Shown: positions 1 to 64,000 of the stretch, piece by piece | How the letters are laid out: each line of letters begins with the position of its first letter | Position numbering within the stretch: position 1 is the stretch's first letter | IMG/VR virus record: IMGVR_UViG_3300020316_000005 | Location: 1 to 64,000 of that record | Length of the DNA stretch: 64,000 nt | Strand: one strand, 5' to 3' | Source of the DNA: a virus | Taxonomy: Duplodnaviria; Caudoviricetes | The notes under the pieces: model-generated | Database searches by the model: none | Told to the model about the DNA's origin: nothing | The model's input: the letters and a program-made list of their open reading frames with translations, nothing else | Made by a program: the position numbers and the translations under genes

Positions 1-693
1 ACCATCATCTGCCTTACGGCACTTAAATTTTCTCTTCTTAACTTTGCCACCCCTGCCTTTCGGTTGCTTAGCAGTACCACCAAGGGGTGCGTCCAGACCT
101 GCTGTGGGTCCATTCTCATCTGCACCTGCACTGAAACCAGCAGCACCATTAGCGGTGCCAGTATTCATAGTGGGTGCACCCTCTTCCTTCAGTTTCTCTC
201 TCCTCTTACGCTTGGCATAATCCATATAAGATTCACCAGGTTTCAGAGACTTACTGTAGTCTTTCTTGGGTTTGGATGATGAAGCACGGTCTTCACGAGC
301 ACGTTGGTTAGCACCAGGTCCACCCAACTTACGATCCTTATCTGGATCGGGATGCCAGAAATCACCACGTTCTTGAATGTTTTCTGTTTCCTGCTGCTTC
401 TTCACCTGACGTGCCAACTCTGCTTGAGCCATAGTGCTACCTACTTCCTTCGCAGTATTCTTGACTGCCTTCTTTGTGCTTTTGCCAACTGCTCTAACGC
501 CTTTGCCAGCAGCTTTGGTAGCAGCTACAGCACCTCTTGCTGCAACTTTACCAATCACCTTTGCGCCAACTGCCGCTGCCTTAGCAGCACCAGCAACGAC
601 AGGTGCAATCTCGTCGAGGTTCTGTTTGTTTTTATGAAATTCATCTACCTTTGTGTAAGGAGCATACAAAGGATAGTCGTAATTCTTACCCAT
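1..693 (-). CDS. Basic modular hypothetical protein, putative internal head protein (runs off left edge; not in ORF track)
   Basis: ATG at 693, frame open to position 1: MGKNYDYPLYAPYTKVDEFHKNKQNLDE-IAPVVAGAAKAAAVG...ENIQE-RGDFWHPDPDKDRKLGGPG...; Lys/Ala-rich with (L/I)xE sites. Confidence 0.75.
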   Translation of the reverse strand, partial: MGKNYDYPLYAPYTKVDEFHKNKQNLDEIAPVVAGAAKAAAVGAKVIGKVAARGAVAATKAAGKGVRAVGKSTKKAVKNTAKEVGSTMAQAELARQVKKQQETENIQERGDFWHPDPDKDRKLGGPGANQRAREDRASSSKPKKDYSKSLKPGESYMDYAKRKRREKLKEEGAPTMNTGTANGAAGFSAGADENGPTAGLDAPLGGTAKQPKGRGGKVKKRKFKCRKADDG

Positions 694-704
694 TTGAAAC
701 CTCG

Positions 705-1076
705 TTATAGTTCACTTAGTTGTTTACTAATGTGTGGATCAATTTCTACAAAGTCTAGCGTTCCACACCCCGCTTCGGGGTACATATTGAGATACAAAAC
801 ATATGTTTTGAGGATTTCCCAATACTGCTTCTCTAATTTATACACTAACAAAGGTATGGCAGCATCACCGAAGACATTGAACAACACAATTAAGTGGTTC
901 AATATCAAATGATTACGCAATACCCCAGTCTTTACATACCTTCCGAAGAGACGCTTCAAATATTTGAAGCGCATCATATCTTCTAGAAAATCATCGTATG
1001 TGACAGACTGGGGATTGTCATAATGTTTCATAGCGAACATCATAAAGTTGTCCGCTGTGAGACTACCAAAATGCAT
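705..1076 (-). CDS. Conserved T4-like cyanophage hypothetical protein
   Basis: 123 aa ORF in operon context; FAMKHYDNP...RFKYLKRLF...LILNHLIVLFNVFG recognised as a marine T4-like core hypothetical. Confidence 0.75.
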   Translation of the reverse strand: MHFGSLTADNFMMFAMKHYDNPQSVTYDDFLEDMMRFKYLKRLFGRYVKTGVLRNHLILNHLIVLFNVFGDAAIPLLVYKLEKQYWEILKTYVLYLNMYPEAGCGTLDFVEIDPHISKQLSEL

Positions 1077-1096
1077 AACAAATTATAGGTTAAAAA

Positions 1097-1882
1097 TCAA
1101 GAGACGAAAGTCAGAGTAGCAACACTACTTACGACTTCAGCAGCACCCTTGCTAGAGTTAATTTTAACTCTGTACTGGTTGCCGTCGTTAGCAGCAGTCT
1201 GTCCAGAGAGTACGAGAGATGCACTGGTTGCACCAGACACATTAGCGAATCTTCCAGCGGAAGATGTTCTCTTCTGCCACTGATAAGTGATAGTACCAGA
1301 CTGATCCACAGTTGCTGCGACAGTGAATGTTGCTGCACCCGAAGAAGTGTTCTGGTTAGCAGGTTGAGTACCAATAGTAATGGTCTCAAGCACGTCTGCT
1401 GCCACTGTTTCATCAGCAACGTCACCAGATGTACCTACTGCAACTCTAAGTGCTGCAAGTTTTTCTGCCTTATGACGTGTGGTTCCTTCTGCTGTGTTGT
1501 ATGTTCTATACAACCACCAACCAGGTCCATCGATGCCACGTGACTTGTTAGATGCAATACCATCTTCAGTGGTATCAACAAATACGAGTTGGTAATCAGA
1601 GTTGCTGTCGCCACCCTTGATCACATATTCTGCGACTGCTTTAGGGGGAGTTCTGCGGACTGCGCCAGACAGAGCAGCAGCGGTGCTACCTGCATAGTTC
1701 TTGTGCAGTTCGATAGAAGTTGTGCTATTAACTTGCTTAACGATGTACGCGACACCACCAAGTTCCAACACATCTCCAACTACTACTGTATCTGCAGCGT
1801 TCTTCGTAACAGTGGCATCGCCATTGGTGACGGCAACATTGTTAGAGAAGGTCGCGGCATCAATTTTTCCGAAGATTGCCAT
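1097..1882 (-). CDS. Virion structural protein with C-terminal Ig-like domain (Hoc-like decoration candidate)
   Basis: C-terminal ITIGTQP...FTVAAT...ITYQWQK...LVLSG...DGNQYRVKI Ig pattern; late promoter immediately upstream. Confidence 0.7.
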   Translation of the reverse strand: MAIFGKIDAATFSNNVAVTNGDATVTKNAADTVVVGDVLELGGVAYIVKQVNSTTSIELHKNYAGSTAAALSGAVRRTPPKAVAEYVIKGGDSNSDYQLVFVDTTEDGIASNKSRGIDGPGWWLYRTYNTAEGTTRHKAEKLAALRVAVGTSGDVADETVAADVLETITIGTQPANQNTSSGAATFTVAATVDQSGTITYQWQKRTSSAGRFANVSGATSASLVLSGQTAANDGNQYRVKINSSKGAAEVVSSVATLTFVS

Positions 1883-1918
1883 TGTTGTTTGTCCTCTACG
1901 ATTGAGTTTCCTATATGT

Positions 1919-1926
1919 TATTTATG
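1919..1926 (-). promoter_or_regulatory. T4-type late promoter CATAAATA
   Basis: Intergenic match to TATAAATA-like consensus about 37 nt upstream of the 1882 start. Confidence 0.7.
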
Positions 1927-1932
1927 TAAATG

Positions 1933-1958
1933 AAAAAGGGACCACTCGGGTCCCCTTT
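1933..1958 (-). terminator. Rho-independent terminator
   Basis: GGGACC/GGTCCC stem followed by a U-run on the minus strand, just after the 1962 stop. Confidence 0.7.
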
Positions 1959-1961
1959 GCA

Positions 1962-2165
1962 TTACTCGCCTTCGCGAGTGCGGACTGCTTTAGTCACTGC
2001 TTCAAGCAGTTTGTCATCCATATCTGTCTTAGTCAGTTTGACTGCTTTGCCAAGAATAACAAGGCAGATTTCGATCAGTTTGTCACCGAGTTCCTCATCA
2101 TCAGGAATCTTAGCGACAGCGGCGTCTACAATTTTGTAGGCGAAAGGGAGAAGAAATGATAGCAT
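1962..2165 (-). CDS. Small conserved hypothetical protein
   Basis: 67 aa ORF followed by a terminator. Confidence 0.65.
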   Translation of the reverse strand: MLSFLLPFAYKIVDAAVAKIPDDEELGDKLIEICLVILGKAVKLTKTDMDDKLLEAVTKAVRTREGE

Positions 2166-2199
2166 AGCGATACACCATATGGGTCTATCTTATATATGC

Positions 2200-2934
2200 T
2201 TATTTCTTCTTCTTTGAGGTATCCATAATGGCACCTTTGCCATACTTCTTCTCGATCTCACCCTTTACGATGTCCAGAGCGGAAGGACCATCCTTCTTCT
2301 TGGGCATTGGTTTGGGTTGAGTGCCACCAGACCTAGCGGTGTAGCGACGATTACCAGCAGATCTATAACCTGAGCCATACCTCTCAAGTTTGCGATCACG
2401 CATCCTATCGTACTCTTCCTCGTTGATGTGCTCAACTTCTTCGCACTTAGACTCCTTTGACTTGCGCTTTGCTGCTGCTTTAGCAAGCAAACGCTTTCTT
2501 GCTGCTTCCTGTTCTTTCTTAGGAATAGAAGTGACGGCACCAACTTTCTGGTCCACATCACCAGGAGCATACCCTTCAGGGTACATTGTCAAACCACGCT
2601 CATTTTTTTGCTTTTCTCTATGAGCATCAGCATCTGCTGATTTCTTATTTTGTTTTTTGGTAGTCTGCATCCTCACATACTTACCATCACCCTCATTGCT
2701 CTTAGCACCTCTCTTCTGCTTCACACCACGGGCAAAATGATGCATAACTCCCATAGGACGAGAAGATTTACCCTCTTCAACCTGCTCAACCTCTTCTACG
2801 TTGAGAGTCTTGGGATAATCCTTCTCACCAGGACGAGCAGGACGTTCACCACGCTTACGCTTGGCGTGGATGTTTGCCCACAAACCTTTCTTCTTACCCT
2901 CATCGAGGGATTGGTATTCAGAGAAACTATACAT
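2200..2934 (-). CDS. Basic modular protein, putative gp21-processed internal head protein
   Basis: N-terminus [13 protein letters not shown]; alternating acidic (V/I)xE linkers and Lys/Arg-rich modules. Confidence 0.7.
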   Translation of the reverse strand: MYSFSEYQSLDEGKKKGLWANIHAKRKRGERPARPGEKDYPKTLNVEEVEQVEEGKSSRPMGVMHHFARGVKQKRGAKSNEGDGKYVRMQTTKKQNKKSADADAHREKQKNERGLTMYPEGYAPGDVDQKVGAVTSIPKKEQEAARKRLLAKAAAKRKSKESKCEEVEHINEEEYDRMRDRKLERYGSGYRSAGNRRYTARSGGTQPKPMPKKKDGPSALDIVKGEIEKKYGKGAIMDTSKKKK

Positions 2935-3383
2935 CAGTGCTTGTGCGATGCTTCGAGGATGATCTCAAGATCTTCAACAGCAACGTTCTCGTGAATGTTA
3001 CCTTGCTCATCAATGAGATCGTAATGAGTTACGAAATGGGTGTTACCATCTGCATCAGGTTCTGCCAACTCCACCAAGGTGTGTTGCTCAGGGATGGTTT
3101 GGCAAACGCCATACTCAGCGTGCTCACAGTGTGATGCACAGATATGAGTTTTCTTACCCATTGCTTTAGAGATCGTCTTACGACGATTCAGCAGGTACTT
3201 GTCAGACTTATCGTGGTCACCGTCATTGTCGATGTCCTTGTCTTCTTTACCCACAGGATCCAGACGCTTCTTGGATGCTTCTTTCAGGGTTGCTAATTCT
3301 GCAGCGAGCAGTGTGCGGATGGATTCTTTCATCAGATCTTGCTTTTTAGGGTTGATAATAATCTTAGTTTTCTTGCCCATCAC
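2934..3383 (-). CDS. Hypothetical protein with DxDxDG motif and His/Cys-rich domain
   Basis: [14 protein letters not shown]; HICASHCEH...THYD; coupled to both neighbours. Confidence 0.7.
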
Positions 3384-4909
3384 TTACCAAAGTTAGGGAA
3401 TGCTTTCTTGAAGACTTCGGATGCTTCCTTATGCTTACCTTGGTTAGTAAGTTCTTTGGACTTGGCAAGTGCAGCTGCCTTTGCCTTCTGAGCAGGGGTC
3501 TTCTCTTCGATTTGCATACCGAGACGATCTCTCCAGGAGATGCCTTCGGGATCGCGAAGTGTTGTCTTGTCGTGGTCTGCGGTTTCCTGCATTGCAAGAA
3601 CGCGGCGGACACGATCGGTGCGTGATTCCATAGATTGTTCTCCAAGTTTACGTGCAACTTTGTCGGATCCAGAGGATACTGCACGTGCCGTCTTGCCGAC
3701 GACTTTCTTGATGCCTCTACCCACAGCGCCAACTGCACGGCGGAGGAGAGACTTCTTCTTAGTACCACCTTCCTTAGCACCACCAGTAGAAGTGGGAGCG
3801 GAAGAGGAGGAACTAGATGAACCAGAGGAACTGGAGGAACCACCAGAAGAACTAGAACCAGAAGAAGATGAGGATCCACCTCTAATAGACTTTAGCAAAC
3901 CATCAAGTTTGCCACCAGTCTTATCTCCATCTCCTGATTTTGCTTCAGGTTTCTTTGCTGCGGGTTTCGACTTGCTCAACCCATCACGCTTTGCTTTGAT
4001 TCTCGCTGCTTGGTATGAACCAACAGCGTGACCCGCTGCTTTACCAGCGGCACCAATAGCACTCTTAGCACCAGACTTAACTGCTGCCTTTACTTTAGGT
4101 GCTGCTTTCTTAGCAGCTTCGCCTGCCTTGGCAGCACCAGATTTAACTGCTGCACCTGCCTTAGAGGCACCAGACTTAAGAGCAGAACCAACACGACCTG
4201 CGGCAGATTTCAGACGCTCAACACGCTTGCCTCTTGCAATGCGCTTTGCGCTATCCTTAGATGCCTTAACGGCAGAATCGTAATAGTCCTCAGAGAGAAG
4301 TTCCAGTTCACCAAACATTTCACACGCTTCTTGCAGCAGTGCTTCGTCTTCTAGGTCAACCAGTGCTTCAACAATGATGTCTTCCAGATCTTCGTCAGTG
4401 AGACTGTCGAACTCTTCCTGCAGTTCGTCAACCAGATCCCACATCCATTCTTCAGATTCCTTGACACAGTTAGGAACTTCTTTACCGTCCTTCATCTTAG
4501 TGCCTTTGGCTTTGTAACCATCCCAGCACTTGCCTGCGCCAACGTTCTTACGTGCTTGCTTGAGACCTTCTTCGATCTCATTTTCTTCACAGCAACTCGC
4601 AACAGGTTTACCCTTTGCTTTTACAGAATTCTGAGTTGCAGTGACAGGACCCTCTGTAGATCCCTTTTCTTTTACGGTGTCAATTTTGCCTGACGCATCG
4701 GAAGGCTTTGCCTTAATGGTTGCCATATTCCGATTCTCAAGAATGACATCTGCGATGCCGATGAGACGATCAGACTCAAGGTGCTCCTTGATATAACCGT
4801 GGATAGCATCACCAGAGAAGTTGTGCTGAGCGTAGTCTACGACATATGTTACACGCTGCACATCCTCAGGAGGAAACGCTACCAGTTTACTAGCAAGATT
4901 GATGTCCAT
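3380..4909 (-). CDS. Large modular acidic/basic protein, putative prohead core or internal protein
   Basis: 509 aa; acidic helix block, KCWDGY...VPNCVKE module, Ala/Lys-rich region, poly-Ser linker; late promoter upstream. Confidence 0.75.
3800..3880 (-). repeat. Gly/Ser low-complexity coding repeat
   Basis: [29 protein letters not shown] in the 509 aa ORF. Confidence 0.7.
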
Positions 4910-4936
4910 TCTTTACTAACCGTTTTTTTCGTAATA

Positions 4937-6088
4937 CTATTTAGACTTTCGGAAGTCGCTGAATTTCTTCACCGACTGACCAGGAGTCATTTCCTGTACT
5001 GCTTTTCTGTATGTATCAGTGCCAACTTTCCAATCGTTACCACTGCCATCATCAGCAGAATGATGCTTCTCCTTCTCAGTTACCTCAGCAATGTGCTGCA
5101 ACCAACTCTTAAACACATAACCTTCTGCGGTCTCGTAGATCACATAGTTTGCACCACGGACCGTGACTGTACCACGGACACCTGTGTCCATATGCTCAAC
5201 CAGTTGACCAACCTCAAACACATCTTTCTGGAAGTATGCTTCGCGGAGATCTTGTTGTGCAAGTTTAGGAGCAATCTCCCACATCTCAGCAGCAACCTGT
5301 TCCTCCTCAGAAATACCCATACCCTTACGGACCTCATTCATCAGGCGCTTTGCAATGGCAGCGTTGCCACCAGGAACTCCTTCCGTGAATGACTCAAGAT
5401 CACCTGATGCAGCAAACGCTCGCATCTTAGATGCAGACATACCTTCTACACCTTCAGCATCTGGGTCACGATCGCCAGCAGAAACAACATTGAGTTCTTC
5501 AAACTCATATGCCTGACCATTATATTTCTCAAGGAGAGATTTGAATTCAGAAACGCGATCAGATCCAACAACCAGAGTAACACCAGTGTAACCCTCGTCC
5601 TGAAGTGCCACCATCACATTGAAGATGTTGGACATACCACTGTCATTGACGATTGCATCCGAGTGACTCGGGTACATCTCGTTCATAAACTTAACCTTAA
5701 TTTCAGGTTCCAGCGGATTCTTCTTAGGATCAACCGTACGAGAAGGATAGATGCGATAATTATCAACACCTTCCTTTGCCACAGCATCCAGAAGTTTCTC
5801 GTGCCCAATAGTAGGCGGGTTGAAACGACCGAATGTAATCGCCACAGTTCCTAGACCCTCACCACTTGTGAGATGAGCATCTTCTTGGTCTCCTTGTTCG
5901 ACACCCGCTTGTGCTGCTTGTGCCTCACTTTTATCCACAGCAACTAGGCGCTGACCTTTTTCAGACTTAGCAACAATGTTGCCACTTCTATCAGCATAGT
6001 AACCGTGACCGACGTGTTGAAGTCCACGTTTCGCTGCTGCGTCACCCGCAACAGTCCTTGCTTCAGACAGGAACTCGGTGAATTTCAT
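4937..6088 (-). CDS. HIGH-superfamily nucleotidyltransferase (cyanophage 'cytidyltransferase')
   Basis: TFGRFNPPTIGHEKL (HIGH-like), VVGSDR, MSASKMR (KMSKS-like). Confidence 0.85.
   Translation of the reverse strand: MKFTEFLSEARTVAGDAAAKRGLQHVGHGYYADRSGNIVAKSEKGQRLVAVDKSEAQAAQAGVEQGDQEDAHLTSGEGLGTVAITFGRFNPPTIGHEKLLDAVAKEGVDNYRIYPSRTVDPKKNPLEPEIKVKFMNEMYPSHSDAIVNDSGMSNIFNVMVALQDEGYTGVTLVVGSDRVSEFKSLLEKYNGQAYEFEELNVVSAGDRDPDAEGVEGMSASKMRAFAASGDLESFTEGVPGGNAAIAKRLMNEVRKGMGISEEEQVAAEMWEIAPKLAQQDLREAYFQKDVFEVGQLVEHMDTGVRGTVTVRGANYVIYETAEGYVFKSWLQHIAEVTEKEKHHSADDGSGNDWKVGTDTYRKAVQEMTPGQSVKKFSDFRKSK
4938..4945 (-). promoter_or_regulatory. Late promoter TCTAAATA
   Basis: Overlaps the upstream gene stop, about 29 nt before the 4909 start. 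Confidence 0.6.
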
Positions 6089-6111
6089 TATAGTATGCGT
6101 GTTTCCTTATA

Positions 6112-6119
6112 TATTTATT
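6112..6119 (-). promoter_or_regulatory. Late promoter AATAAATA
   Basis: About 24 nt upstream of the 6088 start. Confidence 0.7.
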
Positions 6120-7311
6120 AGCCCCAATTCTTCTCTACCGTGAAATTAGCGCGGGAGAACTCCAAACGATCAACAAGTTTTAGGGCAGAACCTGATTTGA
6201 TCGCTACAAAACCTTCTGGTGCAGTCACTCTGAAACCTTTATCTGTTTTGATATAAGTTCCAATATCTTTGACTGCTTCCAACCTGCGGATGACCATAGT
6301 CTTCGCTTGGGTTAAGTTCATATATGAAGCAACAGTCATATATATCGCTTTAGAATTTGCCTTGATGAACTTAAGACCGTCAGATTGGATCTTACGATAC
6401 TTGTTCTTAGTGCTCTCAGTCTTCTTAGTAGAGATCTCTTTGTCCAGTGCAGACTTATAGTATGCAGCAAACCCAAGAGCAACTTGCTGCGCGGAACTCA
6501 TCGACACACCTCTGCGGATGTAGGTGTTGAAGTACACTTTGAACATAGCAGACAGCAGGAACTTACCATCTCCAGTCTGCTTAAGAACATCCAGGAACTT
6601 GGATGCCTGCTTGAGAGAACCTTCTGCTTTGTTTACAGCAGCATCATAGTCACGCTTCTGCTTATCAGTGAAGGTAGATGCTCCAGTAGTATCAGTGAAG
6701 TTAGAAGAGAACACAGCAACGCTATTCACTTTCTTGAAAGCATTAACATTAACACCAAAACTAGCAGTCATATCACGCAGTTCAGGACCACCAGTATAAC
6801 GAGTGTGAAAAACAATACCGATATTAGCGTTTGCAACCTTCTTACCTATTTCACTCTTCTGGGGAACAGCATAGGTGATAGTGTTTGGTTGGAAGATATT
6901 ACACACTTCACCATTCACCTTGTGAGTTTTCACATCACCTTTAGTGAACAGAAGATCTCCCTGTACCACACCAGTGATACCTAGTTTGGGAAGTTCACGA
7001 AGACAAGTCTTGAGTTTGTTTGCCAGTTCACCACTGTAGAGAAGGTCAACATCCTTATCACTCATACAGATCTTGGGAGTCTTAGCAAATACACCCTTGG
7101 TGCCAACAAAAAAATCTTTAGTCTCAGGATGCTGACCACAGATAACAGCGGGTGCACCATCCCACTTGGTAGTAATACGGATACCAGAGTCAGGTTCAGA
7201 CAGCATCTTGCCAAGTTCACGGAGGAATGCAATAGCGTTCCTGCCTCCATTTGAACCTTGGTTCAGGATGTCGTCTTCTAAGTGTTCTAGGTGAGTGTTC
7301 TGCTTTGCCAT
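6118..7311 (-). CDS. DUF6267-type protein with ATP-dependent ligase / covalent nucleotidyltransferase motifs
   Basis: NTHLEHLED N-terminus; TTKWDG (KxDG), VQGDLLF, PEGFVA, LKLV. Confidence 0.7.
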   Translation of the reverse strand: MAKQNTHLEHLEDDILNQGSNGGRNAIAFLRELGKMLSEPDSGIRITTKWDGAPAVICGQHPETKDFFVGTKGVFAKTPKICMSDKDVDLLYSGELANKLKTCLRELPKLGITGVVQGDLLFTKGDVKTHKVNGEVCNIFQPNTITYAVPQKSEIGKKVANANIGIVFHTRYTGGPELRDMTASFGVNVNAFKKVNSVAVFSSNFTDTTGASTFTDKQKRDYDAAVNKAEGSLKQASKFLDVLKQTGDGKFLLSAMFKVYFNTYIRRGVSMSSAQQVALGFAAYYKSALDKEISTKKTESTKNKYRKIQSDGLKFIKANSKAIYMTVASYMNLTQAKTMVIRRLEAVKDIGTYIKTDKGFRVTAPEGFVAIKSGSALKLVDRLEFSRANFTVEKNWG

Positions 7312-7317
7312 ATCCTA

Positions 7318-7375
7318 ATTATAGCGCGTGATGGATGACTGTCCCCGTAGAGTGGACAGTTTACCAAGGGTCCCC
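7318..7375 (-). promoter_or_regulatory. Early-type promoter: dyad GGGGACC-N10-TGTCCAC, 28 nt, TATAAT
   Basis: Same architecture at 27897-27956 and 30103-30161. Confidence 0.55.
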
Positions 7376-8266
7376 TGACATCTTCAGACTGCTGGCAAGT
7401 TTCTCAGACTCGTACTTGAATCTCATCTTCAGGATCTTCTTTGATCCTGCCTTGACACCAATAGAATCGTTACCAACTTTCTCAAACCCAATCTTTTCAG
7501 TCATAATCGCTTCCAGTTTAGGGTTGTTGAGAGGATCCTCCACTTCAGCAGTGAATGGTGCCTTCCTACCTTTACCAGTTACCTTAACATAGGGAGGGAA
7601 TAGTTCTGTACTAGCATCAATCCAACCCCTCATAATATAATCCTTGCGATCTTTCTGTGCCATTGAGTTCAACTTCGTAAGCATAGCGTCTCTACACTTA
7701 TTCAGAACTTCAGAACCCATCTTATCAGTCTGCATCTGAATCGCTTTCGCTCCTCTGATAGCAGACTTCCTAGCACTAGCAGATGTCGGTAACTTAAAAA
7801 CTTTTACGACTTCATCTGTAGCATCTTTATTAAACTTTGATAGGGCAATACCCAGATCTTTTTCTACAGTACCAACACCAGGGTTCTTGAAACCAATATC
7901 ACCTTTACCAGATGTAGACTTAGCAGAGAGACCTAAGAATCCACCTCTAGTAAACTTAACTAGAACATCAGTTGGATTCTTTTTCTGGTCAACGTCTGTA
8001 CCAGTTACTTGCTTAAAAGAAAACCCAGGACGTGCTGTCCAATAAACATTTTGTACACCACTATATCCATTTTTCCTTGCCCACTTCAAAAATTCTTCTG
8101 CCATTACAGCGGCACGACCAATCTGCTGACTACCTTGATCTGCAGTTAGTAGTGCAAGTTTCTTGGTGTACTGTGCCTCAGACGCAGTATCAGGAAACTT
8201 ATTTTCGTTGAGGGCAAACGCAGTGTAAATCTCATTTACATCTGCTAGGTCTGTATTGGCAGGCAT
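7361..8266 (-). CDS. Putative PD-(D/E)xK-fold endonuclease
   Basis: VNEI helix, NPTDVLV and GLSAK (SxK variant) motifs. Confidence 0.55.
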   Translation of the reverse strand: MPANTDLADVNEIYTAFALNENKFPDTASEAQYTKKLALLTADQGSQQIGRAAVMAEEFLKWARKNGYSGVQNVYWTARPGFSFKQVTGTDVDQKKNPTDVLVKFTRGGFLGLSAKSTSGKGDIGFKNPGVGTVEKDLGIALSKFNKDATDEVVKVFKLPTSASARKSAIRGAKAIQMQTDKMGSEVLNKCRDAMLTKLNSMAQKDRKDYIMRGWIDASTELFPPYVKVTGKGRKAPFTAEVEDPLNNPKLEAIMTEKIGFEKVGNDSIGVKAGSKKILKMRFKYESEKLASSLKMSGDPW

Positions 8267-8288
8267 AAGACCAAAAACTTTTACCTAC

Positions 8289-8296
8289 TATTTAGA
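8289..8296 (-). promoter_or_regulatory. Late promoter TCTAAATA
   Basis: About 23 nt upstream of the 8266 start. Confidence 0.6.
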
Positions 8297-8837
8297 AGGT
8301 ACCTGGTCGCTTGTACAGATTCATAGCAAAGCATCGTCTGTGTGCTTGTGTTGGTGGAACTTCGTGAATCAGTCTAGCATCAAAGATTAGCAACTGACGT
8401 GCTGTCACATAATAAGGACTGTTCCCATCAAATAATATAGGAGAAGCACCCTCTTCTACTCTAAGGTAACCAACTGCTGCCCAGTCTGCAGGGAAGTGGC
8501 AGTGAGGTTTTACATAATCACCTGGTCCATAGTCTGCACCCCAGGTATTTTTCACATCATATTCAACATCAGTGGTTCCATCATTCAACCCACCATACAG
8601 TCTACCTCCAGCATTGTAGATGAGATTTGAAATCATCTTACAACAAAGACTGGCATATGCCTCACACAAAGGTAAAGGCAATGTCCAGTCAGTTTGTCTT
8701 GCGACAACGTTTGACCCCTGAGGAGATTCTTTTCCAGACTCCATCCAGTTATCAATCGTATGGTTTGCTTCCTCAATACATTCATCGGGAAGAATAAATT
8801 CAAAGACGGGTGTACCCCGTCCAACATAAGATGTCAT
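8292..8837 (-). CDS. 2OG-Fe(II) oxygenase-like protein (TIGR02466 type)
   Basis: W...PHCH...GYL...IHEV...RRCFAMN. Confidence 0.75.
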   Translation of the reverse strand: MTSYVGRGTPVFEFILPDECIEEANHTIDNWMESGKESPQGSNVVARQTDWTLPLPLCEAYASLCCKMISNLIYNAGGRLYGGLNDGTTDVEYDVKNTWGADYGPGDYVKPHCHFPADWAAVGYLRVEEGASPILFDGNSPYYVTARQLLIFDARLIHEVPPTQAHRRCFAMNLYKRPGTF

Positions 8838-9034
8838 TCGTCTTCTGCTTCTGCTGCCTCTTCAAGAGTATCTAGCATAATGTCGATGTCCTGAAGATTG
8901 TCAATACCGACGATGAGTTCAGAGATCTTGTGTCCCACGTATGGACGTTCTTGGCGAGCAGCGAATGCGAGTGCGTTTCTTAGTGATAGTTCTGCCTCTT
9001 TCAATGAGTTGGTCACGCTTTCGGACAGTGCCAT
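8834..9034 (-). CDS. Small conserved hypothetical protein
   Basis: 66 aa, coupled to neighbours; LRNALAFAARQERP motif. Confidence 0.65.
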   Translation of the reverse strand: MALSESVTNSLKEAELSLRNALAFAARQERPYVGHKISELIVGIDNLQDIDIMLDTLEEAAEAEDE

Positions 9035-9036
9035 AA

Positions 9037-9564
9037 TTAAATCCAGTCTGGTTTACGATCAGGTTTACGAAGATAGTTTGTTTTTACCCAGGGTTTTGAT
9101 GCAATGTATTGTTTGTATGCATCATAGGTTGAGATGGTTTTGTCAAACTTGTACACATCGGGCATTGCCCTTGCGAACTCTTCCGCCATACTATAGCACA
9201 CGATTGCTTTTCCAGTACGTCTATGGAAAACTTTTTTTGCGTGGAATAGAGTGGAAGCACAGGAGTGTTGCTTACCATAACGATGTTCATACTCACTACT
9301 GAGACAGCATCCGTGTTGGATCAACCAGGCAGTGTTGTAGATATTTTTACCTGCCCATTTAGTACAAGGGTGGTTACGGAACGCACCTTTTGCAGTTGCG
9401 TAGTAACCACCGTCTTTTTTTGGTAATGGTTCCCAGTCGTAATACCATCCAGAATAGATGATTGCAAGCATTTGACAGCATTCCAATGGCATCTTGACCA
9501 CGTGTTTGTCAGGTAGAACTTGAGCAGAGATACGTGGGTCTGGATGGGTTACGAAAATGTTCAT
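9037..9564 (-). CDS. denV: Pyrimidine-dimer DNA glycosylase (DenV-like)
   Basis: MNIF...DKHVVKMPLECCQML, NHPCTKW, FARAMPD signature. Confidence 0.75.
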   Translation of the reverse strand: MNIFVTHPDPRISAQVLPDKHVVKMPLECCQMLAIIYSGWYYDWEPLPKKDGGYYATAKGAFRNHPCTKWAGKNIYNTAWLIQHGCCLSSEYEHRYGKQHSCASTLFHAKKVFHRRTGKAIVCYSMAEEFARAMPDVYKFDKTISTYDAYKQYIASKPWVKTNYLRKPDRKPDWI

Positions 9565-10076
9565 TAGATGTCGCCTTCGGCACGGTTTTCAGAGCGTTCA
9601 ACAGTGAACTCTCCTTCAGGATAGCGCGTTGCAAGTTTAACGGTGTTACGATAGATGACTTCTTCCATACGAACACCAAGTGCCATACACGCTTGTGCAG
9701 CATACCACATCACATCACCCAGTTCAACGATGAGGTGTTCCTTGTTAGCATTGTCATAGGGTTTGCCTTGGAACTTGAGTTTCTTGACGATCTCCATAAA
9801 CTCACCTGCCTCAGCAACGAGACCAGACGCAGCAGTATCAAGTCGCTGAATCTTACAACCAGATCGTTGCAGTTCTGCATAACGAGTCAGAAGAACATCA
9901 AAATCTTTAGACTCTTCACTACAAGTCATATCACAGAACTTGAGGTACTCGTCAAGGTCAACCTCAAACTTACCCTTTGCTTTGGCATCAATCTTTTCCT
10001 TTACTGCTTTACCCTTAGGAGTAGAAGGTCCGTCACCGAAACCTGCGGGAGTAGGATCAACTTTTGCTTTTGCCAT
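9564..10076 (-). CDS. mazG: MazG-family nucleotide pyrophosphohydrolase
   Basis: GLVAEAGEFMEIVKK...ELGDVMWY...N.VKL..RYP. Confidence 0.9.
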   Translation of the reverse strand: MAKAKVDPTPAGFGDGPSTPKGKAVKEKIDAKAKGKFEVDLDEYLKFCDMTCSEESKDFDVLLTRYAELQRSGCKIQRLDTAASGLVAEAGEFMEIVKKLKFQGKPYDNANKEHLIVELGDVMWYAAQACMALGVRMEEVIYRNTVKLATRYPEGEFTVERSENRAEGDI

Positions 10077-10078
10077 AA

Positions 10079-11455
10079 TTAGATTTTGAAACCGTCGAAT
10101 GAAGTGTTTGAAATTTGCAGAATGTCAGTAGTTTCTACTGACTTGTCTTGACCAGAGTCGATGATATTTTCTTGCTCATTGCAATCATACAATCTCATCT
10201 TTGCTCTGTCAATACCCACGACGAATCTCTTGTTCATCGTTGGGTCGTTATATCTATTCTTCAACTGCTTGACCATAATCTGATTCTGTGCCTCAAGATC
10301 TTCTGTAGAGATCAAAGCAAACATAAAATCAGCAGTTGCAGGAAGACCGAATGATTCGGATGTATCTGTCAGGTCTACATCTGAGTTTCCATAACCGCTC
10401 CTAGTAGTTTGCGTAGCAGACACGATAGGAACATTATGCTCACCAGCAAGACCACGTAGTTCTTCAGCAATGGCTTTCACAAACGTGTATGAGTTAACAA
10501 TAGCACCCTTGTATCGATTTGAACTACAAATGTTGAGATAATCAACATAGATGATGTCAGGAACGAAAGACTTTTTGATAGCAAGTTCCTGAAGAAGTGC
10601 TTTGAAGTGACCAACGTGTGCTGATGCAGTTGGATATTCCTTGATGATCAACCGACCTTGTGTCTTCTTAGTAACCCTTTCGATCTTAGAGTCGAACATA
10701 GGTTTAGGAAGTGTCTCAAGTTGTTGAACACTAACGTTCAGAAGGTTGGCATCAATACGCTCAGCAATTTTCTCCTCTGCCATCTCCATTGTGATGTAGA
10801 GAACATTGAGTCCTGCTGTGAGATTAGCAGCAGCACAGTGACACATAAACAATGACTTACCAACACCTGTGCCAGCAAGTGCAATGTTGAGTGTCTTCTT
10901 AGAGATGCCTCCTTTGGTAACCTTGTTCATCATCTCAAGGTCAAAGGGAATCTTCTCTTCGATACGATGATAGAAAGCAAAACGATCATCAGCGTCTTCA
11001 AGGTAATCGTGACCAACTGAGTTATCAAAACTCACACTGAGTGCCTTGGATAGGATACTAGGGATAGCATCTCTACCAAACTCTTTGTGATCTCCCTCAG
11101 CAATCTGAATAGATTCCAGGAGTGCATTATAGATGGCACGATCACGACACCACTTCTCTGTGGTATCACACAACCAGTTCTCTTCGTGCGGTTCTTCAAC
11201 TAGACCATCGATGAAGGTGCTGATCTCTTTGAAAGAAGATTCATTGAGATCTGTGCGTCCTTCAAGTTCAATCCTCAACGCATCCATTGTAGGAAGCGTA
11301 TCATAATTAGTCAGGTATGAAGAGATCTCTTCAAACAGAACTTTGTTGTTATAGTTCTCAAAGTAATCCGCTGAAATATGTGGGATAACTTTGCGAGTAT
11401 AGTCCTGATTGAAAACCAGTGAATTGACTACCAGTTCTTCAATCGAATTAGACAT
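10079..11455 (-). CDS. g41: Replicative DNA helicase gp41
   Basis: AGTGVGKS, ITMEMAEE, IKEYPT, VDYLN, SESFGLPATAD. Confidence 0.97.
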   Translation of the reverse strand: MSNSIEELVVNSLVFNQDYTRKVIPHISADYFENYNNKVLFEEISSYLTNYDTLPTMDALRIELEGRTDLNESSFKEISTFIDGLVEEPHEENWLCDTTEKWCRDRAIYNALLESIQIAEGDHKEFGRDAIPSILSKALSVSFDNSVGHDYLEDADDRFAFYHRIEEKIPFDLEMMNKVTKGGISKKTLNIALAGTGVGKSLFMCHCAAANLTAGLNVLYITMEMAEEKIAERIDANLLNVSVQQLETLPKPMFDSKIERVTKKTQGRLIIKEYPTASAHVGHFKALLQELAIKKSFVPDIIYVDYLNICSSNRYKGAIVNSYTFVKAIAEELRGLAGEHNVPIVSATQTTRSGYGNSDVDLTDTSESFGLPATADFMFALISTEDLEAQNQIMVKQLKNRYNDPTMNKRFVVGIDRAKMRLYDCNEQENIIDSGQDKSVETTDILQISNTSFDGFKI

Positions 11456-12026
11456 AGTGGCAATAAGTTCCTGCGATGTATTTGTCGTTAGAGACAGTTG
11501 GGTTCCCAGAATGTGGGAAGGTCCACATTGGTGGGAAGATTAGTAGTCTACCACACTTAGGTTTGATTGCAATGTTACCGAAGTCAGTTTCTCCACCTTC
11601 TTCAACATCGTTTAGATACCAGAAGAGTGTGAGGAACCTACGGGCAGACTCGTAGTCACCCACATCAACGTGACGATCAAATCTATCGTCAGTGCCAGCA
11701 CGATACTTCTTGATACGGAACTGTTCAATAGTGCTTCTTGCTGGGAAGAACTGTCTACAGTCAACATCATCCATATACTTCTGTACATAATTATGTGCAG
11801 ACTCGATGAATGCATTGTGGATCAGACCCCAATCTTCTAGTGCTGTAAGATCTTCAGATCCTTCTAGTTTTTGGGTAAGGTTAAACTGTTGAAACTGTGG
11901 ACGACCATTACGATCCCAATCCTCAATATCTTCATCATCCAGTTTTTCAAATAGTCTGATCGCATTTTTACATACAGTATCTGGAATAGAATAGTCGTAA
12001 TACCTGATTAGATCATCAAGTTCCAT
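11448..12026 (-). CDS. Prolyl-4-hydroxylase-like 2OG-Fe(II) oxygenase
   Basis: RHVD...[13 protein letters not shown]...FPP.WTFPH...KY; start trimmed to MELDD. Confidence 0.85.
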
Positions 12027-13032
12027 AACCAAACTCCTTTTGTGCACACTCGTCTAGTGCTTGCATCACTTCTGGCGTGAAATACTTCTCAGGATTGGCA
12101 AGAATAACAGAAGGAAAAACGGAAGATTCCCCAACAACAACCCGATTTCCCTTACGCTCGAAGACTCCGTACTTCTCACCCAGTTCCAGTAAGCCGTAGT
12201 ATTTGTCAAGACCTCGCTCGTCATAAAAAAGACGTGTTTCAACTTTACTATTCTCCTGTGTGAATCGTGACTTCTTCGCTTCGCATTTAATAATGTTACC
12301 TACGATTTCTTTTTTAGAGTCACGCTCCTTACTTTTGGTAAGGAAGATGATGGTGGATGCAGCATACTTAAGTCCACTGCCACCACCCATTTCTTTTGTA
12401 GGAACATACGCACCAACTACATCATATGTATGGTTAGTGACGATTAACGGAACGTTACAACGTCCGAGTTCCAAAGTCAAAACACGGAAGATTGCTTTCA
12501 CAACTTGAGCACGAGTCATATCACGTGTCTCTTTACCTTCAGCAGAATCCTGAACCTCTTTGGTAGTAGAAAGCATACCCAAAGAGTCAAGCACAAACAT
12601 CATAGGTTTGCGATCTGCTTCCTTCTGTTCCTTATACTTCTTGAGCACGTTGAGTGCTTGTGTACGAAACTCCTGTACGGTTGTGACAGGAACAATAATC
12701 ATACGATTAGAATCGATACCACGATCCTCAATCATTGCCTTAGAAATGGCGGACTCAGATTCAAAATAAATGACTCCAGCATCAGGATCAGTATCGAGGA
12801 AGTGACGAACGACACTAAGAGTAAAAAAAGTTTTTCCAGTGCTGCTCTCTCCTGCAAGAGCGGTGATCTTGTTTGAAGGAAGACCTCCATAAATCGAACC
12901 ACTAACCAGGGCATTGAAAATATAAGAACCAGTGTCAATGAAGTTAGAAACATCACCTGCAGCAATGCCATCACTAACAATAGAGGCATACTCATTGCCA
13001 ATATCTTTCACAACGTCGTTGAGGAAACTCAT
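12016..13032 (-). CDS. uvsX: RecA-like recombinase UvsX
   Basis: [24 protein letters not shown]; start trimmed to MSFLND. Confidence 0.96.
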
Positions 13033-15512
13033 ACAAAAAACTCCATAAGGGATGCGACACGTTCTGCTTGCCAATCGATGGTATCGAGAATGACCTGCAG
13101 TGGGTCAAGAAAACTTTTCTTGAATTGTAGATCGTAATCGATGGACTTGTCAAGTCCAAACTCTTTAGGCAATGTTTGGAAGAATGATACAACATTCTCA
13201 TTGATCCTGTTTGGGGTGCGAAGATACAGGAACTTCACCTTCTCTCCCTCCTGAATCAGAGGGTACTTGTGGGTGAGTTTGTTTTTCTTCACGTGGAAGT
13301 TATATAGTAGCGCACCCCGAACGTGAATAGGAGTGCCCTTGCTATACACACTAACTGGATTTGAGAATTTGCTGACACCGTTGCAACCTCGTGGGAATGC
13401 AACATCCTCGGGTGGAAGTGACTCAAACTTCTTACGGAAGTCAGCGACGAAATCTTGGAGATCGGACTCCTCTTGGTTCATAATCACCTTGAGGGCATCC
13501 TTAATAGCAGTCCTGCAAGCAGCAGGTGTTGATGATTTGACTGCTTCAATACCCATAATCTTCAGTTTGGGTTCAGTGAAGCGGACACCTTCGATGTCCC
13601 AGGCATTCAGGATGTAGCGTTTCTTGGCAGTCCATATACCTTTGTTGGCAATGGTCTCCCGCTTCATAATCATCTTCTGGTCATACGCTTGCACGTACGT
13701 CGCCAACTCCTGATATGAACGTTCAATAAAAGGTTCGAGTTTCTCTTGGCAGATCTTGTCAAGTAGTCCCACAAGTGCTGTTTTGTCGCCAGACTTATGA
13801 CTAAGAAATTTATCAACAATAGGTCCAAGATGAATATAGATTGAGTCAGTGTCGGATGCAATGACATAATCTTCGTTCTCTGTTTGTAGCAGTTTATTTA
13901 GGTATTCATTCATACTGTTTTCAATCCAACGAATAGAAACCTGCCCTGAAAGGGTGATTGCTTCAGCATTCGCTAGGTTGTAATACCTAAAGTATTGGTT
14001 GCCAATAGCACCATAGGCAGAGTTCAGTTGGATCTTACGTGCCATCTGGATGTTGTTGAATGCACTGATGGCATCCTGCAATTTAGGATCACCAGTCTTT
14101 TCAAACTCTCTCTTGGCATCAAGCATCTTTCCTTTGAAGATCTTACGTTCATCGTAGATCTTCTGCATCATCTCTGGGAGGAATCCTTGAATGTCCTTTC
14201 GGAATTGTGCTCCGTTGGCACACACACAGTAATCTCCACTCCCGATTTGTACTTCTTGACGGAGCAATCCATCAACAGAGGCGGTGGGATGACGCCTGTC
14301 GATGAGGGTTTCAGGCGAAATATTATACTGCATAATGAGGTGAGGATACAGAGAGTTAAGGTCAAACGAAACCACCCATTCATAAAGACCTGGTTTAGGT
14401 TCTTTGACATACGCTCCTGCATACTTGTCATTCTTGCTTGGTGCGTCTTGTTTTGGCGGGACACAGATCTTACGCTCCTTAAGATAGTTGTAGATAAGAG
14501 TGTCCCACATACGCACCTGTGAGTACACATCTTCAAAGTTCACCTTGGCATCGTATGCCATAGTGACAGCAAGTTCGAGAAGTTTCATTTTCTTCTCAAG
14601 ACGATCTACCAGTTCAACGTCAACTACGTTGTATTCAACAAACTTCTGCCAGTCATTTGTATAGAATGCCTTGAAGTTTTCAAACTCACTGTGGTCCAGT
14701 TTCTTCTGACCCAGTTCAACGTTGGCAATGTGATCCAGTCGATAGGATTCTTGATTGGTATAAGTAAACTTCTTGTACAGATCAAGATAGTCCAGGATGC
14801 TGACACCGACAATCTCGTATGCCAGATTCCTACGACCTTGGATATAGACCTCACGCATATTGACTTTGCCCCAAGGAGACAAACTCTTCATCCACTTCTC
14901 ACCCATCACACGCTCAATGCGGCGACAGATGTACGGGATGTCGTACAGGTTGCAGTTCCAACCCGTGACAATATCGGGTGTGTTGTCCACCCACCATTTA
15001 TGGAAATCTGTAAGCATCTCCTGCTCCGTCCAGAAGCAGCGATACTCAGTATCGATCTTTGCCTCACGGGTTCCCCAAGTGATGAACTTGCCAGAGGACA
15101 GATCCTTGACAGTAATCAACAGCAGTTTCTCTGCTGCTGCTTCAGTATCGGGGAAACCGTTTTCGCATTCAACCTCAATGTCAATCGTGTAGATCTTCAT
15201 CGTGCGGAGGTTGAACTTCATCCGCTCAGGATACTTCTCACTGATCCACTGGTATACGAATCGCTCGTAACCGTGAACCTCAAACCCATCCACGTCCTTG
15301 TACTTCGCGATAAACTCACGAGCACGACGAGCACCATCTTGTACCACAGGGGACATCTTCTGTCCGTCTACTGACCTCCAGTCGCCCTTCTGAGATGGCA
15401 CAAACAAAGTTGGTTTGATAACCTCTCGGAATGAGATCTGCTGACCATTCTCATACCCACGGCAGAGAATGGTATCACCGAGCAACGTGACGTTAGTATA
15501 GATTGAACTCAA
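13029..15512 (-). CDS. g43: Family B DNA polymerase gp43
   Basis: DIE exonuclease motif, [23 protein letters not shown]; uninterrupted. Confidence 0.98.
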
Positions 15513-15745
15513 AGTGCCTTCTTGTAGTTGGTAATGGTCTCTTCAGACGGATCTACTATAGTAAGAATCACGTCGGAAGTCAAGAAAATATCCCGTTGGT
15601 CAGTGTACTTTGGGTAGTTTGACATACCCTCGTCAGTGACCATTTTACATCCACTGATAAGGTACGAGGGTTCCTCGTCCAGTTCAGTGACTTCACCCAT
15701 CAAGTGACTGTGGTCCTTGAGGATTACTATTTTGAGTGGTACCAT
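15509..15745 (-). CDS. Small hypothetical protein (Sm-like fold candidate)
   Basis: 78 aa, coupled to g43. Confidence 0.6.
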   Translation of the reverse strand: MVPLKIVILKDHSHLMGEVTELDEEPSYLISGCKMVTDEGMSNYPKYTDQRDIFLTSDVILTIVDPSEETITNYKKAL

Positions 15746-16073
15746 TTTGTGCCTCTGCTAATTTTTCCCATTTGTTTTTAACCTCTGGATGTGGGTTATA
15801 GATTGTTGCTACATTGTTTAGAACACATAGCGTTCTGTTGTGCTCGGACAATGGGATCCAAGGAAACATTTGTAGGTTTAGATCGTTGATCTTCTGAGGT
15901 GTATCTTCTGTACCTTCCTCAAACAACATCTCAGCAGTTGCTTCGATAGTAATCTGATAGGGGTTTGTCAACATATACCCCAAAGGTGCATAAGAGTTCT
16001 GGTCAGGATATGCTTCCTGAACATCAGCGATCACGTCCTCGCCGTTTACCATTCTTACGATTTTTACGGTCAT
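15693..16073 (-). CDS. Hypothetical protein (Sm-like fold candidate)
   Basis: VKIVRMVNGEDVIADV...PWIP motif shared with 23832 and 35716. Confidence 0.7.
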   Translation of the reverse strand: MTVKIVRMVNGEDVIADVQEAYPDQNSYAPLGYMLTNPYQITIEATAEMLFEEGTEDTPQKINDLNLQMFPWIPLSEHNRTLCVLNNVATIYNPHPEVKNKWEKLAEAQNGTTQNSNPQGPQSLDG

Positions 16074-16266
16074 AGGATTTTTCAGTTAGTTGTTGATAAA
16101 CATTGCGAACAAGGTCACCAAAAGCACGACGCTGCTGAATGTTTTTTTCATCAGCAAGTGTACGTGCATAGTATAGCACCTCATCGACAAATTCGGTAGG
16201 GATGTCAAGCGTTACACTTTCGTATTCCTCACACGACTTGGGCGTACAATTTACATAGTGGTTCAT
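16024..16266 (-). CDS. Small hypothetical protein
   Basis: GGAGG Shine-Dalgarno upstream of ATG 16266. Confidence 0.6.
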   Translation of the reverse strand: MNHYVNCTPKSCEEYESVTLDIPTEFVDEVLYYARTLADEKNIQQRRAFGDLVRNVYQQLTEKSYDRKNRKNGKRRGRDR

Positions 16267-16280
16267 TTTCACCTCCAAAC

Positions 16281-16311
16281 AAAAAGAGACCCCCGTCAGG
16301 GTGGTCTCTTT
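16281..16311 (-). terminator. Rho-independent terminator (possibly bidirectional)
   Basis: AAAGAGACC...GGTCTCTTT inverted repeat with A/T tails. Confidence 0.7.
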
Positions 16312-16327
16312 AGTTGCACACTATATA

Positions 16328-16513
16328 TCAGTAATCGTCACTGATGAAACTTTCACAAGTGTCTGGGTTCTTCTTACACCAGTTTCTGACATAAGAATCT
16401 GCATCAACTTCCATAGTGTAGTGAGCGTGATTGTGCAAGAGTCCTATCACGATCAAAGTCCCCACTAGCAATCCATTAAACAGGGTCACTGGGTGTGTCA
16501 GCACCCGTAGCAT
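16328..16513 (-). CDS. Small single-TM hypothetical protein
   Basis: Hydrophobic LFNGLLVGTLIVIGLL followed by HNHAH and a Cys pair. Confidence 0.55.
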   Translation of the reverse strand: MLRVLTHPVTLFNGLLVGTLIVIGLLHNHAHYTMEVDADSYVRNWCKKNPDTCESFISDDY

Positions 16514-16952
16514 CAATTTCATAGACCTTCAGTTTCTGGTGATCAGGAATGATCTTCCGTAATTCTATCACCAAAAGTCCATTTGTGAAGGTGACTGTGC
16601 CAATTTCAACATCGTCACTCAGATTGAATCCTCTAGCGAAGGTACGAGTGGAAACGCCGCGATGGAGATACTCCTCCTCACTCTTGTTCTTCGCTGCCTT
16701 GGACTTGATGAGCAGGACGTTGCTCTCAGTGCTCACTTCAATGTCGTCCTTGTCCCATCCAGCAAGTGCTAGTTCGATCCTCCATTGAACCTCAGATTCC
16801 TTGATGATGTTGTAGGGAGGATACTGTCCGCCTGGTGATCCTACTCCGTAGGAATGCAAGCGATAAAATAGGTCATCAAAACCTACAGAATATCTTTTTG
16901 ACGCATCAAAAATTGCGTCGATGTCTTTCGACGTAAACTTAGTAATGTCCAT
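16476..16952 (-). CDS. hsp20: Small heat-shock protein Hsp20
   Basis: YPPYNI, ELALAG, YLHRG...F.R.F.L, NGLL alpha-crystallin motifs; AAGGAG SD. Confidence 0.95.
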   Translation of the reverse strand: MDITKFTSKDIDAIFDASKRYSVGFDDLFYRLHSYGVGSPGGQYPPYNIIKESEVQWRIELALAGWDKDDIEVSTESNVLLIKSKAAKNKSEEEYLHRGVSTRTFARGFNLSDDVEIGTVTFTNGLLVIELRKIIPDHQKLKVYEIDATGADTPSDPV

Positions 16953-17003
16953 AGCTCCTTATTAAGCGAGATAGTTTTTTTGTTGTCCCCGAAGGCGACG
17001 AGT

Positions 17004-17011
17004 TATTTATT
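17004..17011 (-). promoter_or_regulatory. Late promoter AATAAATA for hsp20
   Basis: Intergenic, upstream of the hsp20 leader. Confidence 0.65.
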
Positions 17012-17082
17012 GATATATCTTCAGTCTCAGAGTTCGGAGTTCCGTACGCTACATTTTCGGTTTTCCGCAAGCATTTCTTTTA

Positions 17083-17090
17083 GCTAAATA
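17083..17090 (+). promoter_or_regulatory. Late promoter GCTAAATA for the plus-strand operon
   Basis: 30 nt upstream of 17121; same CTAAATA core as other late sites. Confidence 0.6.
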
Positions 17091-17120
17091 GGCTTAGAAC
17101 TAACTTTATTAAACGGGTTA

Positions 17121-17615
17121 ATGAAAAAAGCATTACTAGCTTTTGGAATGATTTTGATGGCAACACCCGCATATGCTGGTGGTCTTGTTACTAAGCACTC
17201 AGCAAGTGTTCAACTGACTGTTGATGCTGCACGTGCTACTGCCACAAGAATTGGGTCCTCGTTCAGTATCTCAGGATCAAATATTGATACTACGGACGGG
17301 TCAACTGCAGGAACAGTTTCTGCTGGTACTATCACCTCTGGTGTGTACAATCCTGGCACTATTGCTGCCACACAGGATACTGCTGGAGCAGCATTCAGTT
17401 TCAGTCAATCTTATACACAGGCTGACGCTGTACCCACAAGTGCTACAACTTTGGGTGCTAATCCTAACTTCGGTTCACTTACGACTTATGCGGCAGGCAC
17501 AAAAGACACCCTGGCAGGTACTGTAACCAGTGCAGGTGTTCTCACCGTGACGGCTGGTGGGGCAGGTACAAGTGCTACAGGTCAATACGTGAGCGAGATC
17601 ACCGTCATTGACTGA
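17121..17615 (+). CDS. Secreted Thr/Ala/Gly/Ser-rich beta protein with signal peptide
   Basis: MKKALLAFGMILMATPAYA Sec signal with AxA site; near charge-free mature region. Confidence 0.8.
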   Translation: MKKALLAFGMILMATPAYAGGLVTKHSASVQLTVDAARATATRIGSSFSISGSNIDTTDGSTAGTVSAGTITSGVYNPGTIAATQDTAGAAFSFSQSYTQADAVPTSATTLGANPNFGSLTTYAAGTKDTLAGTVTSAGVLTVTAGGAGTSATGQYVSEITVID

Positions 17616-18058
17616 TGACTTCTGGAAAGACGATACTTTGGTGTGTCCTGTCTGTGGTGGGTGTAAGTGCCATACTTGCACCTGCCCAGGCGGTCCCCGT
17701 GGTCCCAAATTTTCAGCAGGGCTCAATGACGAGCCACACAGAAACAACATCAAAGATAACCGAGACCATAAATTCAATGGACTACTCAACTGGTTATCAA
17801 TATTCCGCAACAGGTAGTGGTGTAACCGCTAATGGAAATCTGTCTCCAGGGACAGGACCTGTAACTGTAACTATTAACGGAGTGACTTCGCAATGGACTG
17901 GCGTGACAAGTACACCTCAATTCACACAAACAACACCAGGAGCAGCGTTTCAATTCACGCAGACGTACAAAGGTCCTGGTTTGCAAAACCATACGATTAT
18001 CGAAAGAGTGACCGAGGTCACAAGCGTAACAGATACCACAAGTATCTTCTCCCAATAA
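17615..18058 (+). CDS. Secreted Thr-rich beta protein with signal peptide
   Basis: MTSGKTILWCVLSVVGVSAILAPAQA signal; TGATG coupling to the previous gene. Confidence 0.8.
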   Translation: MTSGKTILWCVLSVVGVSAILAPAQAVPVVPNFQQGSMTSHTETTSKITETINSMDYSTGYQYSATGSGVTANGNLSPGTGPVTVTINGVTSQWTGVTSTPQFTQTTPGAAFQFTQTYKGPGLQNHTIIERVTEVTSVTDTTSIFSQ

Positions 18059-18693
18059 TTGCTGCTTTAGTAGCATCACCTGTAAATGCAGAATCAGTAG
18101 GTGGTGTGTCTGCTACTGCAGCTCCAGTGGCAAATAGCTCTGGCTCAGTGACCAACCAAGCTATCCAGGTTTTACAAGGTCCATATATTACTAACACTTA
18201 TGGGGGAGGGATCCAGTGTCAAGGTGAAACTGTAAACTTCACACCTTTCATCACTGGTAGTGCATCAGCACAGAAACCTTTTGAGGATTTCTATGATACT
18301 CCTGTGTACGATATGCGTGACTTAGATGATGACGGGGCACCTGATAATCCTGGGGACATATTATTCTACCAACCGACACGTACTGGACAAAAAGATAACT
18401 ACAACATCTCTGTAGGTATTAGTGCAACGTGGTCTGTTCCAAAAGATAAGAAACTACAAGCACTTTGTAAGGAAGCAGCACAAGCAAACATTGCTTTGAT
18501 GCAACAAGCACAAGCAAATAAGAGATTGGATTTTGAGATCGCAAGATTAAAGAATTGCGGAGAATTATTAAAATCTGGAATTCGCTTTGCCCCTGGTACA
18601 AAATATGCAAAGATCTGTGAGGATGTACAAGTGAAAGGTGTGAACTTTATGGTTCCACACATACACCCCATCCCTGACCTCCCTAAGAACTAA
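17893..18693 (+). CDS. Putative exported / outer-membrane protein (TolC-half-like pattern); start uncertain
   Basis: KYLLPIIAALVASPVNA signal-like segment; amphipathic strand SVGISATWSVP followed by a long helix; four Cys. Confidence 0.7.
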   Translation: MDWRDKYTSIHTNNTRSSVSIHADVQRSWFAKPYDYRKSDRGHKRNRYHKYLLPIIAALVASPVNAESVGGVSATAAPVANSSGSVTNQAIQVLQGPYITNTYGGGIQCQGETVNFTPFITGSASAQKPFEDFYDTPVYDMRDLDDDGAPDNPGDILFYQPTRTGQKDNYNISVGISATWSVPKDKKLQALCKEAAQANIALMQQAQANKRLDFEIARLKNCGELLKSGIRFAPGTKYAKICEDVQVKGVNFMVPHIHPIPDLPKN

Positions 18694-19478
18694 TGGATAT
18701 TCCCGAGATCAACATCAAGGGTAAGGATATTGGTGAGATCCGAATCCCTAGTGTGCCTGATTATCTGTTGGATCCACCCACAGCGGTCCCGATCTATCCG
18801 CCTGTAACAACACAGGTAGGTGTGCCTATCGTAGACATCCCTGGCTGTGTAGAAGCACACGAACAAAATAGTGATAGGGAAAGGAGTGGAATATTATCTG
18901 ATGATGATCCTAAAGGTGTCAAAGTATATTGTGATGCAGGCGTACCATCATTCAATCCTATTGACTACAACGCAGGTAAGTTGAAGTGGTCTGGTGAAGC
19001 AGAAGTTCCACCAGTTAAACCACCAGAAGCACCAGAAGCAAATGCACCCGAGATCCCTAAGGATGCAGCGGGTGCAGTTATCAAGTGTCCTACAGAAGCA
19101 CAGCAACTAAAAGAACCTGTGGGTACGTTGGTGGATTCTGGTAAGAAGAAAATTGTTGAATATAGATTGATCGGTCAGGAATGTATTCCTATTAAAGAAG
19201 ATCTGAAAATACCTGATCAGATCATTAAAGCAATCCCGTCAGCAGGACAGGTCACAACTACAGCATCGATTGCTGTTGTGGCAACTGCCGCTGCTACAGC
19301 GACACCTCTTTTGTTGAAGGTTGTTAAACCAATAGTCAAACAGATAATCAAGAAGGTTCAAAAACTATTAGGTAAAGAACCTCCCAAATTATCCAGACTT
19401 GAGATACAAACTAATACTTATCGTGAGAAAAAAGGAATGTCTCCTTTGAAGTTTGGTGCGAAGAAAAAGAAAAAGTAA
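18693..19478 (+). CDS. Pro-rich protein with Cys pairs and C-terminal membrane anchor
   Basis: TAATG coupling; GCVEAH/YCD and KCP/ECI; hydrophobic ASIAVVATAAATATPLLL followed by a Lys-rich tail. Confidence 0.75.
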   Translation: MDIPEINIKGKDIGEIRIPSVPDYLLDPPTAVPIYPPVTTQVGVPIVDIPGCVEAHEQNSDRERSGILSDDDPKGVKVYCDAGVPSFNPIDYNAGKLKWSGEAEVPPVKPPEAPEANAPEIPKDAAGAVIKCPTEAQQLKEPVGTLVDSGKKKIVEYRLIGQECIPIKEDLKIPDQIIKAIPSAGQVTTTASIAVVATAAATATPLLLKVVKPIVKQIIKKVQKLLGKEPPKLSRLEIQTNTYREKKGMSPLKFGAKKKKK

Positions 19479-20048
19479 TTAGCAATCTGTGAATGCTTCA
19501 CCAACTTGTGAACCAACTTCGGAACCAATGTTCTGACCTAACAGCATTGCCCAACCACCTGCTAACCATCCAATATATGGGATGCTAGAGACTGCTGGGA
19601 CAGCAATGCCAGCGGCAATGCTAGTTCCTGCCATTGCACCTTGAGACCGTGCGCCAGCGTCCGCCCTGATACACTCTTCGCTTTTTGCAAGGTTCTTTCC
19701 CTCAGCGTCTGAGACGTTACCTCCGATATTGCGAACACCATCCATCGTGTATTGGTCACGACGGAACTCACGACGCATTTCTGTTGTAGGACCAAACAGT
19801 CCACGCTTGTCCTTATCTAGAGTCAGAGATCTATCAGACTCAAGGACTGTTGGATCGTTTGCTTTGTATTCGATCTTGTAACCATCTCTGGTTGCCTCTA
19901 CCTTATAGGAAGAGTAGTCTCCATTGGGAAACTGAATTGCAGGGAACTCTGGAACTGAGTTATCTTTAATCAGATAACCCAGCAATCCAATGTGAGCTAC
20001 TGCAAATAGACTGCCTGCGGCAATCGCAACAGTCTTTAGCGGTTTCAT
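19479..20048 (-). CDS. Membrane protein with C-terminal glycine zipper
   Basis: N-terminal hydrophobic segment; GAMAGTSIAAG...PYIGWLAGGW...GQNIGSEVGSQVG. Confidence 0.7.
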   Translation of the reverse strand: MKPLKTVAIAAGSLFAVAHIGLLGYLIKDNSVPEFPAIQFPNGDYSSYKVEATRDGYKIEYKANDPTVLESDRSLTLDKDKRGLFGPTTEMRREFRRDQYTMDGVRNIGGNVSDAEGKNLAKSEECIRADAGARSQGAMAGTSIAAGIAVPAVSSIPYIGWLAGGWAMLLGQNIGSEVGSQVGEAFTDC

Positions 20049-20293
20049 AATCCTGGTACTTGAATAGGTACAGGTCCTTCAGTTGCTCCAGGCAATGCAT
20101 CAGGAATTGCTGAATCCAACATTCCAGGGAGTGCATCAGCGATTGCTCCTGCTGCAGCCTTAGTGATGCGTTCTCTTGCTTGTTCGGCAAGTGCTTCTCT
20201 ATTGAGATAAACAACTGTACCAGCACCAATAATGCTGGCAGTTCCTAAGAACGAAATGACTGCTAATACGTTAATAATTTTCTGCATAATCAC
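20045..20293 (-). CDS. Small N-terminally anchored membrane protein
   Basis: IINVLAVISFLGTASIIGAGTVVYL TM, helix, Pro-rich tail. Confidence 0.65.
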   Translation of the reverse strand: MIMQKIINVLAVISFLGTASIIGAGTVVYLNREALAEQARERITKAAAGAIADALPGMLDSAIPDALPGATEGPVPIQVPGL

Positions 20294-20736
20294 ATTTTGT
20301 AAGTGTCATCTGTAGTAATCTTAAGTGGTGCTTGTTCAACTTTAATAGTTTGAACAGGACCAGAAGATTTTGCAGCTTCAATCAGTTTTTCCAAATCTGC
20401 TTTAGTGATACCACCAGCGGCAGCAGCGGCAGCGTTAGCACCATTCATTTTCATAGTGCCGTCACCTGATTTCTTAGCCGTTTGAACCCCGAACGTAGCT
20501 AAAACCCCAGTAAACACGGAGGCTATGAAGGTCGGATCGAGATCTTGCTCAGGAAACTGAAGTGCTTTAGGAAGATCTACATACGCTAGAGTTAGGATGC
20601 CACCAGACCATACTAAAATTCCCAACCTTACAAACGTAGACAGAATTGCTAGTTGCTCTTCCTTGTCTTCAGATGCCTCTTTAAGTTTACCGAAGATACC
20701 CTTCTTTTTGGGTTCCTCCTGTTTTACTTCAGACAT
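20290..20736 (-). CDS. Two-TM membrane protein (holin-like topology)
   Basis: Two hydrophobic segments flanked by charged termini; late promoter upstream. Confidence 0.65.
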   Translation of the reverse strand: MSEVKQEEPKKKGIFGKLKEASEDKEEQLAILSTFVRLGILVWSGGILTLAYVDLPKALQFPEQDLDPTFIASVFTGVLATFGVQTAKKSGDGTMKMNGANAAAAAAGGITKADLEKLIEAAKSSGPVQTIKVEQAPLKITTDDTYKM

Positions 20737-20758
20737 TTGATTGTATGAGTGGCAGCTC

Positions 20759-20766
20759 TATTTAGT
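20759..20766 (-). promoter_or_regulatory. Late promoter ACTAAATA
   Basis: Overlaps the regA stop, about 23 nt before 20736. Confidence 0.6.
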
Positions 20767-21190
20767 CTTCGCCAGATTTCTTTTTGCCAATGTTATATTT
20801 GGACTCAAGAATCCACTCGCCCTTATCCTTATAGGAGATAACTTTGATCTGATTCAATGGTGCAAGTTCACCCAGAGATTCTGGTGATGCAATATCAACT
20901 AGACCCCAATCAGACAATAGTTTTGTAATTCTGTTTCGGCGTTCTACATCGTTAGAAGTTAAATTCGCGTGCTTTCCATCTAGCGCGAACAATTCTTTGA
21001 AGTGTACAATGTAATACTTACCTTTCTTATGAAGGATATGACAAGACTGGAAAAGTTTCTTTTCCTTACGTGATGCCACACCAATCCGTGTAAGTGTCTC
21101 TCTAACTTTTAGAAAATCGTCGGGTTGACGTAACGAGACCTCAACCATCATATCGACATTCCAAGAGATCTCGTGTTCTCCCTCGGTCAT
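20762..21190 (-). CDS. regA: Translational repressor RegA
   Basis: DDFLKVRETLTRIGVAS...QSCHILHK.G.YYIVHFKE. Confidence 0.96.
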   Translation of the reverse strand: MTEGEHEISWNVDMMVEVSLRQPDDFLKVRETLTRIGVASRKEKKLFQSCHILHKKGKYYIVHFKELFALDGKHANLTSNDVERRNRITKLLSDWGLVDIASPESLGELAPLNQIKVISYKDKGEWILESKYNIGKKKSGED

Positions 21191-21582
21191 CCTTTGCCTC
21201 CAGTATTCATTTTAGATTTAATCAATTCAATCTGATCTTTAGTCAGAATTCGTAACGCATCCCGTGCTTTTTCATCTGAATACTTGAAGTAGTCTTTGAT
21301 GAGAGCGAGATCTTCGACCTGCTCTTTCTTTTGCCAGGGAGAAAAACGGCGTTTCTTTCTCAGACTATTTAGATAAAACGAATATTGAACATCATTATCG
21401 AGATGATGAAGGCGATTCATCTCGTTTGCATAAAGAACCGCATCCACGTGACCCGAGAGACAACGGTTCACAATGTATGCGGGATACTTCCTCATCCAGT
21501 CAGGACCACGTTCACGTAGATCTTCCTTGGTGAAGTTTACACTGTTTAGATAATCACCGAGGGGGTACTGCTGTTTGCTCAT
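21187..21582 (-). CDS. g62: Clamp loader small subunit gp62
   Basis: YPAYIVNRCLS...ANEMN...LRKKRRFSPW; synteny with regA. Confidence 0.9.
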   Translation of the reverse strand: MSKQQYPLGDYLNSVNFTKEDLRERGPDWMRKYPAYIVNRCLSGHVDAVLYANEMNRLHHLDNDVQYSFYLNSLRKKRRFSPWQKKEQVEDLALIKDYFKYSDEKARDALRILTKDQIELIKSKMNTGGKG

Positions 21583-22435
21583 CAAGAAGTTCTTCAATAG
21601 GGGAAAGGTTCTTATAGTTTGTGACCATCAACTCTTTACGTTTTGATTGGTCAACGTTGTATGAACCTGTAGATCTCATAGTATAGGTAAAGTCCCACTC
21701 AGTCAAGTTGTATGACTCAAACAATGCACGAGTATTTTCGTTTGAGTTGTATGTGATCAACCAGTTATGCGGGGACTTCTTGCAGGTTTCTGCAAACATA
21801 TGGTGGTCAAATCCTTTGTGCATAGTGCCTCCCTTTCCACCGTAGAGGAAATCTTTAATATCGTATGGAGGATCCAAGAAACAAAATGTCGATTCTCCGT
21901 TTCCATAATCGTCTAAGAGTAATCGTGAGTAGTCAACATTAGTGATGTGCCAGTGCTGAATCATCTCAGAGAACTGAGGAAGTTTCTTAATAGAGCGAAC
22001 ACTAAAGTTGGAGTTGGATGCTTGACCAGAGAAAGAAGAGTTCTCAGTTAGACCTGAGAAGGAGCACTTGTTCAGTACATAAAAATACACTGCCTGTTGA
22101 AACTCATCTCTATCTGCAATCACATCCTTGGCAAGAAGGAATACTTCCTTTGCTCTTTCTACAGTATTTGATTCACTCTTGATTGCAAGCAGTGCTTCAC
22201 ACAAGTCTTCACCACGTTCTTGGAGTTGCACCCAAAAATTATATAGGTAATAGTATTTGTCATTTACCCATACAGGCGTCTCTGGGTTCTGTTTTGTAAA
22301 CTCGATTGCAACACTTCCACCACCCAAGAATGGTTCACGGAACTCTTCGATGCCAGTAGGAAACTTACCCACTAACATCTTTGCTGCACGGGACTTACCG
22401 CCAGGGTATCTAAGGGGTGTTTTCAGGTTCTTCAT
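21554..22435 (-). CDS. dam: DNA adenine methyltransferase (D12 / Dam class)
   Basis: RYPGGKS, EPFLGGGSV, DPPY. Confidence 0.9.
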   Translation of the reverse strand: MKNLKTPLRYPGGKSRAAKMLVGKFPTGIEEFREPFLGGGSVAIEFTKQNPETPVWVNDKYYYLYNFWVQLQERGEDLCEALLAIKSESNTVERAKEVFLLAKDVIADRDEFQQAVYFYVLNKCSFSGLTENSSFSGQASNSNFSVRSIKKLPQFSEMIQHWHITNVDYSRLLLDDYGNGESTFCFLDPPYDIKDFLYGGKGGTMHKGFDHHMFAETCKKSPHNWLITYNSNENTRALFESYNLTEWDFTYTMRSTGSYNVDQSKRKELMVTNYKNLSPIEELLDEQTAVPPR

Positions 22436-23048
22436 CGTGTACGAGTTTTAGGTTTACCATATTCTGACCGTAAGGTCCGAAGTTTACTGGTCCAGTTGGG
22501 ATTGCGTTCCAAGCAATATTAGCACGAAACTCGTTACCAAAGTGTGGTGCGGAGAAATGCAACAACCAACTTGGCCAGACAATCAATGTACCAGGACTGT
22601 AGACGGGTGCTGGTACGGCATTCAGATAGGTAGATGTAATCACTTCCATCTGATTAAAGGAACGTGCCCAGCAGGGGTCCTGAAACATCGTAGGATGCCC
22701 CTCAGAGAGGCAGTAGACCCCAGACCAATAAGATAGGGGGTGTCGGTGTGGTTGATGGCATCCGCCGCTATGAGGGAATGATACGTTACCCCAAGCAAGA
22801 GAAACCTCAAACCTCCCATACATCTCATACTCTTCTGCCTTTTGTATCTGATCCAGACACGAATGAATCCAGTCAAACAGAGGTTTGAACTGCGGAAGAG
22901 TGTGCAGGTTACCTCTGGTTGTCTGGACTGGTGAAGGAAGATTAAACTCACCCCTCTCAATAGGATCTAGTGCGTCTAAGGTTGGGTCTACTAGATCTGT
23001 ATTCTCGAAGGTGTAGATTTCAACTGGAAAAATGTTATGCTTTTTCAT
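22410..23048 (-). CDS. 2OG-Fe(II) oxygenase-like protein (TIGR02466 type)
   Basis: PHRHP.SYWSGVY...WPSWLLH...RANIAWN. Confidence 0.85.
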   Translation of the reverse strand: MKKHNIFPVEIYTFENTDLVDPTLDALDPIERGEFNLPSPVQTTRGNLHTLPQFKPLFDWIHSCLDQIQKAEEYEMYGRFEVSLAWGNVSFPHSGGCHQPHRHPLSYWSGVYCLSEGHPTMFQDPCWARSFNQMEVITSTYLNAVPAPVYSPGTLIVWPSWLLHFSAPHFGNEFRANIAWNAIPTGPVNFGPYGQNMVNLKLVHDEEPENTP

Positions 23049-23653
23049 TTCCTCCAAACGAAGGTTCCATCGTATGTAGACATATGGTTGTTGATGTCCT
23101 CATCCTCACGGTAGACTTCTACCGCTCTACGAACTGCCTCACAATGATAATCGTGACCAATGAACAAACCACCAGTCTTAACTTTAGGATACCAGTCATA
23201 GAGTTCTTGAAGAACTTGATCGTAATTCAACCAAGCATCTAGAAAAATAAAATCAAAGGTACCATCATCACATCTATCCACAAGATGATGAGCATCACCT
23301 TTCCACAATTCAGATCTCTGACTCTCGCCAGACCATTTGATATTGTGCTTAGCAGTAAACTCAACCAACTCCATCTCGGAATCATTCGTGCTATTAGTTG
23401 GCACTGCGTTCCACTTATCAGGGATGCCACTATCGTTTGGATTTAGATAGTCTGTGTATGGTTTCCAGTTATCGATACCATACAGTTTCTTGACGTTAGG
23501 ACAGTTCTGGAGAATGGTGCAATGACTTTCAGCACGAAAGACCCCAACCTCCAAACCGATAAGGTTTGAACCGTGGAGTCCGATGAGATGAATTACAGAA
23601 CGAATGTCAGTAAGTGCATCAACAAAATTGTACTGCTTCGGATAAGGATGCAT
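23045..23653 (-). CDS. Class I SAM-dependent methyltransferase (Methyltransf_24-like)
   Basis: GLEVGVF, GID.W, FDFIFLDA, KTGGLFIGHDY. Confidence 0.85.
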   Translation of the reverse strand: MHPYPKQYNFVDALTDIRSVIHLIGLHGSNLIGLEVGVFRAESHCTILQNCPNVKKLYGIDNWKPYTDYLNPNDSGIPDKWNAVPTNSTNDSEMELVEFTAKHNIKWSGESQRSELWKGDAHHLVDRCDDGTFDFIFLDAWLNYDQVLQELYDWYPKVKTGGLFIGHDYHCEAVRRAVEVYREDEDINNHMSTYDGTFVWRK

Positions 23654-23835
23654 TAGTCTTCTACGATTTTAACTTTGTAAACTGTAGACTTTGCGGTCTT
23701 CTTTGCGAAGTACAAATCAATCCGCTTCTTAGTGTAGTAGAGAGCAACCAGAACAATAATGAATTGGATACCCTCACCCCAACTCATATTCCACGCTTCG
23801 TTGAGGTCCAACGATGCTTGAGCAAAATACATCAT
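23653..23835 (-). CDS. Small single-TM protein
   Basis: GIQFIIVLVALYY followed by a basic tail. Confidence 0.6.
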   Translation of the reverse strand: MMYFAQASLDLNEAWNMSWGEGIQFIIVLVALYYTKKRIDLYFAKKTAKSTVYKVKIVED

Positions 23836-24122
23836 AGGATTAGTTTCTTTTTATCGGGTGTTTTGATGGCAGAGAACATCTCTTTGTACTGATCAATAAT
23901 ACCGTCTTGAGTATCAAGCAAGTATACCACGTAAGACTTTGGAATGGTAATCTCAGTACCACCTTTCTTAATGATAGGTGCCCAAGGAGCAAAACCAAGA
24001 GTACCTTGTCCGCTAGGGATAGCAACGATAGGGTTCACAATCGTGATACTCTCATCGTCTTCTTTAACAACGTCGGTGACAACATCTTCACCAGACCACA
24101 TACGAATAACTTTTACATTCAT
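23832..24122 (-). CDS. Hypothetical protein (Sm-like fold candidate)
   Basis: VKVIRMWSGEDVVTDV...GFAPWAP. Confidence 0.7.
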   Translation of the reverse strand: MNVKVIRMWSGEDVVTDVVKEDDESITIVNPIVAIPSGQGTLGFAPWAPIIKKGGTEITIPKSYVVYLLDTQDGIIDQYKEMFSAIKTPDKKKLIL

Positions 24123-25060
24123 TTGAATTGACACCTCATCATTAGTTCAGTTAAAAACGCCACCAGGTTGATCTCGTGATCGGCAACGAAAGCAGACTTG
24201 TACTGGTATTCACCGATGACAAGAACTGCTTCAGGAATAGATTGGGGTTGAAAATGCGTGTAGAGACTATCATAAATGTTCCTCATAATTTGAGTAGGTT
24301 CGTGATCGAGATTCTGCACAACCCATTTCTTCATCTTAGTAAACTCCTTATTCTTCAGGAAAGTTACAAGGTCATCAAGTTTAGTGTCAGATACAACACT
24401 AAGAATGCCAGTGTCAATCTTACCAATGGAAGAATAACGTTGGAGTTCATTCAGAGTCCGACGAAAGTCGGGGAAATACTTTTGGACTAGCGCCGCCAGA
24501 ACGCGAGGTTCGGCATCGACTTTGTTTTCTTCAAGGATGGACTGGACACGCTTGAAAAAGTTTGCTGCGAGTTGTTGCTTTTCTTTTCCGTTGATTGCAA
24601 ACTCGATAACAGAACATCGACTGTGGAGCGGTTCGATGATTTTGTTTTTGTAGTTGCAGGTAAAGATAAATCTGCAGTTGTTGCTAAACTCCTCAATAGA
24701 CGCCCGTAGGAGGAGTTGAACATCAGGGGTTGTGTTATCTGCCTCATCAATGATGATGACTTTGTGTTTAGCAGATGACGCAAGCGATACGGTTGAAGCG
24801 AAGTTCTTCGCATTGTTTCTGACAGTATCGAGGAATCGACCTTCGTCGGATCCGTTGATGACATAATAGTCTGCTCCAAGTTGTTCGCAAAGTGCTTTAG
24901 CGACAGTGGTCTTGCCGATACCTGGTGGACCAGACAGGAGGAGATTTGGAATCTCACCCTTGTCCACGAACTTGTTCAGAACACTCTTAATGTTCTCAGG
25001 CAGAATGCAGTCATCCACAACACGCGGACGATACTGCTCACACCACAGGAAACCACTCAT
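24119..25060 (-). CDS. g44: Clamp loader large subunit gp44
   Basis: WCEQYRP, GPPGIGKTT, IIDEAD, SRC. Confidence 0.97.
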   Translation of the reverse strand: MSGFLWCEQYRPRVVDDCILPENIKSVLNKFVDKGEIPNLLLSGPPGIGKTTVAKALCEQLGADYYVINGSDEGRFLDTVRNNAKNFASTVSLASSAKHKVIIIDEADNTTPDVQLLLRASIEEFSNNCRFIFTCNYKNKIIEPLHSRCSVIEFAINGKEKQQLAANFFKRVQSILEENKVDAEPRVLAALVQKYFPDFRRTLNELQRYSSIGKIDTGILSVVSDTKLDDLVTFLKNKEFTKMKKWVVQNLDHEPTQIMRNIYDSLYTHFQPQSIPEAVLVIGEYQYKSAFVADHEINLVAFLTELMMRCQFK

Positions 25061-25653
25061 ATCAAAATTTGTTCTTGAGATTTGGAAAGGTTGAAACTGA
25101 AGATCACCTTATCAATACTATCACGATGTGGTAGAGATTGGTGGATCATATACGAAGGGAAGAAAATAATGTCACCTTCGACACAGGGCGGAACAATGGT
25201 TTCAATTTGTCCCGTCCAGGGATCTGCCACTGGTGAGAAGAAAGCAGTAGGTGAAGCACCTCTACTGAGTTGTGCATAGAACACTGCTGAGTAACCAATA
25301 GCACCGTGGTTGTGTGCTGGGTGGCAGGCAGTTTCAGTATACCGCTGACACCAAGCATTGTCTACGGTGGCACCAGGGTGGAGTTGCTGGAACTCCTGAA
25401 GAGGTTGCCTCAGGACTTTAAGGAGGTTAGGGAAGTAGTCTGGTTGTACTCCTGCATCATAATACTTGTAGTAATCAGTGTACGCACAGACATCCTGACT
25501 AGACTCTACAGGATCAAACCAGTGTCCTGCGTGGCACTCACGGTCATCCCAATCAACAAGATTGAGGAAATCAGACTTGAGAGTCGTACCCCAGTTTGGG
25601 ACTGGAGCGCGGTAAACAGGAACTTGGAATAGATCATCAAATTTTTGGATCAC
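25057..25653 (-). CDS. 2OG-Fe(II) oxygenase-like protein (TIGR02466 type)
   Basis: AHNH...YSAVFY...EGDIIFFPSYMIH...SFN. Confidence 0.85.
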   Translation of the reverse strand: MIQKFDDLFQVPVYRAPVPNWGTTLKSDFLNLVDWDDRECHAGHWFDPVESSQDVCAYTDYYKYYDAGVQPDYFPNLLKVLRQPLQEFQQLHPGATVDNAWCQRYTETACHPAHNHGAIGYSAVFYAQLSRGASPTAFFSPVADPWTGQIETIVPPCVEGDIIFFPSYMIHQSLPHRDSIDKVIFSFNLSKSQEQILI

Positions 25654-26327
25654 GAAGGTTCTAGAGCAATGTAATATTCGAGGTTGCCATCAGCAGAAAC
25701 AAAGTGACTAACTTTGTTCTTAGCAACACTGACTTTATAGTCACCAGGCATCAGTCGAATGTTCTCAACTTTGAAGCAGTAACAGAAGTCAGCAACTTCA
25801 GGATTGTGCTTACCAACAATAGCAGAGAAGGTGTTAGAAGTTTCGTTCTTCTTATCACAAACCATAAGTTGTACGTTCTCACCTTTGTTGAAAAGGCACA
25901 GATCAGGAACACCCAGGATGCTTGCTGCTCTCATCAGATCGTTGAGAGTGTCGGTGCGAAGTTCAAACTCCACATCGATGTCAGGCATCTCTATCTCTTT
26001 GTTCGGCGGAGACTGGATGGTGGATGGGTCTGCATCGAAGAACGTTGTTGTAGTCGCAGATGTCTGATCTGTAACTGTAACTTTCTTCTCCGCACGGAAG
26101 TCAAACACTGGAGTCTGATGCAGCGAGAGACAACTGAGGAACTGCCCCAGATCATAAATCGCGACTTGCCGAGGGATGTCTTCAGGAATCTTAGCAATAC
26201 CAAAGATATTCTTGCCGACAGACATCGTACGCAATTTGTTGCCAGGAGTAACAATGATAGACTTGTTAATCGTAGCGAAATTCTTGAGGATGTTCTCAGT
26301 TTTCTTAGTAAGTTTGACAACGCTCAT
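25650..26327 (-). CDS. g45: Sliding clamp gp45
   Basis: ILKNFATIN, IYDL.QFL, YYIALE C-terminus. Confidence 0.95.
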   Translation of the reverse strand: MSVVKLTKKTENILKNFATINKSIIVTPGNKLRTMSVGKNIFGIAKIPEDIPRQVAIYDLGQFLSCLSLHQTPVFDFRAEKKVTVTDQTSATTTTFFDADPSTIQSPPNKEIEMPDIDVEFELRTDTLNDLMRAASILGVPDLCLFNKGENVQLMVCDKKNETSNTFSAIVGKHNPEVADFCYCFKVENIRLMPGDYKVSVAKNKVSHFVSADGNLEYYIALEPS

Positions 26328-26605
26328 TGAGGATAACTTTCAGTTTGTGCGGATTTATCGGAGAAGTGGAGGAGGAGCATAGCGTAGTGGATGATCTTAA
26401 TGATGTCCCTCCTTGCTGTGCCCTTCTTATCATAGCGAGAGGCATATTTTAGGATGTTGGATCTGCAGAATGCCTCCGCGTCACCAACAGATTCAATCAA
26501 ATCGAGGGTTTGGATGTTATCGGAAGAGTAATGTGCACCGTAGGTGCCTGTGATGTAATCACGAACTTCCTTTAGAATCCGTTCCTCGTCATACTTAAAC
26601 GACAT
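26324..26605 (-). CDS. DUF3310 / T7 gp1.7-like putative nucleotide kinase domain protein
   Basis: HY...IQ..D.I...FCRSNILKY.SR..KKG...DI.K..HY. Confidence 0.7.
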   Translation of the reverse strand: MSFKYDEERILKEVRDYITGTYGAHYSSDNIQTLDLIESVGDAEAFCRSNILKYASRYDKKGTARRDIIKIIHYAMLLLHFSDKSAQTESYPQ

Positions 26606-26759
26606 AACCGTACTGTTCACGAAGAATTTTCTTATAGGGTTTGCCTTGTTCTCGCAGTTCTGCTACAAGGCGGAGTTTGTTGTGAAGACTGGTATCGCCA
26701 CCCAGTTTGAGGGCAGCGATGATGGTTACCAGTTCTTTATCAGAGATCGGAAGATCCAT
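26595..26759 (-). CDS. Small conserved hypothetical protein (54 aa, not in ORF track)
   Basis: MDLPISDKELVTIIAALKLGGDTSLHNKLRLV...; directly downstream of a sigma70 promoter. Confidence 0.65.
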   Translation of the reverse strand: MDLPISDKELVTIIAALKLGGDTSLHNKLRLVAELREQGKPYKKILREQYGYVV

Positions 26760-26769
26760 AGATCGTTTA

Positions 26770-26798
26770 ATTGTACACTACTGTGTGAATCGCGTCAA
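26770..26798 (-). promoter_or_regulatory. Sigma70-type promoter TTGACG-N17-TACAAT
   Basis: Near-consensus boxes with 17 nt spacer, upstream of the g45-g44 block. Confidence 0.75.
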
Positions 26799-27871
26799 CC
26801 AAGAAGTTCAGGATTACCGTCCTTGTCGAAGTCGTTATCGATCTTATCATAGAGTTCAAGGAATGCCTGCTTAGTTTCATCATCGAAACGATTGATGCTG
26901 TACTTGATGGCATCTTCCTTGGAACCGAAGATAGCGAATGCCTTCACAATGTGGACCAAGCGACGAGTAGAGATCACTTCGTCAATACCACCCTCTTGGA
27001 AGGTCTTGCGAATGATGCTTGCCCAGTCAGCAAGGCGACCACAGAAATCCTTATCACCACAGATCTTGCTAAGGATCTTGGTTTCGGTCACGACGGACGG
27101 ATAGTCCTGCTCAAGTGTAATGGCAAAACGCTCTAGGAATGCTTCGTTGAGAACGTTAGTTCCAACAAAGCGACCGTCATCGCTGCCTTTACCTTTAGTA
27201 TTTGCAGTTGCAATAACATTGAAACCCTCTTTTGGTTGAACGTACTTACCGATTTTCTTCAAGAAGACACCTTTGCCTTCAAGGACAGACTGCAAACAGA
27301 GGATCTTATTGGAGGACAAGTCCACTTCATCTAGAAGCAGCACTGCTCCGCGTTCCAGAGCATCGACGACTGGTCCGTTGTGCCAAACAGTGTTGCCATC
27401 AACAAGACGGAAACCACCAATAAGATCATCCTCGTCGGTTTCAATGGTGATGTTAACGCGAATCAACTCCCTATTTAGTTGAGCACACGCTTGCTCCACA
27501 CCGAAAGTTTTACCGTTTCCAGACAGACCTTGGATGTAAGTAGGATAGAAGATACCAGACTTGATGATCTTCTTAATGGAATTGAAGTTTCCGAATGGGA
27601 TGTAGTTTTCGTCTTTAGAAGGAACCAAAGAAACTTTATCTACAGCAGGAGTTGCTGCTGTTGCTTGATAGGTTTTCTCAAGTTTCTCAGCAATAGTCAG
27701 GTTCCACTTACCGATACCTGCCTTGTGATCCTTAAGACGCTTCTTGACAGTTGCGAAAGAACAGTCGAAGTGCTCAGCAGCAGAAAGCAGTTCGGGAGTG
27801 CCGACTTGCTCGCCGTGCTTAGAGAGGAAAGAAACGATGTCTTGTGTAGTGACAGGATGAGGTGCGAACAT
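26795..27871 (-). CDS. cobS: CobS / MoxR-like AAA+ ATPase
   Basis: GLSGNGKT, LLLDEVD, TANTKGKG, AFLERF, STRR; start trimmed to MFAPH below the promoter. Confidence 0.9.
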   Translation of the reverse strand: MFAPHPVTTQDIVSFLSKHGEQVGTPELLSAAEHFDCSFATVKKRLKDHKAGIGKWNLTIAEKLEKTYQATAATPAVDKVSLVPSKDENYIPFGNFNSIKKIIKSGIFYPTYIQGLSGNGKTFGVEQACAQLNRELIRVNITIETDEDDLIGGFRLVDGNTVWHNGPVVDALERGAVLLLDEVDLSSNKILCLQSVLEGKGVFLKKIGKYVQPKEGFNVIATANTKGKGSDDGRFVGTNVLNEAFLERFAITLEQDYPSVVTETKILSKICGDKDFCGRLADWASIIRKTFQEGGIDEVISTRRLVHIVKAFAIFGSKEDAIKYSINRFDDETKQAFLELYDKIDNDFDKDGNPELLG

Positions 27872-27896
27872 TTGTTTGTTTTGTTTGTATGTAATT

Positions 27897-27956
27897 AGTA
27901 TAGCGTCGGGAGACGGGGATGCGGGGATGAACTGTGCCACTTATGCAACTGTCCTC
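27897..27956 (-). promoter_or_regulatory. Early-type promoter: dyad GAGGACA-N10-TGGCACA, 30 nt, TATACT
   Basis: Repeated architecture. Confidence 0.6.
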
Positions 27957-30079
27957 GCGAAGGAGTTGAGCATACGCTTGTTAGCAGACTTGCCCCTATT
28001 CATTTTTTTGAATGCAGTACGGATCTGACTGGTGGTTGCTTCTTCATCCAACTTGTCAAGTTCACCTCCAGTTTCCTGAGTATTAGCAGGAAGAACATAG
28101 AGAGCATCATAGGGGGAGTTCTTAATTTCATAGAACTTCTCCTTCTTGAACTTGCTGTGAACAGCGTTGACATCCTCAGTCATATACTTCATATAGTGAC
28201 AGTTCCACAGATAGTTACGAACGTCACGAGGAGCACAGAGACGGAACCCAAGCAGTGAGACCTGAGGGAACACATCCTTGAGGTTCTCTAGGAAGATGTT
28301 GACCTGCTCAAGGGGGTTCTCCATCTTGCGGTAGATCTTACCAGTCTTGCGGTCACGAAGTTGTGCACGACGACCGTACATATTCTCGTAGACACGTCCA
28401 CCAAGGTAGTCGCTCTGAGAGAAAATAGATGCAGGACTGGACTCACCATCAGTAAGGATCGTGACAGAGCACTTCTGGAGAGCGTGACGCTTCACAAACC
28501 CAGGGATGATCGAATGTAGTGCACTGATAGTTTCGATCAATGGAGTGCCTGAGAGGGACAGTCCAGGAGTTGTGTTGAATGAATAGTAACGACCCCAGGT
28601 TGCGGTGTTACTGGAAACCGAACCAGCGTTCCTCCAGAGGCACAGTGCTTGACGGTTGAACTCCTTAGTTGTGCATTCTGAGGAGAGCATCTCTAGCAGA
28701 GCGAATCCAGAACCGAATGCGATACGACCAGCGACACGATCAAAACGATCATTCATAGATCCGTCCATCTGATTGAATGCACCCCAAGCATATGAAAAAG
28801 CAAGAACCTTGAATGGGATGTTTACCTTGCGGCAGAACCAAGTAAGTTGCAACACTTGCTTGACAGTATCCATAAGGCAGTTGGACATAGAACCAGACCA
28901 GTCCAGGATGAAGATCATCCCGTGATTCTTACCATCAGGAACAACGTTGATACGCTTGAAGATGTCATCGTTGTACTTGTAAGTGTGGAGTTTAGCAGTG
29001 TCAAGAACACCAGTACGAGCACTGCTTGTACGAGCATATGCATCTGCTGCCTTACGACACTCAAACTCTTTGACCAAGAAGTTGACTTCCTGCTGTGACT
29101 TCTTTTGGAACTCTTTGAAATCTACAGCAGACTTATCAATGTCAGCAACGATCCATTCGGGTTGATCTTCCCTGGTAAAGTTCAACTCAGATTGCTCAAC
29201 AATCTTTTTCCAACCAACAACAAGTTGGTCTTCGTTGACAACAGGGATCTCAATATACTCAGTATCGTGCTGATACTTTTCATTGTTGATCAGATCCTTA
29301 AGACGCTCAGTGAGTGCCTTGTCCGTGTTTGCCTCTAGTGGATCATTACCACCTTGATTGTTTTCGATCTCAAGATCTACATCTTCATAATCTTGATCGA
29401 ACTTAGACTCAGCATCATCTGACTCCTCTTCAGAGTTTTCGGAATCAGAACTACTTTCAGTAGGAACAGTCTCGCCCTGAACTTGACCGTCTTCCTGCTG
29501 CTCAGGTTTGATGTCAATCTTCTGCTTCTCTTTCTCCTCTTGCTGCTGCTTCATAAATGCATAGACTTCTTCTGCAACAGCAACTGCTTGCTCAAAGGTC
29601 TCAGCAATTTCAGTTGCTCTGACGAATGCCTGCTCCTCAGGAGTGAAAGGAATATTGCGATAGTTGCCAATCTTAAAGTGAAGATTGATACGGTCAATCA
29701 GATTGATCTCTGCAATCTTGTCACCTACACAGAAGAAGTCTTCATCGTTAAGTTCTTGGTAACCTTTGAAGAAAGTCTTGGGCAGACCTTGGTAACGACG
29801 CTTCATCAACTTTTCGATACGAGCATCTTCAGTCACATTGACGAATGACTGAGGGCACTTGAATTTTTGCCACTCTGTAGGAGTGTAGAGAGCGTGACCA
29901 ACCTCGTGAGATACCAGCAGGTCATAGACATTCTCAGAAGCACGATCCCAGACGGGAAGTGTGAGAACACGACGCTGTACGTCGAACGCTGCAGTTTCAC
30001 ACTGCCTGTGCTCAATGATAAGGTCCTCAGTTGCAAGCAACTTAGCGAGTGTGCCTTTGACTCCTGTGTTTACTGTCAT
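27941..30079 (-). CDS. Zincin peptidase-like plus vWA domain protein (CobT-like partner)
   Basis: HEVGH and EDARIE; acidic linker; MIDAS DWSGS, GTP, TDGE. Confidence 0.85.
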   Translation of the reverse strand: MTVNTGVKGTLAKLLATEDLIIEHRQCETAAFDVQRRVLTLPVWDRASENVYDLLVSHEVGHALYTPTEWQKFKCPQSFVNVTEDARIEKLMKRRYQGLPKTFFKGYQELNDEDFFCVGDKIAEINLIDRINLHFKIGNYRNIPFTPEEQAFVRATEIAETFEQAVAVAEEVYAFMKQQQEEKEKQKIDIKPEQQEDGQVQGETVPTESSSDSENSEEESDDAESKFDQDYEDVDLEIENNQGGNDPLEANTDKALTERLKDLINNEKYQHDTEYIEIPVVNEDQLVVGWKKIVEQSELNFTREDQPEWIVADIDKSAVDFKEFQKKSQQEVNFLVKEFECRKAADAYARTSSARTGVLDTAKLHTYKYNDDIFKRINVVPDGKNHGMIFILDWSGSMSNCLMDTVKQVLQLTWFCRKVNIPFKVLAFSYAWGAFNQMDGSMNDRFDRVAGRIAFGSGFALLEMLSSECTTKEFNRQALCLWRNAGSVSSNTATWGRYYSFNTTPGLSLSGTPLIETISALHSIIPGFVKRHALQKCSVTILTDGESSPASIFSQSDYLGGRVYENMYGRRAQLRDRKTGKIYRKMENPLEQVNIFLENLKDVFPQVSLLGFRLCAPRDVRNYLWNCHYMKYMTEDVNAVHSKFKKEKFYEIKNSPYDALYVLPANTQETGGELDKLDEEATTSQIRTAFKKMNRGKSANKRMLNSFARTVA

Positions 30080-30252
30080 AACCCCTTTGTTTGTATATAC
30101 AAAGTATAAGACCCCTGGCGGTTGCCTGGGGTCTTGAGTAGACAGTTTTTCAAGTGTCTACGGCGTTGTTTACTTGCTCGGAGTCGTCCCTTACAAGTGC
30201 CCTTGCCGTGTCTCTCTTTCTTGGAGTGGTGTTGCCAGTTGGGGATATTCAT
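30076..30252 (-). CDS. Small basic hypothetical protein (58 aa, not in ORF track)
   Basis: MNIPNWQHHSKKERHGK...; ATGA overlaps at both ends. Confidence 0.6.
   Translation of the reverse strand: MNIPNWQHHSKKERHGKGTCKGRLRASKQRRRHLKNCLLKTPGNRQGSYTLYIQTKGL
30103..30161 (-). promoter_or_regulatory. Early-type promoter: perfect dyad GTAGACA-N10-TGTCTAC, 29 nt, TATACT
   Basis: Perfect inverted repeat; the spacer also forms an AAGACCCC/GGGGTCTT hairpin. Confidence 0.65.
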
Positions 30253-30818
30253 CTCGCATTGAAAGCAATCGAAATTCTAGGAGTATTTATTCGAGACTTT
30301 ACAGTTTTGTGTTCCAACCAAGACGGGAACAGGACTAGCGTACGTGGTGTGGCAGGAAAGTGTCTACCCTCTTCAGTTCCCCACATACACATCTTTGAAT
30401 ATGGATTTGGATTATTGAATACGATACCACCGTGCTGATCGGGTATTGTATTGTGATAGTACACCCCAGACATCCTTGAATGTGCGTGAGTGTGTGCTAT
30501 TTGAAAACTGTCACCTGTGGATGCATTGACCCAAGATTGATGAATTAGTGCAGAAGGTTCACCAATAACATCACAGCAAGTATAGATCCAATCTACTAAC
30601 TCTGGAAGTTCATACTTCCGAAACAGTTGTAATGAATTCATCCCTTGATGAGAACCTTGTATGATTCCTTGTGATGCACCTTCAGAGACGTGAGATAAAA
30701 TATCTGGATCGTCAAGTGGTATCGACTCAATCTCAGAATCGATCTTAGGATTACTATGATTGAAAACGTAAATGTTAACTGGGAACAGTTCGACTTTTAC
30801 TTTAGAAGTTGGATTCAA
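30249..30818 (-). CDS. 2OG-Fe(II) oxygenase-like protein (TIGR02466 type)
   Basis: SWVN...AHTH...SGVYY...LFPSWLEH...RISIAFN; TTG start at 30818 (TTGA overlap) preferred over ATG 30896. Confidence 0.85.
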   Translation of the reverse strand: MNPTSKVKVELFPVNIYVFNHSNPKIDSEIESIPLDDPDILSHVSEGASQGIIQGSHQGMNSLQLFRKYELPELVDWIYTCCDVIGEPSALIHQSWVNASTGDSFQIAHTHAHSRMSGVYYHNTIPDQHGGIVFNNPNPYSKMCMWGTEEGRHFPATPRTLVLFPSWLEHKTVKSRINTPRISIAFNAR

Positions 30819-31396
30819 GAAGTCAGATCTGGCAAATTGGGAAATCTTTGTTCTCGGACGGTTCTGGGTACGCTCATCATAAAACTCACGGTCCATCGTT
30901 CTTCCTCAGTTTCATTGGATCTTACCTCGTGATCTTGGTAACCTGGCCAAAAATACAGATCTCCTTCACGAGGCATCTGACAATGTGTGTATGGCCAGTA
31001 TGGTTTTATCCTGTTGAGTGTCTCTACCTCTGGTGCAGGATGATAGAGAAATAGGTCGCCTGAGTTGCCAACAGGAACATCCAGATAATAGGTACCTGCA
31101 ATATCTGCTTCGGCGTGGTTATGCCGCATTTGGTAACCACCTTTTGGATTGACATTAACCCAACAGTGCGTAACCTCAAGTTCTGGATCAAATAATTCTT
31201 GTTTAGAAAGTAGAAACTCCGCGAAGTCGGGGTATTCTTCGTGGAGTTTCCAGTTGGAATGTATGCTTGACCATCCAGTTCCATAGAAACGTGTGAGGTC
31301 GCAACAGAATTCCTCCCGACGTGCTTTGATTTCTTTTTTGAAATCATCGTGTCGGTTGTATTCACCATTGCTAACGTAAAACGGGATGTCAAACAT
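30815..31396 (-). CDS. 2OG-Fe(II) oxygenase-like protein (TIGR02466 type)
   Basis: CWVN...RHNH...GTYY...WPGYQDHEV...RWTVSF. Confidence 0.85.
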   Translation of the reverse strand: MFDIPFYVSNGEYNRHDDFKKEIKARREEFCCDLTRFYGTGWSSIHSNWKLHEEYPDFAEFLLSKQELFDPELEVTHCWVNVNPKGGYQMRHNHAEADIAGTYYLDVPVGNSGDLFLYHPAPEVETLNRIKPYWPYTHCQMPREGDLYFWPGYQDHEVRSNETEEERWTVSFMMSVPRTVREQRFPNLPDLTS

Positions 31397-31419
31397 ACAT
31401 AACGAGCATCAGATTCCGA

Positions 31420-31492
31420 TGGAGCTTAGGAGACTCGAACTCCTGACATCCTGCTTGCAAAGCAGGCGCTCTACCAACTGAGCTAAAGCCCC
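31420..31492 (-). tRNA. trnA: tRNA-Ala(TGC), CCA not encoded
   Basis: GGGGCTTTAGCTCAGTTGGTAGAGCGCCTGCTTTGCAAGCAGGATGTCAGGAGTTCGAGTCTCCTAAGCTCCA; cloverleaf, G3:U70, TGC anticodon. Confidence 0.95.
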
Positions 31493-33204
31493 TCAGAGAA
31501 CGCTTTTGAAAATCCATTAACCTTTTCAAATGAAATTGTCCTTTCAAATTTATCTAGGAGGACATCTCCCTTATGCGAAATGATAAAGAAGTTTGTGTCA
31601 GCACCTAAAGACTTGAGGATTTTCAGAAGTTCATCGGTTGCCTGATTATCTAGGCTAGAATCAAACACTTCATCTAGGATGAGAAGGTTTGTCGTTACCG
31701 AGTTCTTGATCTTAGCAATATGTCTCCAGGTGAAAAGCAATGAGAGATCAATCTTTTGCTTTTCACCTTCTGAAAACGATGCGTAAGAGAAGGTATCACG
31801 GTGTCGTGATTTAATTACCTCACTGAACTCTTCGTCAAGAGTGAAATTGACGTAGGTGTCCATATCAGCAAGGTACTTGTTGATCCGCTGATTGATAACA
31901 GGAACGTATTTAGAAATAATCTTAGATTTGATCCCGCCGTCTTTCAGCAGAGTTGCAACAAGTTTTAGATCGGAAGATTCTTTAGAAACACCAGAGCAAG
32001 CAATCTCTTTAGTGTTGAAATCATTTTTCAGTTTCTGGAGATACTCTTTCTCTCCCTGAATGTCGGGTTGATTGTTCAACTCTCGAACCTGAGCAATGAT
32101 GTCAGTGTTCTGTCGCATCAAACGTTGTTCTTCATTGAACAAACGCTTCACCTCAAATTGCATCTCGGTGATGTTCTCACATTCCTTACGGAAGTCTGCA
32201 ACAAGTTGATTTGTTTTGTCAATCTCTTCTCTCAACTGCGACACAGCAGTATTGAGTTCTTCCCGTTTAGCACCAAGTTCTTTCATCTTAGTGCTACGAA
32301 GTTCTTCGCCAATGCTTTGAGAACAGGTTGGGCATTGGTCAGTGTTGCTAAAGAACTCGTAATCATTATCGAGTCTTTGTTTCTTAGAACCAATCTTAGT
32401 TCTAATAGTCTGCTGCTTCAGCAACTTGTCTTCTGTTTTCCTGAGGTTGAAAGAACTATCTTCCATAACCTTCAGTTGCTTGTCGAATTCGGAGATCTCA
32501 TTTTTGATCTCAATCATCCGATCTTCGTTCTCAGCAAACTTCTTCTGGAACCAGTTGATCCTGTCTTGGTTTGCACCAGTCAGTTTCTCCAGGTTTCTTT
32601 CCTGAGAGGTGATTGCTTGAGAAGCGAGTTCCAGTTGATGCTGACACTCCTTCAGTGTTTGGTTAGTTTCTTTTACCCGATCCTTTAGCAGGAAATTCAT
32701 CTGGGAGAAGATTTGAATATCGAGAATATCTTCGATAACTTCTCTTCGATGAGCAGCAGACAACTGCATAAAAGGAACAAAAGTTGAACTACCAAGAATA
32801 ACAACTTGAGTGAAAGACTTGTAGTTAAGTTTAAGTATGCTCTGCTCAAGGTACTTTTGATAGTCCCTATTTGCGGCATCTTGATCAATAAGGGATCCGT
32901 TACGGTAAACCTCAAAGACATTTGGTTTGATTCCTCTTACTACCTTGTACTCTACACTACCGATTCTAAACTCAATCTCAACCTGAGTCTCCCGCTCGTT
33001 AACAGTGTTAACAAGTTGTGACTTGGTAATCTTGCGAAACGGTTTGTTGAAGAGACAGAAGCACAAGGCGTCCAGCATAGTGGACTTACCAGCACCGTTA
33101 GATCCCACAATCAATGTGGAGTGAGTAGCGGTTAGATCGATTTCTGTAAACTGATTACCAGTCGAAAGAAAATTTTTCCAACGCAACTTCTCAAAGATAA
33201 TCAT
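31483..33204 (-). CDS. g46: Recombination endonuclease ATPase subunit gp46 (Rad50/SbcC-like)
   Basis: GSNGAGKS, CPTC zinc hook, FSEGE, LILDEVFD. Confidence 0.97.
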   Translation of the reverse strand: MIIFEKLRWKNFLSTGNQFTEIDLTATHSTLIVGSNGAGKSTMLDALCFCLFNKPFRKITKSQLVNTVNERETQVEIEFRIGSVEYKVVRGIKPNVFEVYRNGSLIDQDAANRDYQKYLEQSILKLNYKSFTQVVILGSSTFVPFMQLSAAHRREVIEDILDIQIFSQMNFLLKDRVKETNQTLKECQHQLELASQAITSQERNLEKLTGANQDRINWFQKKFAENEDRMIEIKNEISEFDKQLKVMEDSSFNLRKTEDKLLKQQTIRTKIGSKKQRLDNDYEFFSNTDQCPTCSQSIGEELRSTKMKELGAKREELNTAVSQLREEIDKTNQLVADFRKECENITEMQFEVKRLFNEEQRLMRQNTDIIAQVRELNNQPDIQGEKEYLQKLKNDFNTKEIACSGVSKESSDLKLVATLLKDGGIKSKIISKYVPVINQRINKYLADMDTYVNFTLDEEFSEVIKSRHRDTFSYASFSEGEKQKIDLSLLFTWRHIAKIKNSVTTNLLILDEVFDSSLDNQATDELLKILKSLGADTNFFIISHKGDVLLDKFERTISFEKVNGFSKAFSEGL

Positions 33205-33455
33205 AACGGTGGAACTACAACATCATCTGGATTGATAATCACATAATCATACTCGTGGACTTGGCAGTTTTGGACCACCAGTTCTAGTTCGACTTCTGTG
33301 ATCTCAAGACGGCGACTGAAATCAACCGCCTCAAGCATTAGATTATACCGTTCGGCGTCCTCTTTGTCAACAAAGATTTGTACTGTTTTAACACCAGTGT
33401 CGTCGTTGTTGACAGCGTAGATACCGCCCGTTTTATCGTCTAATAGAATATACAT
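33201..33455 (-). CDS. Hypothetical protein between g47 and g46
   Basis: 84 aa, coupled on both sides. Confidence 0.7.
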   Translation of the reverse strand: MYILLDDKTGGIYAVNNDDTGVKTVQIFVDKEDAERYNLMLEAVDFSRRLEITEVELELVVQNCQVHEYDYVIINPDDVVVPPL

Positions 33456-34501
33456 TAGAGATCTAATGCCTCAACGTAGAGTGATTTTAGAATTGATGTG
33501 ACATTTTTCTTGTCAATCGCCTCTTCCAATCCCTCAACGTAAGTTTCCAGAATAGTCATCGTGTCTTCCATCTTGATGGAATCGTCAACGTCTTCTAATT
33601 CAACGGTGACATCTTCGATGATTTTTAGATCAGCAACGTCAGCATCATTCAATGCTTTGATATACCGATCAAACCAAACTTGGTTTTCTCTATTCTGGAC
33701 GACAACTTTGACGTATGAACCCTTCAGGTTTTTGAAGTCTGGGAGTTCTTCATAGTTATCTTTCACGTCATCATACCATAGTTTATTGAAGATGGTATAA
33801 GGATTCTTGTGGAAAGAAAGAGTCAGAGTGTCAGTATTTAGGATGTGAAAACCACGGGTGTGTCCAAAGTCATTCCAATAAAGTTGGTAAGGATTACCAA
33901 GGTATTGGATGTTACCTTGACGTGATTTCATATGGAAGTGTCCAGAGCAGGTGAGATCAAACTTCTCAAATGGTTCTGGATCCATCCCGTGTTCCATACG
34001 AACTCCAGGGACTGCTTCAAATCCCGTGAGTTCAAGGTGTCCAAGACAGACTTTCGCTTTGCTGTCTGCAACAACATTCATACATTCCTTCTTGTTTTCC
34101 TCACACATCCAGGGAAGAAGAAGGAAGTCCGTCTTGTCAAATTTGGTATGCGTAGGTTGATCAATAACAGTGATGTTATCAAACTCACCCAGCAAGTGAG
34201 ACGGTGCATTTACTTTGACGGTGTTCTTGTAATAGATGTCGTGGTTACCCAGAATCATATACAAGTTGACGCCAAGTTCAGCAAGCGGTTTGAACCACAT
34301 TTGCTTAGCAGCATCAAGAGAAAGAAAGTTGATGCTTTTGCGTTTGTCAAATGTGTCCCCTAAGCAGATAACAGTTTTGATTTTGTTACGCTTAATATAT
34401 GGGATGACTGTCTTGGTGTAAAACTCTCTGTACTTATCAATGAATACCTGATTGTCATTACGGACGCCGAAGTGTTGGTCTGTAATAAGGAGGATCTTCA
34501 T
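33455..34501 (-). CDS. g47: Recombination endonuclease subunit gp47 (Mre11/SbcD-like)
   Basis: TDQHFG, LGDTFD, GNHD, SGHFH. Confidence 0.97.
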   Translation of the reverse strand: MKILLITDQHFGVRNDNQVFIDKYREFYTKTVIPYIKRNKIKTVICLGDTFDKRKSINFLSLDAAKQMWFKPLAELGVNLYMILGNHDIYYKNTVKVNAPSHLLGEFDNITVIDQPTHTKFDKTDFLLLPWMCEENKKECMNVVADSKAKVCLGHLELTGFEAVPGVRMEHGMDPEPFEKFDLTCSGHFHMKSRQGNIQYLGNPYQLYWNDFGHTRGFHILNTDTLTLSFHKNPYTIFNKLWYDDVKDNYEELPDFKNLKGSYVKVVVQNRENQVWFDRYIKALNDADVADLKIIEDVTVELEDVDDSIKMEDTMTILETYVEGLEEAIDKKNVTSILKSLYVEALDL

Positions 34502-34635
34502 CGACTAAGTTCTTCTACGAGTTTACTAGATTTTTCAAGTTGGGCGAGTGCTTTAACGAGTTCAGGAGTTTCTTCCCATTCCCAGTGTTGCTTGTGTTGA
34601 GGATTTGTCTTCTCAATGATGAGTTGCTTTTTCAT
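34498..34635 (-). CDS. Small hypothetical protein (45 aa, not in ORF track)
   Basis: MKKQLIIEKTNPQHKQHWEWEETPEL...; ATGA overlaps at both ends fill the gap exactly. Confidence 0.55.
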   Translation of the reverse strand: MKKQLIIEKTNPQHKQHWEWEETPELVKALAQLEKSSKLVEELSR

Positions 34636-34931
34636 AATTTACCTCCGACAATACCGTCGTTAATGGTGCGTGTGTAATCATCAAGTGATCCATCCTGTAG
34701 ACACTTGAGATGCCATCTAGAAACTGTCAAGACAGCATCATATGTAGCACCTGTGATAAAGTTGGCACCAAGAATTGGTTCCTTCAAAACACTGGTGTAC
34801 ATACCAAAACGTGTCTTCTTAATATAGAAGGCGTTATCGATCCATTCTACATCATCAGGGATCTTCTTTTCAACCGTCGGATTCGGACCCAGAGAGGTCA
34901 GGATCGACTGCTTCTTCTTCACTTCCTGCAT
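34632..34931 (-). CDS. Conserved hypothetical protein
   Basis: Operon-embedded ORF ending VGGKL; start uncertain. Confidence 0.6.
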   Translation of the reverse strand: MQEVKKKQSILTSLGPNPTVEKKIPDDVEWIDNAFYIKKTRFGMYTSVLKEPILGANFITGATYDAVLTVSRWHLKCLQDGSLDDYTRTINDGIVGGKL

Positions 34932-35136
34932 TTTGTTTGTTGAATCCAAATGGTCCTACCTTCTGTTTAGCGCGGTCTTTCATAACAGCACCCGAGAGTG
35001 CTTCCATAACTTTCAGAATGTCTTCTGCTTTTTTTGTGACGCCAAGACGGTCTGCCACAAAGTTATATTTCTGGAAAAACTCGTCGCTAACCAACTTGTA
35101 GTCTTCCACTGTAATAGGTTCGTCCTTCATAGTCAA
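34870..35136 (-). CDS. Hypothetical protein
   Basis: ATGA overlap with the g55 stop. Confidence 0.6.
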   Translation of the reverse strand: MTMKDEPITVEDYKLVSDEFFQKYNFVADRLGVTKKAEDILKVMEALSGAVMKDRAKQKVGPFGFNKQNAGSEEEAVDPDLSGSESDG

Positions 35137-35612
35137 TACCTGTTGTTCATTTCAATTCGAGACTTGATGGAGTTCAATGTAGATGCGTCTCCATCTCCAT
35201 CAGAATGGAAGACCTGATCGTAACCAGACTTTTCAATGATCTTATCTTTAATATCCATCTGTCGCTTCTCTTTAGCAATCCTTCTTAGGAAAGCATAGTA
35301 TACAATCTGTGTGAAATATGCAAATGGGTTTCTGCTCTTTGCAGGATCGAAGTTATCAATATACTGTACACAGTTCTCTACACCATCAGAAATCATATCT
35401 TCCTTGTACATATAGTTAATGAAGTTAGGTCTATATGACAGGTGTGTGGCGATCTTTAGAAAACAGTCACCGATATATTCATCGATACGAGGTTTCTTCG
35501 TACCACGAATTTTAGACAGCTCAACTTTTTCACGGTAAGCAATGATTGCCGCAAGGAACTGTTGGTTATCAACGTAGTGTTGGCTCTTTTTTCTTTCCAT
35601 TAACAAAGGCAT
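35133..35612 (-). CDS. g55: Late sigma factor gp55
   Basis: HYVDN, PNFINY, DMISDG, NPFAYFTQI. Confidence 0.96.
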   Translation of the reverse strand: MPLLMERKKSQHYVDNQQFLAAIIAYREKVELSKIRGTKKPRIDEYIGDCFLKIATHLSYRPNFINYMYKEDMISDGVENCVQYIDNFDPAKSRNPFAYFTQIVYYAFLRRIAKEKRQMDIKDKIIEKSGYDQVFHSDGDGDASTLNSIKSRIEMNNRY

Positions 35613-35637
35613 TTACTTGTACCCGTTTCATAACAAA

Positions 35638-35666
35638 AGTATATCAGAAAACCAAGGACTTGACAA
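35638..35666 (-). promoter_or_regulatory. Sigma70-type promoter for g55, TTGTCA-N17-TATACT
   Basis: Near consensus, 17 nt spacer. Confidence 0.7.
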
Positions 35667-35688
35667 GACCTAATAATTTAATTATACT
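35660..35688 (+). promoter_or_regulatory. Antisense sigma70-type promoter TTGACA-N17-TATACT
   Basis: Perfect -35, 17 nt spacer, 5/6 -10; points into minus-strand genes. Confidence 0.65.
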
Positions 35689-35715
35689 CAACACTGTCAG
35701 GGTTGGAAAGAGACA

Positions 35716-36162
35716 TTAGCTATTATCTGAGTTAAACAGATCTTCTAACATCTTTCTGTGTTGGTCAACTTTACCAAGGAACCCCATTGAGTCGTTTAGA
35801 TCGCGGGCGTCTTTGGATGCTGCTTTGACATCGGTTCCTCCGCCCAGTTCGGTTCTGACAAAATACTTATACATCAACATCGCCTCGTGGGACATCGGCG
35901 CGATGGTGACGATTCTATCTTGAGGGATAATAAAGAAGTCTTCATCAGAGAAGACCATCCATTTTTTCAATCCAACAGCAACTGCTCTCTTCTCATCTTT
36001 CATTGTCTCAGTTGCGTGAACCTTTGCAGGGTCCTGCACAAATGCTACGTGTGTACCTTCAGATTCTTCAACTACAATAGTGCGAGCGAGTACCTCTTCA
36101 CCGTTCGTCAATTTGAGAACGCCAAAGAACTCTTCATCAGGTCTTACATAGTTTAGAGACAT
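35716..36162 (-). CDS. Conserved hypothetical protein (Sm-like fold candidate)
   Basis: GVLKLTNGEEVLA...KKWM; position between uvsW and g55. Confidence 0.75.
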   Translation of the reverse strand: MSLNYVRPDEEFFGVLKLTNGEEVLARTIVVEESEGTHVAFVQDPAKVHATETMKDEKRAVAVGLKKWMVFSDEDFFIIPQDRIVTIAPMSHEAMLMYKYFVRTELGGGTDVKAASKDARDLNDSMGFLGKVDQHRKMLEDLFNSDNS

Positions 36163-36166
36163 ACGT

Positions 36167-37633
36167 TTAGTTTCCTCCTAATTTGATCTCTGTGATTGAG
36201 TAGTCAAACTTTTCATCCTTGTAAATGCGGATACGTTCAACCAAGTGATTCAAAGTTGCGTTACGAAAACGCCCATTGCTAATATCATCAGCGAAATCAT
36301 ATAGAGTTGCGCGACCTTTAGAGTCGTGCGTTCTGAGAGCTCTACCTATAGATTGTAAGTTTCGTATTCTTGATTTAGATGGGGATGCAAATATTACGTT
36401 GTGTAGGTTTTTAATATTGATACCAGTTGAGAAAGTACCGTATGAAGCAAGAATGATGGCGTTGTCACTTTGCTCACATATGCTGCGAATCTCTTCTCGT
36501 TCTTCAGTGGGGACACCACCGTGTACGAAGAAAAGTTTTTTACCTTCCCCACGACTATTTAGCAGGTCCCAAAGTGGGTCTCCGTGTTTTTCCACGTAGT
36601 TGAATAGGATCAGCGTGTTGCCAGTTAGATCCCGCGCAAGTCCTGTGATGATTTTGTTGCGTTTTTCGTGAGAGATGATATAGTTCATCTCGTCGTGATA
36701 ACTATCAAACCCAATATAATCGTGCTTACACACTAGGATATTGATCTTCAGGTCAGACAATGCGCCACGTTCCTGTAGATCCTTAGTTCTGATATTACGA
36801 TTCACTTGTCCGAATACACCTTCCAGTTGTAACTGGTGAGATTGCATTCCATCTAACGTGCCAGTCAAACCAATACGATGATTGGCATCGTGACACTTGT
36901 TCAGGATTGATGTTAGGGACTTTGCTTTGAAGAGGTGCGCTTCATCACCGATAACAACATCAAACCTATTAAAGTAATTCTTAGGCTCTTTGTAGATAGA
37001 TTGCCACGTAGATATGACGACAGGACTTGTGACATAACGGTCTTGCCCTCCATAGATCTTACTGACGTAATGCTTTGCGTTCCATCCATACTCTTGAAAG
37101 TCTTGATAAAGTTGTTCAACCAAAGAGGTTGTGGGAACAATGATTAGAATCTCGCGGTTGAACTGTAAGTGCCAACGTACGAGACTGTAGATAATCAGAG
37201 ATTTCCCAGACCCAGTGGGTGATAGTAAGAGTCTACGGCGATGTCGAAGTGCGCTATAAATTGATTGCAGTTGGTAATCTCTTGCCTTGAAAGGCAGACG
37301 TAGAGATCTAACAAAACCCGCAACTGCCTCAGGTGATATGCTGACATCTTGGTCCCCAGGTGTTCCATAATACTTAGACTCCTCAATGGTATATTCGTAG
37401 CCTTTTGTTTCAAGCCACTCAGTTAGGTATGGAAACAATCCCACGTGAAGTTCTCCAGTGCCAGGAGAGTACAAACGGATGTGTCCGTCCCATCTCTTAT
37501 ACCTGCGTTGCTTCTGGAGAAACTTCGCTTCGGGTACCTCAAACTTAAAGTATTCTGAGAGTTCCTGGTGGATATGTAAGTCTGTTCTAATCTTGAGGAA
37601 TACTTCGTTCTTCTTCTCAATAATCGTCATCAT
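36167..37633 (-). CDS. uvsW: UvsW helicase
   Basis: SPTGSGKS, GDEAH, GLTGT, QSIGR. Confidence 0.96.
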   Translation of the reverse strand: MMTIIEKKNEVFLKIRTDLHIHQELSEYFKFEVPEAKFLQKQRRYKRWDGHIRLYSPGTGELHVGLFPYLTEWLETKGYEYTIEESKYYGTPGDQDVSISPEAVAGFVRSLRLPFKARDYQLQSIYSALRHRRRLLLSPTGSGKSLIIYSLVRWHLQFNREILIIVPTTSLVEQLYQDFQEYGWNAKHYVSKIYGGQDRYVTSPVVISTWQSIYKEPKNYFNRFDVVIGDEAHLFKAKSLTSILNKCHDANHRIGLTGTLDGMQSHQLQLEGVFGQVNRNIRTKDLQERGALSDLKINILVCKHDYIGFDSYHDEMNYIISHEKRNKIITGLARDLTGNTLILFNYVEKHGDPLWDLLNSRGEGKKLFFVHGGVPTEEREEIRSICEQSDNAIILASYGTFSTGINIKNLHNVIFASPSKSRIRNLQSIGRALRTHDSKGRATLYDFADDISNGRFRNATLNHLVERIRIYKDEKFDYSITEIKLGGN

Positions 37634-38052
37634 ACAGGAAACTCAAACCGCTTTGCATCAATCGCGTTCTTCACTTGGAATCCGCGATTGTTAATCATCT
37701 TGAGAATGTTCTCAATGTAATTTATGCAAGTTTCAAAGTATGCGATTTTGAGTTGCTGTTTTTGAATGTCCTCATCACTCTCAAGGAATGTGTTAATATC
37801 TCCCTTAAGAACTTTTAGATCAAATGCTTCTCCGTCGTCGTTGCACGTCTTACCGTTGTACCACAACCACTTCTCACGCCAAATCCTCTTGAGTTTCATC
37901 TTTTCATCCTCAAGAATCAATTTGTATTTGTTGAAGTATACGAAGTATTTTTGATGTAGTCTGGGTATGACTAGAGATTCCTCTCCCAGATTCATCTCAT
38001 CAAACAGACAGTCCTTTGCCCAGGACTGCTGCAATTCATCAAGTAGTGCCAT
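37630..38052 (-). CDS. uvsY: Recombination mediator UvsY
   Basis: PRLHQKY...RGFQVKNAID; synteny with uvsW. Confidence 0.9.
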   Translation of the reverse strand: MALLDELQQSWAKDCLFDEMNLGEESLVIPRLHQKYFVYFNKYKLILEDEKMKLKRIWREKWLWYNGKTCNDDGEAFDLKVLKGDINTFLESDEDIQKQQLKIAYFETCINYIENILKMINNRGFQVKNAIDAKRFEFPV

Positions 38053-38055
38053 AAT

Positions 38056-38619
38056 TTATTTTAGTTTGGCAACTCGTGTGCCATCAAGTGTTTGGATTTC
38101 GTATGATAGGAAGTCGAAGGTTGCTTGCGCTTGGAAATACTCTTGATCACCTAAAGTTGCATCAAAGTCGAGTGTACTAAGATCAACAGGTTTCAGATCT
38201 TGGAATACAACATTGAACTTTGGATTGAAGTTTGAATCTAAGATGCTCAGAGTTCCATCAGCAAAACGGAAGTCTGATCCCAAATCACGGTTTCGTGAAG
38301 TGGTATTAGCTTCAAGTTCAAATTCTGCTCGCTCGGAGAATCTATCTGGAACACCAAGTGCTCTCATCCAGTTATGGAGGATGATATAGTTTTCGAGATC
38401 CTCGTCCACAATGAACGTAAGGTTCAACCTACTGTAAGAAATTGTTCCGTCAATGAATGTTTCACGGTACGGGGTAGGCGCTTGAACCATAGACAACTGC
38501 ATACCAGGTATGCTTGCCATTTGTGCAAAGTATGCAACCTTAGGATACTTTGCCAGGGTAAAACGGAAACCACCTGGGGAAAGAAAGTTTCTATTGCTGA
38601 TTTGAGTAGCGAATGACAT
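38056..38619 (-). CDS. g3: Tail completion / tube terminator gp3
   Basis: NFLSP.GF, VDEDLENY, tail-tube-like motifs; synteny. Confidence 0.85.
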   Translation of the reverse strand: MSFATQISNRNFLSPGGFRFTLAKYPKVAYFAQMASIPGMQLSMVQAPTPYRETFIDGTISYSRLNLTFIVDEDLENYIILHNWMRALGVPDRFSERAEFELEANTTSRNRDLGSDFRFADGTLSILDSNFNPKFNVVFQDLKPVDLSTLDFDATLGDQEYFQAQATFDFLSYEIQTLDGTRVAKLK

Positions 38620-38645
38620 TTGCTATATTAGTGGTCTCCGTACTC

Positions 38646-38653
38646 TATTTAGT
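38646..38653 (-). promoter_or_regulatory. Late promoter ACTAAATA for g3
   Basis: About 27 nt upstream of 38619. Confidence 0.6.
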
Positions 38654-38813
38654 ACCGATACTCCTCAATAATGTTCAGGACTTTGTTGAGCATCTCGTGT
38701 GCACCGTCGTGGAAGTCTCCATTCTTGTGCTGGTAGTTTCCGTTGTAGAGCATATGCTTGAGCTTGAGGACGCGACATTCCATTTCCTTTCGTGTCATTC
38801 CATTCCTTGGCAT
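38649..38813 (-). CDS. Small conserved hypothetical protein (54 aa, not in ORF track)
   Basis: MPRNGMTRKEMECRVLKLKHMLYNG...DGAHEMLNKVLNIIEEYRY; preceded by TGTAAATA at 38835-38842. Confidence 0.6.
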   Translation of the reverse strand: MPRNGMTRKEMECRVLKLKHMLYNGNYQHKNGDFHDGAHEMLNKVLNIIEEYRY

Positions 38814-38843
38814 AGGTACTAGCATCATATCATTTATTTACAC

Positions 38844-38868
38844 AAAAAAAGGACCCCGAAGGGTCCTT
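38844..38868 (-). terminator. g23 terminator with UUCG tetraloop
   Basis: GGACCC-TTCG-GGGTCC-TTTTTTT. Confidence 0.9.
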
Positions 38869-38893
38869 GTGTGTTGAATATATGACCAACGGA

Positions 38894-40240
38894 TCACATA
38901 AGGTTGTCAACCAGAACACGTCTGTAGTAACGGTTAGCGTTAGCGGTGAGTGCACCACTACCCTGGGAGGTACCTTCTGCGAAGGGGTTAGCAACGAGAC
39001 CGTATCTGGTCTTGAAGCCGATCTTCGGCTGGAAGGTGTCCTGACCAACGGCGCGAACCATCTGCAGAGGCACGTAAGGGCAGTAGAAGAGACCTGCGTC
39101 ATATGCACTGCTACCTTTGTAACCTGCCACATAGAAGTGACGGTCAGAAACGTTAGCAGAGTAAGGATCGACGTAGACCTTAATACGACCGTTAAGAGTA
39201 CCTGCGAGGGTGCTGCTGTTGTCGTCGGGGAGCAGGTTGCTGTTACCAGCAAGTGCGGGGGTGTAGTCAAGAACACCAGCCATAGACAGAGCAGATGCCA
39301 CATCAGCGGAGCAGATGAGGATGTTGCCCTTTCCACGACGAGTCTCGTGACCGATTGCGTTCATATCTCTCTCAATCTGGAAGAGGAGACCCTTGAACTT
39401 CTCAACAGACCAGCGACCGTTGGAGTCAACGTCGAGGTCGAAGATACCTGCAGTTGCAGTGTTGTTCTGAGCGCCAGGACGAGCGATCTTGTAGACAGTT
39501 CTAACAACTTCTCTGTTGATCTCAGCGAGAACTTCAGTAGAAAGGATGTTAGCGAGTTCGCTCTCAGCATCCAGACCGTGAACTGCTTTCAGGTCTTGAG
39601 CAAGTTCCAAGCTGTACTCAGCTTTCAGTGCTCTGGACTTAGCAGTCACAGTGACCTTCTCGATGGAGAAGTTCATTTCTGCGAACTGGTTACCTGCAGC
39701 ATCACCCAGTGCTTCTGCCTCGGCGGTAGGCATACCGTCGGAGGTGTTGTAGGTGCCGCTGTCGTTCAGCAGACCAGGGTTGCTACCTGCCTGAGCAGTT
39801 CTACCCAGATCAGATGCTGCGTTCTCTGCGGAGAACTCGGTGTCTGCCTCGTTGAAGAATGCTTCAGTACCAGCAGTACGGTTGGTGCCATAACGGGAGC
39901 GCATTGCGAAGATCAGACCAGTAGGTCCAGTCATCGGTTGCACACCTGCGATGTCATAAGCAATCAGCTTAGGCATCGAACGGCGAATGAGGCTAATCAG
40001 AACGGGGTCGAAACCAGCAACAGGACCAGTTGCAGTGGAAGAACCACTGAAACCAGCAGTGCCAGCAGACATTGTAGGTGCTGCTTCAGTCAGCACGCCA
40101 CGCTCTTCAGCCAGGAACTTTTCTTGGTTTTCAAGCAGGACTGCGGTTACCGCTTTCTTATAGCTATCCTTGATGGAATCAAGACCTTCGCAATTAAGAA
40201 CGGGGGACCACTTTTCCTGCAGATGCTCGGATTTGAACAT
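38894..40240 (-). CDS. g23: Major capsid protein gp23
   Basis: LLENQ, GVQPMTGPTGLIFAMR, EINRE, FYCPYVP, KTRYG; VLTE-A cleavage site. Confidence 0.99.
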   Translation of the reverse strand: MFKSEHLQEKWSPVLNCEGLDSIKDSYKKAVTAVLLENQEKFLAEERGVLTEAAPTMSAGTAGFSGSSTATGPVAGFDPVLISLIRRSMPKLIAYDIAGVQPMTGPTGLIFAMRSRYGTNRTAGTEAFFNEADTEFSAENAASDLGRTAQAGSNPGLLNDSGTYNTSDGMPTAEAEALGDAAGNQFAEMNFSIEKVTVTAKSRALKAEYSLELAQDLKAVHGLDAESELANILSTEVLAEINREVVRTVYKIARPGAQNNTATAGIFDLDVDSNGRWSVEKFKGLLFQIERDMNAIGHETRRGKGNILICSADVASALSMAGVLDYTPALAGNSNLLPDDNSSTLAGTLNGRIKVYVDPYSANVSDRHFYVAGYKGSSAYDAGLFYCPYVPLQMVRAVGQDTFQPKIGFKTRYGLVANPFAEGTSQGSGALTANANRYYRRVLVDNLM

Positions 40241-40294
40241 TTGCTTTTTACCTCTTTAGGTTATAGTTTTGGAAAAATTGGTTTAATGACTAAT

Positions 40295-41287
40295 TCACTT
40301 AGTCCAGCGACGGAGCGCATCGACGTAACGTGACATCGATTCCGTCATATCGCTATCCACAACAGGTTGGACATCTTCAGCAATCGTCTCTGCTGCCGCT
40401 TGGGGCTTGCTAGAGAAATACGACTCTTTCAGAGTCTCGATTTTGCTGCGGAATGACTCTTCATCTTCAAACTCAACACCCTCTGCCAGACCAGCAAGCT
40501 TTTCCCTTTCGGTAGCTGCCAGACCCTCAGAGATCTCACTCACAATCCCATTCTTCACGAATGCACCAACCTCACGGGTCAGAGCAACGTTCTTATCGAT
40601 TTGCTCGTTGAGTTTTGCTTCCATCGAATCTAGTTCTGTCACCATCTCAGAGATGATGTCAGTTTTTTCTTCGGGAACCTCAATATGGTTCTCGACGAAT
40701 ACTTTTTTGAGACCAGCAACAACGCTCTCAGCAATCTCGGACTTCAGTCCAGTTTCGATTGCGATCTCGTTCTTGCCCATCCACTCTTGCACAGCATAAG
40801 TCAGATACTCATCGACTTGCTCTGCGAGAGAAGCTTTGACTGACTCAACCTGCTCACTGAGTGCTGTTGCATACTCACCGTGAACACGATCGAGTTCCTC
40901 GTTGAGGCGGGAAACAACTGCAGCTTCAAAGATTGTTGCTGCTTTTGCCTTGAACTCCTCACTCAGGTCCTCGCCCTCAGTCAGTGCTGCCACGTCTGCG
41001 CTCAGATCGATTTCGATCAGTTCATCACCTTCAGCATTCTCTGCTTCCACAGATTCGTGCTTCTTGGGCGATGCGTCAGAGGGCTTGGTCTTGGGCGCGG
41101 ATGCCTGGGTCTGAGAAGGAGTCTTCAGTTTGTTAGACTCATCATCAGGTTTGTTGTTTGTAGGGGTAGGACCGCCCAGGTCCTCAACCGATCCCAGCGA
41201 AGAACCATCAGCAACGGCACCGTCGAACTTAGCTTCGGTGACTTCTTGTTGTTCTTCGGAAACCATCACTTCTTTTTCTTGCGACAT
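40295..41287 (-). CDS. g22: Prohead core scaffold gp22
   Basis: LSEEFK.KAATIFEAAV, VDEYL.Y, LKESYF. Confidence 0.95.
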   Translation of the reverse strand: MSQEKEVMVSEEQQEVTEAKFDGAVADGSSLGSVEDLGGPTPTNNKPDDESNKLKTPSQTQASAPKTKPSDASPKKHESVEAENAEGDELIEIDLSADVAALTEGEDLSEEFKAKAATIFEAAVVSRLNEELDRVHGEYATALSEQVESVKASLAEQVDEYLTYAVQEWMGKNEIAIETGLKSEIAESVVAGLKKVFVENHIEVPEEKTDIISEMVTELDSMEAKLNEQIDKNVALTREVGAFVKNGIVSEISEGLAATEREKLAGLAEGVEFEDEESFRSKIETLKESYFSSKPQAAAETIAEDVQPVVDSDMTESMSRYVDALRRWTK

Positions 41288-41324
41288 TGGTTGTCTCCTT
41301 AGTAGTCTTTGCTATTCTTAGAAA

Positions 41325-41332
41325 TATTTATC
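41325..41332 (-). promoter_or_regulatory. Late promoter GATAAATA for g22
   Basis: Intergenic. Confidence 0.7.
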
Positions 41333-41334
41333 GT

Positions 41335-41985
41335 TTACAGAGTTTTAAGGAACTGAGAAAACGCGGAAAGTTTGCGCTCTTCCAGAACTGCTCTGTTAGG
41401 AGCATTGTCAATACTCCTTTTAATCGTTGCAACTTCGGACTCTCTAATGATTCCGTTGTTCCAGACCCACTCTTTACCTTCCATAATTCCGTTCACAAAT
41501 GCGTCAGGAGCAGAAGGATCAGCAACAATATCTGCTGCTGTAGCGAGCATAAAGTCGTCGGCAACGATCTTTACACCTTCACTGGAGGTTTGCAGTGAAC
41601 CAATGCCACGAGAAGAAACGCCAAGTTTGACGCCTTCATCGAGAAGATTCTTTGCGATGTTACCCATAGGTGTATCAAGGATGCGTGCACGTCCCTTGAA
41701 GTTATTTCCTTCCTGAACCAGGGAGGTGATAACGTGGGAGACACGATCCAAGTTGACGGTAGGACCGTCGGGATGACCCAGTTCACCAAGAGCGCGACCC
41801 GTCTTAATGAATGATTCATTATATTTAGCGACTTCGCGAGCAAGTGTACTGATGGGATACATCCGACCATTGCGGTTTTTGATCTCACCTTGAAGGAAAG
41901 TACCTTCAATGTACAGACGCTTCTTACCGTTCTTTTCTTCGGTTAGAAGTTCAATGTCTTCAATCGTTTCCGTGATCAGTTTCAT
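41335..41985 (-). CDS. g21: Prohead protease gp21
   Basis: MKLITE, GELGHP, GVSSRG.GS, DIVADPSAPDA. Confidence 0.97.
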   Translation of the reverse strand: MKLITETIEDIELLTEEKNGKKRLYIEGTFLQGEIKNRNGRMYPISTLAREVAKYNESFIKTGRALGELGHPDGPTVNLDRVSHVITSLVQEGNNFKGRARILDTPMGNIAKNLLDEGVKLGVSSRGIGSLQTSSEGVKIVADDFMLATAADIVADPSAPDAFVNGIMEGKEWVWNNGIIRESEVATIKRSIDNAPNRAVLEERKLSAFSQFLKTL

Positions 41986-42160
41986 CAGTTTCCTCTTCAG
42001 GTGTTTCTGTGGGGTTCATCCAGTTACCAGCAATGTCCTTCTTTTTTGCTTCAAGAGCATCAGCAGTCATTGCCTTCAGTGCGACATCGACCTCCTTACT
42101 GAGATCCTTAGATCCCGTAAAAAGTTTATTTACGATGTCCATAGCATCTACGCTAGCCAT
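41960..42160 (-). CDS. Small prohead core protein (gp67/gp68 position)
   Basis: Small acidic ORF between g20 and g21 with its own late promoter. Confidence 0.55.
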   Translation of the reverse strand: MASVDAMDIVNKLFTGSKDLSKEVDVALKAMTADALEAKKKDIAGNWMNPTETPEEETDETDHGND

Positions 42161-42184
42161 AATGTTAGATTGTCATAACAGTAT

Positions 42185-42192
42185 TATTTAGA
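42185..42192 (-). promoter_or_regulatory. Late promoter TCTAAATA
   Basis: Overlaps the g20 stop. Confidence 0.6.
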
Positions 42193-43810
42193 ATTCTCCG
42201 CGTTTGTAGTCTGCGGGCGCAATAGATTCAACTCCGCCAGGACCAGTTTCTTCTTCAGGAACTTCGCCCATAGCATTAGGATCTTCTAATGGCATTCCAG
42301 TTGCGGGATCAACAGATGCGGGATCCATCAACTTTCCACTTTCAATTTCTTTTTCAATTTGCTTGTCGATTTCTCTGATCTCAGCATCAGTCTGCTTAAG
42401 GATCTGACGGCGGAGATAATCAAGTGAGAAATACTTACCAGCAAAAGGATCCATTGTCGCAAGGAGATTCAGACGTTCAGTCATAATCTCTTTCTCCTTC
42501 AGTTCCGCGAAGTAGTTATCCGCGATGAAGTCATACTGAATGTGCTCTGCCATATCTTCCCAATCTTCGATTGAGCAGATACCTTTGAGAACCAGTTGTG
42601 TCTTCAGCAGATCGTGGAACAGTTCGGAGAACTTCTTACGAAGGCGAGTGACAAATTTTTGAAATTTAATTTCGTCGCGTGTGATTTCAGCAGCGCGACC
42701 CAAATTAAATGTTGACTCAGATTCAAGACGTGACTCAGGAACATTGAGTGCACGGTAGAGTTTCTTTTGGAAATACTTTACGTCCTCAAGCTCTCCAAGA
42801 TTTTGTCCACCTGGGAGCGTAGTGATTTCAGTACCTCTTCCACCTTCACGTCTTGGGAGCCAGAAGTCTTCGAGCATCGACATAAATTTTCTGTCGTCTC
42901 GGATTTCCCCTGTGTCGGCATTGTATACAAGTTTGTTTCTATAACGGGACATCACCTCACGGAGGTATTGTTCCGCTTTTTGTTTGGGAAGATTGCCCAC
43001 GTCAATGTAGAAAATTCTACGTTCTGGTGCGCGGGACAAACGATAGATCACAAGACTGTCTTCAATCATTCTAAGTTGATTGAGAGCTTTGATTGCCTTG
43101 TGCAAATGTGACATAATCACATTCTTGTTCATATCCTTCAGACCAGAGTGGCAGAAGGCAATAGCATCAGGAGCAACCTTGATACCAGCAGTCTCTGCCG
43201 CTCGCAGACCTTTCGGATTGTAAACGTAATATTCAGCAGACTTAGGAGCGAGGTTCGACTCCATAGTGCGCGGATCGACAAACTGCTTATCCTTCGGACG
43301 CTCCAGCTCGATGACCTTGCGAATCTTACGCGGGTCAATGTATCTAAGTTCTGTGATACCACGACGAGGTGACTTTGTATCGATCACCTTGTGGTAATAA
43401 AGTTTCCCGTCAATATACCACCGACGGAAAATGTCGTATGCTTTCTTGTCAAAGTCAAGAAGGCGAAGAACATTCTGAAATTCTTCTCGGATACGCTTCT
43501 TAATTGATTGACTTACTTCGAGGTTGGACAGTTCGATGTCCACTGGAGTATCATCCAGTTCACCTGCGATTGCTTCGTTGACAACATCGTCGATAGCGCG
43601 GTCACATTCTGGATGAATGGACATTTCTCGGTAGCGACGAATCAAATCGTTTTCGTCTTTGTAACTACCATCTAGGTCGATAGCAGTGCCAAAGTATCCA
43701 CCGCCTGCTACGGGAGTAGCAGCATCATCTGACTCTTTACGCACGAAAGAAGGGCCAGGAGACTGACCCTTCTTAGCACGCTCAAGAGAATAACCAAATA
43801 ACTGAGACAT
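42188..43810 (-). CDS. g20: Portal protein gp20
   Basis: RAPERRIFYIDVGNLPK, EDFWLPRREGGRGTEI. Confidence 0.98.
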   Translation of the reverse strand: MSQLFGYSLERAKKGQSPGPSFVRKESDDAATPVAGGGYFGTAIDLDGSYKDENDLIRRYREMSIHPECDRAIDDVVNEAIAGELDDTPVDIELSNLEVSQSIKKRIREEFQNVLRLLDFDKKAYDIFRRWYIDGKLYYHKVIDTKSPRRGITELRYIDPRKIRKVIELERPKDKQFVDPRTMESNLAPKSAEYYVYNPKGLRAAETAGIKVAPDAIAFCHSGLKDMNKNVIMSHLHKAIKALNQLRMIEDSLVIYRLSRAPERRIFYIDVGNLPKQKAEQYLREVMSRYRNKLVYNADTGEIRDDRKFMSMLEDFWLPRREGGRGTEITTLPGGQNLGELEDVKYFQKKLYRALNVPESRLESESTFNLGRAAEITRDEIKFQKFVTRLRKKFSELFHDLLKTQLVLKGICSIEDWEDMAEHIQYDFIADNYFAELKEKEIMTERLNLLATMDPFAGKYFSLDYLRRQILKQTDAEIREIDKQIEKEIESGKLMDPASVDPATGMPLEDPNAMGEVPEEETGPGGVESIAPADYKRGEF

Positions 43811-43839
43811 TGATATGCCGTGTAATTCCTTATCAGATC

Positions 43840-43847
43840 TATTTATC
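43840..43847 (-). promoter_or_regulatory. Late promoter GATAAATA for g20
   Basis: Intergenic, inside the ATCAGAT/ATCTGAT inverted repeat. Confidence 0.7.
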
Positions 43848-43862
43848 TGATTTAGAAATCAC

Positions 43863-44537
43863 TTAGTTTTGGGCATTACCAGTGTTGATGTCAGTATCGT
43901 AGGTCCAGTATTGAACTTGGAACTCGACGGTGTACTCTTCAGGAGTATCGTTGTTGCCCCAATCCAGATCAATCGCGCTGATGTTGCTTGGCCAAATACC
44001 TTCAAACTTGTAGGTACGGATGACGCTACCCTTGCGATCCATCTGTCTAACCTTTGCCATTGCCTGATAGTCAGCGATGGTGTTAGCGTTCTGGAAGTTT
44101 TGCTGGAGTGCTTGAATATTGGAAGACCAAGATTCAAAGAATGCACGGAACTTGAAGGACTGGTCGTTAAGAACAGTCACGGTCCAAGGTTCAAATGTGC
44201 GGTCACCAGCGATCTTCAGCATACGACCACGGTAAGGAACCTCAACAACACCCACTGTAGAAGCGGGGATGTTTGCTGCCTTCACAAGGAAGGTACCGAA
44301 AGCGGATGCGTCAGCTGCGTTAAGTTGGGATGCACCTGCCGAATTCTCCACTCCATCGAGTGCAGAACCAGCGATACCGCCAGACTGAGGGGTAACCCCG
44401 TCCTGAAGGATCGGGGGTGCATAAATTTCGACTTGGAATAGGTTAGGACGTGCAAAGTCTCTAACTTGATCGCGGAAGGTGAAGATCGGAGCTCTTACCG
44501 AGCTCTGCTCCACTTGTCCTGGTTGTGCTTCTGCCAT
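43863..44537 (-). CDS. g19: Tail tube protein gp19
   Basis: ARPNLF, KIAGDRTFEPWTVT, WPSNIS.IDL. Confidence 0.95.
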   Translation of the reverse strand: MAEAQPGQVEQSSVRAPIFTFRDQVRDFARPNLFQVEIYAPPILQDGVTPQSGGIAGSALDGVENSAGASQLNAADASAFGTFLVKAANIPASTVGVVEVPYRGRMLKIAGDRTFEPWTVTVLNDQSFKFRAFFESWSSNIQALQQNFQNANTIADYQAMAKVRQMDRKGSVIRTYKFEGIWPSNISAIDLDWGNNDTPEEYTVEFQVQYWTYDTDINTGNAQN

Positions 44538-44565
44538 TGTTTTCTCCTAGTTAATTCTCTTGAGA

Positions 44566-47340
44566 TCAGTTAGTAACTTCAGCGAAACTAGAACCAGTTC
44601 TAGTTGCAGTGAAGGTGAGGGTGATGTAGTTGATCGAGCGGGTCGGCTTCACGAAGATCTCCGCGAAGAATTCGCCACGGTCGATTGCTTCTGCAGGGTT
44701 GTTGCTAGTGTCGCAAACAACCAAGAAGTCGATGATGCCACGACGGGACTGGACGGAACGCAGGAAGGGTTCCACAATGTTCTTGAACGAAGCGCGAGTA
44801 AACTCGTCATTCAGTTCAAACAGTTGTGTCTTAGCAGCGGACGCGATTGCATCTTCCAGAACCAGGAACAGACGACGGACGTTGATTCTGTCGAATGCGG
44901 ACTGGTAAGAAAGAGCAGTCTTGTCACCGAAGAGGACGATACCCTGACCAGGGAATGCCACGACGGGGTTGACACGTGCTGCGTACAAGCGATCTCTGTG
45001 ATCCTTCAGAGGGGAGTAAGACAGTTTGATTGCGTTACGGAGTTGTCCTCTGTTGAAACCAGCAGGAGAGAACCAAGCCTCAGAGTTGAGGGTTGTGCTC
45101 AGAACAAGACCTGCAACGTCAGCGTTACAAGGGATGTAACGATACTTGTCGTTGTACTTGTCGTAGATGTACTTGTAGTTGTTATCGAACACCGCGTAAG
45201 AGGTGCTGCTCAACTGATTGAAGAAGTCAATCGTACGGTTGACGATGACGTTAGTGTCGGACTGACCGATCACATCGCCACGTGAGGGAGAAACAAATGC
45301 GAGGCAATCCTTACGGGTTGCTGCAATGTCAATGATCTTCTGTGCTTTAGCGACTGTATCGCTAGTGTCTGCCATCGAGGGACCCATCAGGATGTAATCA
45401 ACATCGATGGTTTCCTTGTCAGCAACCAGGTCGTAAGAACCGAGGATCTCGCCACGTGCCAGGGTGTAACCGTCAGCACCACCTTGGAGGTGGAAGGTTG
45501 CGGTAGAACCGTGTGCAGTACCGATGATCTCGCGACCAAGGGATGTTTCGTTAGTCTTGATAGCAGCAGTTTGCTTGATCAGGTCGAATGTGCGGGACAC
45601 ACCAGACTGACCGAAACCACCGTTGTTCACGGAGTCAACGTCAAAGATGCTGCCAGTTTCGTGAGAACCCCAGTAGATGTACTGAGAGTTGTTCTTGATA
45701 ACGTCTGCATAGTAGACTGTCTCGCCCTGTGTACCACGTGCGTCAGTTGCCTTAGACACGAACAGGAACTTCTCAAGGACAGATCCAGGAGTACCAGTCA
45801 GTTTGCCGTCACCATCAAGGATGAGGATGTGCATCTGGTCATCAGCACCACCACGGTCAGCGACCCAAGGAGATGTGCCAGGACGAGGTGCGACAGATGC
45901 CCAACGCTGACCACCACCGAAATAACGCTCGTCATACTCAGAGCGGACGGAAGCAACGTTTACGTTAGGTGAACCAGAAGCGTTGTCGTCAGACAGGGTG
46001 TAGTTTGCTTCGTAGCGGTTTGCGTTTGCATCGTTGATGACGTGCAGTTGACGGTCGATAGACTCGACAGTTGCCTTGTCACCAGTTCTTGTACCACCAG
46101 TCTCAGCGGTCCAGAGTGCGATCACATCGCCAACTTCCAGCACGTCAGAAGACAGTGAGTAGTTAACGTCGATCTCAATCTTGCGAGTCAGTGGATCGTA
46201 TGCTTTAACCTGACCTTGGACAGGGATGGAGACTGCGCTACCATCTTCTGCTCTCCAATACTCGTTGACGTTGAAGTCACCAGTAATGGTTCCAGAGTCC
46301 AGAGTTGCAACGATGTTGTAACGATAGATCTTAGCGGTAGCGTTTGCTGCGCTGTAGGAAACATCAGTTGTGCTGCCGAATTCCCACTCAGCAGTGGTAG
46401 GTTGTGTGAGAGACAGGATCTGGTCTGCACCAGCGTCAGTCATCACAACACGGAGGGAGTTACCGTAGAGACCAGGGTGACGTGCACCGAACTTCCAGGA
46501 GTTGGAACCAGACTCAACGCTGGACTCATACTCTTCAAGGTTCTTGATGAGAGGAGCAACCACACCAGAGGAAGTGGTTTCGTTGATTGTGGTCTTGGAA
46601 GCAGTAACAGTCAGTTTGGTGACGGTCTGAGAATCGGTCTGTGCTGCTGCGGTAGTACCGAGTTCGCCACGAGTGACGGTCAGGTCATTACCAGAGATGC
46701 CAGAAACGCGAAGAATTTCGTCAGAGATCTTGATGTAATCGTTGATCGTCACACCCAGTGTTGCCACAGAGGTCACGGTCAGAGTTGTACCACCAGCTGC
46801 CAGAGTACCGCCCTGGTTCATTGTGGTGCTTGTGCCTGCATCTTCGATCAGAGTGACAGCAGCGCCACCAGCGTGAGAAGTTGCTGCGGTTGCGAGTTGA
46901 CCACGTTGGACAGTCAGGTCGTTACCAGTGATAACTGTAACGCGAAGAATTTCAGCGTCGATCAGCAAGAAATCGTTCTGTGCGATGTCTGCAGAAGATG
47001 CCACTGTCAAAGTGGTGTCCGATGCACTGAAAGTTGTGACTGTAGTCTGAGCAGTATCAATCGCGTTCTTCAGCGCGGCGCTGTTAGCACGGATGACTTT
47101 GAGGGTTCCGCCGTAAAGAAGGAACTGTGATGCTGTATACCAGTATTCGTAGTTGTAGTCGTTGGGGCGTCCAAACACAGAGAGAAGTTCTTTCTCTGAT
47201 GTAATGTCAACAATCTTGTTGACGGGACCCTTTTCAAAGGAACCGACGATCACCGCAACATTATCAAGGGTTGCGTTTGCAACCGTAGTCAGATCCTTTT
47301 CAAGAACAACGACCCCTGGCGAAAGTTGGGTAGATGCCAT
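44566..47340 (-). CDS. g18: Tail sheath protein gp18 (924 aa, with insertions)
   Basis: SPGV..E.DLT, WFSPAG.NRG, DRINVRRLF, KPTRSINYI. Confidence 0.97.
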   Translation of the reverse strand: MASTQLSPGVVVLEKDLTTVANATLDNVAVIVGSFEKGPVNKIVDITSEKELLSVFGRPNDYNYEYWYTASQFLLYGGTLKVIRANSAALKNAIDTAQTTVTTFSASDTTLTVASSADIAQNDFLLIDAEILRVTVITGNDLTVQRGQLATAATSHAGGAAVTLIEDAGTSTTMNQGGTLAAGGTTLTVTSVATLGVTINDYIKISDEILRVSGISGNDLTVTRGELGTTAAAQTDSQTVTKLTVTASKTTINETTSSGVVAPLIKNLEEYESSVESGSNSWKFGARHPGLYGNSLRVVMTDAGADQILSLTQPTTAEWEFGSTTDVSYSAANATAKIYRYNIVATLDSGTITGDFNVNEYWRAEDGSAVSIPVQGQVKAYDPLTRKIEIDVNYSLSSDVLEVGDVIALWTAETGGTRTGDKATVESIDRQLHVINDANANRYEANYTLSDDNASGSPNVNVASVRSEYDERYFGGGQRWASVAPRPGTSPWVADRGGADDQMHILILDGDGKLTGTPGSVLEKFLFVSKATDARGTQGETVYYADVIKNNSQYIYWGSHETGSIFDVDSVNNGGFGQSGVSRTFDLIKQTAAIKTNETSLGREIIGTAHGSTATFHLQGGADGYTLARGEILGSYDLVADKETIDVDYILMGPSMADTSDTVAKAQKIIDIAATRKDCLAFVSPSRGDVIGQSDTNVIVNRTIDFFNQLSSTSYAVFDNNYKYIYDKYNDKYRYIPCNADVAGLVLSTTLNSEAWFSPAGFNRGQLRNAIKLSYSPLKDHRDRLYAARVNPVVAFPGQGIVLFGDKTALSYQSAFDRINVRRLFLVLEDAIASAAKTQLFELNDEFTRASFKNIVEPFLRSVQSRRGIIDFLVVCDTSNNPAEAIDRGEFFAEIFVKPTRSINYITLTFTATRTGSSFAEVTN

Positions 47341-47380
47341 TGCTTAATCTCCTGAAAATTCTTCAAATCTTTTCTAATAA

Positions 47381-47388
47381 TATTTAGA
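47381..47388 (-). promoter_or_regulatory. Late promoter TCTAAATA for g18
   Basis: Intergenic, about 40 nt upstream. Confidence 0.65.
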
Positions 47389-47426
47389 ATTACCGATGTT
47401 TCAGGAGGGGAAACAGAACGTGAACA

Positions 47427-47663
47427 TTACCAGTCTGGGTAGTCAGTTTCCAGTCTGGTTCTATATCTTCTCCTCTTCCTACTTTTACTGACTCTCTTTA
47501 TTGTGCAATACTTACACTCGTATGAATATGCTGATGGGTTCGACCCTCTATCAGGTCTTGTCTTATAGAAATGTTCTAGTAAATCGAGCTTGCGAAGACA
47601 CGTCCTGCACTGTCGTTCTTTGAACAGGAAATGCTCTAGTTCAAACTCATCATCTAGATTCAT
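47427..47663 (-). CDS. Small Cys4 zinc-finger protein
   Basis: CRTC...CKYC with basic tail. Confidence 0.7.
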   Translation of the reverse strand: MNLDDEFELEHFLFKERQCRTCLRKLDLLEHFYKTRPDRGSNPSAYSYECKYCTIKRVSKSRKRRRYRTRLETDYPDW

Positions 47664-49312
47664 CTATATTCCCACATAAAGGATCTATCACCATACTCAT
47701 CAGTATGCCACACCTGCCCTTCTGGATCGACGAATGAGGTCTCTTGTAGACCATCATCCATAAACCCAAATGGTGCCATATCTGCTTCGATCGCTTCACG
47801 CTGTTCTTGATACATCCTTGCTCGGATGTCATTATCGTGCAGTTCCTTAAAGTAATCCTGCACTGCCAACCAGGAGAACATTACCAGACACATTGCCAAG
47901 TCATCGTGACAACCTTCTTCTGCCTGCCAGGACTGTCCTTTCTGAATGAACGTAGTCAGTTCAGCAATGATGTCATAGTCAGACAGCAATAGTTTGTCAG
48001 CTTCAATCAACTGCTTAAGGTTAGAACATCCAACCTTCTTAACTGCGGTTGACATCTTGACTCCAAGTTGTACCTTGCCACCAGAGAATCCTTGACCAAC
48101 AACCTGACCAGCACGACCACGCATTGCTGCCATCAGGAGGTTGTCATATTCAAGATCGTATTGTATGATGTCTGCAACTTGACCACCGATGTCATTAACC
48201 TCCACAAGAACGTAAGCGTGATTATACGCTTTAGCAGTCTCAGTAATAATATCGGGGAATAGTAATGGTTTTATTTCGTTATTTCTATACTTCGCTACCA
48301 ATTTATATGGTACAGTCGTAGTATCGAAAACAGTAAATGCTGAGTAGTCACCATCGATTCCTCTGGCAACGTCAACAGTCATCGTATAATTATGATCTTT
48401 TTCTGGTTGTGTGTAAACATCCAAACCATTACTGCTTGTTGCTGGATCATCGTATGCCATCACACGCAACTTGCTTGGCGAGATCAGGGTATCAACAGAT
48501 CCCAGGAACTCACATTCAAACTCAACACGGAACTGCTGTTCGGACGTGTTGCGGATAGTTTGTTCTTTCCACTTCTGATCTCTTCCTGGTACCTGAGACC
48601 AGTGAACTTCTGTAGGAATATATTCGTTAGTACCACGCTCGGCATCGTGCCAAAGCTTGTAGTACATATTCATCCCGTGTGGGGTAGAGATGATAATAAC
48701 TTTGGTAGATTTACCAGACGAAATAGTAGGATAAACAGAACTAAAGAACTGCTCAGCAATATTATTCGGAACGAACGCAAATTCGTCCAGAAAAATAACA
48801 TTGAAAGACATACCCCTGACGGCAGAAGCAGAAGTAGATGCAGCCAGGATACGAGAGCCGTTCTCCAGTTCCACTGACCCTCGGTTCCACGCAATAATAC
48901 CTTGCTGCATCCACTTAGGAAGATTCTCGTAAGAGAGTTGTAAGCGTCCAAGCATCTCTCTAGCGGTTGCTGCTTTGTTTGCGAGGATTGCGACATTAAC
49001 GTTATCAGTAAAAATCACGTACCACAAAAGGTACGCTGTAACAACAGTGGACTTACCAGACTGACGAGGTAGTTTAGCAATATTAAATCTATTCTCGTGG
49101 AAGTTTGTGACCATCTTCTCTTGAAAATCATACAAGTTGAAGTTGATCACACCCTCATCCAGAGAGACAATCTTGATATAATTTTTGATGAAGTAGACTG
49201 GATCTTGGCTGCACTTAATAAACTCCTCCACCTGTTCAGGCGTGAAGTTAGTTGTAGCGTTTGCTTTCTTTAGGTTAGGATTACCTAAGTATACAGATTT
49301 ATCAGTCGTCAT
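47660..49312 (-). CDS. g17: Terminase large subunit gp17
   Basis: PRQSGKS, FLDEFAF, DVARG, HDDL. Confidence 0.98.
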   Translation of the reverse strand: MTTDKSVYLGNPNLKKANATTNFTPEQVEEFIKCSQDPVYFIKNYIKIVSLDEGVINFNLYDFQEKMVTNFHENRFNIAKLPRQSGKSTVVTAYLLWYVIFTDNVNVAILANKAATAREMLGRLQLSYENLPKWMQQGIIAWNRGSVELENGSRILAASTSASAVRGMSFNVIFLDEFAFVPNNIAEQFFSSVYPTISSGKSTKVIIISTPHGMNMYYKLWHDAERGTNEYIPTEVHWSQVPGRDQKWKEQTIRNTSEQQFRVEFECEFLGSVDTLISPSKLRVMAYDDPATSSNGLDVYTQPEKDHNYTMTVDVARGIDGDYSAFTVFDTTTVPYKLVAKYRNNEIKPLLFPDIITETAKAYNHAYVLVEVNDIGGQVADIIQYDLEYDNLLMAAMRGRAGQVVGQGFSGGKVQLGVKMSTAVKKVGCSNLKQLIEADKLLLSDYDIIAELTTFIQKGQSWQAEEGCHDDLAMCLVMFSWLAVQDYFKELHDNDIRARMYQEQREAIEADMAPFGFMDDGLQETSFVDPEGQVWHTDEYGDRSFMWEYR

Positions 49313-49604
49313 CTAAATGTTCATCCTCATAGGTAGATGGTTCATCAAATAATTCATCCATCTTTAATTTATGTATTCTTTCTGACAATTCTTTGTAATC
49401 CTCGTCAGGTAGTTTATCGAACTTAGCAGTCATCAGAGTTCCAGTATCTCCTTTGAGTTCAGAAATTTCAGGATGTGATTTATAGTTTGGTTTCTTTTGA
49501 TAACCAGCACGTTCCCCCATAATCATCCAACCTTGAATGACCATAGAAATAGCAATACCCATTAGTACCAACCAAGGTACAAAAAAGAGTATATGGTAAT
49601 CCAT
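49302..49604 (-). CDS. DUF2973-like membrane protein
   Basis: N-terminal TM followed by an HPE motif. Confidence 0.55.
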   Translation of the reverse strand: MDYHILFFVPWLVLMGIAISMVIQGWMIMGERAGYQKKPNYKSHPEISELKGDTGTLMTAKFDKLPDEDYKELSERIHKLKMDELFDEPSTYEDEHLDDD

Positions 49605-50066
49605 TTATTCGACTAGAGTACCGTACCTTCTTCTAATCTCACGAAGCTCTTCAAAATCTTTCTTCTTTGTACCACCGTCATATTCCCAAGCATACCCTTC
49701 GGTAATCATCTGCTCGTTCAGCGATACCTCTGCATCTCCAATATATAACCAACCAAGAAGGCGACCATACTTACCCATACCACCAACCAGTTCAGTTCTA
49801 ATACAGAGTTCATCATCGCCAGCGATAGCTCCCTCTAGTTTTTCTTTCATCCAGTTAGTAGCGTCGATTCCTAACGCCTTCTCTTCGAGATCTCTCGTTC
49901 TTTTCTCTGGCGTATCAACGCCTGCAATTCTAACTCTTTCTTTCTTGTATAAGTCAAACCCAAGATCAATGGTGACATCAATAGTATCGCCGTCAAGAAC
50001 ACGGTTTATCTCCGTCACTCGGAAGTTGTAGCAGCTCTTCCTGCTCGGTGGCACCATCGCTCCCAT
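49605..50066 (-). CDS. Staphylococcal nuclease (SNase)-like protein
   Basis: VLDGDTI, RIAGVDTPE, GKYGRLLG, GYA. Confidence 0.88.
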   Translation of the reverse strand: MGAMVPPSRKSCYNFRVTEINRVLDGDTIDVTIDLGFDLYKKERVRIAGVDTPEKRTRDLEEKALGIDATNWMKEKLEGAIAGDDELCIRTELVGGMGKYGRLLGWLYIGDAEVSLNEQMITEGYAWEYDGGTKKKDFEELREIRRRYGTLVE

Positions 50067-50199
50067 TAGATTCTCGCTCATCAATACCTAATATATAGAC
50101 GATCACATAAAAAACACAAGCAAGAAGTATCACCAAACACCAAACGATACTCCAAGTGACATCATTTACATCTTCTAATGGGCGAAGGAAGAGATTCAC
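49993..50199 (-). CDS. Small single-TM protein
   Basis: TWSIVWCLVILLACVFYVIVYILGI. Confidence 0.6.
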   Translation of the reverse strand: MNLFLRPLEDVNDVTWSIVWCLVILLACVFYVIVYILGIDERESNGSDGATEQEELLQLPSDGDKPCS

Positions 50200-51530
50200 T
50201 CAGGATACTCCCAATTTGTTATGAATTGTGTTTTGTGAGATGGTCCCCAAGTACCAGCTGTGTAGAGATATGGTGTTGTTCTAATCTTACAGTTATCTCC
50301 AACACACAGAAGATCATCTACAATACGCCAAGATTCAAGAACTTCTTCTGCGTGTACAAAGTGTGACTGATTTCCTGCCATCGCTTCATACAGAAGTTTT
50401 GTATATCCTTGACTTGCATTCTCCATTGGATAATCGTGACTGAGAGTTGCTAGTTCAACACTCTCATCAAGTCCAGGTTTCTTAATATCAATACGAATAT
50501 CAAGGTGAGCATTTGGTTGGAAGCGCATTACGATACGATCGTTTGCTTCGTGTCCATCAAACAACTGCTGAGGTGGAGACTTGAGTTTTACAACAACCTC
50601 CACACAACCATATGGTAGGTTCTTTCCAGTCATATAATAGAAAGGAACTCCCTGCCATCTCCAGTTGTCAACATAAATGTCACCCGCAACGAATGTGGGA
50701 ACTTCACTGTTTGAATCAACTCCATCTTCTTCCCTATAACCAATGTATTGACCTGGGATAAGATTCTTACCAAGGCGCATTGCAGCAAGAACTTTCACCT
50801 TCTCACGACGGATTTCTCGTGCATCTAGTTTTGATGGTGGTTCCATAGCAACCAGAGAGATAATCTGAAGCAGATGATTCTGCAACATATCTCTGATAAC
50901 ACCTGATCCCTCATAATATTGAGACCGACCTTCACAACCGATAGTTTCAGTTGCATAGATCTGGACCTCATCTATGTAATTGCGGTTCCATAGAGGTTCC
51001 AACAGAATGTTGCTAAACCGTGTAGCAAGAATATTGTTGACAGTATCTTTGCCAAGATAATGGTCAATGCGATAGACTTGTTTTTCGCGTAAATATCGCT
51101 GAACCACAGACTGTAAATGATCAGCAGATTTATAGTCGTGCCCAAAGGGTTTCTCAATAACCACACGGGATGTTTCGGGGTTATCGAGGAGTCCTGCTTC
51201 TTTGAGATTGATGATAGCATCTTCATATCTCTCTGGGGGTACAGATAAAAAGTAGGTTACATCTTCTGCCTGAGGTAAGCACTGTAGAGATTCAACCTTA
51301 GTCAGGTCAGATGGTTGGTAATCGAGGTGATGCAAAAATTCTTCTGGATACTCACCAAGAGATTCCTTCCACTGCGTCACAGTAGGTTCTCTCCTGGCAG
51401 TACCAGTAATTAAAAGATTGTCTTCGAGAAGACCTCTCTCCCAAAGTTTGTGGAGTGCAGGGATAAGTTTCTTCTTACAAAGATCACCAGTCGCACCAAA
51501 GATAACTAATTGTTTAGTGCGCTGTTCCAT
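50196..51530 (-). CDS. zwf: Glucose-6-phosphate dehydrogenase
   Basis: FGATGDL, EKPFG, RIDHYLGK, DMLQNH; start trimmed because the upstream extension overlaps ndhP. Confidence 0.97.
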   Translation of the reverse strand: MEQRTKQLVIFGATGDLCKKKLIPALHKLWERGLLEDNLLITGTARREPTVTQWKESLGEYPEEFLHHLDYQPSDLTKVESLQCLPQAEDVTYFLSVPPERYEDAIINLKEAGLLDNPETSRVVIEKPFGHDYKSADHLQSVVQRYLREKQVYRIDHYLGKDTVNNILATRFSNILLEPLWNRNYIDEVQIYATETIGCEGRSQYYEGSGVIRDMLQNHLLQIISLVAMEPPSKLDAREIRREKVKVLAAMRLGKNLIPGQYIGYREEDGVDSNSEVPTFVAGDIYVDNWRWQGVPFYYMTGKNLPYGCVEVVVKLKSPPQQLFDGHEANDRIVMRFQPNAHLDIRIDIKKPGLDESVELATLSHDYPMENASQGYTKLLYEAMAGNQSHFVHAEEVLESWRIVDDLLCVGDNCKIRTTPYLYTAGTWGPSHKTQFITNWEYPE

Positions 51531-51645
51531 TTCCGTCATAGTCGTCTGAGTCATAGTAATTATTTTCACCTTTTCGTATCCCGAAATAGATGGTGGATAG
51601 TACAAAGGGTACTGCTGCCCAAAGTAAGACATCAGAGAATATCAT
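51514..51645 (-). CDS. ndhP: NDH-1L subunit NdhP homolog (43 aa, not in ORF track)
   Basis: MIFSDVLLWAAVPFVLSTIYFGIRKGENNYYDSDDYDGNGTAH; TM plus YD.D.Y.GNG.AH C-terminus as in cyanobacterial NdhP. Confidence 0.8.
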   Translation of the reverse strand: MIFSDVLLWAAVPFVLSTIYFGIRKGENNYYDSDDYDGNGTAH

Positions 51646-51790
51646 TGTTAGGACCTAATCCAAGGGACGCAAGGTAATCAATCCACCATTGTGGATTTTT
51701 ATTATACTTCCAATTCGGAACAGGTTTTCCCTGCTCCGAATAGTATTCTTCGAGTGCACTATCTATAGTCTGTGCGATCTCCATATTCAT
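51632..51790 (-). CDS. Small hypothetical protein
   Basis: EYYSEQGKPVPNW...PQWWIDYL; start uncertain. Confidence 0.55.
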   Translation of the reverse strand: MNMEIAQTIDSALEEYYSEQGKPVPNWKYNKNPQWWIDYLASLGLGPNNDIL

Positions 51791-51971
51791 CTTCCTCCGA
51801 GTCAACATCTTCATACGGGTTCTCCACAAAGGGTCCTCGTTTTCGTAGAGGTTCTTGTCTGACATAATCCGACTCAGCATTGATAGCGGACATCCACACT
51901 GCTACTTTCATTACTATGTAGATAACCGCGAGGGGAACAAAGCATAGAAACAGTGTGAATTGTGATTTCAT
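51759..51971 (-). CDS. Small single-TM protein
   Basis: LFLCFVPLAVIYIVMKVAVWM; ATGA overlap with gnd. Confidence 0.6.
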   Translation of the reverse strand: MKSQFTLFLCFVPLAVIYIVMKVAVWMSAINAESDYVRQEPLRKRGPFVENPYEDVDSEEDEYGDRTDYR

Positions 51972-53032
51972 CTGACGTTGTGACCTCCGAATTTGAATCG
52001 CATTCCATTGAGAACTCTGTTTGCAAAGTTACCTAATCTTCGAGAGTTGAACCTCTCAAATAGTGCAGTGCTAAGGACAGGAGTGGGAACGCCAAGATCC
52101 ACAGCAGCGTGAACAGTCCAACGCCCTTCACCACTGTCTGATACTCCCCCATCAAATCTGCTAAGCTCGTGATCGCTCCGTAGTACATCAGCGGCAAGGT
52201 CAAGTAACCAAGAACCAACAACGCTACCACGACGCCAAAGCTCAGCCACCTCAGCAGTGTCAATGTCATAGCAATAGGACTCAGGGTCTGCCATAGGCGC
52301 AACCTCAGCGTCTCCTTCTTTGACGTATCTTGATCCTGCATTTGCCTCGTGGATAATGTTGAAACCTTCGGCATACGCCTGCATAATTCCATACTCTACA
52401 CCATTGTGAACCATCTTCACAAAATGACCTGCTCCAGGCGGTCCACAATGCAACCAACCGTGTTCACTACTGGACTCATAATCATATGGGTCTGTACGAG
52501 CGGCAGATCCGATGCCTGGGGCGAGTGCCCTAAAGATAGGAGCGCAGGCGGATACTGCAGTAGTTGCACCACCAACCATAAGACAGTATCCACGGTCCAG
52601 ACCGTAAACACCACCAGAAGTGCCGCAGTCAATATATTGGATACCCAATTTAGCCAGACGCTCTGCCCTTTTCCGACTGTCCTTAAAATTGCTATTGCCG
52701 TTATCAATAATAATATCTCCTTCACTACAAAATTGTAGTAGCTCATTGATTGTGTCCTCTACGGTTTCTGCTGGTACAACCATCATAAAAATGCCTGGTT
52801 GCTCAGAGATGATTGTCTCTCCAGACTTCTCCCCATAAATGGATTTCTTTTCCTTGACTACTTGAACAAGGCTTTCCAAAGAAGTGGTACATCCACTGAT
52901 ATAACCCGCTTCATATTGTTTACAAGCTTTTTCATAATTGTTTCTGTAACCGTGAACTTCAATACCTGCTTTGATCATACGACGAGACATACCCTCGCCC
53001 ATACGACCCAGACCAATCATTCCTACTTTCAT
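51968..53032 (-). CDS. gnd: 6-phosphogluconate dehydrogenase (short type)
   Basis: IGLGRMG, DCGTSGG, GHFVKMVHNGVEYG, DSGEGRW, FGGH. Confidence 0.97.
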   Translation of the reverse strand: MKVGMIGLGRMGEGMSRRMIKAGIEVHGYRNNYEKACKQYEAGYISGCTTSLESLVQVVKEKKSIYGEKSGETIISEQPGIFMMVVPAETVEDTINELLQFCSEGDIIIDNGNSNFKDSRKRAERLAKLGIQYIDCGTSGGVYGLDRGYCLMVGGATTAVSACAPIFRALAPGIGSAARTDPYDYESSSEHGWLHCGPPGAGHFVKMVHNGVEYGIMQAYAEGFNIIHEANAGSRYVKEGDAEVAPMADPESYCYDIDTAEVAELWRRGSVVGSWLLDLAADVLRSDHELSRFDGGVSDSGEGRWTVHAAVDLGVPTPVLSTALFERFNSRRLGNFANRVLNGMRFKFGGHNVR

Positions 53033-53217
53033 TTTGATTCGTTAATAAAATACTCTGGTAGGGGGCATCCCTTGAAATTTTGAATCTCGTCCACAGCGAG
53101 AACGAACATAGTTACAAATCCTAAACAGAATGCAAATAGCATCTGTGGGAAGTTATAGTTACAGTCGTTTGCTGTAGGATCTTCTGGCTCATCATCGTGT
53201 GGAAATCGCATCCGCAT
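53029..53217 (-). CDS. Small single-TM protein
   Basis: MLFAFCLGFVTMFVLAV; coupled on both sides. Confidence 0.55.
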   Translation of the reverse strand: MRMRFPHDDEPEDPTANDCNYNFPQMLFAFCLGFVTMFVLAVDEIQNFKGCPLPEYFINESK

Positions 53218-53717
53218 CAGATCATCTCCATTGCTTTATGTAGTTCCGCCGAATGTTCGAGTTCATCATTCAAGATCTCAAGGATCTTTTCATCAGGACC
53301 TTCCAAAGCAAGATACTTTGCATAGGTCTCTGCTGCGTGAATCTCAACCTCTTCTGCTAGATGATAAGCATACTTTGGAGCAAGAAGATAATAGACCACG
53401 TTACTCCAATAGTAGACAAGAACCAGATGATAAGCGAAAAAGCGATCAATCCAATGATCAGCTCCTCCACGTCTCTCCATTTCTTGTAAATGTTCTGTTT
53501 CATTTACCGTTTGTTGAAAGTGTTCTCTCATTAGGTAAAAATGCGTCTCGGTCCTTAGACCTAGAGACTCCCTAAAATGAAGTACACTTAGAAAGGCAAA
53601 GTATGGTGCTCGTGCAATTACCTCAAGCACCCAGAAACGTTGAAAGTATCGACCTCTATAAAGAGAATCGATTATGAAAACTGTTAAATCGAGAATTGCT
53701 GTGTTGACTTTTTTCAT
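53217..53717 (-). CDS. ptoX: Plastoquinol terminal oxidase (PTOX)
   Basis: LEVIARAPYF, NETEHL, EIHAAETY, DELEH di-iron motifs. Confidence 0.93.
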   Translation of the reverse strand: MKKVNTAILDLTVFIIDSLYRGRYFQRFWVLEVIARAPYFAFLSVLHFRESLGLRTETHFYLMREHFQQTVNETEHLQEMERRGGADHWIDRFFAYHLVLVYYWSNVVYYLLAPKYAYHLAEEVEIHAAETYAKYLALEGPDEKILEILNDELEHSAELHKAMEMI

Positions 53718-53863
53718 TTGTGCTTCCTCACGAAAGGTTCCCAGTGTTCCCAACCATATTTGTGCACTAAGTGCATACCAATGATAGGAACGAAAACTAA
53801 AAGGAAGCAGAGACTACCTAGAAAGAACTCATTGTTCACTAGGTGTCTGACGACAACTAGCAT
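53714..53863 (-). CDS. Small single-TM protein coupled to PTOX (49 aa, not in ORF track)
   Basis: MLVVVRHLVNNEFFLGSLCFLLVFVPIIGMHLVHKYGWEHWEPF...; ATGA overlap with PTOX. Confidence 0.65.
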   Translation of the reverse strand: MLVVVRHLVNNEFFLGSLCFLLVFVPIIGMHLVHKYGWEHWEPFVRKHK

Positions 53864-54011
53864 TTTCTACATACCCCTTGAATGAATTTGACATATCACG
53901 GTACCCAGAGCCCACATAGATCTGTCCACCAACAACCGCTATGGTTGCAATGCCCCAAAAAATGTAATACCACTGGGATTTGATTTGATGCTTTTTAGAT
54001 TTTTTACACAT
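53829..54011 (-). CDS. Small single-TM protein
   Basis: KSQWYYIFWGIATIAVVGGQIYVG. Confidence 0.6.
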   Translation of the reverse strand: MCKKSKKHQIKSQWYYIFWGIATIAVVGGQIYVGSGYRDMSNSFKGYVENASCRQTPSEQ

Positions 54012-54250
54012 TATGAAAGTTGATCGACAATAGGTTTAATGATGTTAATATCTATCCCTGCAAATGGTGGGATTTTGCCTACCATTCTAAGCATTCCATC
54101 GAGAAAAGCAGCGAACACAATGGCACCTAACCATATCGAAATCAAAGATGCGTTACGGTTGTGTCTTGTGATCGCTTTATCGATCATATACTGGGCTTCC
54201 TCTTTACTGATATAATGAGGGGGATCCAGTTTTTCAAATCTGTGAGTCAT
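54011..54250 (-). CDS. Small membrane protein
   Basis: HNRNASLISIWLGAIVFAAFLDGMLR. Confidence 0.65.
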   Translation of the reverse strand: MTHRFEKLDPPHYISKEEAQYMIDKAITRHNRNASLISIWLGAIVFAAFLDGMLRMVGKIPPFAGIDINIIKPIVDQLS

Positions 54251-54573
54251 TACTCTACGTGAACAGTACCGATCATACCCGCACCTTTATGGGGGGCACA
54301 CCAATAAGTATAGTCACCAGCGTCACTAAAGACAACATCAAACTCTTCACCAGGCAGCATTGCTAGTGCCTCGTGATCAAGTTCTGGATGATCTTCCACA
54401 ATCACATTGTGAGGTGGAAGCATATTATTAACGAAGTGTACTGATTCACCTGCAGCAATAGTTACCTCTGCTGGTTCAAATACAAGGTTACCATCGTAAC
54501 CCATCTGAACATCTACAGCCCAAGCAGGTGCAGAAAAGAAGAGTGTCGCTAGAAGTGCAAAGAAAAACTTCAT
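54250..54573 (-). CDS. petE: Plastocyanin
   Basis: Signal peptide; PHNV and YWCAPHKGAGM copper ligands. Confidence 0.96.
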   Translation of the reverse strand: MKFFFALLATLFFSAPAWAVDVQMGYDGNLVFEPAEVTIAAGESVHFVNNMLPPHNVIVEDHPELDHEALAMLPGEEFDVVFSDAGDYTYWCAPHKGAGMIGTVHVE

Positions 54574-54599
54574 TCGATAGTTAGAAATAACTAATCTAT

Positions 54600-54815
54600 C
54601 TATATCTTCCTGATAGATCTGTAACGAGGATTTGTTTTGACTTCCTCACTAACCATCTCACCAAATTCTGTAACACATTCGCACCATTTTTTTCTCGCTT
54701 CTATGGTTGCTTTAGTGTGTTTTGTCTCTATATTTTCAAATAACGCAAACCATTCGCACCAGAGGGAAGCACACTGATTAGATTTTGTTTCAAGGTGCTC
54801 CTCTCTGTACGCCAA
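54600..54815 (-). CDS. Small Cys/Trp-containing hypothetical protein
   Basis: 71 aa in operon. Confidence 0.55.
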   Translation of the reverse strand: MAYREEHLETKSNQCASLWCEWFALFENIETKHTKATIEARKKWCECVTEFGEMVSEEVKTNPRYRSIRKI

Positions 54816-54828
54816 TCATTCCTCACTG

Positions 54829-55113
54829 CTACTCTCTATTCCACCACTGCTCTGCGCCTTCACCATATTTCTCACCAAAAGTATCAAGATCTTGTATTCG
54901 TTTATCCCAGGTATCACCACCTGTGGATCCCTTCATAGGATTGATACATTGGTTATCTGCTAGTCTGTTGCAGACGAGACCAGCAAGATCAAGTTCATTA
55001 CCCTTTACTCCTGTACCAGACCAACGGTGTTCACCATTGATCCAGGTTGCGCCACATTTCGGGCATTCCTTTCTGCTCATAAACAGATCGGACAGCTCTT
55101 TATCAGCGGTCAT
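54829..55113 (-). CDS. Cys-rich hypothetical protein
   Basis: CPKCGATW...DLAGLVCN...CINP. Confidence 0.7.
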   Translation of the reverse strand: MTADKELSDLFMSRKECPKCGATWINGEHRWSGTGVKGNELDLAGLVCNRLADNQCINPMKGSTGGDTWDKRIQDLDTFGEKYGEGAEQWWNRE

Positions 55114-55324
55114 TAGGATTGTTCTCCTTGATTAGTTGTGTGTATTTGGCGGTGTCTCTAAGCAAAGATCGCTTGAGTTTCCTTTTCATCAGATACATCC
55201 TAAACCTGATCCAGGAATACCGCAACTCTAGATCCACATATGCGAATAACCTCATCGTTGCATCATACCCTGCTACAGCGAACAGGATGGTTACAAAGAC
55301 AAGGATAAGGTATACACCTGCCAT
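55103..55324 (-). CDS. Small N-terminal TM protein
   Basis: Hydrophobic N-terminus, basic C-terminus. Confidence 0.6.
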   Translation of the reverse strand: MAGVYLILVFVTILFAVAGYDATMRLFAYVDLELRYSWIRFRMYLMKRKLKRSLLRDTAKYTQLIKENNPNDR

Positions 55325-55347
55325 AGTGGTATCATCCAGATACAGAA

Positions 55348-55365
55348 ATTATACCACTATTTAAT
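55348..55365 (-). promoter_or_regulatory. Tandem late promoter ATTAAATA and extended -10 TGGTATAAT
   Basis: Intergenic, at the head of the petE-PTOX-gnd-zwf block. Confidence 0.5.
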
Positions 55366-55368
55366 AAA

Positions 55369-55806
55369 TTAGCACTTCCACTTTCTAAGTGCGAGTGCTT
55401 TACGTGTTGGTTTCCCATTTTCGTCCTTCATTGGACCTTTCATACCACCCATACGGGCACAGAAAGATCTCTTACGAGGACCACCTTCGGGTTGAGGTGC
55501 CTTCAAATCTGAACCAGGGTTCTCTCTTTCATAGGACTTACGTCCTTTCTCATTCAGACCACCAGAAGGATTCTTTCCTTCTTTGCGCTGCCAAGCACTT
55601 TCCTTGACATCAGCAGCTGCTTTTCCAGAATACTTTCTCTTTGAATTACGTTTCGCTGTATCGTCAATCTCTTTCATTTTAAGAGCGTGACTCATTTTTC
55701 TACGAATAGACGGTCTACCAATAGGAGGATTAGTCCTATCAATAACACGTGCAACCTTTAGGGCTACACCCTCGTCAAATTCGTGGAACTCAGCGAAAGT
55801 CTTCAT
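55369..55806 (-). CDS. Basic protein with capsid-targeting-like N-terminus and DUF6321-like module
   Basis: MKTFAEFHEFDE-G; VKE-SAWQRKEGKNPSGGLN...SFCARM...LRKWKC. Confidence 0.75.
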   Translation of the reverse strand: MKTFAEFHEFDEGVALKVARVIDRTNPPIGRPSIRRKMSHALKMKEIDDTAKRNSKRKYSGKAAADVKESAWQRKEGKNPSGGLNEKGRKSYERENPGSDLKAPQPEGGPRKRSFCARMGGMKGPMKDENGKPTRKALALRKWKC

Positions 55807-55946
55807 TGTTCTTGATTATGTTTTGGGTTAGAGGGGCAGTTCTCTTCGTGCTTCTCAATCCAAGTTTTAGGACGCCAATGTCCTTTGGGAGAAGTCAGAC
55901 CGCAATACTGACACACATAAGTGCCATCTTCACGTCGTTCAGCCAT
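55803..55946 (-). CDS. Small C2HC zinc-finger protein
   Basis: YVCQYC...HEENC; start trimmed to MAERRE. Confidence 0.6.
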   Translation of the reverse strand: MAERREDGTYVCQYCGLTSPKGHWRPKTWIEKHEENCPSNPKHNQEQ

Positions 55947-56625
55947 AGTGAAATTTCCTGTCTTTGGTTTTCTTAGGTAGTTTAGCAGATCGTACCTTCG
56001 TGGATGACGTTTCGCCATACCCTTCAGGATGTTTTCCGCCTTTTGCCTTACCGATGGAATCAGACTTAGCCTTACTTCCTTTCTCGGTATAATGTAGTTT
56101 AGCATCTTTTCCAGGCTTTTTGGTAATCACGGATTCTTGACCGTGCTTCCTACCCAGACGACGCATCACTTTACCAAAGCGGCGTCTCGACATCTTATCA
56201 GGTTTGGACGTGTGATATGAAACCTCACGACCAGTTTTACCGTCGGCATACTTGTATTCACCGACGCCTTTCTTGTGTCCGATACCGTGCTTCTTGAGAT
56301 CTTTCTCAAGACTCTTACGCTTTTCACGGTTCTTCTTCTCGTCAGAACCACGGTCAGCAGAAATGTGTCCAGTATCTTTTTTCTTTGCTTTGTCCATTGC
56401 ACGTGCGAGACCACCCTCAGCAATGAAGGTTCCGAACGGCATCAAGTAGGACTGAGTTTGCATCATCATATCCGTGCTACCTCCTCTTTGGACAGTCTTT
56501 CTTTGTAGTTGTAATCTTCTCAAGTTGAGCATCAGTTGCCTACGATCAAGCATCTGCTTTTGCTTCTTAACTTGATTACCAGCACCACCTTTTTGTTGCT
56601 GTTGTTCTGGTTGATTTTCCATCAC
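55939..56625 (-). CDS. SAM lyase (T3 SAMase)-like domain behind a capsid-targeting-like propeptide
   Basis: ISADR...N...GEY...EVS...GQESVI...AKLHY pattern; MPFGTFIAE-G. Confidence 0.6.
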   Translation of the reverse strand: MMENQPEQQQQKGGAGNQVKKQKQMLDRRQLMLNLRRLQLQRKTVQRGGSTDMMMQTQSYLMPFGTFIAEGGLARAMDKAKKKDTGHISADRGSDEKKNREKRKSLEKDLKKHGIGHKKGVGEYKYADGKTGREVSYHTSKPDKMSRRRFGKVMRRLGRKHGQESVITKKPGKDAKLHYTEKGSKAKSDSIGKAKGGKHPEGYGETSSTKVRSAKLPKKTKDRKFHYG

Positions 56626-56903
56626 TGACGAGCAACTTTAGTACACTTGAGACCATTACCATCGATAGTTTCGAGTGCATCTTTCTCAAGATACATAACA
56701 CCGCCTGCTTCGATGCTGACAGTACGCGAACCCAGTGCAACATACTTGGTGCCATCACCACGGGCGCTAACAACAGCAGCGTCATCAATCGTCAAAACAA
56801 TGGTTGCTCCAGTGTCATTCACAACACGTACAGCAGTTGCTTTGCTCAAGTTAGTTGCACTACTGAGAGTCACCTCAGCAGCCATTACTCTTACTCTATC
56901 CAT
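56622..56903 (-). CDS. Small beta-rich late protein (possible virion component)
   Basis: 93 aa, directly below a late promoter. Confidence 0.65.
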   Translation of the reverse strand: MDRVRVMAAEVTLSSATNLSKATAVRVVNDTGATIVLTIDDAAVVSARGDGTKYVALGSRTVSIEAGGVMYLEKDALETIDGNGLKCTKVARQ

Positions 56904-56926
56904 TTCTGATTACAGGGTGGTGTGTA

Positions 56927-57385
56927 CTATTTATCATTTTGTTTCTGTTGTTTCAGAAACTTGGCAAGTTCTGCTGTGCTACCAACGAACATAGTGTTGT
57001 TAGTGACATTTTGTGCTGCCTTACCTTGTGGACCTTCTTCCAGTTCCTGCATCTTTTTCTGCAGGTCGATAAGTTTGTCCGTAGTGTCAGCAATATTTTT
57101 AATCATATTGCCAGCGACTTCATATGCTCTAGGAGAATCGGACTCTTGTGCTAACTCAAGAATACCGTCAACTGCCTCTTGACCCTTTTCGATTAAAGAG
57201 TATAAGTTCCCACGAGTATATTCATAGTCTTTGGAAACTTGTTCTGATGTTGCAGCAGGAACTATCTCAGCAGTTTTTTTCTCTGCTGGTACGATTTGGG
57301 TTTCAACATCAAGAGCATCTTCAATACCCTCATACTTTTGAAACTTATTCGTCGTTTCCTGTGACTGGGTTTCTTGAGAGTCCAT
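56927..57385 (-). CDS. g16: Terminase small subunit gp16
   Basis: DYEYTRGNL...PRAYEV...FVGSTAEL; start trimmed. Confidence 0.92.
   Translation of the reverse strand: MDSQETQSQETTNKFQKYEGIEDALDVETQIVPAEKKTAEIVPAATSEQVSKDYEYTRGNLYSLIEKGQEAVDGILELAQESDSPRAYEVAGNMIKNIADTTDKLIDLQKKMQELEEGPQGKAAQNVTNNTMFVGSTAELAKFLKQQKQNDK
56928..56935 (-). promoter_or_regulatory. Late promoter GATAAATA
   Basis: Overlaps the g16 stop, about 25 nt before 56903. Confidence 0.7.
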
Positions 57386-58142
57386 CTGTAAATTCACTGA
57401 ATAGTTCATTAAAACCAAAGTTGTCGTCTGGATCTGCCGTAATGGGATCAGGCGTGACGGTATAACGTTGTTCACGAGGTGCAGTCCTCTTAGAATCCAA
57501 CGCAGTATCAACGATTGCCTTCTTGATAAGCTTATCGGTTGTATCGGTAACGGGACCGTACAGATAAGTCTTAGCGGTAAACGACAGTGTGTAGATCAGA
57601 GTTCTACGTGTTGTATAGTCTCCCTCATAATCATCTTCATAAGATACTGAGTTGAGAGACACTGGGAAATCCTTTGATTCTCCAAGTTCAGGAACTAGGT
57701 TGATCGTGATATTGAAGAATGGTTGGAAGAACGGAAGAATCTGCTCTAGAATTTGTAGACCATCATCTTGGTTCTTCGACATAATTGCCAGTTCAAAATC
57801 CACATTGTATGGAACTGGCATAAAGGATTTCTTAGTTTTACCGTCCGACTGAACGTGACGGAGCACCTGTGTAGGTGAAACTTTTCTGGTTGCATCGTAA
57901 GAGAATCCAGAGATCTCAAACGAGATTCTGGGCAAGGTAATCTGAATAGCGTCTTTAGTTGTCAGATCACCAACCTGTCTCAAACGAGCAAGGAATTTTT
58001 CTTTAGGACCATATGCCAAAGGCACCTTCATAACTTCAGTCTTGGATCCACTTGTTCGTTTGATCTCAATGTTATTGAAGAGTGTACCGAAAGCAACTAC
58101 AGTCTTTCTAAAGATTTCATTGTAAGAGTATGTACCTAGCAT
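57345..58142 (-). CDS. g15: Tail sheath stabiliser / terminator gp15
   Basis: FGTLFNNI, VPLAYGPKEKF, LPRISFE, EQILPFF.P. Confidence 0.95.
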   Translation of the reverse strand: MLGTYSYNEIFRKTVVAFGTLFNNIEIKRTSGSKTEVMKVPLAYGPKEKFLARLRQVGDLTTKDAIQITLPRISFEISGFSYDATRKVSPTQVLRHVQSDGKTKKSFMPVPYNVDFELAIMSKNQDDGLQILEQILPFFQPFFNITINLVPELGESKDFPVSLNSVSYEDDYEGDYTTRRTLIYTLSFTAKTYLYGPVTDTTDKLIKKAIVDTALDSKRTAPREQRYTVTPDPITADPDDNFGFNELFSEFTDGLSRNPVTGNDE

Positions 58143-59008
58143 TAGTTAGCGCCTCCGATTTCACCGAAGGGATTGGATTGCGTAAAGTCAAGAATGGAAT
58201 CTGCCTCAGTCTCAAATAATTGATTCTGATCGTATTCCGAATTTGTATTATTTAGAGTATTGTAACTGCTAGTGGTCCAGGCAGCACCAGAAGTCTGACC
58301 TGTGAGAGTCTCGGGAATAGTAAAGATGCCTGTTCTGTTATAGACTTGCAGTTGTCTATTTGCACTATCGAACGACTTGACTTCTGCCTGAACGTTGGAT
58401 GTGCCACCAACAATAGTTTCACCAACAGTAAATGTACCAGTACCACCTTCTGCAAAGTTGATGGTAATGGTTTGATCCAGATTGCGTTCGATAACATCGA
58501 TTGCTTCGACGCCAGTGTCGAGATCCTCGCCGCTGTACTCGTACAGCTCACACTTGAGACCCCAGACGTGAATCTTGTTTAACTGATAGAAAGGTTGTTC
58601 GTGCTCAACATATTGAATCTGGAACAACTTACCTGCCAGCGGGAAGTATATAAGGTCACCTTCATTAGGTCTTCCTTCTACAACCAGGGTTGTATTGTCA
58701 TCAACGAGATCTTGGAATCTCTTACGTGCAATGATGAAGTTTACCTGGTCCGAAATACGAACACCAAACTTGGAAAAGAGATCTCCATCTCCACCAAATC
58801 CCTGAACGTTTTCTAGATACGCTTCAATTTGATATGCTGAGTCAAAAGAAGACAGAGCATCTTCGCCAAATACTTGATCCTCACCCACCAAAGTTCTGGG
58901 GATATAATAAACGTCTGTCCCGAACATCTTAATTTGTTCGACGACAAGATCCTCCACGAGCTGCTGCTCGCCAGTTGTACCTTGAGTGAAATAGGAATTA
59001 GTAGGCAT
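58142..59008 (-). CDS. g14: Neck protein gp14
   Basis: G.DVYYIPR, RPNEGDLIYFP, PFYQL, DF..SNPFG. Confidence 0.95.
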   Translation of the reverse strand: MPTNSYFTQGTTGEQQLVEDLVVEQIKMFGTDVYYIPRTLVGEDQVFGEDALSSFDSAYQIEAYLENVQGFGGDGDLFSKFGVRISDQVNFIIARKRFQDLVDDNTTLVVEGRPNEGDLIYFPLAGKLFQIQYVEHEQPFYQLNKIHVWGLKCELYEYSGEDLDTGVEAIDVIERNLDQTITINFAEGGTGTFTVGETIVGGTSNVQAEVKSFDSANRQLQVYNRTGIFTIPETLTGQTSGAAWTTSSYNTLNNTNSEYDQNQLFETEADSILDFTQSNPFGEIGGAN

Positions 59009-59009
59009 C

Positions 59010-59804
59010 TTATCCGATCATATCTAGGGGTGGCATTTCGTATGTAGCGCGAAGTTTCTCTTCCAGTGCTTGCAGTTCTTCAACAGCATCACTGTAGATC
59101 TTTTCGCCATTGAGGGTAACACCACCAGGAAGTTGTACGTTTTGGAACTTCGTCAGGTTGGTACCCCAATACTTTTTGATCAGTGCAGTTGCATAATCTT
59201 TGACCCACATAGTCCCGTAGATTTTGGACCAATTAGCAGGATCAAGTGCACGCACACAATCGATAATGATATATTCATCTTCACGGATGTCGGATAAAAC
59301 ATCCATATCAATGTACAGACGATTGTTGACTTGGTTATATCTTGTAGGTTTCATACCTTCCAGAAGGAAGTTGATAGTCTCCAAGTGTGTCTGAATCATA
59401 AAGTAATGATAGAACTGTGTTGATGTGAAATCAAACAAATCATTCAGTCTCAACTGGTAACGAATGTCGAACATATTCTGAGTACCTTTATCTTGGAAAG
59501 AAAAGATACCGTTGACAGAAGTTACGTGGTCGGGAACTGTAATATAATTGTTCTGTGTAAAGAACTCATTACTACCAACAGTCTCAGTGGTATTTGTCCT
59601 AAACGCATCAATCTCTGCCTGAGAGAATTGGTGCTTCAGGAAAACTTTCTCACTACCACTGTAGTGGAACTCTTGGAACATCTCGATAGTGTAATCGAGA
59701 GCATCATCAACTTGATCATCAGATACATTAACTTCCAAGACTGGTTTACCCAATCTACGGAGCGCATACTCCTTGAGTTCTGCTTTGCTTGTTGGATTAG
59801 CCAT
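59010..59804 (-). CDS. g13: Neck protein gp13
   Basis: LRRLGKPVLEVNV, WVKDYATALIK, LPGGVTLNG. Confidence 0.95.
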   Translation of the reverse strand: MANPTSKAELKEYALRRLGKPVLEVNVSDDQVDDALDYTIEMFQEFHYSGSEKVFLKHQFSQAEIDAFRTNTTETVGSNEFFTQNNYITVPDHVTSVNGIFSFQDKGTQNMFDIRYQLRLNDLFDFTSTQFYHYFMIQTHLETINFLLEGMKPTRYNQVNNRLYIDMDVLSDIREDEYIIIDCVRALDPANWSKIYGTMWVKDYATALIKKYWGTNLTKFQNVQLPGGVTLNGEKIYSDAVEELQALEEKLRATYEMPPLDMIG

Positions 59805-59810
59805 TAGTTA

Positions 59811-62800
59811 TCAGCGAGTGAGAGCGGCAAGTGCTGCCTTGAGTTGAGTCACAGTTGTGATAGAAGCATCATTACCGATCGCGTTGAGAGCGGTGAAGAG
59901 ATCATCAATGTCAGTATCATTGGTGTCTGCCTGCGTGCCCTGTGCAGCAGTTGCATATGCAGTGCTGTCAGTAGCAGCGGCACTACCCAGAGTGGGTTTG
60001 CCAGTCAGGTCAGCATAAGCACCAGAGAATAATGTAGGTTTGCCAGTCAGATCTGCATATGCTCCAGAGAAGAGCGTAGGCAGGTTGCCAAGATCATTGT
60101 AGGATCCAGTGGTTGCTACGGTTGCCAGGTCACCTGGTTGTGTAGCGGAATCTGCCAGAGCACCCTGTGCAGTAGTAGCAGCGAGAGCACCGATACGAGC
60201 ATCAACACGAGCCTGTGTGTAATAAAGGTTGGTGCCTTCTGCAAGATCACCAGTGTCCTTAGCAGCGAATCCTGCATCAACTCTTGCGTCAGCACGAGCT
60301 TGTGTATAGTAAAGGTTTGTTCCTTCAGTAAGATCGCCAGTATCCTTAGTAGCGAGACTTGCGTCAAAGCGTGCCTCAGTATAGAAGATGTTCGTAGAAC
60401 CTTCTGTAAGGTTGTCTGTATTGATGTCTGCGGGAACTGCGGACAACGTAAGCATATTGCCTGCGTCATCATACGTTGCCGAAATACCTGTGCCGCCAGT
60501 AATCAGGTTAGCAACACGATCATCAACTCTCTCCTCGGTGAAGTAGAGGTTGGTAGATCCTTCAGTCAGAGCATCAGTATCGTGGTTTGCGATAGAACCA
60601 ACCTGAGACTGGAAGAAGGTAATGGTTCCAGTAACGTTCAAGTTACCCTGAACCTCAAAGTTCGTCGTGGAGACGAAGTTCGTAACACTCAGAGTGTTAG
60701 AGAACGGGTTGTAAGTGAGGTTCTGAGAGTCAACAAACGCACCAGTGTGACCAGTGTTTGCAGCAGCAAACATTGGATAGAAGGTGGTGTTGTTGTTCGT
60801 ATTTGTAATATCAATGTTGTCTGCATTAGTTGCAGTACCTGTCACATCACCAGTCAAGTTACCAGTGATTTGACCAGTAACACCCAGAGTGCCACCGATA
60901 GTCGTTGCTTGTGCAACGTTCAGAGTACCGTCGGTGCTGATGTTACCGTTGGTTGCAGTGATTGTGGTCTTAACACCACCGCTGCCACCGACCATAAAGT
61001 TGCCGCCAACGTTCAGTCTCTTGGAGATGGATGCACCACCAGCAGTGTAGAACGCAGCAGAAGTGTTGTTGTATCCAGTAGAGTCGGAAGACTTCAGGAT
61101 ACGCATAATACCGCTAACGTTAGTGGTAGAGTTCGAGTTGCTAATAGCAATCGAAGTACCGCTAAAGTCAACATTGTTATCAGCGTTAAGAACGCCAAGT
61201 TCAGTTGTTCCAGTAACGTCAAGAGCACCAGCAATATCTGTGTTACCAGTTGAAGATGCAACGACAAACTTGTTAGTATTGATGGAGAAGTTACCACCAA
61301 GAGTCAAAGTAGACTGGAGATCCGCAACACCAGATGCTGACAGAGATGTCAGAGTTGTTGCACCAGTGACACCCAAGGTACCTGCAACAGCACTGTTACC
61401 AGTAGGTCCGTCAACAGTGAAGTTACCAGCACCAACGTCGAGGTCATCACCGATGAATGCTTTCTTGGTTACTGCAAGACCACCAGAGGTGAAGATAGAA
61501 GCACCATTGTTGGTTGCGCTAATTGCATCACTTGAATTATTAAAACGTGCTTTCTCTGTATAAGTTTGAATGCCTGCATAGTTGACAGTTCCATCAATGA
61601 CGGAGTTGCCATAAACGCGAACATCACCTTGAGCAACCAGATTGCCACCGATAGATGCACCACCCGTAACTCTAAGAGCACCGTCACCACTGTAAGAACC
61701 AGTTGTGGTTGCAGCAGATGCGTTAGTAATGGTGGTGATTCCAGTAACACCCAGGCTGTTATTGACGTTAGATGCACCACTGACATCAAATGTGCCACCA
61801 ACTGTTGTGTTAGAGGTCACTGCAAGGGTGCTAGACAGCGTTGTAGCCGCTGTTACGCCCAAAGTGCCACCGACGGTTGTATTGCTGCTTACAGCGAGTC
61901 CTTGTTGGAGGGTTGCTTGTCCAGCAGATGTGAACGTACCTGCAACAAGAGTGTTACCAGACGAAGAGGCAACAGTAAACTTATTAGTATTAACTCTAAA
62001 GTCGCTGGTAAGATCGAAGTCACCAGTTACATCAAGGTTGCCACCGATTGCTGTATCATCGGCAACTGAGAGGTCATCTCCCACATAAAGATCCATACCG
62101 ATGCCAGCACCGCCGCCAACGATAAGAGCACCAGAAGAAGAGTTAGTTGCGTTGGTTGTATCGAATAGTTTGATTGAACCTGCATCGATACCTGATCTTG
62201 TTCCTGAGAATGCTTCACTTGAATTTGTTGCGTTATGATAAAGAGCAAATCTTGAGGCAGAATTATCCCAACCAAAGAAACCGATCTTTGCGCTGCCAGA
62301 ATAATATCTAAACTCAATACCTCTGTCCTTAGCATCTGCCTGAGAAGGAGCAGTATCGCCACCCAGAGTAAAGACGGGATCATCCAGAGTCTGAGTTGTG
62401 GAGTTAATAGTTGTTGTAGAACCATTAACAGTCAGGTTTCCTTCCAGTACGGTGTTTCCATCAACTGTAAAGTCACCATTAACAGTAGCGTTGTCAGTAA
62501 AGGTAGCATCGCTATTAACTGTCAATGTGTCAGAATTGGCATTACCAATAGTGACGTTGTGTGTAAATGAGGTCGGGTTGTTAAAGGTTGCCTCACCGTG
62601 GACTGTAAGGGTACCAGCAGAGTTAGAACCCTGACCCACACGTCCAATCTCGGTGTTACCAGATTCACCAAGGACACTGAATTCAACAGTATCACCAGAA
62701 TTCAGTTTACCGATGTATAGGTCATCACCAATGTGGAGGTCGGTAGCAATACCAGCACCACCATAAACTCTCAGGTTGGAATTACCGTGAGTCGCATAAT

Positions 62801-63998
62801 TAGGCGTATAAGCAATGGTTGAACCTGCACGGATTTTATATCTGACTCGCAGATAGTTCTGGGTGCTGAAGGTTTCAGTTGCGCCAAGGTCTTTCTGGTT
62901 GAGAGCACCGTTAAGATATAGATCTGAATTGAAGAGAGTGTCACCTTCAATGTAACCACCACCATCAAAGCGGAAAGCACCGTAATCGCCCCCAGAGATG
63001 ACAAAATTGTCATTGGCGTCAGTGGAAATTGTTGGATCATCAGTATCTTCAAGGTGAACGAATTGGGCAACATTCAGAGTGCCTTCGATGTCAGTGTTAC
63101 CATTGGTGCTACTGATTTGGAATTTGTTTGCTGTTCCATTGGTAATTGTAAATGTCTTACCAGTGGTATCCAACAGCATATTGTCGTGGAACGTGGATGC
63201 AGCATCCACATCCAAAGTGCTGTTCAGAGTTGTAGCAGCATCAACATCAAGAGTGCTGTTGAAAGTTACACCACCATCAACATCGAGGGTGCCATCCGAA
63301 TGGGTGTTGCCGTTATCAGTATCGATAACAAACTTCTCAGCAGTTCCATCAGTGATGGAGAAGACAGTATTGGGTCCAACAACTCTTACGTCGTCTTCAA
63401 ACGTGCTGTCAGAGTTGACAGTGACAGTATCGCTAGAAGCATTACCAAGAGTCACGTTGCCTTGGATATTCAGGTCACCCTGAGACAAGACATTACCGTT
63501 GGATGCAGTAACATAGAACTTGCCACTGTTTACATCCACATCACCAGCAATATCTGTGGTGCCACCGATGTAAACGTTTTCAGAAATACCAGCACCACCA
63601 GTGACCACGAGGGTTCCAGTTGTGGTGGAAGTGGATCCAGTATTTGTTGTCAGTGAAAGTGCACCTGCCTTCAGGTAAGCATCAACTCCACTAAAGACTT
63701 CGTTAGTATTGGTTGCGTTATACAGGAATGAATAACCACCTGTACCACCGTCAAGACGAGTTACACTCTCATCCCAACCATAGAAACCAACTCTTGCTTG
63801 TGAATCATAGTAAGAGAACTCAACACCACGGTCCTTACCATCATCAGTTGTAGGAGCAGTGTCGCCACCAAGAACGATGATGGGATCATCGACTGTGATT
63901 GTCGTCGAGTTTACAGTTGTGGTTGTACCATCAACTTGGAGGTTACCACGAATCTGGACAGTACCAGTGATACCATCGTCATCCTCAGGATCCAGAAC
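59811..63998 (-). CDS. Long tail fibre-like structural protein (start lies beyond the right edge)
   Basis: Frame open to the window edge; GxLxVxG repeats, two DDP..LGGDTAP..KDRG.EF modules, TDxLxEGxNLYY repeats. Confidence 0.85.
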   Translation of the reverse strand, partial: VLDPEDDDGITGTVQIRGNLQVDGTTTTVNSTTITVDDPIIVLGGDTAPTTDDGKDRGVEFSYYDSQARVGFYGWDESVTRLDGGTGGYSFLYNATNTNEVFSGVDAYLKAGALSLTTNTGSTSTTTGTLVVTGGAGISENVYIGGTTDIAGDVDVNSGKFYVTASNGNVLSQGDLNIQGNVTLGNASSDTVTVNSDSTFEDDVRVVGPNTVFSITDGTAEKFVIDTDNGNTHSDGTLDVDGGVTFNSTLDVDAATTLNSTLDVDAASTFHDNMLLDTTGKTFTITNGTANKFQISSTNGNTDIEGTLNVAQFVHLEDTDDPTISTDANDNFVISGGDYGAFRFDGGGYIEGDTLFNSDLYLNGALNQKDLGATETFSTQNYLRVRYKIRAGSTIAYTPNYATHGNSNLRVYGGAGIATDLHIGDDLYIGKLNSGDTVEFSVLGESGNTEIGRVGQGSNSAGTLTVHGEATFNNPTSFTHNVTIGNANSDTLTVNSDATFTDNATVNGDFTVDGNTVLEGNLTVNGSTTTINSTTQTLDDPVFTLGGDTAPSQADAKDRGIEFRYYSGSAKIGFFGWDNSASRFALYHNATNSSEAFSGTRSGIDAGSIKLFDTTNATNSSSGALIVGGGAGIGMDLYVGDDLSVADDTAIGGNLDVTGDFDLTSDFRVNTNKFTVASSSGNTLVAGTFTSAGQATLQQGLAVSSNTTVGGTLGVTAATTLSSTLAVTSNTTVGGTFDVSGASNVNNSLGVTGITTITNASAATTTGSYSGDGALRVTGGASIGGNLVAQGDVRVYGNSVIDGTVNYAGIQTYTEKARFNNSSDAISATNNGASIFTSGGLAVTKKAFIGDDLDVGAGNFTVDGPTGNSAVAGTLGVTGATTLTSLSASGVADLQSTLTLGGNFSINTNKFVVASSTGNTDIAGALDVTGTTELGVLNADNNVDFSGTSIAISNSNSTTNVSGIMRILKSSDSTGYNNTSAAFYTAGGASISKRLNVGGNFMVGGSGGVKTTITATNGNISTDGTLNVAQATTIGGTLGVTGQITGNLTGDVTGTATNADNIDITNTNNNTTFYPMFAAANTGHTGAFVDSQNLTYNPFSNTLSVTNFVSTTNFEVQGNLNVTGTITFFQSQVGSIANHDTDALTEGSTNLYFTEERVDDRVANLITGGTGISATYDDAGNMLTLSAVPADINTDNLTEGSTNIFYTEARFDASLATKDTGDLTEGTNLYYTQARADARVDAGFAAKDTGDLAEGTNLYYTQARVDARIGALAATTAQGALADSATQPGDLATVATTGSYNDLGNLPTLFSGAYADLTGKPTLFSGAYADLTGKPTLGSAAATDSTAYATAAQGTQADTNDTDIDDLFTALNAIGNDASITTVTQLKAALAALTR
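59990..60080 (-). repeat. 42-nt tandem coding repeat (PTLFSGAYADLTGK x2)
   Basis: Seen in the protein and in the degenerate DNA repeat. Confidence 0.7.
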
Positions 63999-64000
63999 CA

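Follow-up and report, generated by a model that had tools for sequence, protein, structure and literature searches.

Why would a T4-like marine cyanophage build several of its late proteins from small, mostly basic modules, and why do the joints between these modules look like sites at which a head protease cuts? The question was raised by an earlier note on the window, i.e. the whole 64,000-nucleotide stretch of viral DNA analysed here. The note described four such open reading frames (693-1, 2934-2200, 3383-2934 and 4909-3380) as shuffled cassettes that are packaged in the prohead and cut there. All four were present as described, every junction that had been quoted was found in the translations, and the same motif was located in the phage's own gp23 (VLTE/A), gp22 (EVTE/A) and gp21 (LITE/T). 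The observation is thus confirmed, and the interpretation is partly supported. We conclude, with a probability of roughly 0.6, that these modular late proteins are cargo that would be packaged inside the head and processed by gp21.

Organization of the late gene cluster

The four modular ORFs are split over two late transcription units (Table 1). Their description as late is supported by the promoter-like sequences AATAAATA and CATAAATA, and the starts of gp20 and gp22 are preceded, at 30-44 nt, by the same heptamer. All seven copies of this heptamer in the window are on the coding strand. TGATG overlaps were found between the 3380-4909 and 2934-3383 genes and between the 2934-3383 and 2200-2934 genes; the latter overlap couples the 2200-2934 gene to the gene that precedes it. 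The DUF7207 protein lacked module features.

Table 1. Positions of cluster genes, putative expression signals and related head genes in the window
Feature	Position	Strand	Basis or remark
T4-type late promoter-like AATAAATA	6112..6119	-	24 nt upstream of cytidylyltransferase ATG
HIGH-family cytidylyltransferase-like gene (T4-GC190)	4937..6088	-	First gene of operon; PF01467 below cut-off, PHROG 395
509-aa mosaic protein	3380..4909	-	Syntenic homologs SSM1_191 and S-SZBM1_139 are virion proteins
149-aa protein	2934..3383	-	Start more likely ATG at 3380, TGATG overlap with previous stop
244-aa protein, net charge +24	2200..2934	-	T4-CTS-like leader
Conserved small ORF, 67 aa	1962..2165	-	Last gene of operon; PHROG 402, T4-GC424
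Terminator-like hairpin GGGACC-cgagt-GGTCCC, then TTTTT	1933..1955	-	Read directly from sequence
Late promoter-like CATAAATA	1919..1926	-	37 nt before start at 1882; read directly from sequence
Virion/head protein	1097..1882	-	PHROG 613; positional homolog of T4-GC425/934
DUF7207 protein (T4-GC198), conserved cluster member	705..1076	-	Profile matches
Mosaic protein, 231+ aa	1..693	-	Positional homolog T4-GC426; C-terminus lost at contig end
gp23 major capsid protein	38894..40240	-	VLTE/A aligned to T4 FLTE65/A66 maturation site
gp21 prohead protease, presumed processing enzyme	41335..41985	-	PHROG 207
Second locus of same kind, after gp16	55369..56622	-	Positional homologs in S-SM1 (GC403, GC119) are virion proteins

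Architecture of the mosaic proteins

The 509-aa protein opens with an N-terminal region, followed by module B (4463-4567), an acidic spacer with closely packed [LI]xE (4289-4462), an Ala/Lys- and Ser/Gly-rich basic core with a charge of +35 (3638-4288), and a basic tail that follows QIEE. LLSE/D(Y/R)Y is kept in the window phage, S-SM1, S-IOM18 and S-SZBM1, and the corresponding sequence in Syn33 is VLSE/EKT. The 149-aa protein contains a basic N-terminal helix, TLKE/, module C (3150-3278) and a Cys/His-containing, β-rich C-terminal part; a single-sequence AF2 model of this protein was uninformative (pLDDT 34). In the 244-aa protein the leader is followed by module A (GLWANIHAKRKR; about 2794-2898), more basic modules, HINE/ and a C-terminal module that is common to Syn33 gp186. 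The 693-1 protein contains a 28-aa leader ending in NLDE/, an Ala/Lys-rich module, NIQE/, module D (RGDFWHPDPDKDRKLGGPGAN; 184-369) and KLKEE/, followed by a copy of the mature gp23 N-terminus (82-183).

The modularity is genuine, and three observations support the view that these genes are shuffled cassettes: the PHROG matches of the ORFs are patchworks with pieces from many families, tblastn against isolates covered at most about 40% of any mosaic protein, and the modules are joined at xxE in each of several orders (A>B, B>A, B>C and A>D). Net charge runs from -1 to -8 in the acidic leaders and spacers; most of the segments between sites are basic (+5 to +35), and a few are close to neutral. 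If cut at [LI]xE, each gene product is predicted to give some 2-4 basic polypeptides, 40-217 residues long, along with small acidic fragments, rather than the many small basic peptides that the earlier note had proposed.

Position of the motif at module junctions

Junctions in IMG/VR contigs were scored for [LIVM]xE ([LI]xE for module A) within 10 residues upstream of each module (8 residues for module B). The motif was present at 22 of 48 internal junctions of module A (46%, against a background of 8%), at 7 of 8 junctions of the cyanophage subtype of module B (background 14%), at 66 of 110 junctions of module C (DPVGKEDxDIDNDG; 60%, background 22%) and at 65 of 71 junctions of module D (WHPDPxKD; 92%, background 12%), all counts being drawn from related sequences rather than independent events. 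The enrichment is 2.8- to 7.9-fold, and module boundaries in relatives coincide with (L/I/V/M)xE, as expected on the reading of the earlier note. The enrichment survived when related upstream contexts were collapsed (22/36 for module A, 18/21 for module D and 33/63 for module C). The control motifs [LIVM]xD, [LIVM]xK, [LIVM]xQ and [AGST]xE occurred at 0-1.3 times background, except for [AGST]xE before module B (2/8, 2.3 times background). The motif before module A is also restricted by lineage, being found in 22 of 28 loci with other cyanomyovirus genes and in 2 of 19 other loci, which may include short cyanomyovirus contigs (Fisher p 5e-6). In 59 cases the Glu before module D is fixed 4 residues ahead of the Trp; with such constancy, this [LIV]xE might belong to the structure of the module itself.

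Where the motif stands is strong evidence; per-protein [LI]xE counts, which are only moderately raised, are weak evidence. When sequences were shuffled locally (15 residues), the four ORFs gave z values of 2.97, 2.65, 1.44 and 0.22 (ranks 4, 6, 21 and 48 of 100), compared to 3.63 for the scaffold gp22, and raw [LI]xE density was undistinctive in two of the four. Rank 1 was taken by a 313-aa ORF at 24119-25060, outside the structural module. Raw motif frequency, which the earlier note had itself put forward as a test, is not clearly above that of some non-virion proteins. An all-versus-all test of HSP boundaries on a heterogeneous set gave a 1.6-1.7-fold enrichment that was not clearly above its controls.

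Modules also occur on their own, module A as ORFs of ~50 aa (54 N-terminal instances) and module D as an 85-aa ORF behind a leader (L331 and L343). Other marine phages commonly encode these modules as separate genes of ~50 aa that have no xxE leader, indicating that cleavage is unnecessary for module function in general. As in a polyprotein, the units are autonomous elsewhere and a protease motif stands at their boundaries more often than background.

The head protease and N-terminal leaders

T4 gp21 cleaves after L/I-x-E (PMC9026906). The window gp21 is 43% identical to the T4 protease, its LITE/T aligns with T4 LIE-9, and we infer that it has the same specificity. Its own substrates gp23, gp22 and gp21 share the motif, and gp21 is the candidate for cutting the joints. 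The resemblance of the joints to the cutting sites of the phage's own head protease makes it probable that the proteins are loaded into the head and cut there.

The T4 capsid-targeting leader (CTS) is MKTYQEFIAE (PMC8442874); residues 4 and 7 are required for targeting, and residues 8 and 10 for processing (PMC9026906). Leaders of this type have ~10 residues, with aromatic residues at about 4 and 7, L/I at 8 and Glu at 10, and are cut before Ala. A similar leader, MKFTEFLSE/A, opens the cytidylyltransferase (window positions 6062-6088), and about 113 of 120 homologs of this enzyme begin with M-K-(x)-[FLY]-x-x-F-[LI]-x-E-[AT]. The T4-type N-terminus that the earlier note had reported holds, approximately, for the 2200-2934 protein, the sole one of the four ORFs with a T4-CTS-like start. 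It does not extend to the other three: no T4-type leader was found in 3380-4909 (MDINLASK...) or 2934-3383 (M(M)GKKTK...), and the 28-aa leader of 693-1 fits only loosely. The clearest leader, that of the cytidylyltransferase, belongs to a gene beyond the span that the note had considered. All eight N-terminal copies of module D lie behind a leader ending in xxE, including MKTFKQFITE/A, and in two cytidylyltransferase variants (P0013 and P0014) module D is inserted directly after I-N-E.

The second locus and virion proteomes of relatives

Two basic proteins are encoded at the second locus: one of 145 aa, which starts with MKTFAEFHEFDE/G, and one of 227 aa, which has MPFGTFIAE/GG in its interior. 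In S-SM1, SSM1_115 combines module D and module E, AW(Q/T)RK..GGLNE/KGRKSYERENPGSDLKAP; its CWKGY stretch is read as B-like.

Virion presence rests on the published proteomes of relatives, the window phage itself being uncultured. S-SM1 virions contain GC190, 1453, 1454, 1455, 425, 426, 119 and 403 (PMC3037559 Table S8), which we assigned to genes via GenBank notes; 25 peptides were reported for GC190, 10 for SSM1_191, 17 for GC425 and 17 for GC426 (PMC3037559). Purified virions of S-SZBM1 are reported to contain the products of genes 139 and 140, and those of S-CREM2 to contain ORF154-156; the cytidylyltransferase homolog was found in virions of both. These syntenic homologs match the 509-aa gene, the genes at the 149-aa and 693-1 positions, and the adjacent cytidylyltransferase, although such proteomes do not distinguish proteins within the head from those on its surface, or cleaved from intact forms. 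Absence from virions, which would have spoken against the cargo reading, is thus not what was found in the relatives.

By synteny and partial similarity, the genes are the same as cyanomyovirus T4-GC190, 1454/715, 1455, 426, 425, 119 and 403 (Sullivan et al. 2010), where they are annotated as 'virion structural protein' or 'hypothetical'. Their virion association is already published. In the cyanophage genome and virion literature that we examined, we found no reading of these clusters as targeted, processed head cargo, and no description of the leader, the junction motif or the module shuffling.

Alternative explanations

The proteins might be virion-associated and yet remain uncut between modules, as intact, largely disordered, polyvalent basic proteins that bind DNA or serve as head/neck accessories. 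At most an N-terminal leader would then be removed, and (L/I)xE would be an acidic helical linker or part of the module fold. We consider this unlikely. In its favour, the virion proteomes list the relatives as ordinary proteins, T4 internal proteins are cut only once, beside the CTS (PMC8442874), the [LIV]xE of module D hardly varies, which is what one would expect of a structural residue, and an excess of E.[LIVM] also precedes modules D, C and B, suggesting a longer acidic/hydrophobic linker pattern. However, a structural linker does not readily account for a P3/P1 pattern that is common to four unrelated modules when [LIVM]xD and [AGST]xE are not enriched, nor for the occurrence of module A without the pattern in non-cyanomyovirus loci. 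The acidic spacer of the 509-aa protein is, moreover, as rich in sites as gp22 (5 per 60 residues).

It is quite improbable that the cluster arose by accretion of small mobile phage genes, i.e. that basic genes of ~50 aa were fused by stop loss in a hyperplastic region. The xxE linkers would then reflect common descent and recombination of one cyanophage sub-lineage per module rather than protease recognition, and nothing would require the products to be located in the head. Many marine viral contigs indeed contain modules A and B, which are very common as free-standing or differently embedded units, GC119 and GC190 genes vary widely in length across 16 genomes, and the TGATG overlaps show how easily genes could be split or fused. 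Downstream, too, module A of the cyanophage subtype is distinct (GERPAKPGDKDYPKTL versus IKAGSGEKMRKPG), so that subtype and linker are confounded. Against accretion, purified virions repeatedly contain the relatives, the sequences upstream of the modules are varied, with 36 context clusters for A and 63 for C, and the N-terminal leaders end in the same motif. A further explanation, which we regard as very improbable, is that the proteins are scaffold-like components of the prohead core, analogous to T4 gp22, gp67 and gp68, which are degraded by gp21 and mostly expelled and have no role as cargo or effectors. In the 509-aa protein, the acidic and helix-prone segment that is rich in sites has a motif density similar to that of gp22, and T4 IPIII influences head morphogenesis (PMC9026906), but peptides of the relatives are about as numerous in mature virions as those of gp22, gp20 and gp13, and the large basic pieces are devoid of sites and would be retained.

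Proposed mechanism and relationship to known systems

The late operon encodes a nucleotidyltransferase that begins with a T4-like capsid-targeting leader and, behind it, mosaic proteins whose genes are translationally coupled. These proteins are strings of small, mostly basic modules (40-220 residues) whose short acidic linkers end in (L/I/V/M)-x-Glu. Under the cargo reading, the proteins would be co-assembled in the prohead core, where gp21 would strip leaders and cut accessible inter-module sites. The head would then lose the acidic leader and spacer pieces, and the basic modules and the enzyme would remain with the DNA and probably accompany it into the cell upon ejection. A DNA-neutralising or counter-defence role may be envisaged.

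The cluster is probably the cyanomyovirus counterpart of the T4 internal-protein system, enlarged and modular. As with T4 IPI, IPII, IPIII and Alt, expression is late, the products are basic, the protease is homologous and the proteins (here those of relatives) are present in virions. A CTS-type leader of ~10 residues (L/I-x-E at 8-10, then Ala) is clearest on the cytidylyltransferase and is present on the 244-aa and 145-aa proteins, and, like Alt, the cyanophage nucleotidyltransferase is an enzyme that would be packaged alongside small basic proteins. In contrast to the T4 internal proteins, which are single units with one cut, the cyanophage ORFs string several units together and have the motif where these meet; a canonical leader is missing from most ORFs of the cluster, and the mature parts have no sequence homology to IPI-III.

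Several sites per protein are known from the giant phages phiKZ, 201phi2-1 and SPN3US, in which a gp21-related, gp175-type protease cuts head-internal inner-body and ejection proteins after Glu at S/A/G-x-E sites, removing propeptides with redundant sites and keeping the cargo (PMC9026906). That system differs in P3 preference (L/I/V/M in the cyanophage), the cyanophage capsid is much smaller, the cargo shows no homology, and the cyanophage units are short shuffled modules that are also known as free-standing genes.

A broader reading, which we offer tentatively, is that T4-like cyanophages employ the head protease generally to release mini-proteins, which belong to a large library that recombines freely. 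If so, any small module that came to follow an (L/I)xE linker in a late gene with a CTS would be loaded into the capsid, freed and injected, and the head would be a programmable means of delivering basic peptides and enzymes (nucleotidyltransferase, SAM lyase) by the dozen, drawing on modules that unrelated marine phages express as free genes.

The gp23 copy also has a T4 parallel. A 58-aa frame near T4 gene 61, the primase gene, matches T4 gp23 residues 57-95 (a gene 61.1-type mimic), and the 693-1 and GC426 proteins likewise copy the mature gp23 N-terminus of their own phage. Unlike the T4 mimic, the cyanophage copy follows KLKEE and is part of a fusion in which other basic modules come first. 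In isolates, GC426 genes lie two genes upstream of gp61.

Gene organization of the module-bearing ORFs

The window covers the initial 64 kb of a contig of 109,882 bp, which derives from a T4-like cyanophage of the Kyanoviridae. All DNA and protein matches were to Synechococcus and Prochlorococcus myoviruses. Genes for gp20, gp21 (prohead protease), gp22 (scaffold), gp23 (major capsid protein), tail sheath and tail tube were recognizable, and nearly all genes of the window are carried on the minus strand. An earlier note had described four polyprotein-like ORFs with gp21-type cut sites; the ORFs, together with every junction string quoted there, were present in the window translations. One of them, ORF 693-1, is incomplete as it runs into the contig end.

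The four ORFs are divided between two transcription units. A 27-nt gap separates the cytidylyltransferase-like gene of unit 1 from the 509-aa gene, and the unit terminates with a GGGACC/GGTCCC hairpin and a T-run. Because the junction between the 149- and 509-aa ORFs is an ordinary TGATG overlap, the idea of a frameshift fusion of these two ORFs was dropped. The ATAAATA heptamer that precedes both units recurs 30–44 nt upstream of gp20 and of gp22, and each of its seven copies in the window is on the coding strand. It is therefore reasonable to label both units as putatively late, a label taken solely from the promoter consensus.

Coordinates of the features discussed (window positions unless stated otherwise)
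Feature	Position	Strand	Remarks
301-aa protein	7361-8266	(-)	T4-GC71 position, upstream of late operon; no family match
DUF6267 protein, 397 aa	6118-7311	(-)	Directly upstream of late operon
Cytidylyltransferase-like gene	4937-6088	(-)	Unit 1, first gene; AATAAATA 24 nt upstream of its ATG
509-aa ORF	3380-4909	(-)	Unit 1, second gene
TGATG stop/start overlap	3380-3384		Unit 1
149-aa ORF	2934-3383	(-)	Unit 1, third gene
TGATG stop/start overlap	2932-2936		Unit 1
244-aa ORF	2200-2934	(-)	Unit 1, fourth gene
67-aa ORF	1962-2165	(-)	Unit 1, fifth gene; conserved; PHROG 402, T4-GC424; acidic, without module features; last operon gene in every isolate examined
Head protein gene	1097-1882	(-)	Unit 2, first gene; CATAAATA upstream
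DUF7207 gene			Unit 2, second gene
ORF 693-1	1-693	(-)	Unit 2, third gene
gp23-like segment	82-183	(-)	Residues 171-204 of 693-1
313-aa ORF	24119-25060		Outside structural module
Second basic-protein locus	55369-56622	(-)	After gp16; ORFs 55369-55806 and 55939-56622
62-aa acidic ORF	109207-109395 of contig G000:C1	(-)	Outside window; start MKRFEFLCE

Mosaic architecture of the proteins

PHROG scans matched each protein by fragments of up to eight families, including fragments of 'cytidyltransferase' families, a name that reflects no more than the fusion of relatives to that enzyme. Coverage of any of these proteins by tblastn against 50,697 phage records was at most ~40%, and none of the four ORFs could be assigned to a Pfam family. 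An SseC match to the Ala/Lys-rich part of 693-1 (23.9 versus a cut-off of 30.2 bits) was dismissed as compositional, and a single-sequence AlphaFold2 model of the 149-aa protein was uninterpretable (pLDDT 34). Short modules (A–D) were observed in the orders A>B, B>A, B>C and A>D, the joint always being a hydrophobic-x-Glu linker (xxE). The cytidylyltransferase homologs P0013 (500 aa) and P0014 (533 aa) carry module D (GDFWHPDPDKDRKLGGPGAN...) in a C-terminal tail directly after I-N-E, evidence that a module has inserted into a core gene that is conserved.

The putative cleavage motif is concentrated at module junctions

IMG/VR was scanned with degenerate DNA patterns lying inside the four modules, excluding the linker, and the upstream frame of each match was then read. 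Internal copies were scored for [LIVM]xE ([LI]xE for A) within 10 residues (8 for B) before the anchor, with windows of the same proteins as background. The motif was present at 22/48 junctions of module A (GLWANIHAKRKR; background 8%), 65/71 of module D (WHPDPxKD; 12%), 66/110 of module C (DPVGxEDxDxDNDG; 22%) and 7/8 of the cyanophage subtype of module B (14%). For module D, the junction Glu was exactly four residues ahead of the Trp in 59 cases. Collapsing related upstream contexts gave motif shares of 22/36 for A, 18/21 for D and 33/63 for C. The control motifs [LIVM]xD, xK, xQ and [AGST]xE occurred at 0–1.3 times background, with the exception of [AGST]xE upstream of module B (2/8, 2.3 times background). 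Thus, the proposal that module boundaries in relatives coincide with xxE held well above background for modules A–D in the anchor-based test. An all-versus-all BLAST HSP-boundary test of 159 module-bearing ORFs gave a 1.6–1.7-fold value with some controls equally high; as this test is limited by a heterogeneous ORF set and fuzzy HSP ends, the anchor-based tests were used instead.

The positional test was much stronger than per-protein counts of [LI]xE, which were tested by whole-protein and 15-residue local shuffles. Local-shuffle z values were 2.97 for the 149-aa protein, 2.65 for 693-1, 1.44 for the 509-aa protein and 0.22 for the 244-aa protein, with 3.63 for the gp22 scaffold as the positive control. 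The 313-aa ORF ranked at the top of 100 ORFs. This per-protein signal was moderate and not specific, and is not our main evidence.

Module A, like the CWDGY..VPNCV core of module B, occurs widely across marine viral contigs. We sorted the loci by the presence of other genes of the same phage type. Internal module A junctions carried the motif at 22 of 28 cyanomyovirus-like loci versus 2 of 19 others (Fisher p 5e-6), so that the motif goes along with the lineage having a gp21-type protease. In this split, descent and function are confounded because the cyanophage subtype of module A differs downstream too. The commonest form of module A is a free-standing ORF of ~50 aa with an M-(basic)-GLW start and no acidic leader. 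Such ORFs (M..KKGLWANIHAKRKRIxAGSGEKMRKPGSKGAPT) are very common in marine contigs without visible cyanomyovirus genes (IMG/VR loci L002-L120), sometimes two per contig (e.g. L010:3799-3827 and 4834-4862).

Leaders and protease

The T4 internal proteins carry the capsid targeting sequence (CTS) MKTYQEFIAE (PMC8442874), in which residues 4 and 7 function in targeting and residues 8 and 10 in processing (PMC9026906). The cytidylyltransferase begins with MKFTEFLSE/A. The strict leader pattern was found in 99 of its 120 best homologs, and allowing for mis-called starts and L/Y variants, ~113 of the 120 start with M-K-(x)-[FLY]-x-x-F-[LI]-x-E-[A/T]. The N-terminal leader of the 244-aa protein is approximately CTS-like, and the 149-aa gene has positional homologs in S-SM1, Syn33 and S-IOM18 that start with MLSFKELQE/KKTK. 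Where module D is N-terminal (eight copies), it is in every case preceded by a leader ending in xxE, e.g. MKTFKQFITE/AGDYW. On the contig, a CTS-like pattern occurred at 4/104 N-termini versus 4/536 internal Met positions. The 62-aa acidic ORF has F-L-x-E at positions 6–9, the same spacing as in the cytidylyltransferase leader.

In T4, gp21 cleaves on the C-terminal side of L/I-x-E (PMC9026906). The gp21 of this phage is 43% identical to the T4 enzyme, with LITE/T aligned with T4 LIE-9, and the gp23 site G-VLTE/AAPTM lines up in every column with T4 GSFLTE65/A66.

Virion association and predicted products

The gene cluster is syntenic in S-SZBM1, Syn33, S-IOM18 and S-SM1. Virion association, published since 2010, is already known. 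The S-SM1 virion contained the T4-GC190 cytidylyltransferase (25 peptides), GC1454 (SSM1_191, 10 peptides), GC1455 (SSM1_192, 7 peptides), GC426 (SSM1_197, 17 peptides), GC425 (17 peptides) and GC1453 (12 peptides) (Sullivan et al. 2010, Table S8). The S-SZBM1 virion proteome included the products of genes 139 and 140, and that of S-CREM2 included ORF154-156. Thus, for relatives, absence of these proteins from virions is contradicted.

Cutting at [LI]xE is predicted to release acidic leaders of 9–28 residues, three strongly acidic fragments of the 509-aa protein's spacer (-8, -5 and -4), and basic pieces of 40–217 residues (+5 to +35). The many small peptides envisaged previously did not emerge, the predicted products being fewer and larger. 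They parallel T4, in which acidic scaffold peptides exit the head and basic proteins remain (PMC9026906).

Our preferred explanation, to which we assign a probability of about 0.6, is that the T4 internal-protein system has a cyanomyovirus counterpart in this cluster. A leader-tagged cytidylyltransferase-like enzyme would be packaged into the head together with strings of shuffled basic modules, which would then be processed by gp21. The main rival, which we consider unlikely, is that these proteins are virion components without cuts between modules. Presence in virions is common to both explanations, and N-termini and fragment sizes were not reported in the S-SM1, S-SZBM1 and S-CREM2 studies.

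In the literature searched, we found no description of the leader, junction motif or module shuffling, the module strings were absent, and no link was made between cyanophages and a CTS apart from one T4 review containing both terms. Kyanoviridae are among the most abundant ocean viruses, and a conserved set of their virion proteins, including the core 'cytidylyltransferase', has been without an assigned role since 2010. Packaging as targeted, protease-processed head cargo offers a concrete hypothesis for these genes that is testable by a single experiment. If true, it would take the T4 internal-protein paradigm beyond single proteins to shuffled-module strings, and would account for the extremely variable lengths of these genes. 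It also points to a first-injected cyanophage cargo of charge-neutralizing peptides and of enzymes, potentially active ahead of any phage gene expression. In T4, foreign proteins can be loaded into heads by means of the CTS as a tag; by analogy, the conserved leader could tag foreign proteins for loading into cyanophage heads.

A gp23-like segment and a second locus

In ORF 693-1, the gp23 maturation site recurs together with ~30 residues from the N-terminus of mature gp23 (50% identity to gp23, E 1e-5). In S-SM1, Syn33 and S-IOM18, the T4-GC426 virion proteins open with such a segment, and the GC426 genes of the isolates lie two genes upstream of primase. In T4, a 58-aa frame at 19011-19127, near gene 61, similarly matches residues 57-95 of T4's own gp23.

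At the second basic-protein locus, one protein starts with MKTFAEFHEFDE/G and carries a AWQRKEGKNPSGGLNE/KGRKSYERENPGSDLKAP module; the other contains an internal MPFGTFIAE/GG, which may be a true start or a cut site. The S-SM1 counterparts are virion proteins (GC403, 60 peptides; GC119, 13 peptides). SSM1_115 combines module D with an AW(Q/T)RK..GGLNE/KGRKSYERENPGSDLKAP module (E), and its CWKGY stretch can be read as B-like.

Follow-up and report, generated by a model that had tools for sequence, protein, structure and literature searches.

The window analysed here, a stretch of 64,000 nucleotides, comes from a T4-like marine cyanophage, and within these 64 kb only four plus-strand genes, designated g1 to g4, are supported by protein families. 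The four open reading frames that a first-pass annotation had delineated were confirmed, each by a full-length PHROG match (564, 650, 848 and 570 for g1, g2, g3 and g4, respectively; E 7e-71 to 2e-137). No PHROG match was obtained for the ten other long plus-strand ORFs of the window, in agreement with the proposal that this is its sole plus-strand unit. A 488-aa plus-strand ORF (38867-40333) was considered as a gene and rejected as the shadow of the minus-strand gene gp23. A late-promoter-like motif, CTAAATA (17084..17090, plus strand), is located 30 nt before the ATG of g1. The pattern [AC]TAAATA was observed 22 times in the window against 12 expected, with 21 copies on the minus strand and this single copy on the plus strand; in 30 of the 47 distinct upstream regions from related loci, the same motif recurs 25-38 nt ahead of g1, so that the late promoter described earlier is corroborated by its conserved position. 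No sigma-70-like -35 element was seen upstream of it when this window was inspected. Another CTAAATA (20759..20765, minus strand) is located upstream of m3 and would drive the convergent unit m3-m1; late motifs are therefore found ahead of both convergent units. The tight coupling of the four genes was likewise borne out: the g1 stop and the g2 start overlap in TGATG, the g3 stop and the g4 start overlap in TAATG, and g2 and g3 share 165 nt.

The g1 gene (17121..17615, plus strand; 'OMP1' in S-RSM2, T4-GC 237) encodes a protein of 164 aa with a Sec signal peptide at about aa 1-19, a predicted cleavage between AYA and GG, and a mature part that is T/S/G/A-rich and all-beta. The g2 gene (17615..18058, plus strand; DUF6322, T4-GC 236) encodes 147 aa, with a Sec signal peptide predicted to be cleaved between AQA and VPVVPNF and a highly conserved mature protein. 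The signal peptides were judged by inspection and conservation. Both show the basic n-region, hydrophobic h-region and small-x-small site of SPase I substrates, and the n-h-c regions and A-x-A cleavage sites keep their places even though their sequences drift, as befits signal peptides that had been called clean. Against Pfam DUF6322 (PF19847), g2 scored 137 bits with a gathering cut-off of 30.6 bits and is a member of the family; g1 fell below the threshold in the Pfam copy used. When g1 was aligned with g2 by hhalign, a probability of 88% (E 2.8e-6) was obtained; relatives of g1 carry precomputed PF19847.5 labels, and the g1 profile matches the g2 gene of Syn30. Profile comparison indicates that g1 and g2 are distant paralogs. 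A search of marine metagenomes with g1 returned at least 7,998 matches at E ≤ 0.001.

The g3 gene (17893..18693, plus strand; 266 aa, ∼200 of them mature; Syn9 gp165 family, T4-GC 235) starts at a conserved ATG inside g2. Over 3245 codons its frame is interrupted by 2 stops, whereas elsewhere there are 5 per 100, and, to judge from this comparison, the frame inside g2 is kept open by selection. The signal-like segment of the first-pass annotation was recovered, with a signal-peptide-like h-region and a site between VNA and ES, but it is preceded by a basic extension of 50 residues. The protein also contains an invariant block (aa 70-111), four invariant Cys and a long helix (about 186-227); the motifs quoted earlier and the four Cys are all present. 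The invariant block was examined as an RNA element or overlapping gene, and this was rejected given that its synonymous sites vary normally. The g1 and g2 signal peptides and the g3 Cys residues have been retained while synonymous sites drifted as usual; hence it is the proteins that are under selection.

Scans of all seven proteins of the locus (g1-g4 and the neighbouring m1-m3) against Pfam and NCBIfam returned DUF6322 and DUF6450 only, and profiles of g1, g2, g3 and g4 gave nothing meaningful against PDB sequences. For g3, no Pfam match was obtained at E up to 1, and its family profile had no match among PDB sequences at E up to 10. Against 1.8 billion representatives the g3 profile gave 575 matches, the best 150 of which appear to be members of the g3 family or pieces of them; among these no distant named relative was seen. 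The ESM Atlas returned only the g3 family itself for g3 and nothing for g4. An AF2 model of g1, based on a 40-sequence alignment, was all-beta with low confidence (pLDDT 59.6); fold searches with this low-confidence model, as had been suggested, retrieved only its own family in BFVD and PDB entries at Z ≤ 2.7. Neither this model nor the AF2 model of g3 (48 sequences; pLDDT 48.3) was usable, and both were too poor to show the polymer or the ring that had been expected of these proteins.

These results bear on the model of the first-pass annotation, in which g1 and g2 would form a surface filament, g3 an outer-membrane pore and g4 an inner-membrane partner spanning the periplasm. The two DUF6322 proteins are paralogous, beta-rich, predicted to be exported, and conserved in their strand-like C-termini, the g4 spacer is TonB-like and Pro-rich, and failure of AF2 on monomers may occur with obligate oligomers, all of which would suit such an assembly. 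However, no match to TolC/OEP, CsgA/G, TasA, pilins, ushers or secretins was found, g3 has a single helix of ∼40 residues without internal repeat in ∼200 mature residues, T7-like phages have only one DUF6322 gene, and neither assembly machinery nor a structural model was obtained. In particular, curli, chaperone-usher and type IV pilin families gave no Pfam or NCBIfam match, no leader of the G|FTLxE type was visible, and the neighbours are small membrane proteins only, with no chaperone, usher or secretin among them. The fibre subunits and the TolC-like pore are accordingly not supported, and we consider the model as a whole very improbable.

The g4 gene (18693..19478, plus strand; 261 aa; Syn9 gp164 family, T4-GC 234) encodes a protein with a Pro-rich N-terminus and spacer, conserved PGCVEAH and YCD motifs, and a C-terminal hydrophobic segment (193-211) followed by a basic tail; a signal peptide is absent. 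The Pro-rich spacer, Cys pairs, hydrophobic segment and basic tail had all been described, although the second Cys pair is missing in several lineages, and in most homologs K, P and D are found within the hydrophobic segment. Three products of the four would thus be exported and one membrane-associated, as first predicted; a periplasm-spanning role of g4 is not supported, since the protein lacks a signal peptide. The four genes are co-located, as expected from the proposed synteny, but of 96 related loci 90 have g4 on the strand opposite to g1-g3, and only in the other 6 are all four co-stranded. According to the orientation survey and a FastTree tree, g4 has flipped at least three times; two related loci (L018 and L088) differ by a clean single-gene inversion of g4, and relative to most phages the gene is inverted in this phage, P-SSM4 and P-RSM4. 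No inverted repeats that could explain the flipping were found flanking g4.

Three minus-strand genes, convergent with g1-g4, follow. The m1 gene (19479..20048; 189 aa; T4-GC 219) encodes a protein with a TM segment at the N-terminus and, at the C-terminus, a hydrophobic region resembling a glycine zipper; it belongs to the cassette in myoviruses only and is absent from P-HS2 and P-SSP7. The m2 product (20045..20293; 82 aa; 'plasmid stability', T4-GC 414, PHROG 568) has a single, N-terminal TM segment and a Pro-rich tail, with a homolog in P-HS2 (E 1.3e-15). The m3 product (20290..20736; 148 aa; DUF6450, T4-GC 218) is small and holin-like, with two hydrophobic segments and a charged tail, and has homologs in P-HS2 (3e-23), P-SSP7 (1e-33), S-RIP1 (1.8e-15) and P-SCSP1k (5e-12). 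Together with its 79-aa P-HS2 homolog, m3 appears to have the architecture of a class II holin (small, two TMDs, charged C-terminus).

Gene order across phages indicates that the co-inherited unit is a cassette of six to seven genes, g1-g4 plus m1-m3, and not a four-gene operon; the operon first proposed as the functional unit did not hold, g4 being normally convergent. In T4-like phages the cassette lies between regA and hsp20, and in tblastn the genes are 57-85% identical to those of Syn9 and S-CAM22, with their order unchanged. When coordinates were matched to the table of Sullivan 2010, the genes corresponded to T4-GC 237, 236, 235 and 234 (plus 219, 414 and 218), that is, Syn9 gp167-gp161. 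In the 38-kb siphovirus P-HS2 a single block contains six of the seven genes (E 1e-15 to 1e-34), and the tail-fibre gene is immediately followed by the homologs of g4 and m2. In the T7-like P-SSP7 and S-RIP1, g4-, m3-, g2- and g3-like genes were found in that order between tail-fibre and terminase genes, the g2 homolog being shared with P-HS2; the g4-like match of P-SSP7 is weak (E 3.7e-4) and mostly covers the hydrophobic segment. About 430-450 cyanophage records contain a member of the g3 family, and g3 is the signature gene of the cassette in myo-, sipho- and podoviruses. S-PM2 lacks all seven genes and has regA directly beside hsp20, and therefore gain or loss affects the block as a whole. 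These distributions indicate that the cassette is mobile among phages of marine picocyanobacteria of all three morphotypes. T4-GC 218, 219, 234-237 and 414 are absent from the virion proteome table for S-SM1, Syn9 and S-PM2 (Sullivan 2010), which is negative evidence only and accords with the view that the g1-g4 products are not virion parts.

In S-RSM2, g1 adjoins psbA and psbD, and in other phages gnd, petE, 2OG oxygenases and SNase are inserted inside the cassette; no lysozyme was found among the scanned ORFs from these insertions. Cyanobacterial Sec signal peptides also target the thylakoid lumen, and a signal peptide alone cannot separate lumen from periplasm; therefore g1-g3 could act on photosynthetic membranes as lumenal or other metabolic helpers, like phage plastocyanin. 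The neighbourhood in S-RSM2 and the petE, gnd and 2OG oxygenase insertions point in this direction, yet P-HS2 carries the cassette and the paper using P-HS2 gives no auxiliary metabolic genes for it. The late-type promoter and the T7-like position between tail-fibre and terminase genes also argue against a metabolic helper, as does a scan of genome contigs, in which no true host homolog was found; the matching contigs were phage-like, with the gene order seen in the phages, and most of them belonged to MAGs or single-cell assemblies. We regard such a helper function as quite improbable.

The exported proteins could instead coat or plug the envelope and thereby block superinfection or keep progeny from sticking to debris. 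T4 Imm and Sp and T5 Llp are examples of proteins that block superinfection or prevent binding to debris. That the proteins are predicted to be exported or membrane-bound, that host-range-specific cassettes are common to phages of the same hosts, and that the cassette is dispensable in S-PM2 would all fit this explanation, and the invariant 40-residue block of g3 may reflect an interaction with some conserved component of the host. Exclusion genes tend to be early, however, whereas inspection of the region ahead of g1 in the window showed a late-type promoter alone, without a sigma-70-like -35 element; moreover, myo-, sipho- and podoviruses with different receptors all have the cassette, and it occupies the late or lysis gene position in T7-like and siphovirus genomes. 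Remodelling without lysis was hence judged unlikely.

We favour, at a likelihood put a little short of even, the reading that the cassette is a late envelope-breaching or lysis module of 'spanin-less' picocyanophages; a 'lysis aid' had been one option of the first-pass annotation and now leads. P-SSP7, Syn9, P-SSM4 and other cyanophages, about 20 in all, were classed as spanin-less by Kongari 2018 (PMC6139136). Besides this classification, the late motifs, the co-inheritance in three morphotypes, the T7 lysis-gene position, the absence from virion proteomes, the conserved g1/g2 signal peptides and g3 Cys, and the gain or loss of the block as a unit all point to lysis. Late in infection, we infer, g1, g2 and g3 would be exported via Sec to the periplasm or outer envelope, where g3 would be stabilised by two disulfides, and g4, m1, m2 and the holin-like m3 would lie in the cytoplasmic membrane. 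Once the holin-like protein is triggered, the exported proteins and the membrane-anchored ones, through contacts with one another, might jointly breach the wall and outer membrane, doing the job of spanins, and perhaps of the endolysin, in other phages of Gram-negative hosts. A bolder version, in which a non-canonical machine for breaching the outer envelope in three morphotypes, with the DUF6322 proteins and g3 on the outer side and g4 on the inner side, replaces spanins and possibly the endolysin, seems rather doubtful.

Several observations weigh against the lysis reading. Pfam/NCBIfam scans and sequence inspection of the cassette proteins revealed neither a muralytic domain nor a lipobox nor canonical spanin topology. 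Given that g4 has no signal peptide, its N-terminal 190 residues would have no evident route to the periplasm, and given the low AF2 confidence (59.6 and 48.3), no fold or complex backs the lysis model. S-PM2 is able to lyse its host although it lacks the cassette, seven genes exceed the usual need for lysis, and the g4-like match of P-SSP7 is weak. Marine cyanophages kill a large share of ocean Prochlorococcus and Synechococcus, and we know of no lysis genes identified in them. The cassette is very abundant in marine metagenomes, late, probably envelope-targeted, present in three morphotypes and at the lysis position in T7-like genomes, and it is therefore a testable candidate for host bursting; if it does not serve lysis, it would still represent a pan-cyanophage envelope function without known relatives.

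No functional study of the cassette genes was found in the literature, nor any characterised system matching them, as had been supposed; comparison with known systems gave partial likenesses. Like TolC/OEP proteins, g3 has beta segments followed by a long helix, but it does not match OEP (PF02321), and TolC protomers have ∼430-500 aa with tandem strand-helix repeats, whereas g3 is about half that size, with one ∼40-residue helix and no repeat. In contrast to two-component spanins, the o-spanin lipobox [LVI][ASTVI][GAS]C occurs in none of the seven cassette proteins; i-spanins are type II proteins whose TMD is N-terminal and whose periplasmic domain is a coiled coil, and here m1 and m2 have an N-terminal TM segment and the sole hydrophobic segment of g4 is C-terminal. 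The unimolecular spanin T1 gp11 resembles g4 in its C-terminal membrane segment and extended Pro-rich body, but g4 has neither an N-terminal lipobox nor a signal peptide, and there is no sequence similarity. Each of the T4-GC clusters of Sullivan 2010 is the ortholog of one cassette gene, and their order in the interval bounded by regA and hsp20 is unchanged, although those entries are catalogue names without function, and g4 is inverted in this phage. The cassette differs from holin-endolysin-spanin systems in that no muralytic domain, lipoprotein o-spanin or clear type II i-spanin was found in it, in the SPase I-type signals of its exported proteins, and in its extra genes. It nevertheless resembles lambda S/R/Rz/Rz1 and T7 17.5 + 18.5/18.7 in being late and compact and in combining small membrane proteins with exported ones. 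In T7, holin 17.5 and spanins 18.5/18.7 lie between tail-fibre and terminase genes, and the cassette takes the same genomic position in T7-like cyanophages; lysis cassettes and this cassette are also alike in being exchanged among unrelated phages of one host group.

The window was derived from a T4-like marine cyanophage (Kyanoviridae; IMG/VR record of 109,882 bases), and its minus strand carries the genes of DNA polymerase gp43, hsp20, regA, the clamp loader and gp23. On the plus strand, four genes were each matched end to end by a PHROG family of unknown function: g1 (17121-17615, PHROG 564), g2 (17615-18058, PHROG 650; Pfam DUF6322), g3 (17893-18693, PHROG 848) and g4 (18693-19478, PHROG 570). 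The stop codon overlaps the next start at both the g1/g2 and the g3/g4 junctions. The late-type motif [AC]TAAATA was observed 22 times against 12 expected, a count attained in none of the shuffles. Of these, 21 are minus-strand copies; the one on the plus strand was found 30 nt upstream of g1, and a late-type motif was kept in position ahead of g1 in 30 of 47 distinct relatives. The first-pass annotation, which had described a tightly coupled plus-strand unit with a late promoter, was thus confirmed by the family matches, the motif and the overlapping stops and starts. That this unit is the only one on its strand was also upheld, as ten other long plus-strand ORFs had no family match; the longest of these, a 488-aa frame (38867-40333, plus), covers the entire gp23 major head gene (38894-40240, minus) in antisense and is in all likelihood a shadow ORF. 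Between hsp20 (minus) and g1 lie 168 nt (16953-17120) with two divergent late-type motifs, namely ATAAATA (17004-17010, minus) and CTAAATA (17084-17090, plus).

Typical Sec signal peptides were recognised in g1 and g2 by inspection and conservation, as had been claimed; across about 40 diverse orthologs of each, the hydrophobic cores drift and the cleavage motifs remain constant. The mature proteins have almost no charge, are rich in T/S/G/A and are predicted to be all-beta. By profile comparison, g1 and g2 are distant paralogs (hhalign probability 88%, E 2.8e-6); g1 relatives bear a precomputed DUF6322 label, and the Syn30 g2 gene weakly matched the g1 profile.

No canonical start codon was found near the hydrophobic segment of g3; the ATG that is conserved stands 55 codons before it, inside g2 and in the -1 frame. 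The g2/g3 overlap is 165 nt (17893-18058). Among 59 distinct sequences, the g3 frame within g2 contained 2 stops in 3245 codons, as against 5.0 stops per 100 codons in the same frame over the rest of g2 and 5.8 in the other frame, which indicates that the overlap is maintained by selection. Synonymous variation of g2 was slightly lower within the overlap, and a long g2/g3 overlap was also observed in the T7-like P-SSP7 and S-RIP1. The signal-like segment previously ascribed to g3 stands in part: its short h-region and VNA|E site come only after a 50-residue basic extension. Mature g3 contains an invariant 40-residue block and four invariant Cys; since synonymous variation in the block was normal, the constraint acts on the protein.

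No signal peptide was detected in g4. Its Pro-rich stretches, moderately hydrophobic C-terminal segment and basic tail agree with the first description, and a PGCVEAH...YCD motif pair is invariant; of the two Cys pairs originally noted, however, the second is missing from several lineages. When 96 loci with both genes were compared, g3 and g4 were convergent in 90 and co-directional in 6, including the window; in Syn9, S-CAM22, S-CAM1, S-SSM6b and Syn30, g4 orthologs are encoded on the main strand and converge with g1-g3. Co-directional g4 also occurs in P-SSM4 and P-RSM4 (Sullivan 2010, gene table). On the g2+g3 tree the co-directional state arises in at least three separate places, and convergent locus L018 is sister to co-directional L088, from which it differs by a clean inversion of precisely g4 with breakpoints at the gene ends (L018, 4642-5399; L088, 3880-4637). 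Among related phages, g4 is a one-gene cassette that was inverted in situ on three or more occasions; its flanks showed no inverted repeats. The place of g4 beside g1-g3 is conserved but its direction is not, so it need not be transcribed together with them, and the four-gene operon does not hold as the conserved unit.

The conserved unit is a larger mobile cassette, in which g1-g4 are joined by three minus-strand genes downstream of g4, likewise preceded by a late motif: m1 (19479-20048; one TM segment and a glycine-zipper-like region), m2 (20045-20293; one TM segment) and m3 (20290-20736; DUF6450, two hydrophobic segments, holin-like). The stops of g4 (TAA) and m1 (TTA on the plus strand) touch with 0 intergenic bases (TAATTA, 19476-19481). 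This leaves no space for terminators of the two convergent late transcripts, which may run into one another as antisense RNA. Auxiliary genes (6-phosphogluconate dehydrogenase, plastocyanin, 2OG-Fe(II) oxygenases and a SNase-like nuclease) were found inside the cassette of other cyanophages (L060:3977-5906, L028:4490-5291, L090:2823-4239, L062:2529-2993), which makes it also an insertion hotspot; no lysozyme gene was encountered in the loci inspected.

Members of the g3 family were detected in about 430-450 cyanophage records. In the 38-kb Prochlorococcus siphovirus P-HS2, homologs (E 1e-15 to 1e-34) of m3, g1, g2 and g3 share one strand and converge on those of g4 and m2, which directly follow the tail-fibre gene. 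In the T7-like cyanopodoviruses P-SSP7 and S-RIP1 the order is g4-like (E 3.7e-4, weak, and 4e-6, respectively), m3, g2-like, g3-like, between the tail-fibre and terminase genes; P-SCSP1k, whose record also gives Autographiviridae, encodes m3 and g3 at the least. The myovirus S-PM2 has 0 of the 7 genes, its regA abutting hsp20, and the profiles matched nowhere else in its genome, while the positive controls Syn9 and Syn30 were matched. Matches in cellular "genomes" were mostly in bins (MAGs) and single-cell assemblies with phage gene order retained, and no true host homolog was among them. A 188-kb contig under the isolate flavobacterium genome of Nonlabens xiamenensis strain 1Q3 (L093, NZ_RMVE01000006.1) and contigs binned as Euryarchaeota, Lewinella and Formosa MAGs (L089, L090, L091) carry the cassette in normal order; these are probably wrongly assigned cyanophage contigs.

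Sequence and structure searches returned no known relative, and both AF2 models (g1, g3) were poor; the functional argument is therefore contextual. The genomic context tentatively suggests a candidate late role in envelope breaching or lysis. In T7, holin and spanin genes occupy the interval from tail fibre to terminase, which is where the cassette is found in its T7-like carriers; in a siphovirus it follows the tail fibre. The late-type promoters, the holin-like m3 and the co-inheritance of the cassette and its exchange among unrelated phages with the same hosts also argue for lysis. A further point in its favour is that all products are predicted to be exported or membrane-associated. Remodelling of the envelope without lysis, to exclude superinfecting phages or mask debris, is considered unlikely, and a thylakoid-lumen helper very unlikely. 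S-SM1 and Syn9 encode the cassette, yet its proteins are missing from their virion proteomes, in line with the lysis role and with the earlier view that these are not virion proteins. No identifiable spanin is encoded by marine cyanophages, P-SSP7, Syn9 and P-SSM4 included (Kongari 2018, PMC6139136). Against lysis, neither a muralytic domain nor a lipobox was found in the cassette proteins, g4 bears no signal peptide that would explain its export, and S-PM2 lyses its host without the cassette.

Earlier catalogues list these genes without function, as T4-GC 234-237 (with 218, 219 and 414; Sullivan 2010), Syn9 gp161-167 and "OMP1". The tested defining features of TolC/OEP, of canonical spanins (the o-spanin lipobox) and unimolecular spanins, and of pilins and curli were not found in the cassette proteins. 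The surface fibre and pore proposed by the first-pass annotation are not supported and are considered highly improbable. Only the Sec signals and the holin-like design of m3 resemble known kinds. The cassette is real, widespread and uncharacterised, and is a good candidate for cyanophage lysis that experiments can test.

What the first reader, a model, noticed from the sequence alone, without database searches (positions are those of the whole stretch)
55939..56625. T3 SAMase-like domain behind a FIAE capsid-targeting/cleavage site: candidate virion-delivered anti-restriction enzyme
Seen: a Gln-rich leader, then MPFGTFIAE/GG (Met62, codon at 56442, a possible internal start), then GHISADR...N.EKR...GEYKY...REVS...HGQESVI...AKLHY. 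Established (recalled, not searched): T3 SAM lyase reads VLVSAFR...N.SR...GCYRE...EEKT...WEQDCVL...AGLVY and defeats SAM-dependent defences such as type I restriction and BREX; the T4 IPIII leader ends FIAE. Inference: unlike the early T3 gene, this copy is late, packaged, matured by gp21 and injected with the genome, so it could deplete SAM before any phage transcription. The propeptide or packaging could spare the phage's own Dam and second methyltransferase. The high Lys content leaves open that it is a catalytically altered nucleic-acid binder.
Basis: partly seen in the sequence, partly recalled or inferred. Interest (0 to 1): 0.85.

Follow-up and report, generated by a model that had tools for sequence, protein, structure and literature searches.

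The report
Head-targeted SAM lyase of a cyanophage
A T4-like marine cyanophage encodes a T3-type enzyme that destroys the methyl donor SAM, placed behind a copy of the short leader that phage T4 uses to load proteins into its head, so it is probably carried in the virion and injected with the DNA; packaging is not shown for this protein.

Summary
ORF 55939..56622 (-) encodes a 227-aa, very basic protein. Residues 77-227 are a T3-type SAM lyase: Pfam PF23780 above cut-off, VIA-align Z 13.7 to T3 SAM lyase, and hhalign E 1.8e-6. The only three invariant columns across 41 diverse relatives are the G, E and Q that contact SAM in characterised SAM lyases.

Just upstream, residues 60-69 (LMPFGTFIAE|GG) reproduce the key positions of the T4 capsid targeting sequence MKTYQEFIAE. 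In many homologues this motif is the true N-terminus.

The packaging idea is supported indirectly. A homologue, S-CREM2 gp6, was found in virions by mass spectrometry (2023 paper), and its authors already proposed injection. The four S-CREM2 ORFs that carry the motif at their N-terminus are all virion-detected, non-structural proteins. The window encodes a gp21-type prohead protease, and the operon has a late-promoter-like ATAAATA.

Packaging, cleavage, injection, activity and an anti-restriction role remain untested for this protein.

This scan reached the same reading on at least eight other cyanophage genomes. Particular to this locus are a helical Gln-rich leader subfamily and a tightly coupled four-gene operon that ends in a DUF6321 protein with a similar leader.

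The parts
56928..56934 (-). Late-promoter-like ATAAATA inside the gp16 stop region, 25 nt upstream of the first gene of the operon
   Evidence: All 7 ATAAATA matches in the window are on the coding (-) strand; four, including those ahead of gp20, gp22 and the cytidylyltransferase, were checked to lie just upstream of ORF starts. The count alone is not above chance.
56622..56903 (-). orf93, first gene of the operon; its stop overlaps the SAM-lyase start (TGATG); function unknown
   Evidence: phrog_19805, unknown function. No similarity to the P-SSM4 structural protein T4-GC403 at the same position.
55939..56622 (-). SAM-lyase precursor CDS: 227 aa, pI 10.4, 26% Lys+Arg
56446..56622 (-). Leader, residues 1-59: Gln-rich start, then a predicted helix (15-45) with the conserved LDRRQLMLNLR.LQLQRK
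   Evidence: AF2 model. The leader is conserved in 19 of 120 near-homologue clusters. An AGGAGGT lies 10 nt upstream of Met52, so a shorter product cannot be excluded.
56416..56445 (-). T4 CTS-like motif LMPFGTFIAE (residues 60-69), with the predicted gp21-type cleavage after E69, before G70-G71
   Evidence: It is one of only two [LIVMF]xE sites in the protein; the other, VGE at 119-121, is inside the active-site strand. pLDDT is below 50 here.
55942..56415 (-). Predicted mature protein, residues 70-227: T3-type SAM-lyase fold (77-227), net charge +29, pI 10.3
56254..56262 (-). G121-E122-Y123, aligned to T3 G55 and Y57; by residue type and order these correspond to Svi3-3 G56 and Y58 (ribose packing, cation-pi with the sulfonium)
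56218..56226 (-). E133-V134-S135; E133 aligns to T3 E68 and corresponds to Svi3-3 E69, the residue whose mutation nearly abolishes activity
56131..56139 (-). Q162-E163-S164, aligned to T3 Q93-D94; corresponds to Svi3-3 Q104-E105-S106 (binds the homoserine end of SAM)
55803..55946 (-). 47-aa Cys-rich zinc-ribbon-like ORF; its ATG overlaps the SAM-lyase stop (ATGGCTGA)
   Evidence: only weak zinc-ribbon Pfam hits.
55369..55806 (-). DUF6321 protein (145 aa, pI 10.3) starting MKTFAEFHEFDE|G, last gene of the coupled operon (ATGA overlap)
   Evidence: (PF19846, E 1e-25). DUF6321 is fused to the SAM-lyase module in other phages and sits directly behind an exact T4-type CTS in 10 viral-contig ORFs.
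41335..41985 (-). gp21-type prohead protease, the presumed processing enzyme
   Evidence: PF03420, E 1e-35. gp22 scaffold is at 40295..41287 and gp23 at 38894..40240, the latter with VLTE|A at residue 52.
4937..6088 (-). Cytidylyltransferase (T4-GC190-like family) starting MKFTEFLSE|A: a second protein of this phage with the leader
   Evidence: The family was detected in S-SM1 virions and S-CREM2 virions.

Best explanation
The gene encodes the precursor of a capsid-internal SAM lyase. SHOWN: residues 77-227 have the T3-type SAM-lyase fold, and the SAM-contacting residues G121, Y123, E133, Q162 and E163 are kept. SHOWN: directly upstream is a motif that keeps the functionally mapped positions of the T4 capsid targeting sequence (aromatic at position 4, Phe at 7, Ile at 8, Glu at 10). 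SHOWN: the phage has T4-type head-maturation genes (gp20, gp21, gp22, gp23). INFERRED: the protein is made late from the ATAAATA upstream of orf93. It is then co-assembled into the scaffolding core of the prohead through the leader and motif, and cut by the gp21 protease after E69. The very basic mature enzyme (pI 10.3) stays with the packaged DNA and is ejected into the next host together with the genome. There it would refold, probably as an oligomer with active sites at subunit interfaces as in known SAM lyases. It would split SAM into methylthioadenosine and homoserine lactone before any phage gene is expressed. INFERRED consequence: SAM-dependent host defences (type I and III restriction, BREX-like systems) are starved at the moment the unprotected DNA enters. 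Keeping the enzyme as a precursor or sequestered in proheads would limit damage to the phage's own Dam methylase late in infection. Back-of-envelope, from my own assumptions: a cell of 0.1 fL at 100 uM SAM holds about 6,000 molecules, so tens of enzyme copies at the roughly 10 per second measured for Svi3-3 would clear it within a minute.
For: Enzyme domain: Pfam PF23780 30.4 bits, cut-off 28. Foldseek top hits are all SAM lyases. VIA-align gives T3 SAM lyase 8bb1_E Z 13.7, rmsd 2.8 A, 129 residues, model 77-227 against chain 5-152, with the next unrelated fold at Z 7.2. hhalign of 41 diverse relatives against T3 gp0.3 gives E 1.8e-6 and pairs G121/G55, Y123/Y57, E133/E68 and Q162-E163/Q93-D94. 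The only three invariant columns of that alignment are this G, E and Q, the same three residue types that Guo et al. report as strictly conserved and SAM-binding.

Targeting motif: the T4 CTS sequence and its mapped positions are confirmed from papers. The motif is the true N-terminus in P-SSM2 gp114 and in many homologues. It precedes the module in 43 of 96 family representatives: 28 at the N-terminus, 15 internal.

Packaging: S-CREM2 gp6 (BLASTP 9e-14 to this protein, PF23780 70 bits) was detected in CsCl-purified virions with 19 unique peptides. A six-frame scan of S-CREM2 finds the motif at only four ORF N-termini: gp6, gp12, gp14 and gp154. All four are virion-detected, non-structural proteins; the hypergeometric P is 0.003 against 52 virion proteins of 221. 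The S-CRM01 kinase, reported as virion-detected, starts MISFDQFLSE. Cytidylyltransferase homologues almost all start MK.FS.FL.EA.

Sequence census: an exact T4-type CTS pattern in viral contigs heads 127 ORFs in 41 unrelated cargo clusters. These include T4 IPIII as a positive control, SAM lyase and DUF6321.

Context: gp21 protease, gp22 and gp23 in the window, a late-promoter-like motif, and a mature part of pI 10.3 like the basic T4 internal proteins.
Against: Nothing shows packaging, cleavage or injection of this protein. The phages with earlier virion proteomes (S-SM1, Syn9, S-PM2) lack the gene. The S-CREM2 authors themselves warn that abundant non-structural proteins might co-purify with virions. 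In this protein the motif is internal, behind a conserved 59-residue leader, whereas the tested T4 CTS is N-terminal. The Pfam score of this particular protein is only 2.4 bits above the cut-off. No SAM-lyase activity has been measured for any member of this cyanophage clade. The phage encodes a SAM-dependent Dam methylase, which a late-made active SAM lyase would starve. The defence targeted in marine picocyanobacteria is not identified.
Confidence: 0.6

Rival explanations
1. It is an ordinary cytoplasmic SAM lyase made during infection and not packaged. On this view the FIAE-type motif is only a conserved N-terminal structural element or linker of this SAM-lyase clade.
For: The motif travels with the module in about half of the family representatives, as a domain-intrinsic element would. 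Packaging is unshown for this protein. The S-CREM2 authors admit possible co-purification.
Against: The same motif heads unrelated proteins: kinase, cytidylyltransferase, S-CREM2 gp12, DUF6321, GNAT-like proteins, peptidoglycan hydrolases and true T4 IPIII. It lies about 18 residues outside the Pfam domain and is disordered in the model. Removing the N-terminal 19 residues of Svi3-3 did not reduce activity.
Confidence: 0.15
2. It is a packaged but catalytically silent, DNA-associated internal protein derived from a SAM lyase. It would serve charge neutralisation or DNA condensation in the head, like the basic T4 internal proteins.
For: Extreme basicity: 30% Lys+Arg, net +29, pI 10.3 in the mature part. 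The usual architecture in relatives is the C-terminus of 400-900-residue, highly charged, low-complexity proteins.
Against: Across 41 relatives with 17% mean column identity, the only invariant residues are exactly the three SAM-contacting ones. This is hard to explain without ligand binding. Y123, E163 and S164 are kept too.
Confidence: 0.1
3. It is an injected enzyme that acts mainly on something other than free SAM. One option is binding and inactivating the host SAM synthetase, as T3 SAM lyase does. Another is degrading a SAM-derived signal such as SAM-AMP from type III CRISPR systems.
For: The best structural matches are T3 SAM lyase chains solved in complex with SAM synthetase (8bb1, 7ock). 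The whole of 77-227 aligns to full-length T3 SAM lyase, including the part beyond the Pfam core. A SAM-AMP lyase (9gad) is among the weaker fold matches at Z 5.6.
Against: No test of binding to SAM synthetase was made. The SAM-AMP lyase match is no better than unrelated ferredoxin-like folds. From my own knowledge, marine picocyanobacteria mostly lack CRISPR systems.
Confidence: 0.1

Closest known systems
Bacteriophage T3 gp0.3 SAM lyase (SAMase; PDB 7OCK, 8BB1)
   Same: Same fold over the whole mature region (Z 13.7). Same G, Y, E and Q-acidic residues. A phage enzyme that removes SAM to defeat SAM-dependent defences.
   Different: T3 makes it as the first early gene from host promoters, and it is not known to be a virion component. 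The cyanophage protein sits in the late structural region behind a T4-type targeting motif. It is very basic and only 13-16% identical.
Svi3-3 SAM lyase (PDB 6ZM9, 6ZNB; Guo et al. 2021, PMC7877911)
   Same: Ferredoxin-like core. The three strictly conserved residue types (G56, E69, Q104) have counterparts here, and Q-E-S is literally identical.
   Different: Weaker structural match (Z 7.6-8.2). No C-terminal extension, no targeting motif, and trimer state shown only for Svi3-3.
Synechococcus phage S-CREM2 gp6, 'SAM hydrolase (virion protein)' (PMC10665884)
   Same: Homologous module (38% identity over 140 residues, E 9e-14). T4-like cyanophage. Starts with the same kind of leader (MKDFDSFLEE). 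The authors proposed entry with the DNA to protect against restriction.
   Different: gp6 is 414 aa, with the module at the N-terminus and a long C-terminal tail. It lies in another genome region next to a Dam methylase. The paper's section on virion-associated proteins gives no loading mechanism, and a full-text search for 'capsid targeting sequence' with 'cyanophage' did not return it. Here the module follows a 59-residue helical leader in the gp16-gp17 gap.
T4 internal proteins IPI, IPII, IPIII and Alt (CTS cargo cleaved by gp21)
   Same: A roughly 10-residue leader with the same key positions. Basic cargo. Prohead protease present. Precedent for injected anti-restriction (IPI) and host-modifying (Alt) cargo.; the roles of IPI and Alt are from my own knowledge.
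   Different: No sequence or fold relation of the cargo. The T4 CTS is strictly N-terminal, whereas here it is internal. No SAM lyase is known among T4 internal proteins.

Membership tests
SAM lyase (Pfam PF23780; T3 gp0.3, Svi3-3) | Profile match above the curated cut-off | tested here: met
   30.4 bits against a cut-off of 28, E 4.2e-7, residues 88-195. This is marginal for this protein. It is strong for its homologues: S-CREM2 gp6 at 70 bits and L026 at 65 bits. Most of the 316 relatives carry precomputed PF23780.
SAM lyase (Pfam PF23780; T3 gp0.3, Svi3-3) | Ferredoxin-like beta-alpha-beta-beta-alpha-beta core superposable on solved SAM lyases | tested here: met
   AF2 model, pLDDT 74-93 over most of 71-190. 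Foldseek ranks 1-7 are SAM lyases. VIA-align Z 13.7 and 13.1 to T3 SAM lyase and 8.2 to Svi3-3.
SAM lyase (Pfam PF23780; T3 gp0.3, Svi3-3) | The three strictly conserved SAM-binding residues (Gly, Glu, Gln), plus the Tyr and the acidic residue after Gln | tested here: met
   G121, E133 and Q162 are the only invariant columns in 41 diverse relatives. They align to T3 G55, E68 and Q93; Y123 aligns to Y57 and E163 to D94. The definition is from PMC7877911.
SAM lyase (Pfam PF23780; T3 gp0.3, Svi3-3) | Oligomer with active sites at subunit interfaces | tested here: inconclusive
   One homotrimer job with SAM gave no verdict.
SAM lyase (Pfam PF23780; T3 gp0.3, Svi3-3) | Cleaves SAM to methylthioadenosine and homoserine lactone | not testable with these tools
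   Needs an enzyme assay.
T4-type capsid-targeted internal protein (CTS cargo) | Leader with an aromatic at position 4, Phe at 7 (targeting), Ile/Leu at 8 and Glu at 10 (processing) | tested here: met
   L60-M-P-F63-G-T-F66-I67-A-E69 against M-K-T-Y-Q-E-F-I-A-E. Positions are from PMC9026906 and PMC8442874.
T4-type capsid-targeted internal protein (CTS cargo) | The leader is the N-terminus of the precursor | tested here: not met
   With the ATG at 56622 the motif is residues 60-69. The preceding leader is conserved as protein. The feature is met in the P-SSM2 orthologue and in many homologues. An internal start at M52 or M61 is not excluded.
T4-type capsid-targeted internal protein (CTS cargo) | gp21-type prohead protease and scaffold present in the same phage | tested here: met
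   PF03420 E 1e-35 at 41335..41985; gp22 and gp23 adjacent.
T4-type capsid-targeted internal protein (CTS cargo) | Present in the mature virion and cleaved after the leader's Glu | not testable with these tools
   There is only a virion detection of the homologue S-CREM2 gp6. No N-terminal peptide data are available.
T4-type capsid-targeted internal protein (CTS cargo) | Late expression | tested here: inconclusive
   ATAAATA lies 25 nt upstream of the operon, which sits among late structural genes. There are no expression data.

The most novel reading that the evidence does not exclude
T4-like cyanophages and other marine T4-like phages use the T4 capsid targeting sequence as a portable address label. 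With it they pre-load the head with a varied set of injected enzymes: SAM lyase, an ADP-ribosyltransferase-fold protein, GNAT-like acetyltransferase, protein kinase, NMNAT-like cytidylyltransferase, DUF6321 proteins and long multi-module polyproteins. The SAM lyase would be the member that disarms SAM-dependent defences at the instant of DNA entry. The cargo of any such phage could then be read from sequence.
Probability: 0.5. Interest if true: 0.75.

Novelty: new variant of a known kind. Interest (0 to 1): 0.62.

Why it matters
Known SAM lyases act only after the phage's first genes are expressed. An enzyme delivered with the DNA would act before any transcription, closing the window in which restriction or BREX-type systems see unprotected DNA.

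The gene family (T4-GC110 of Sullivan et al. 2010) is annotated 'hypothetical' in P-SSM2, P-SSM4, S-SSM5, P-SSM7, S-SZBM1 and others. It occurs in more than a thousand environmental protein clusters.

The motif gives a sequence rule for predicting which cyanophage proteins are head cargo. It would also explain why enzymes such as kinases and cytidylyltransferases keep turning up in cyanophage virion proteomes.

It is testable with existing isolates and with the T4 packaging system.

Tried and rejected
- Megablast of the locus against phage records: no match.
- phmmer of the protein and hmmsearch of the close-family profile against PDB sequences: only chance hits.
- hhalign of the close-family alignment A1 (Neff 1.7) against T3 SAM lyase failed. 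It worked only after adding distant relatives (A2).
- The homotrimer prediction with SAM gave no verdict, score 0.00. It counts neither for nor against.
- The genome search with PF23780 on the phage's own contig did not ring, although hmmscan finds the domain. The tool's controls did not ring either, so this is uninformative.
- orf93 is not related to the abundant S-SM1 and P-SSM4 structural protein T4-GC403 that occupies the same position.
- The Sullivan 2010 virion proteomics cannot speak to this gene. T4-GC110 is not in the proteome table held for that paper, and no S-SM1, Syn9 or S-PM2 record appears among the tblastn hits.
- The primary S-CRM01 proteomics paper is not in the library. Its virion kinase is cited only through PMC10665884.
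- Met62 as the main start was considered and judged unnecessary, because the leader is conserved as protein.

Full report
**What the window is.** The window is part of a 109,882-bp IMG/VR viral contig, estimated 62% complete. It comes from a T4-like cyanomyovirus. On the minus strand it carries gp13-gp16, gp17, gp18, gp19, gp20, the gp21 prohead protease, the gp22 scaffold and gp23. It also carries petE, zwf and gnd.

**The ORF and its operon.**
- The finding is the ORF at 55939..56625 (-). Its likely start is the ATG at 56622, which overlaps the stop of the upstream 93-codon ORF (TGATG). That gives 227 residues.
- The ORF is the second of four translationally coupled genes: orf93, this gene, a 47-residue zinc-ribbon-like ORF, and a DUF6321 protein. 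Each start overlaps the preceding stop.
- An ATAAATA, the core of the T4-type late promoter, lies 25 nt upstream of orf93 inside the end of gp16.
- All seven ATAAATA in the window are on the coding strand. Four of them, including those ahead of gp20, gp22 and the cytidylyltransferase gene, lie just upstream of ORF starts. The raw count is not above chance.

**The enzyme domain.**
- Pfam's S-AdoMet_lyase family (PF23780) matches residues 88-195 at 30.4 bits, cut-off 28.
- Of 316 similar-length relatives, most carry the same precomputed Pfam family.
- The AlphaFold model built on 55 relatives is confident over most of residues 71-190. It has a beta-alpha-beta-beta-alpha-beta core followed by extra strands.
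- Foldseek ranks 1-7 against the PDB are all SAM lyases.
- VIA-align gives Z 13.7 (rmsd 2.8 A, 129 residues) to T3 SAM lyase, with model residues 77-227 covering chain residues 5-152. It gives Z 8.2 to Svi3-3. The best unrelated fold scores 7.2.
- A sequence-only comparison with T3 failed while the profile held only close relatives. A whole-library profile search then supplied 255 clusters. With those, a 41-sequence alignment of 17% mean column identity aligned to T3 gp0.3 at E 1.8e-6.
- That alignment has exactly three invariant columns: G121, E133 and Q162. hhalign pairs them with T3 G55, E68 and Q93. It also pairs Y123 with Y57 and E163 with D94.
- Guo et al. report that only Gly56, Glu69 and Gln104 are strictly conserved among active SAM lyases, and that all three bind SAM. 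E69Q nearly abolishes activity, and T3 E68Q loses complementation.
- I therefore regard the domain as a genuine, probably active SAM lyase of the T3 type.

**The motif.**
- PMC8442874 gives the T4 capsid targeting sequence as MKTYQEFIAE.
- PMC9026906 reports that positions 4 and 7 matter for targeting and positions 8 and 10 for processing by gp21.
- Residues 60-69 here read L-M-P-F-G-T-F-I-A-E, followed by G-G. They keep an aromatic at 4, Phe at 7, Ile at 8 and Glu at 10.
- This is one of only two [LIVMF]xE sites in the protein. The other lies inside the active-site strand.
- The segment is disordered in the model and lies outside the Pfam domain.
- In homologues the motif is often the true N-terminus: MKTFKQFIAEG..., MKSFKQFIAEG..., and P-SSM2 gp114 MRTFQEFLQLCE|GG.
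- In 729 longer proteins (400-900 residues) the SAM-lyase module is C-terminal in nearly all of the 120 listed. In most of those it is directly preceded by [ST][FY]x[EQ]F[IL]xE|GN.
- Among 96 family representatives at 50% identity, 28 have the strict motif at the N-terminus and 15 just upstream of the module.

**Is the motif a loading signal or just part of the domain?** Three lines of evidence favour a signal.

1. S-CREM2 virion proteome.
   - The paper on Synechococcus phage S-CREM2 reports a virion proteome of 52 proteins. It includes a 'SAM hydrolase' (gp6, 19 unique peptides), a kinase (gp14), a so-called Cas9-like nuclease (gp12) and a cytidylyltransferase (gp154).
   - gp6 is a homologue of the window protein (E 9e-14) and a strong PF23780 member (70 bits).
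   - I scanned the whole S-CREM2 genome in six frames for [FY]xxF[ILMV]xE. Only four matches lie at ORF N-termini, and they are exactly gp6, gp12, gp14 and gp154.
   - The chance that four proteins all fall among 52 of 221 is 0.003.

2. Other virion-detected proteins.
   - The S-CRM01 kinase is cited as virion-detected and starts MISFDQFLSE.
   - The cyanophage cytidylyltransferase was found in S-SM1 virions by Sullivan et al.. In nearly all of 120 homologue clusters it starts MK.FS.FL.EA or MKFSQFITEA.
   - The window's own copy starts MKFTEFLSE.

3. Census of viral contigs.
   - The 127 matches are almost all real ORF starts. They head 41 unrelated cargo clusters.
   - The clusters include T4 IPIII (phrog_5341, a positive control), SAM lyase, DUF6321, a GNAT-like protein, a glucosaminidase and a DPBB lytic transglycosylase.
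   - The motif is therefore a portable module, as Black and colleagues suggested for T4-like phages in general.

**What is particular to this locus.**
- The motif is internal, behind a 59-residue leader with a Gln-rich start and a predicted helix (LDRRQLMLNLR.LQLQRK).
- This leader defines a subfamily: 19 of 120 near-homologue clusters, and none of the long forms. It is conserved as protein, so the precursor is probably translated from the first ATG.
- A strong AGGAGGT lies 10 nt upstream of Met52. A shorter product with a 17-residue (Met52-Glu69) propeptide therefore cannot be excluded. T3 gene 0.3 is also annotated with an in-frame internal start.
- The mature part is extremely basic: pI 10.3, net +29. 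This resembles the T4 internal proteins.
- The last gene of the operon encodes a DUF6321 protein that starts MKTFAEFHEFDE|G. In other phages DUF6321 is fused to the C-terminus of the SAM-lyase module, and in ten viral-contig ORFs it follows an exact CTS directly. The two are probably co-delivered.

**What is not shown.**
- No experiment shows packaging, cleavage, injection or activity for this protein or for any orthologue in its clade.
- The S-CREM2 authors note that abundant proteins might co-purify with virions.
- The phage encodes a Dam methylase, which needs SAM. The notion that the leader or sequestration protects it is speculation.
- The defence system targeted in marine picocyanobacteria is unknown.
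- The homotrimer prediction gave no verdict.

**Novelty.**
- SAM lyases, the T4 CTS and a virion-associated SAM hydrolase in a T4-like cyanophage are all published.
- The 2023 paper already proposed entry with the DNA to protect against restriction.
- What I did not find in the library is the link between them: a T4-type CTS explains how the enzyme and the other 'non-structural' virion proteins get into the head.
- Nor did I find recognition that the widespread cyanophage gene cluster T4-GC110, annotated as hypothetical, belongs to this family.
- This scan has reached the same reading on at least eight other cyanophage genomes. My tests were made independently on this window and agree with them.

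Noticed in passing
window 55369-55806 (-): DUF6321 protein (PF19846, E 1e-25, pI 10.3) starts MKTFAEFHEFDE|G and ends the SAM-lyase operon. In other phages DUF6321 is fused behind the SAM-lyase module, and in 10 viral-contig ORFs it sits directly behind an exact T4-type CTS. It is probably a second head cargo; its function is unknown.
   Followed up: partly
window 4937-6088 (-): The cytidylyltransferase (T4-GC190-like family; HIGH-type nucleotidyltransferase) starts MKFTEFLSE|A and has an ATAAATA at 6112-6118. Nearly all 120 homologue clusters start MK.FS.FL.EA or MKFSQFITEA. The family has been found in S-SM1 and S-CREM2 virions.
   Followed up: partly
viral contig loci L011-L130, e.g. L068:187-639:-: The largest cluster of exact-CTS-headed ORFs in viral contigs has 19 members of about 150-220 aa, with invariant H21, T23, G35 and Y42. 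It has no Pfam or PHROG match. Its model's best PDB matches, at E 4e-3 or weaker, are Tpt1/KptA, and most of the rest are PARP or diphtheria-toxin-type ADP-ribosyltransferase folds. It may be an injected ADP-ribosyltransferase analogous to T4 Alt.
   Followed up: partly
L003 (S-CREM2) 7704-10313 (-) and 10579-12846 (-): S-CREM2 gp12 ('Cas9-like', no Pfam match) carries ..KPLRFASFMAE|A at residues 17-26. The kinase gp14 starts (V)KRFDAFLTE|E. Both were detected in virions.
   Followed up: yes
window 55803-55946 (-): A 47-residue Cys-rich zinc-ribbon-like ORF is translationally coupled between the SAM-lyase and DUF6321 genes (ATGGCTGA and ATGA overlaps).
   Followed up: no
window 3380-4909 (-) and upstream to position 1: There are highly charged multi-module late proteins. 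I did not check that myself.
   Followed up: no
window 38894-41985 (-): Candidate gp21-type sites in the phage's own head proteins: gp23 VLTE|A at residue 52 (preceded by KFLAE|E at 45), gp22 EVTE|A at 18, and gp21 LITE|T at 6.
   Followed up: partly
window 21677-22408 (-): Dam-type DNA adenine methylase (PF02086, E 1.5e-34): a SAM-dependent enzyme in a phage that also encodes a SAM lyase. S-CREM2 has its Dam two genes from its SAM hydrolase.
   Followed up: partly
window 56470-56490 (-): A strong Shine-Dalgarno-like AGGAGGT lies 10 nt upstream of the Met52-Met53-Met54 codons inside the leader. This could be a possible internal start, giving a T4-like 17-residue (Met52-Glu69) propeptide.
   Followed up: no
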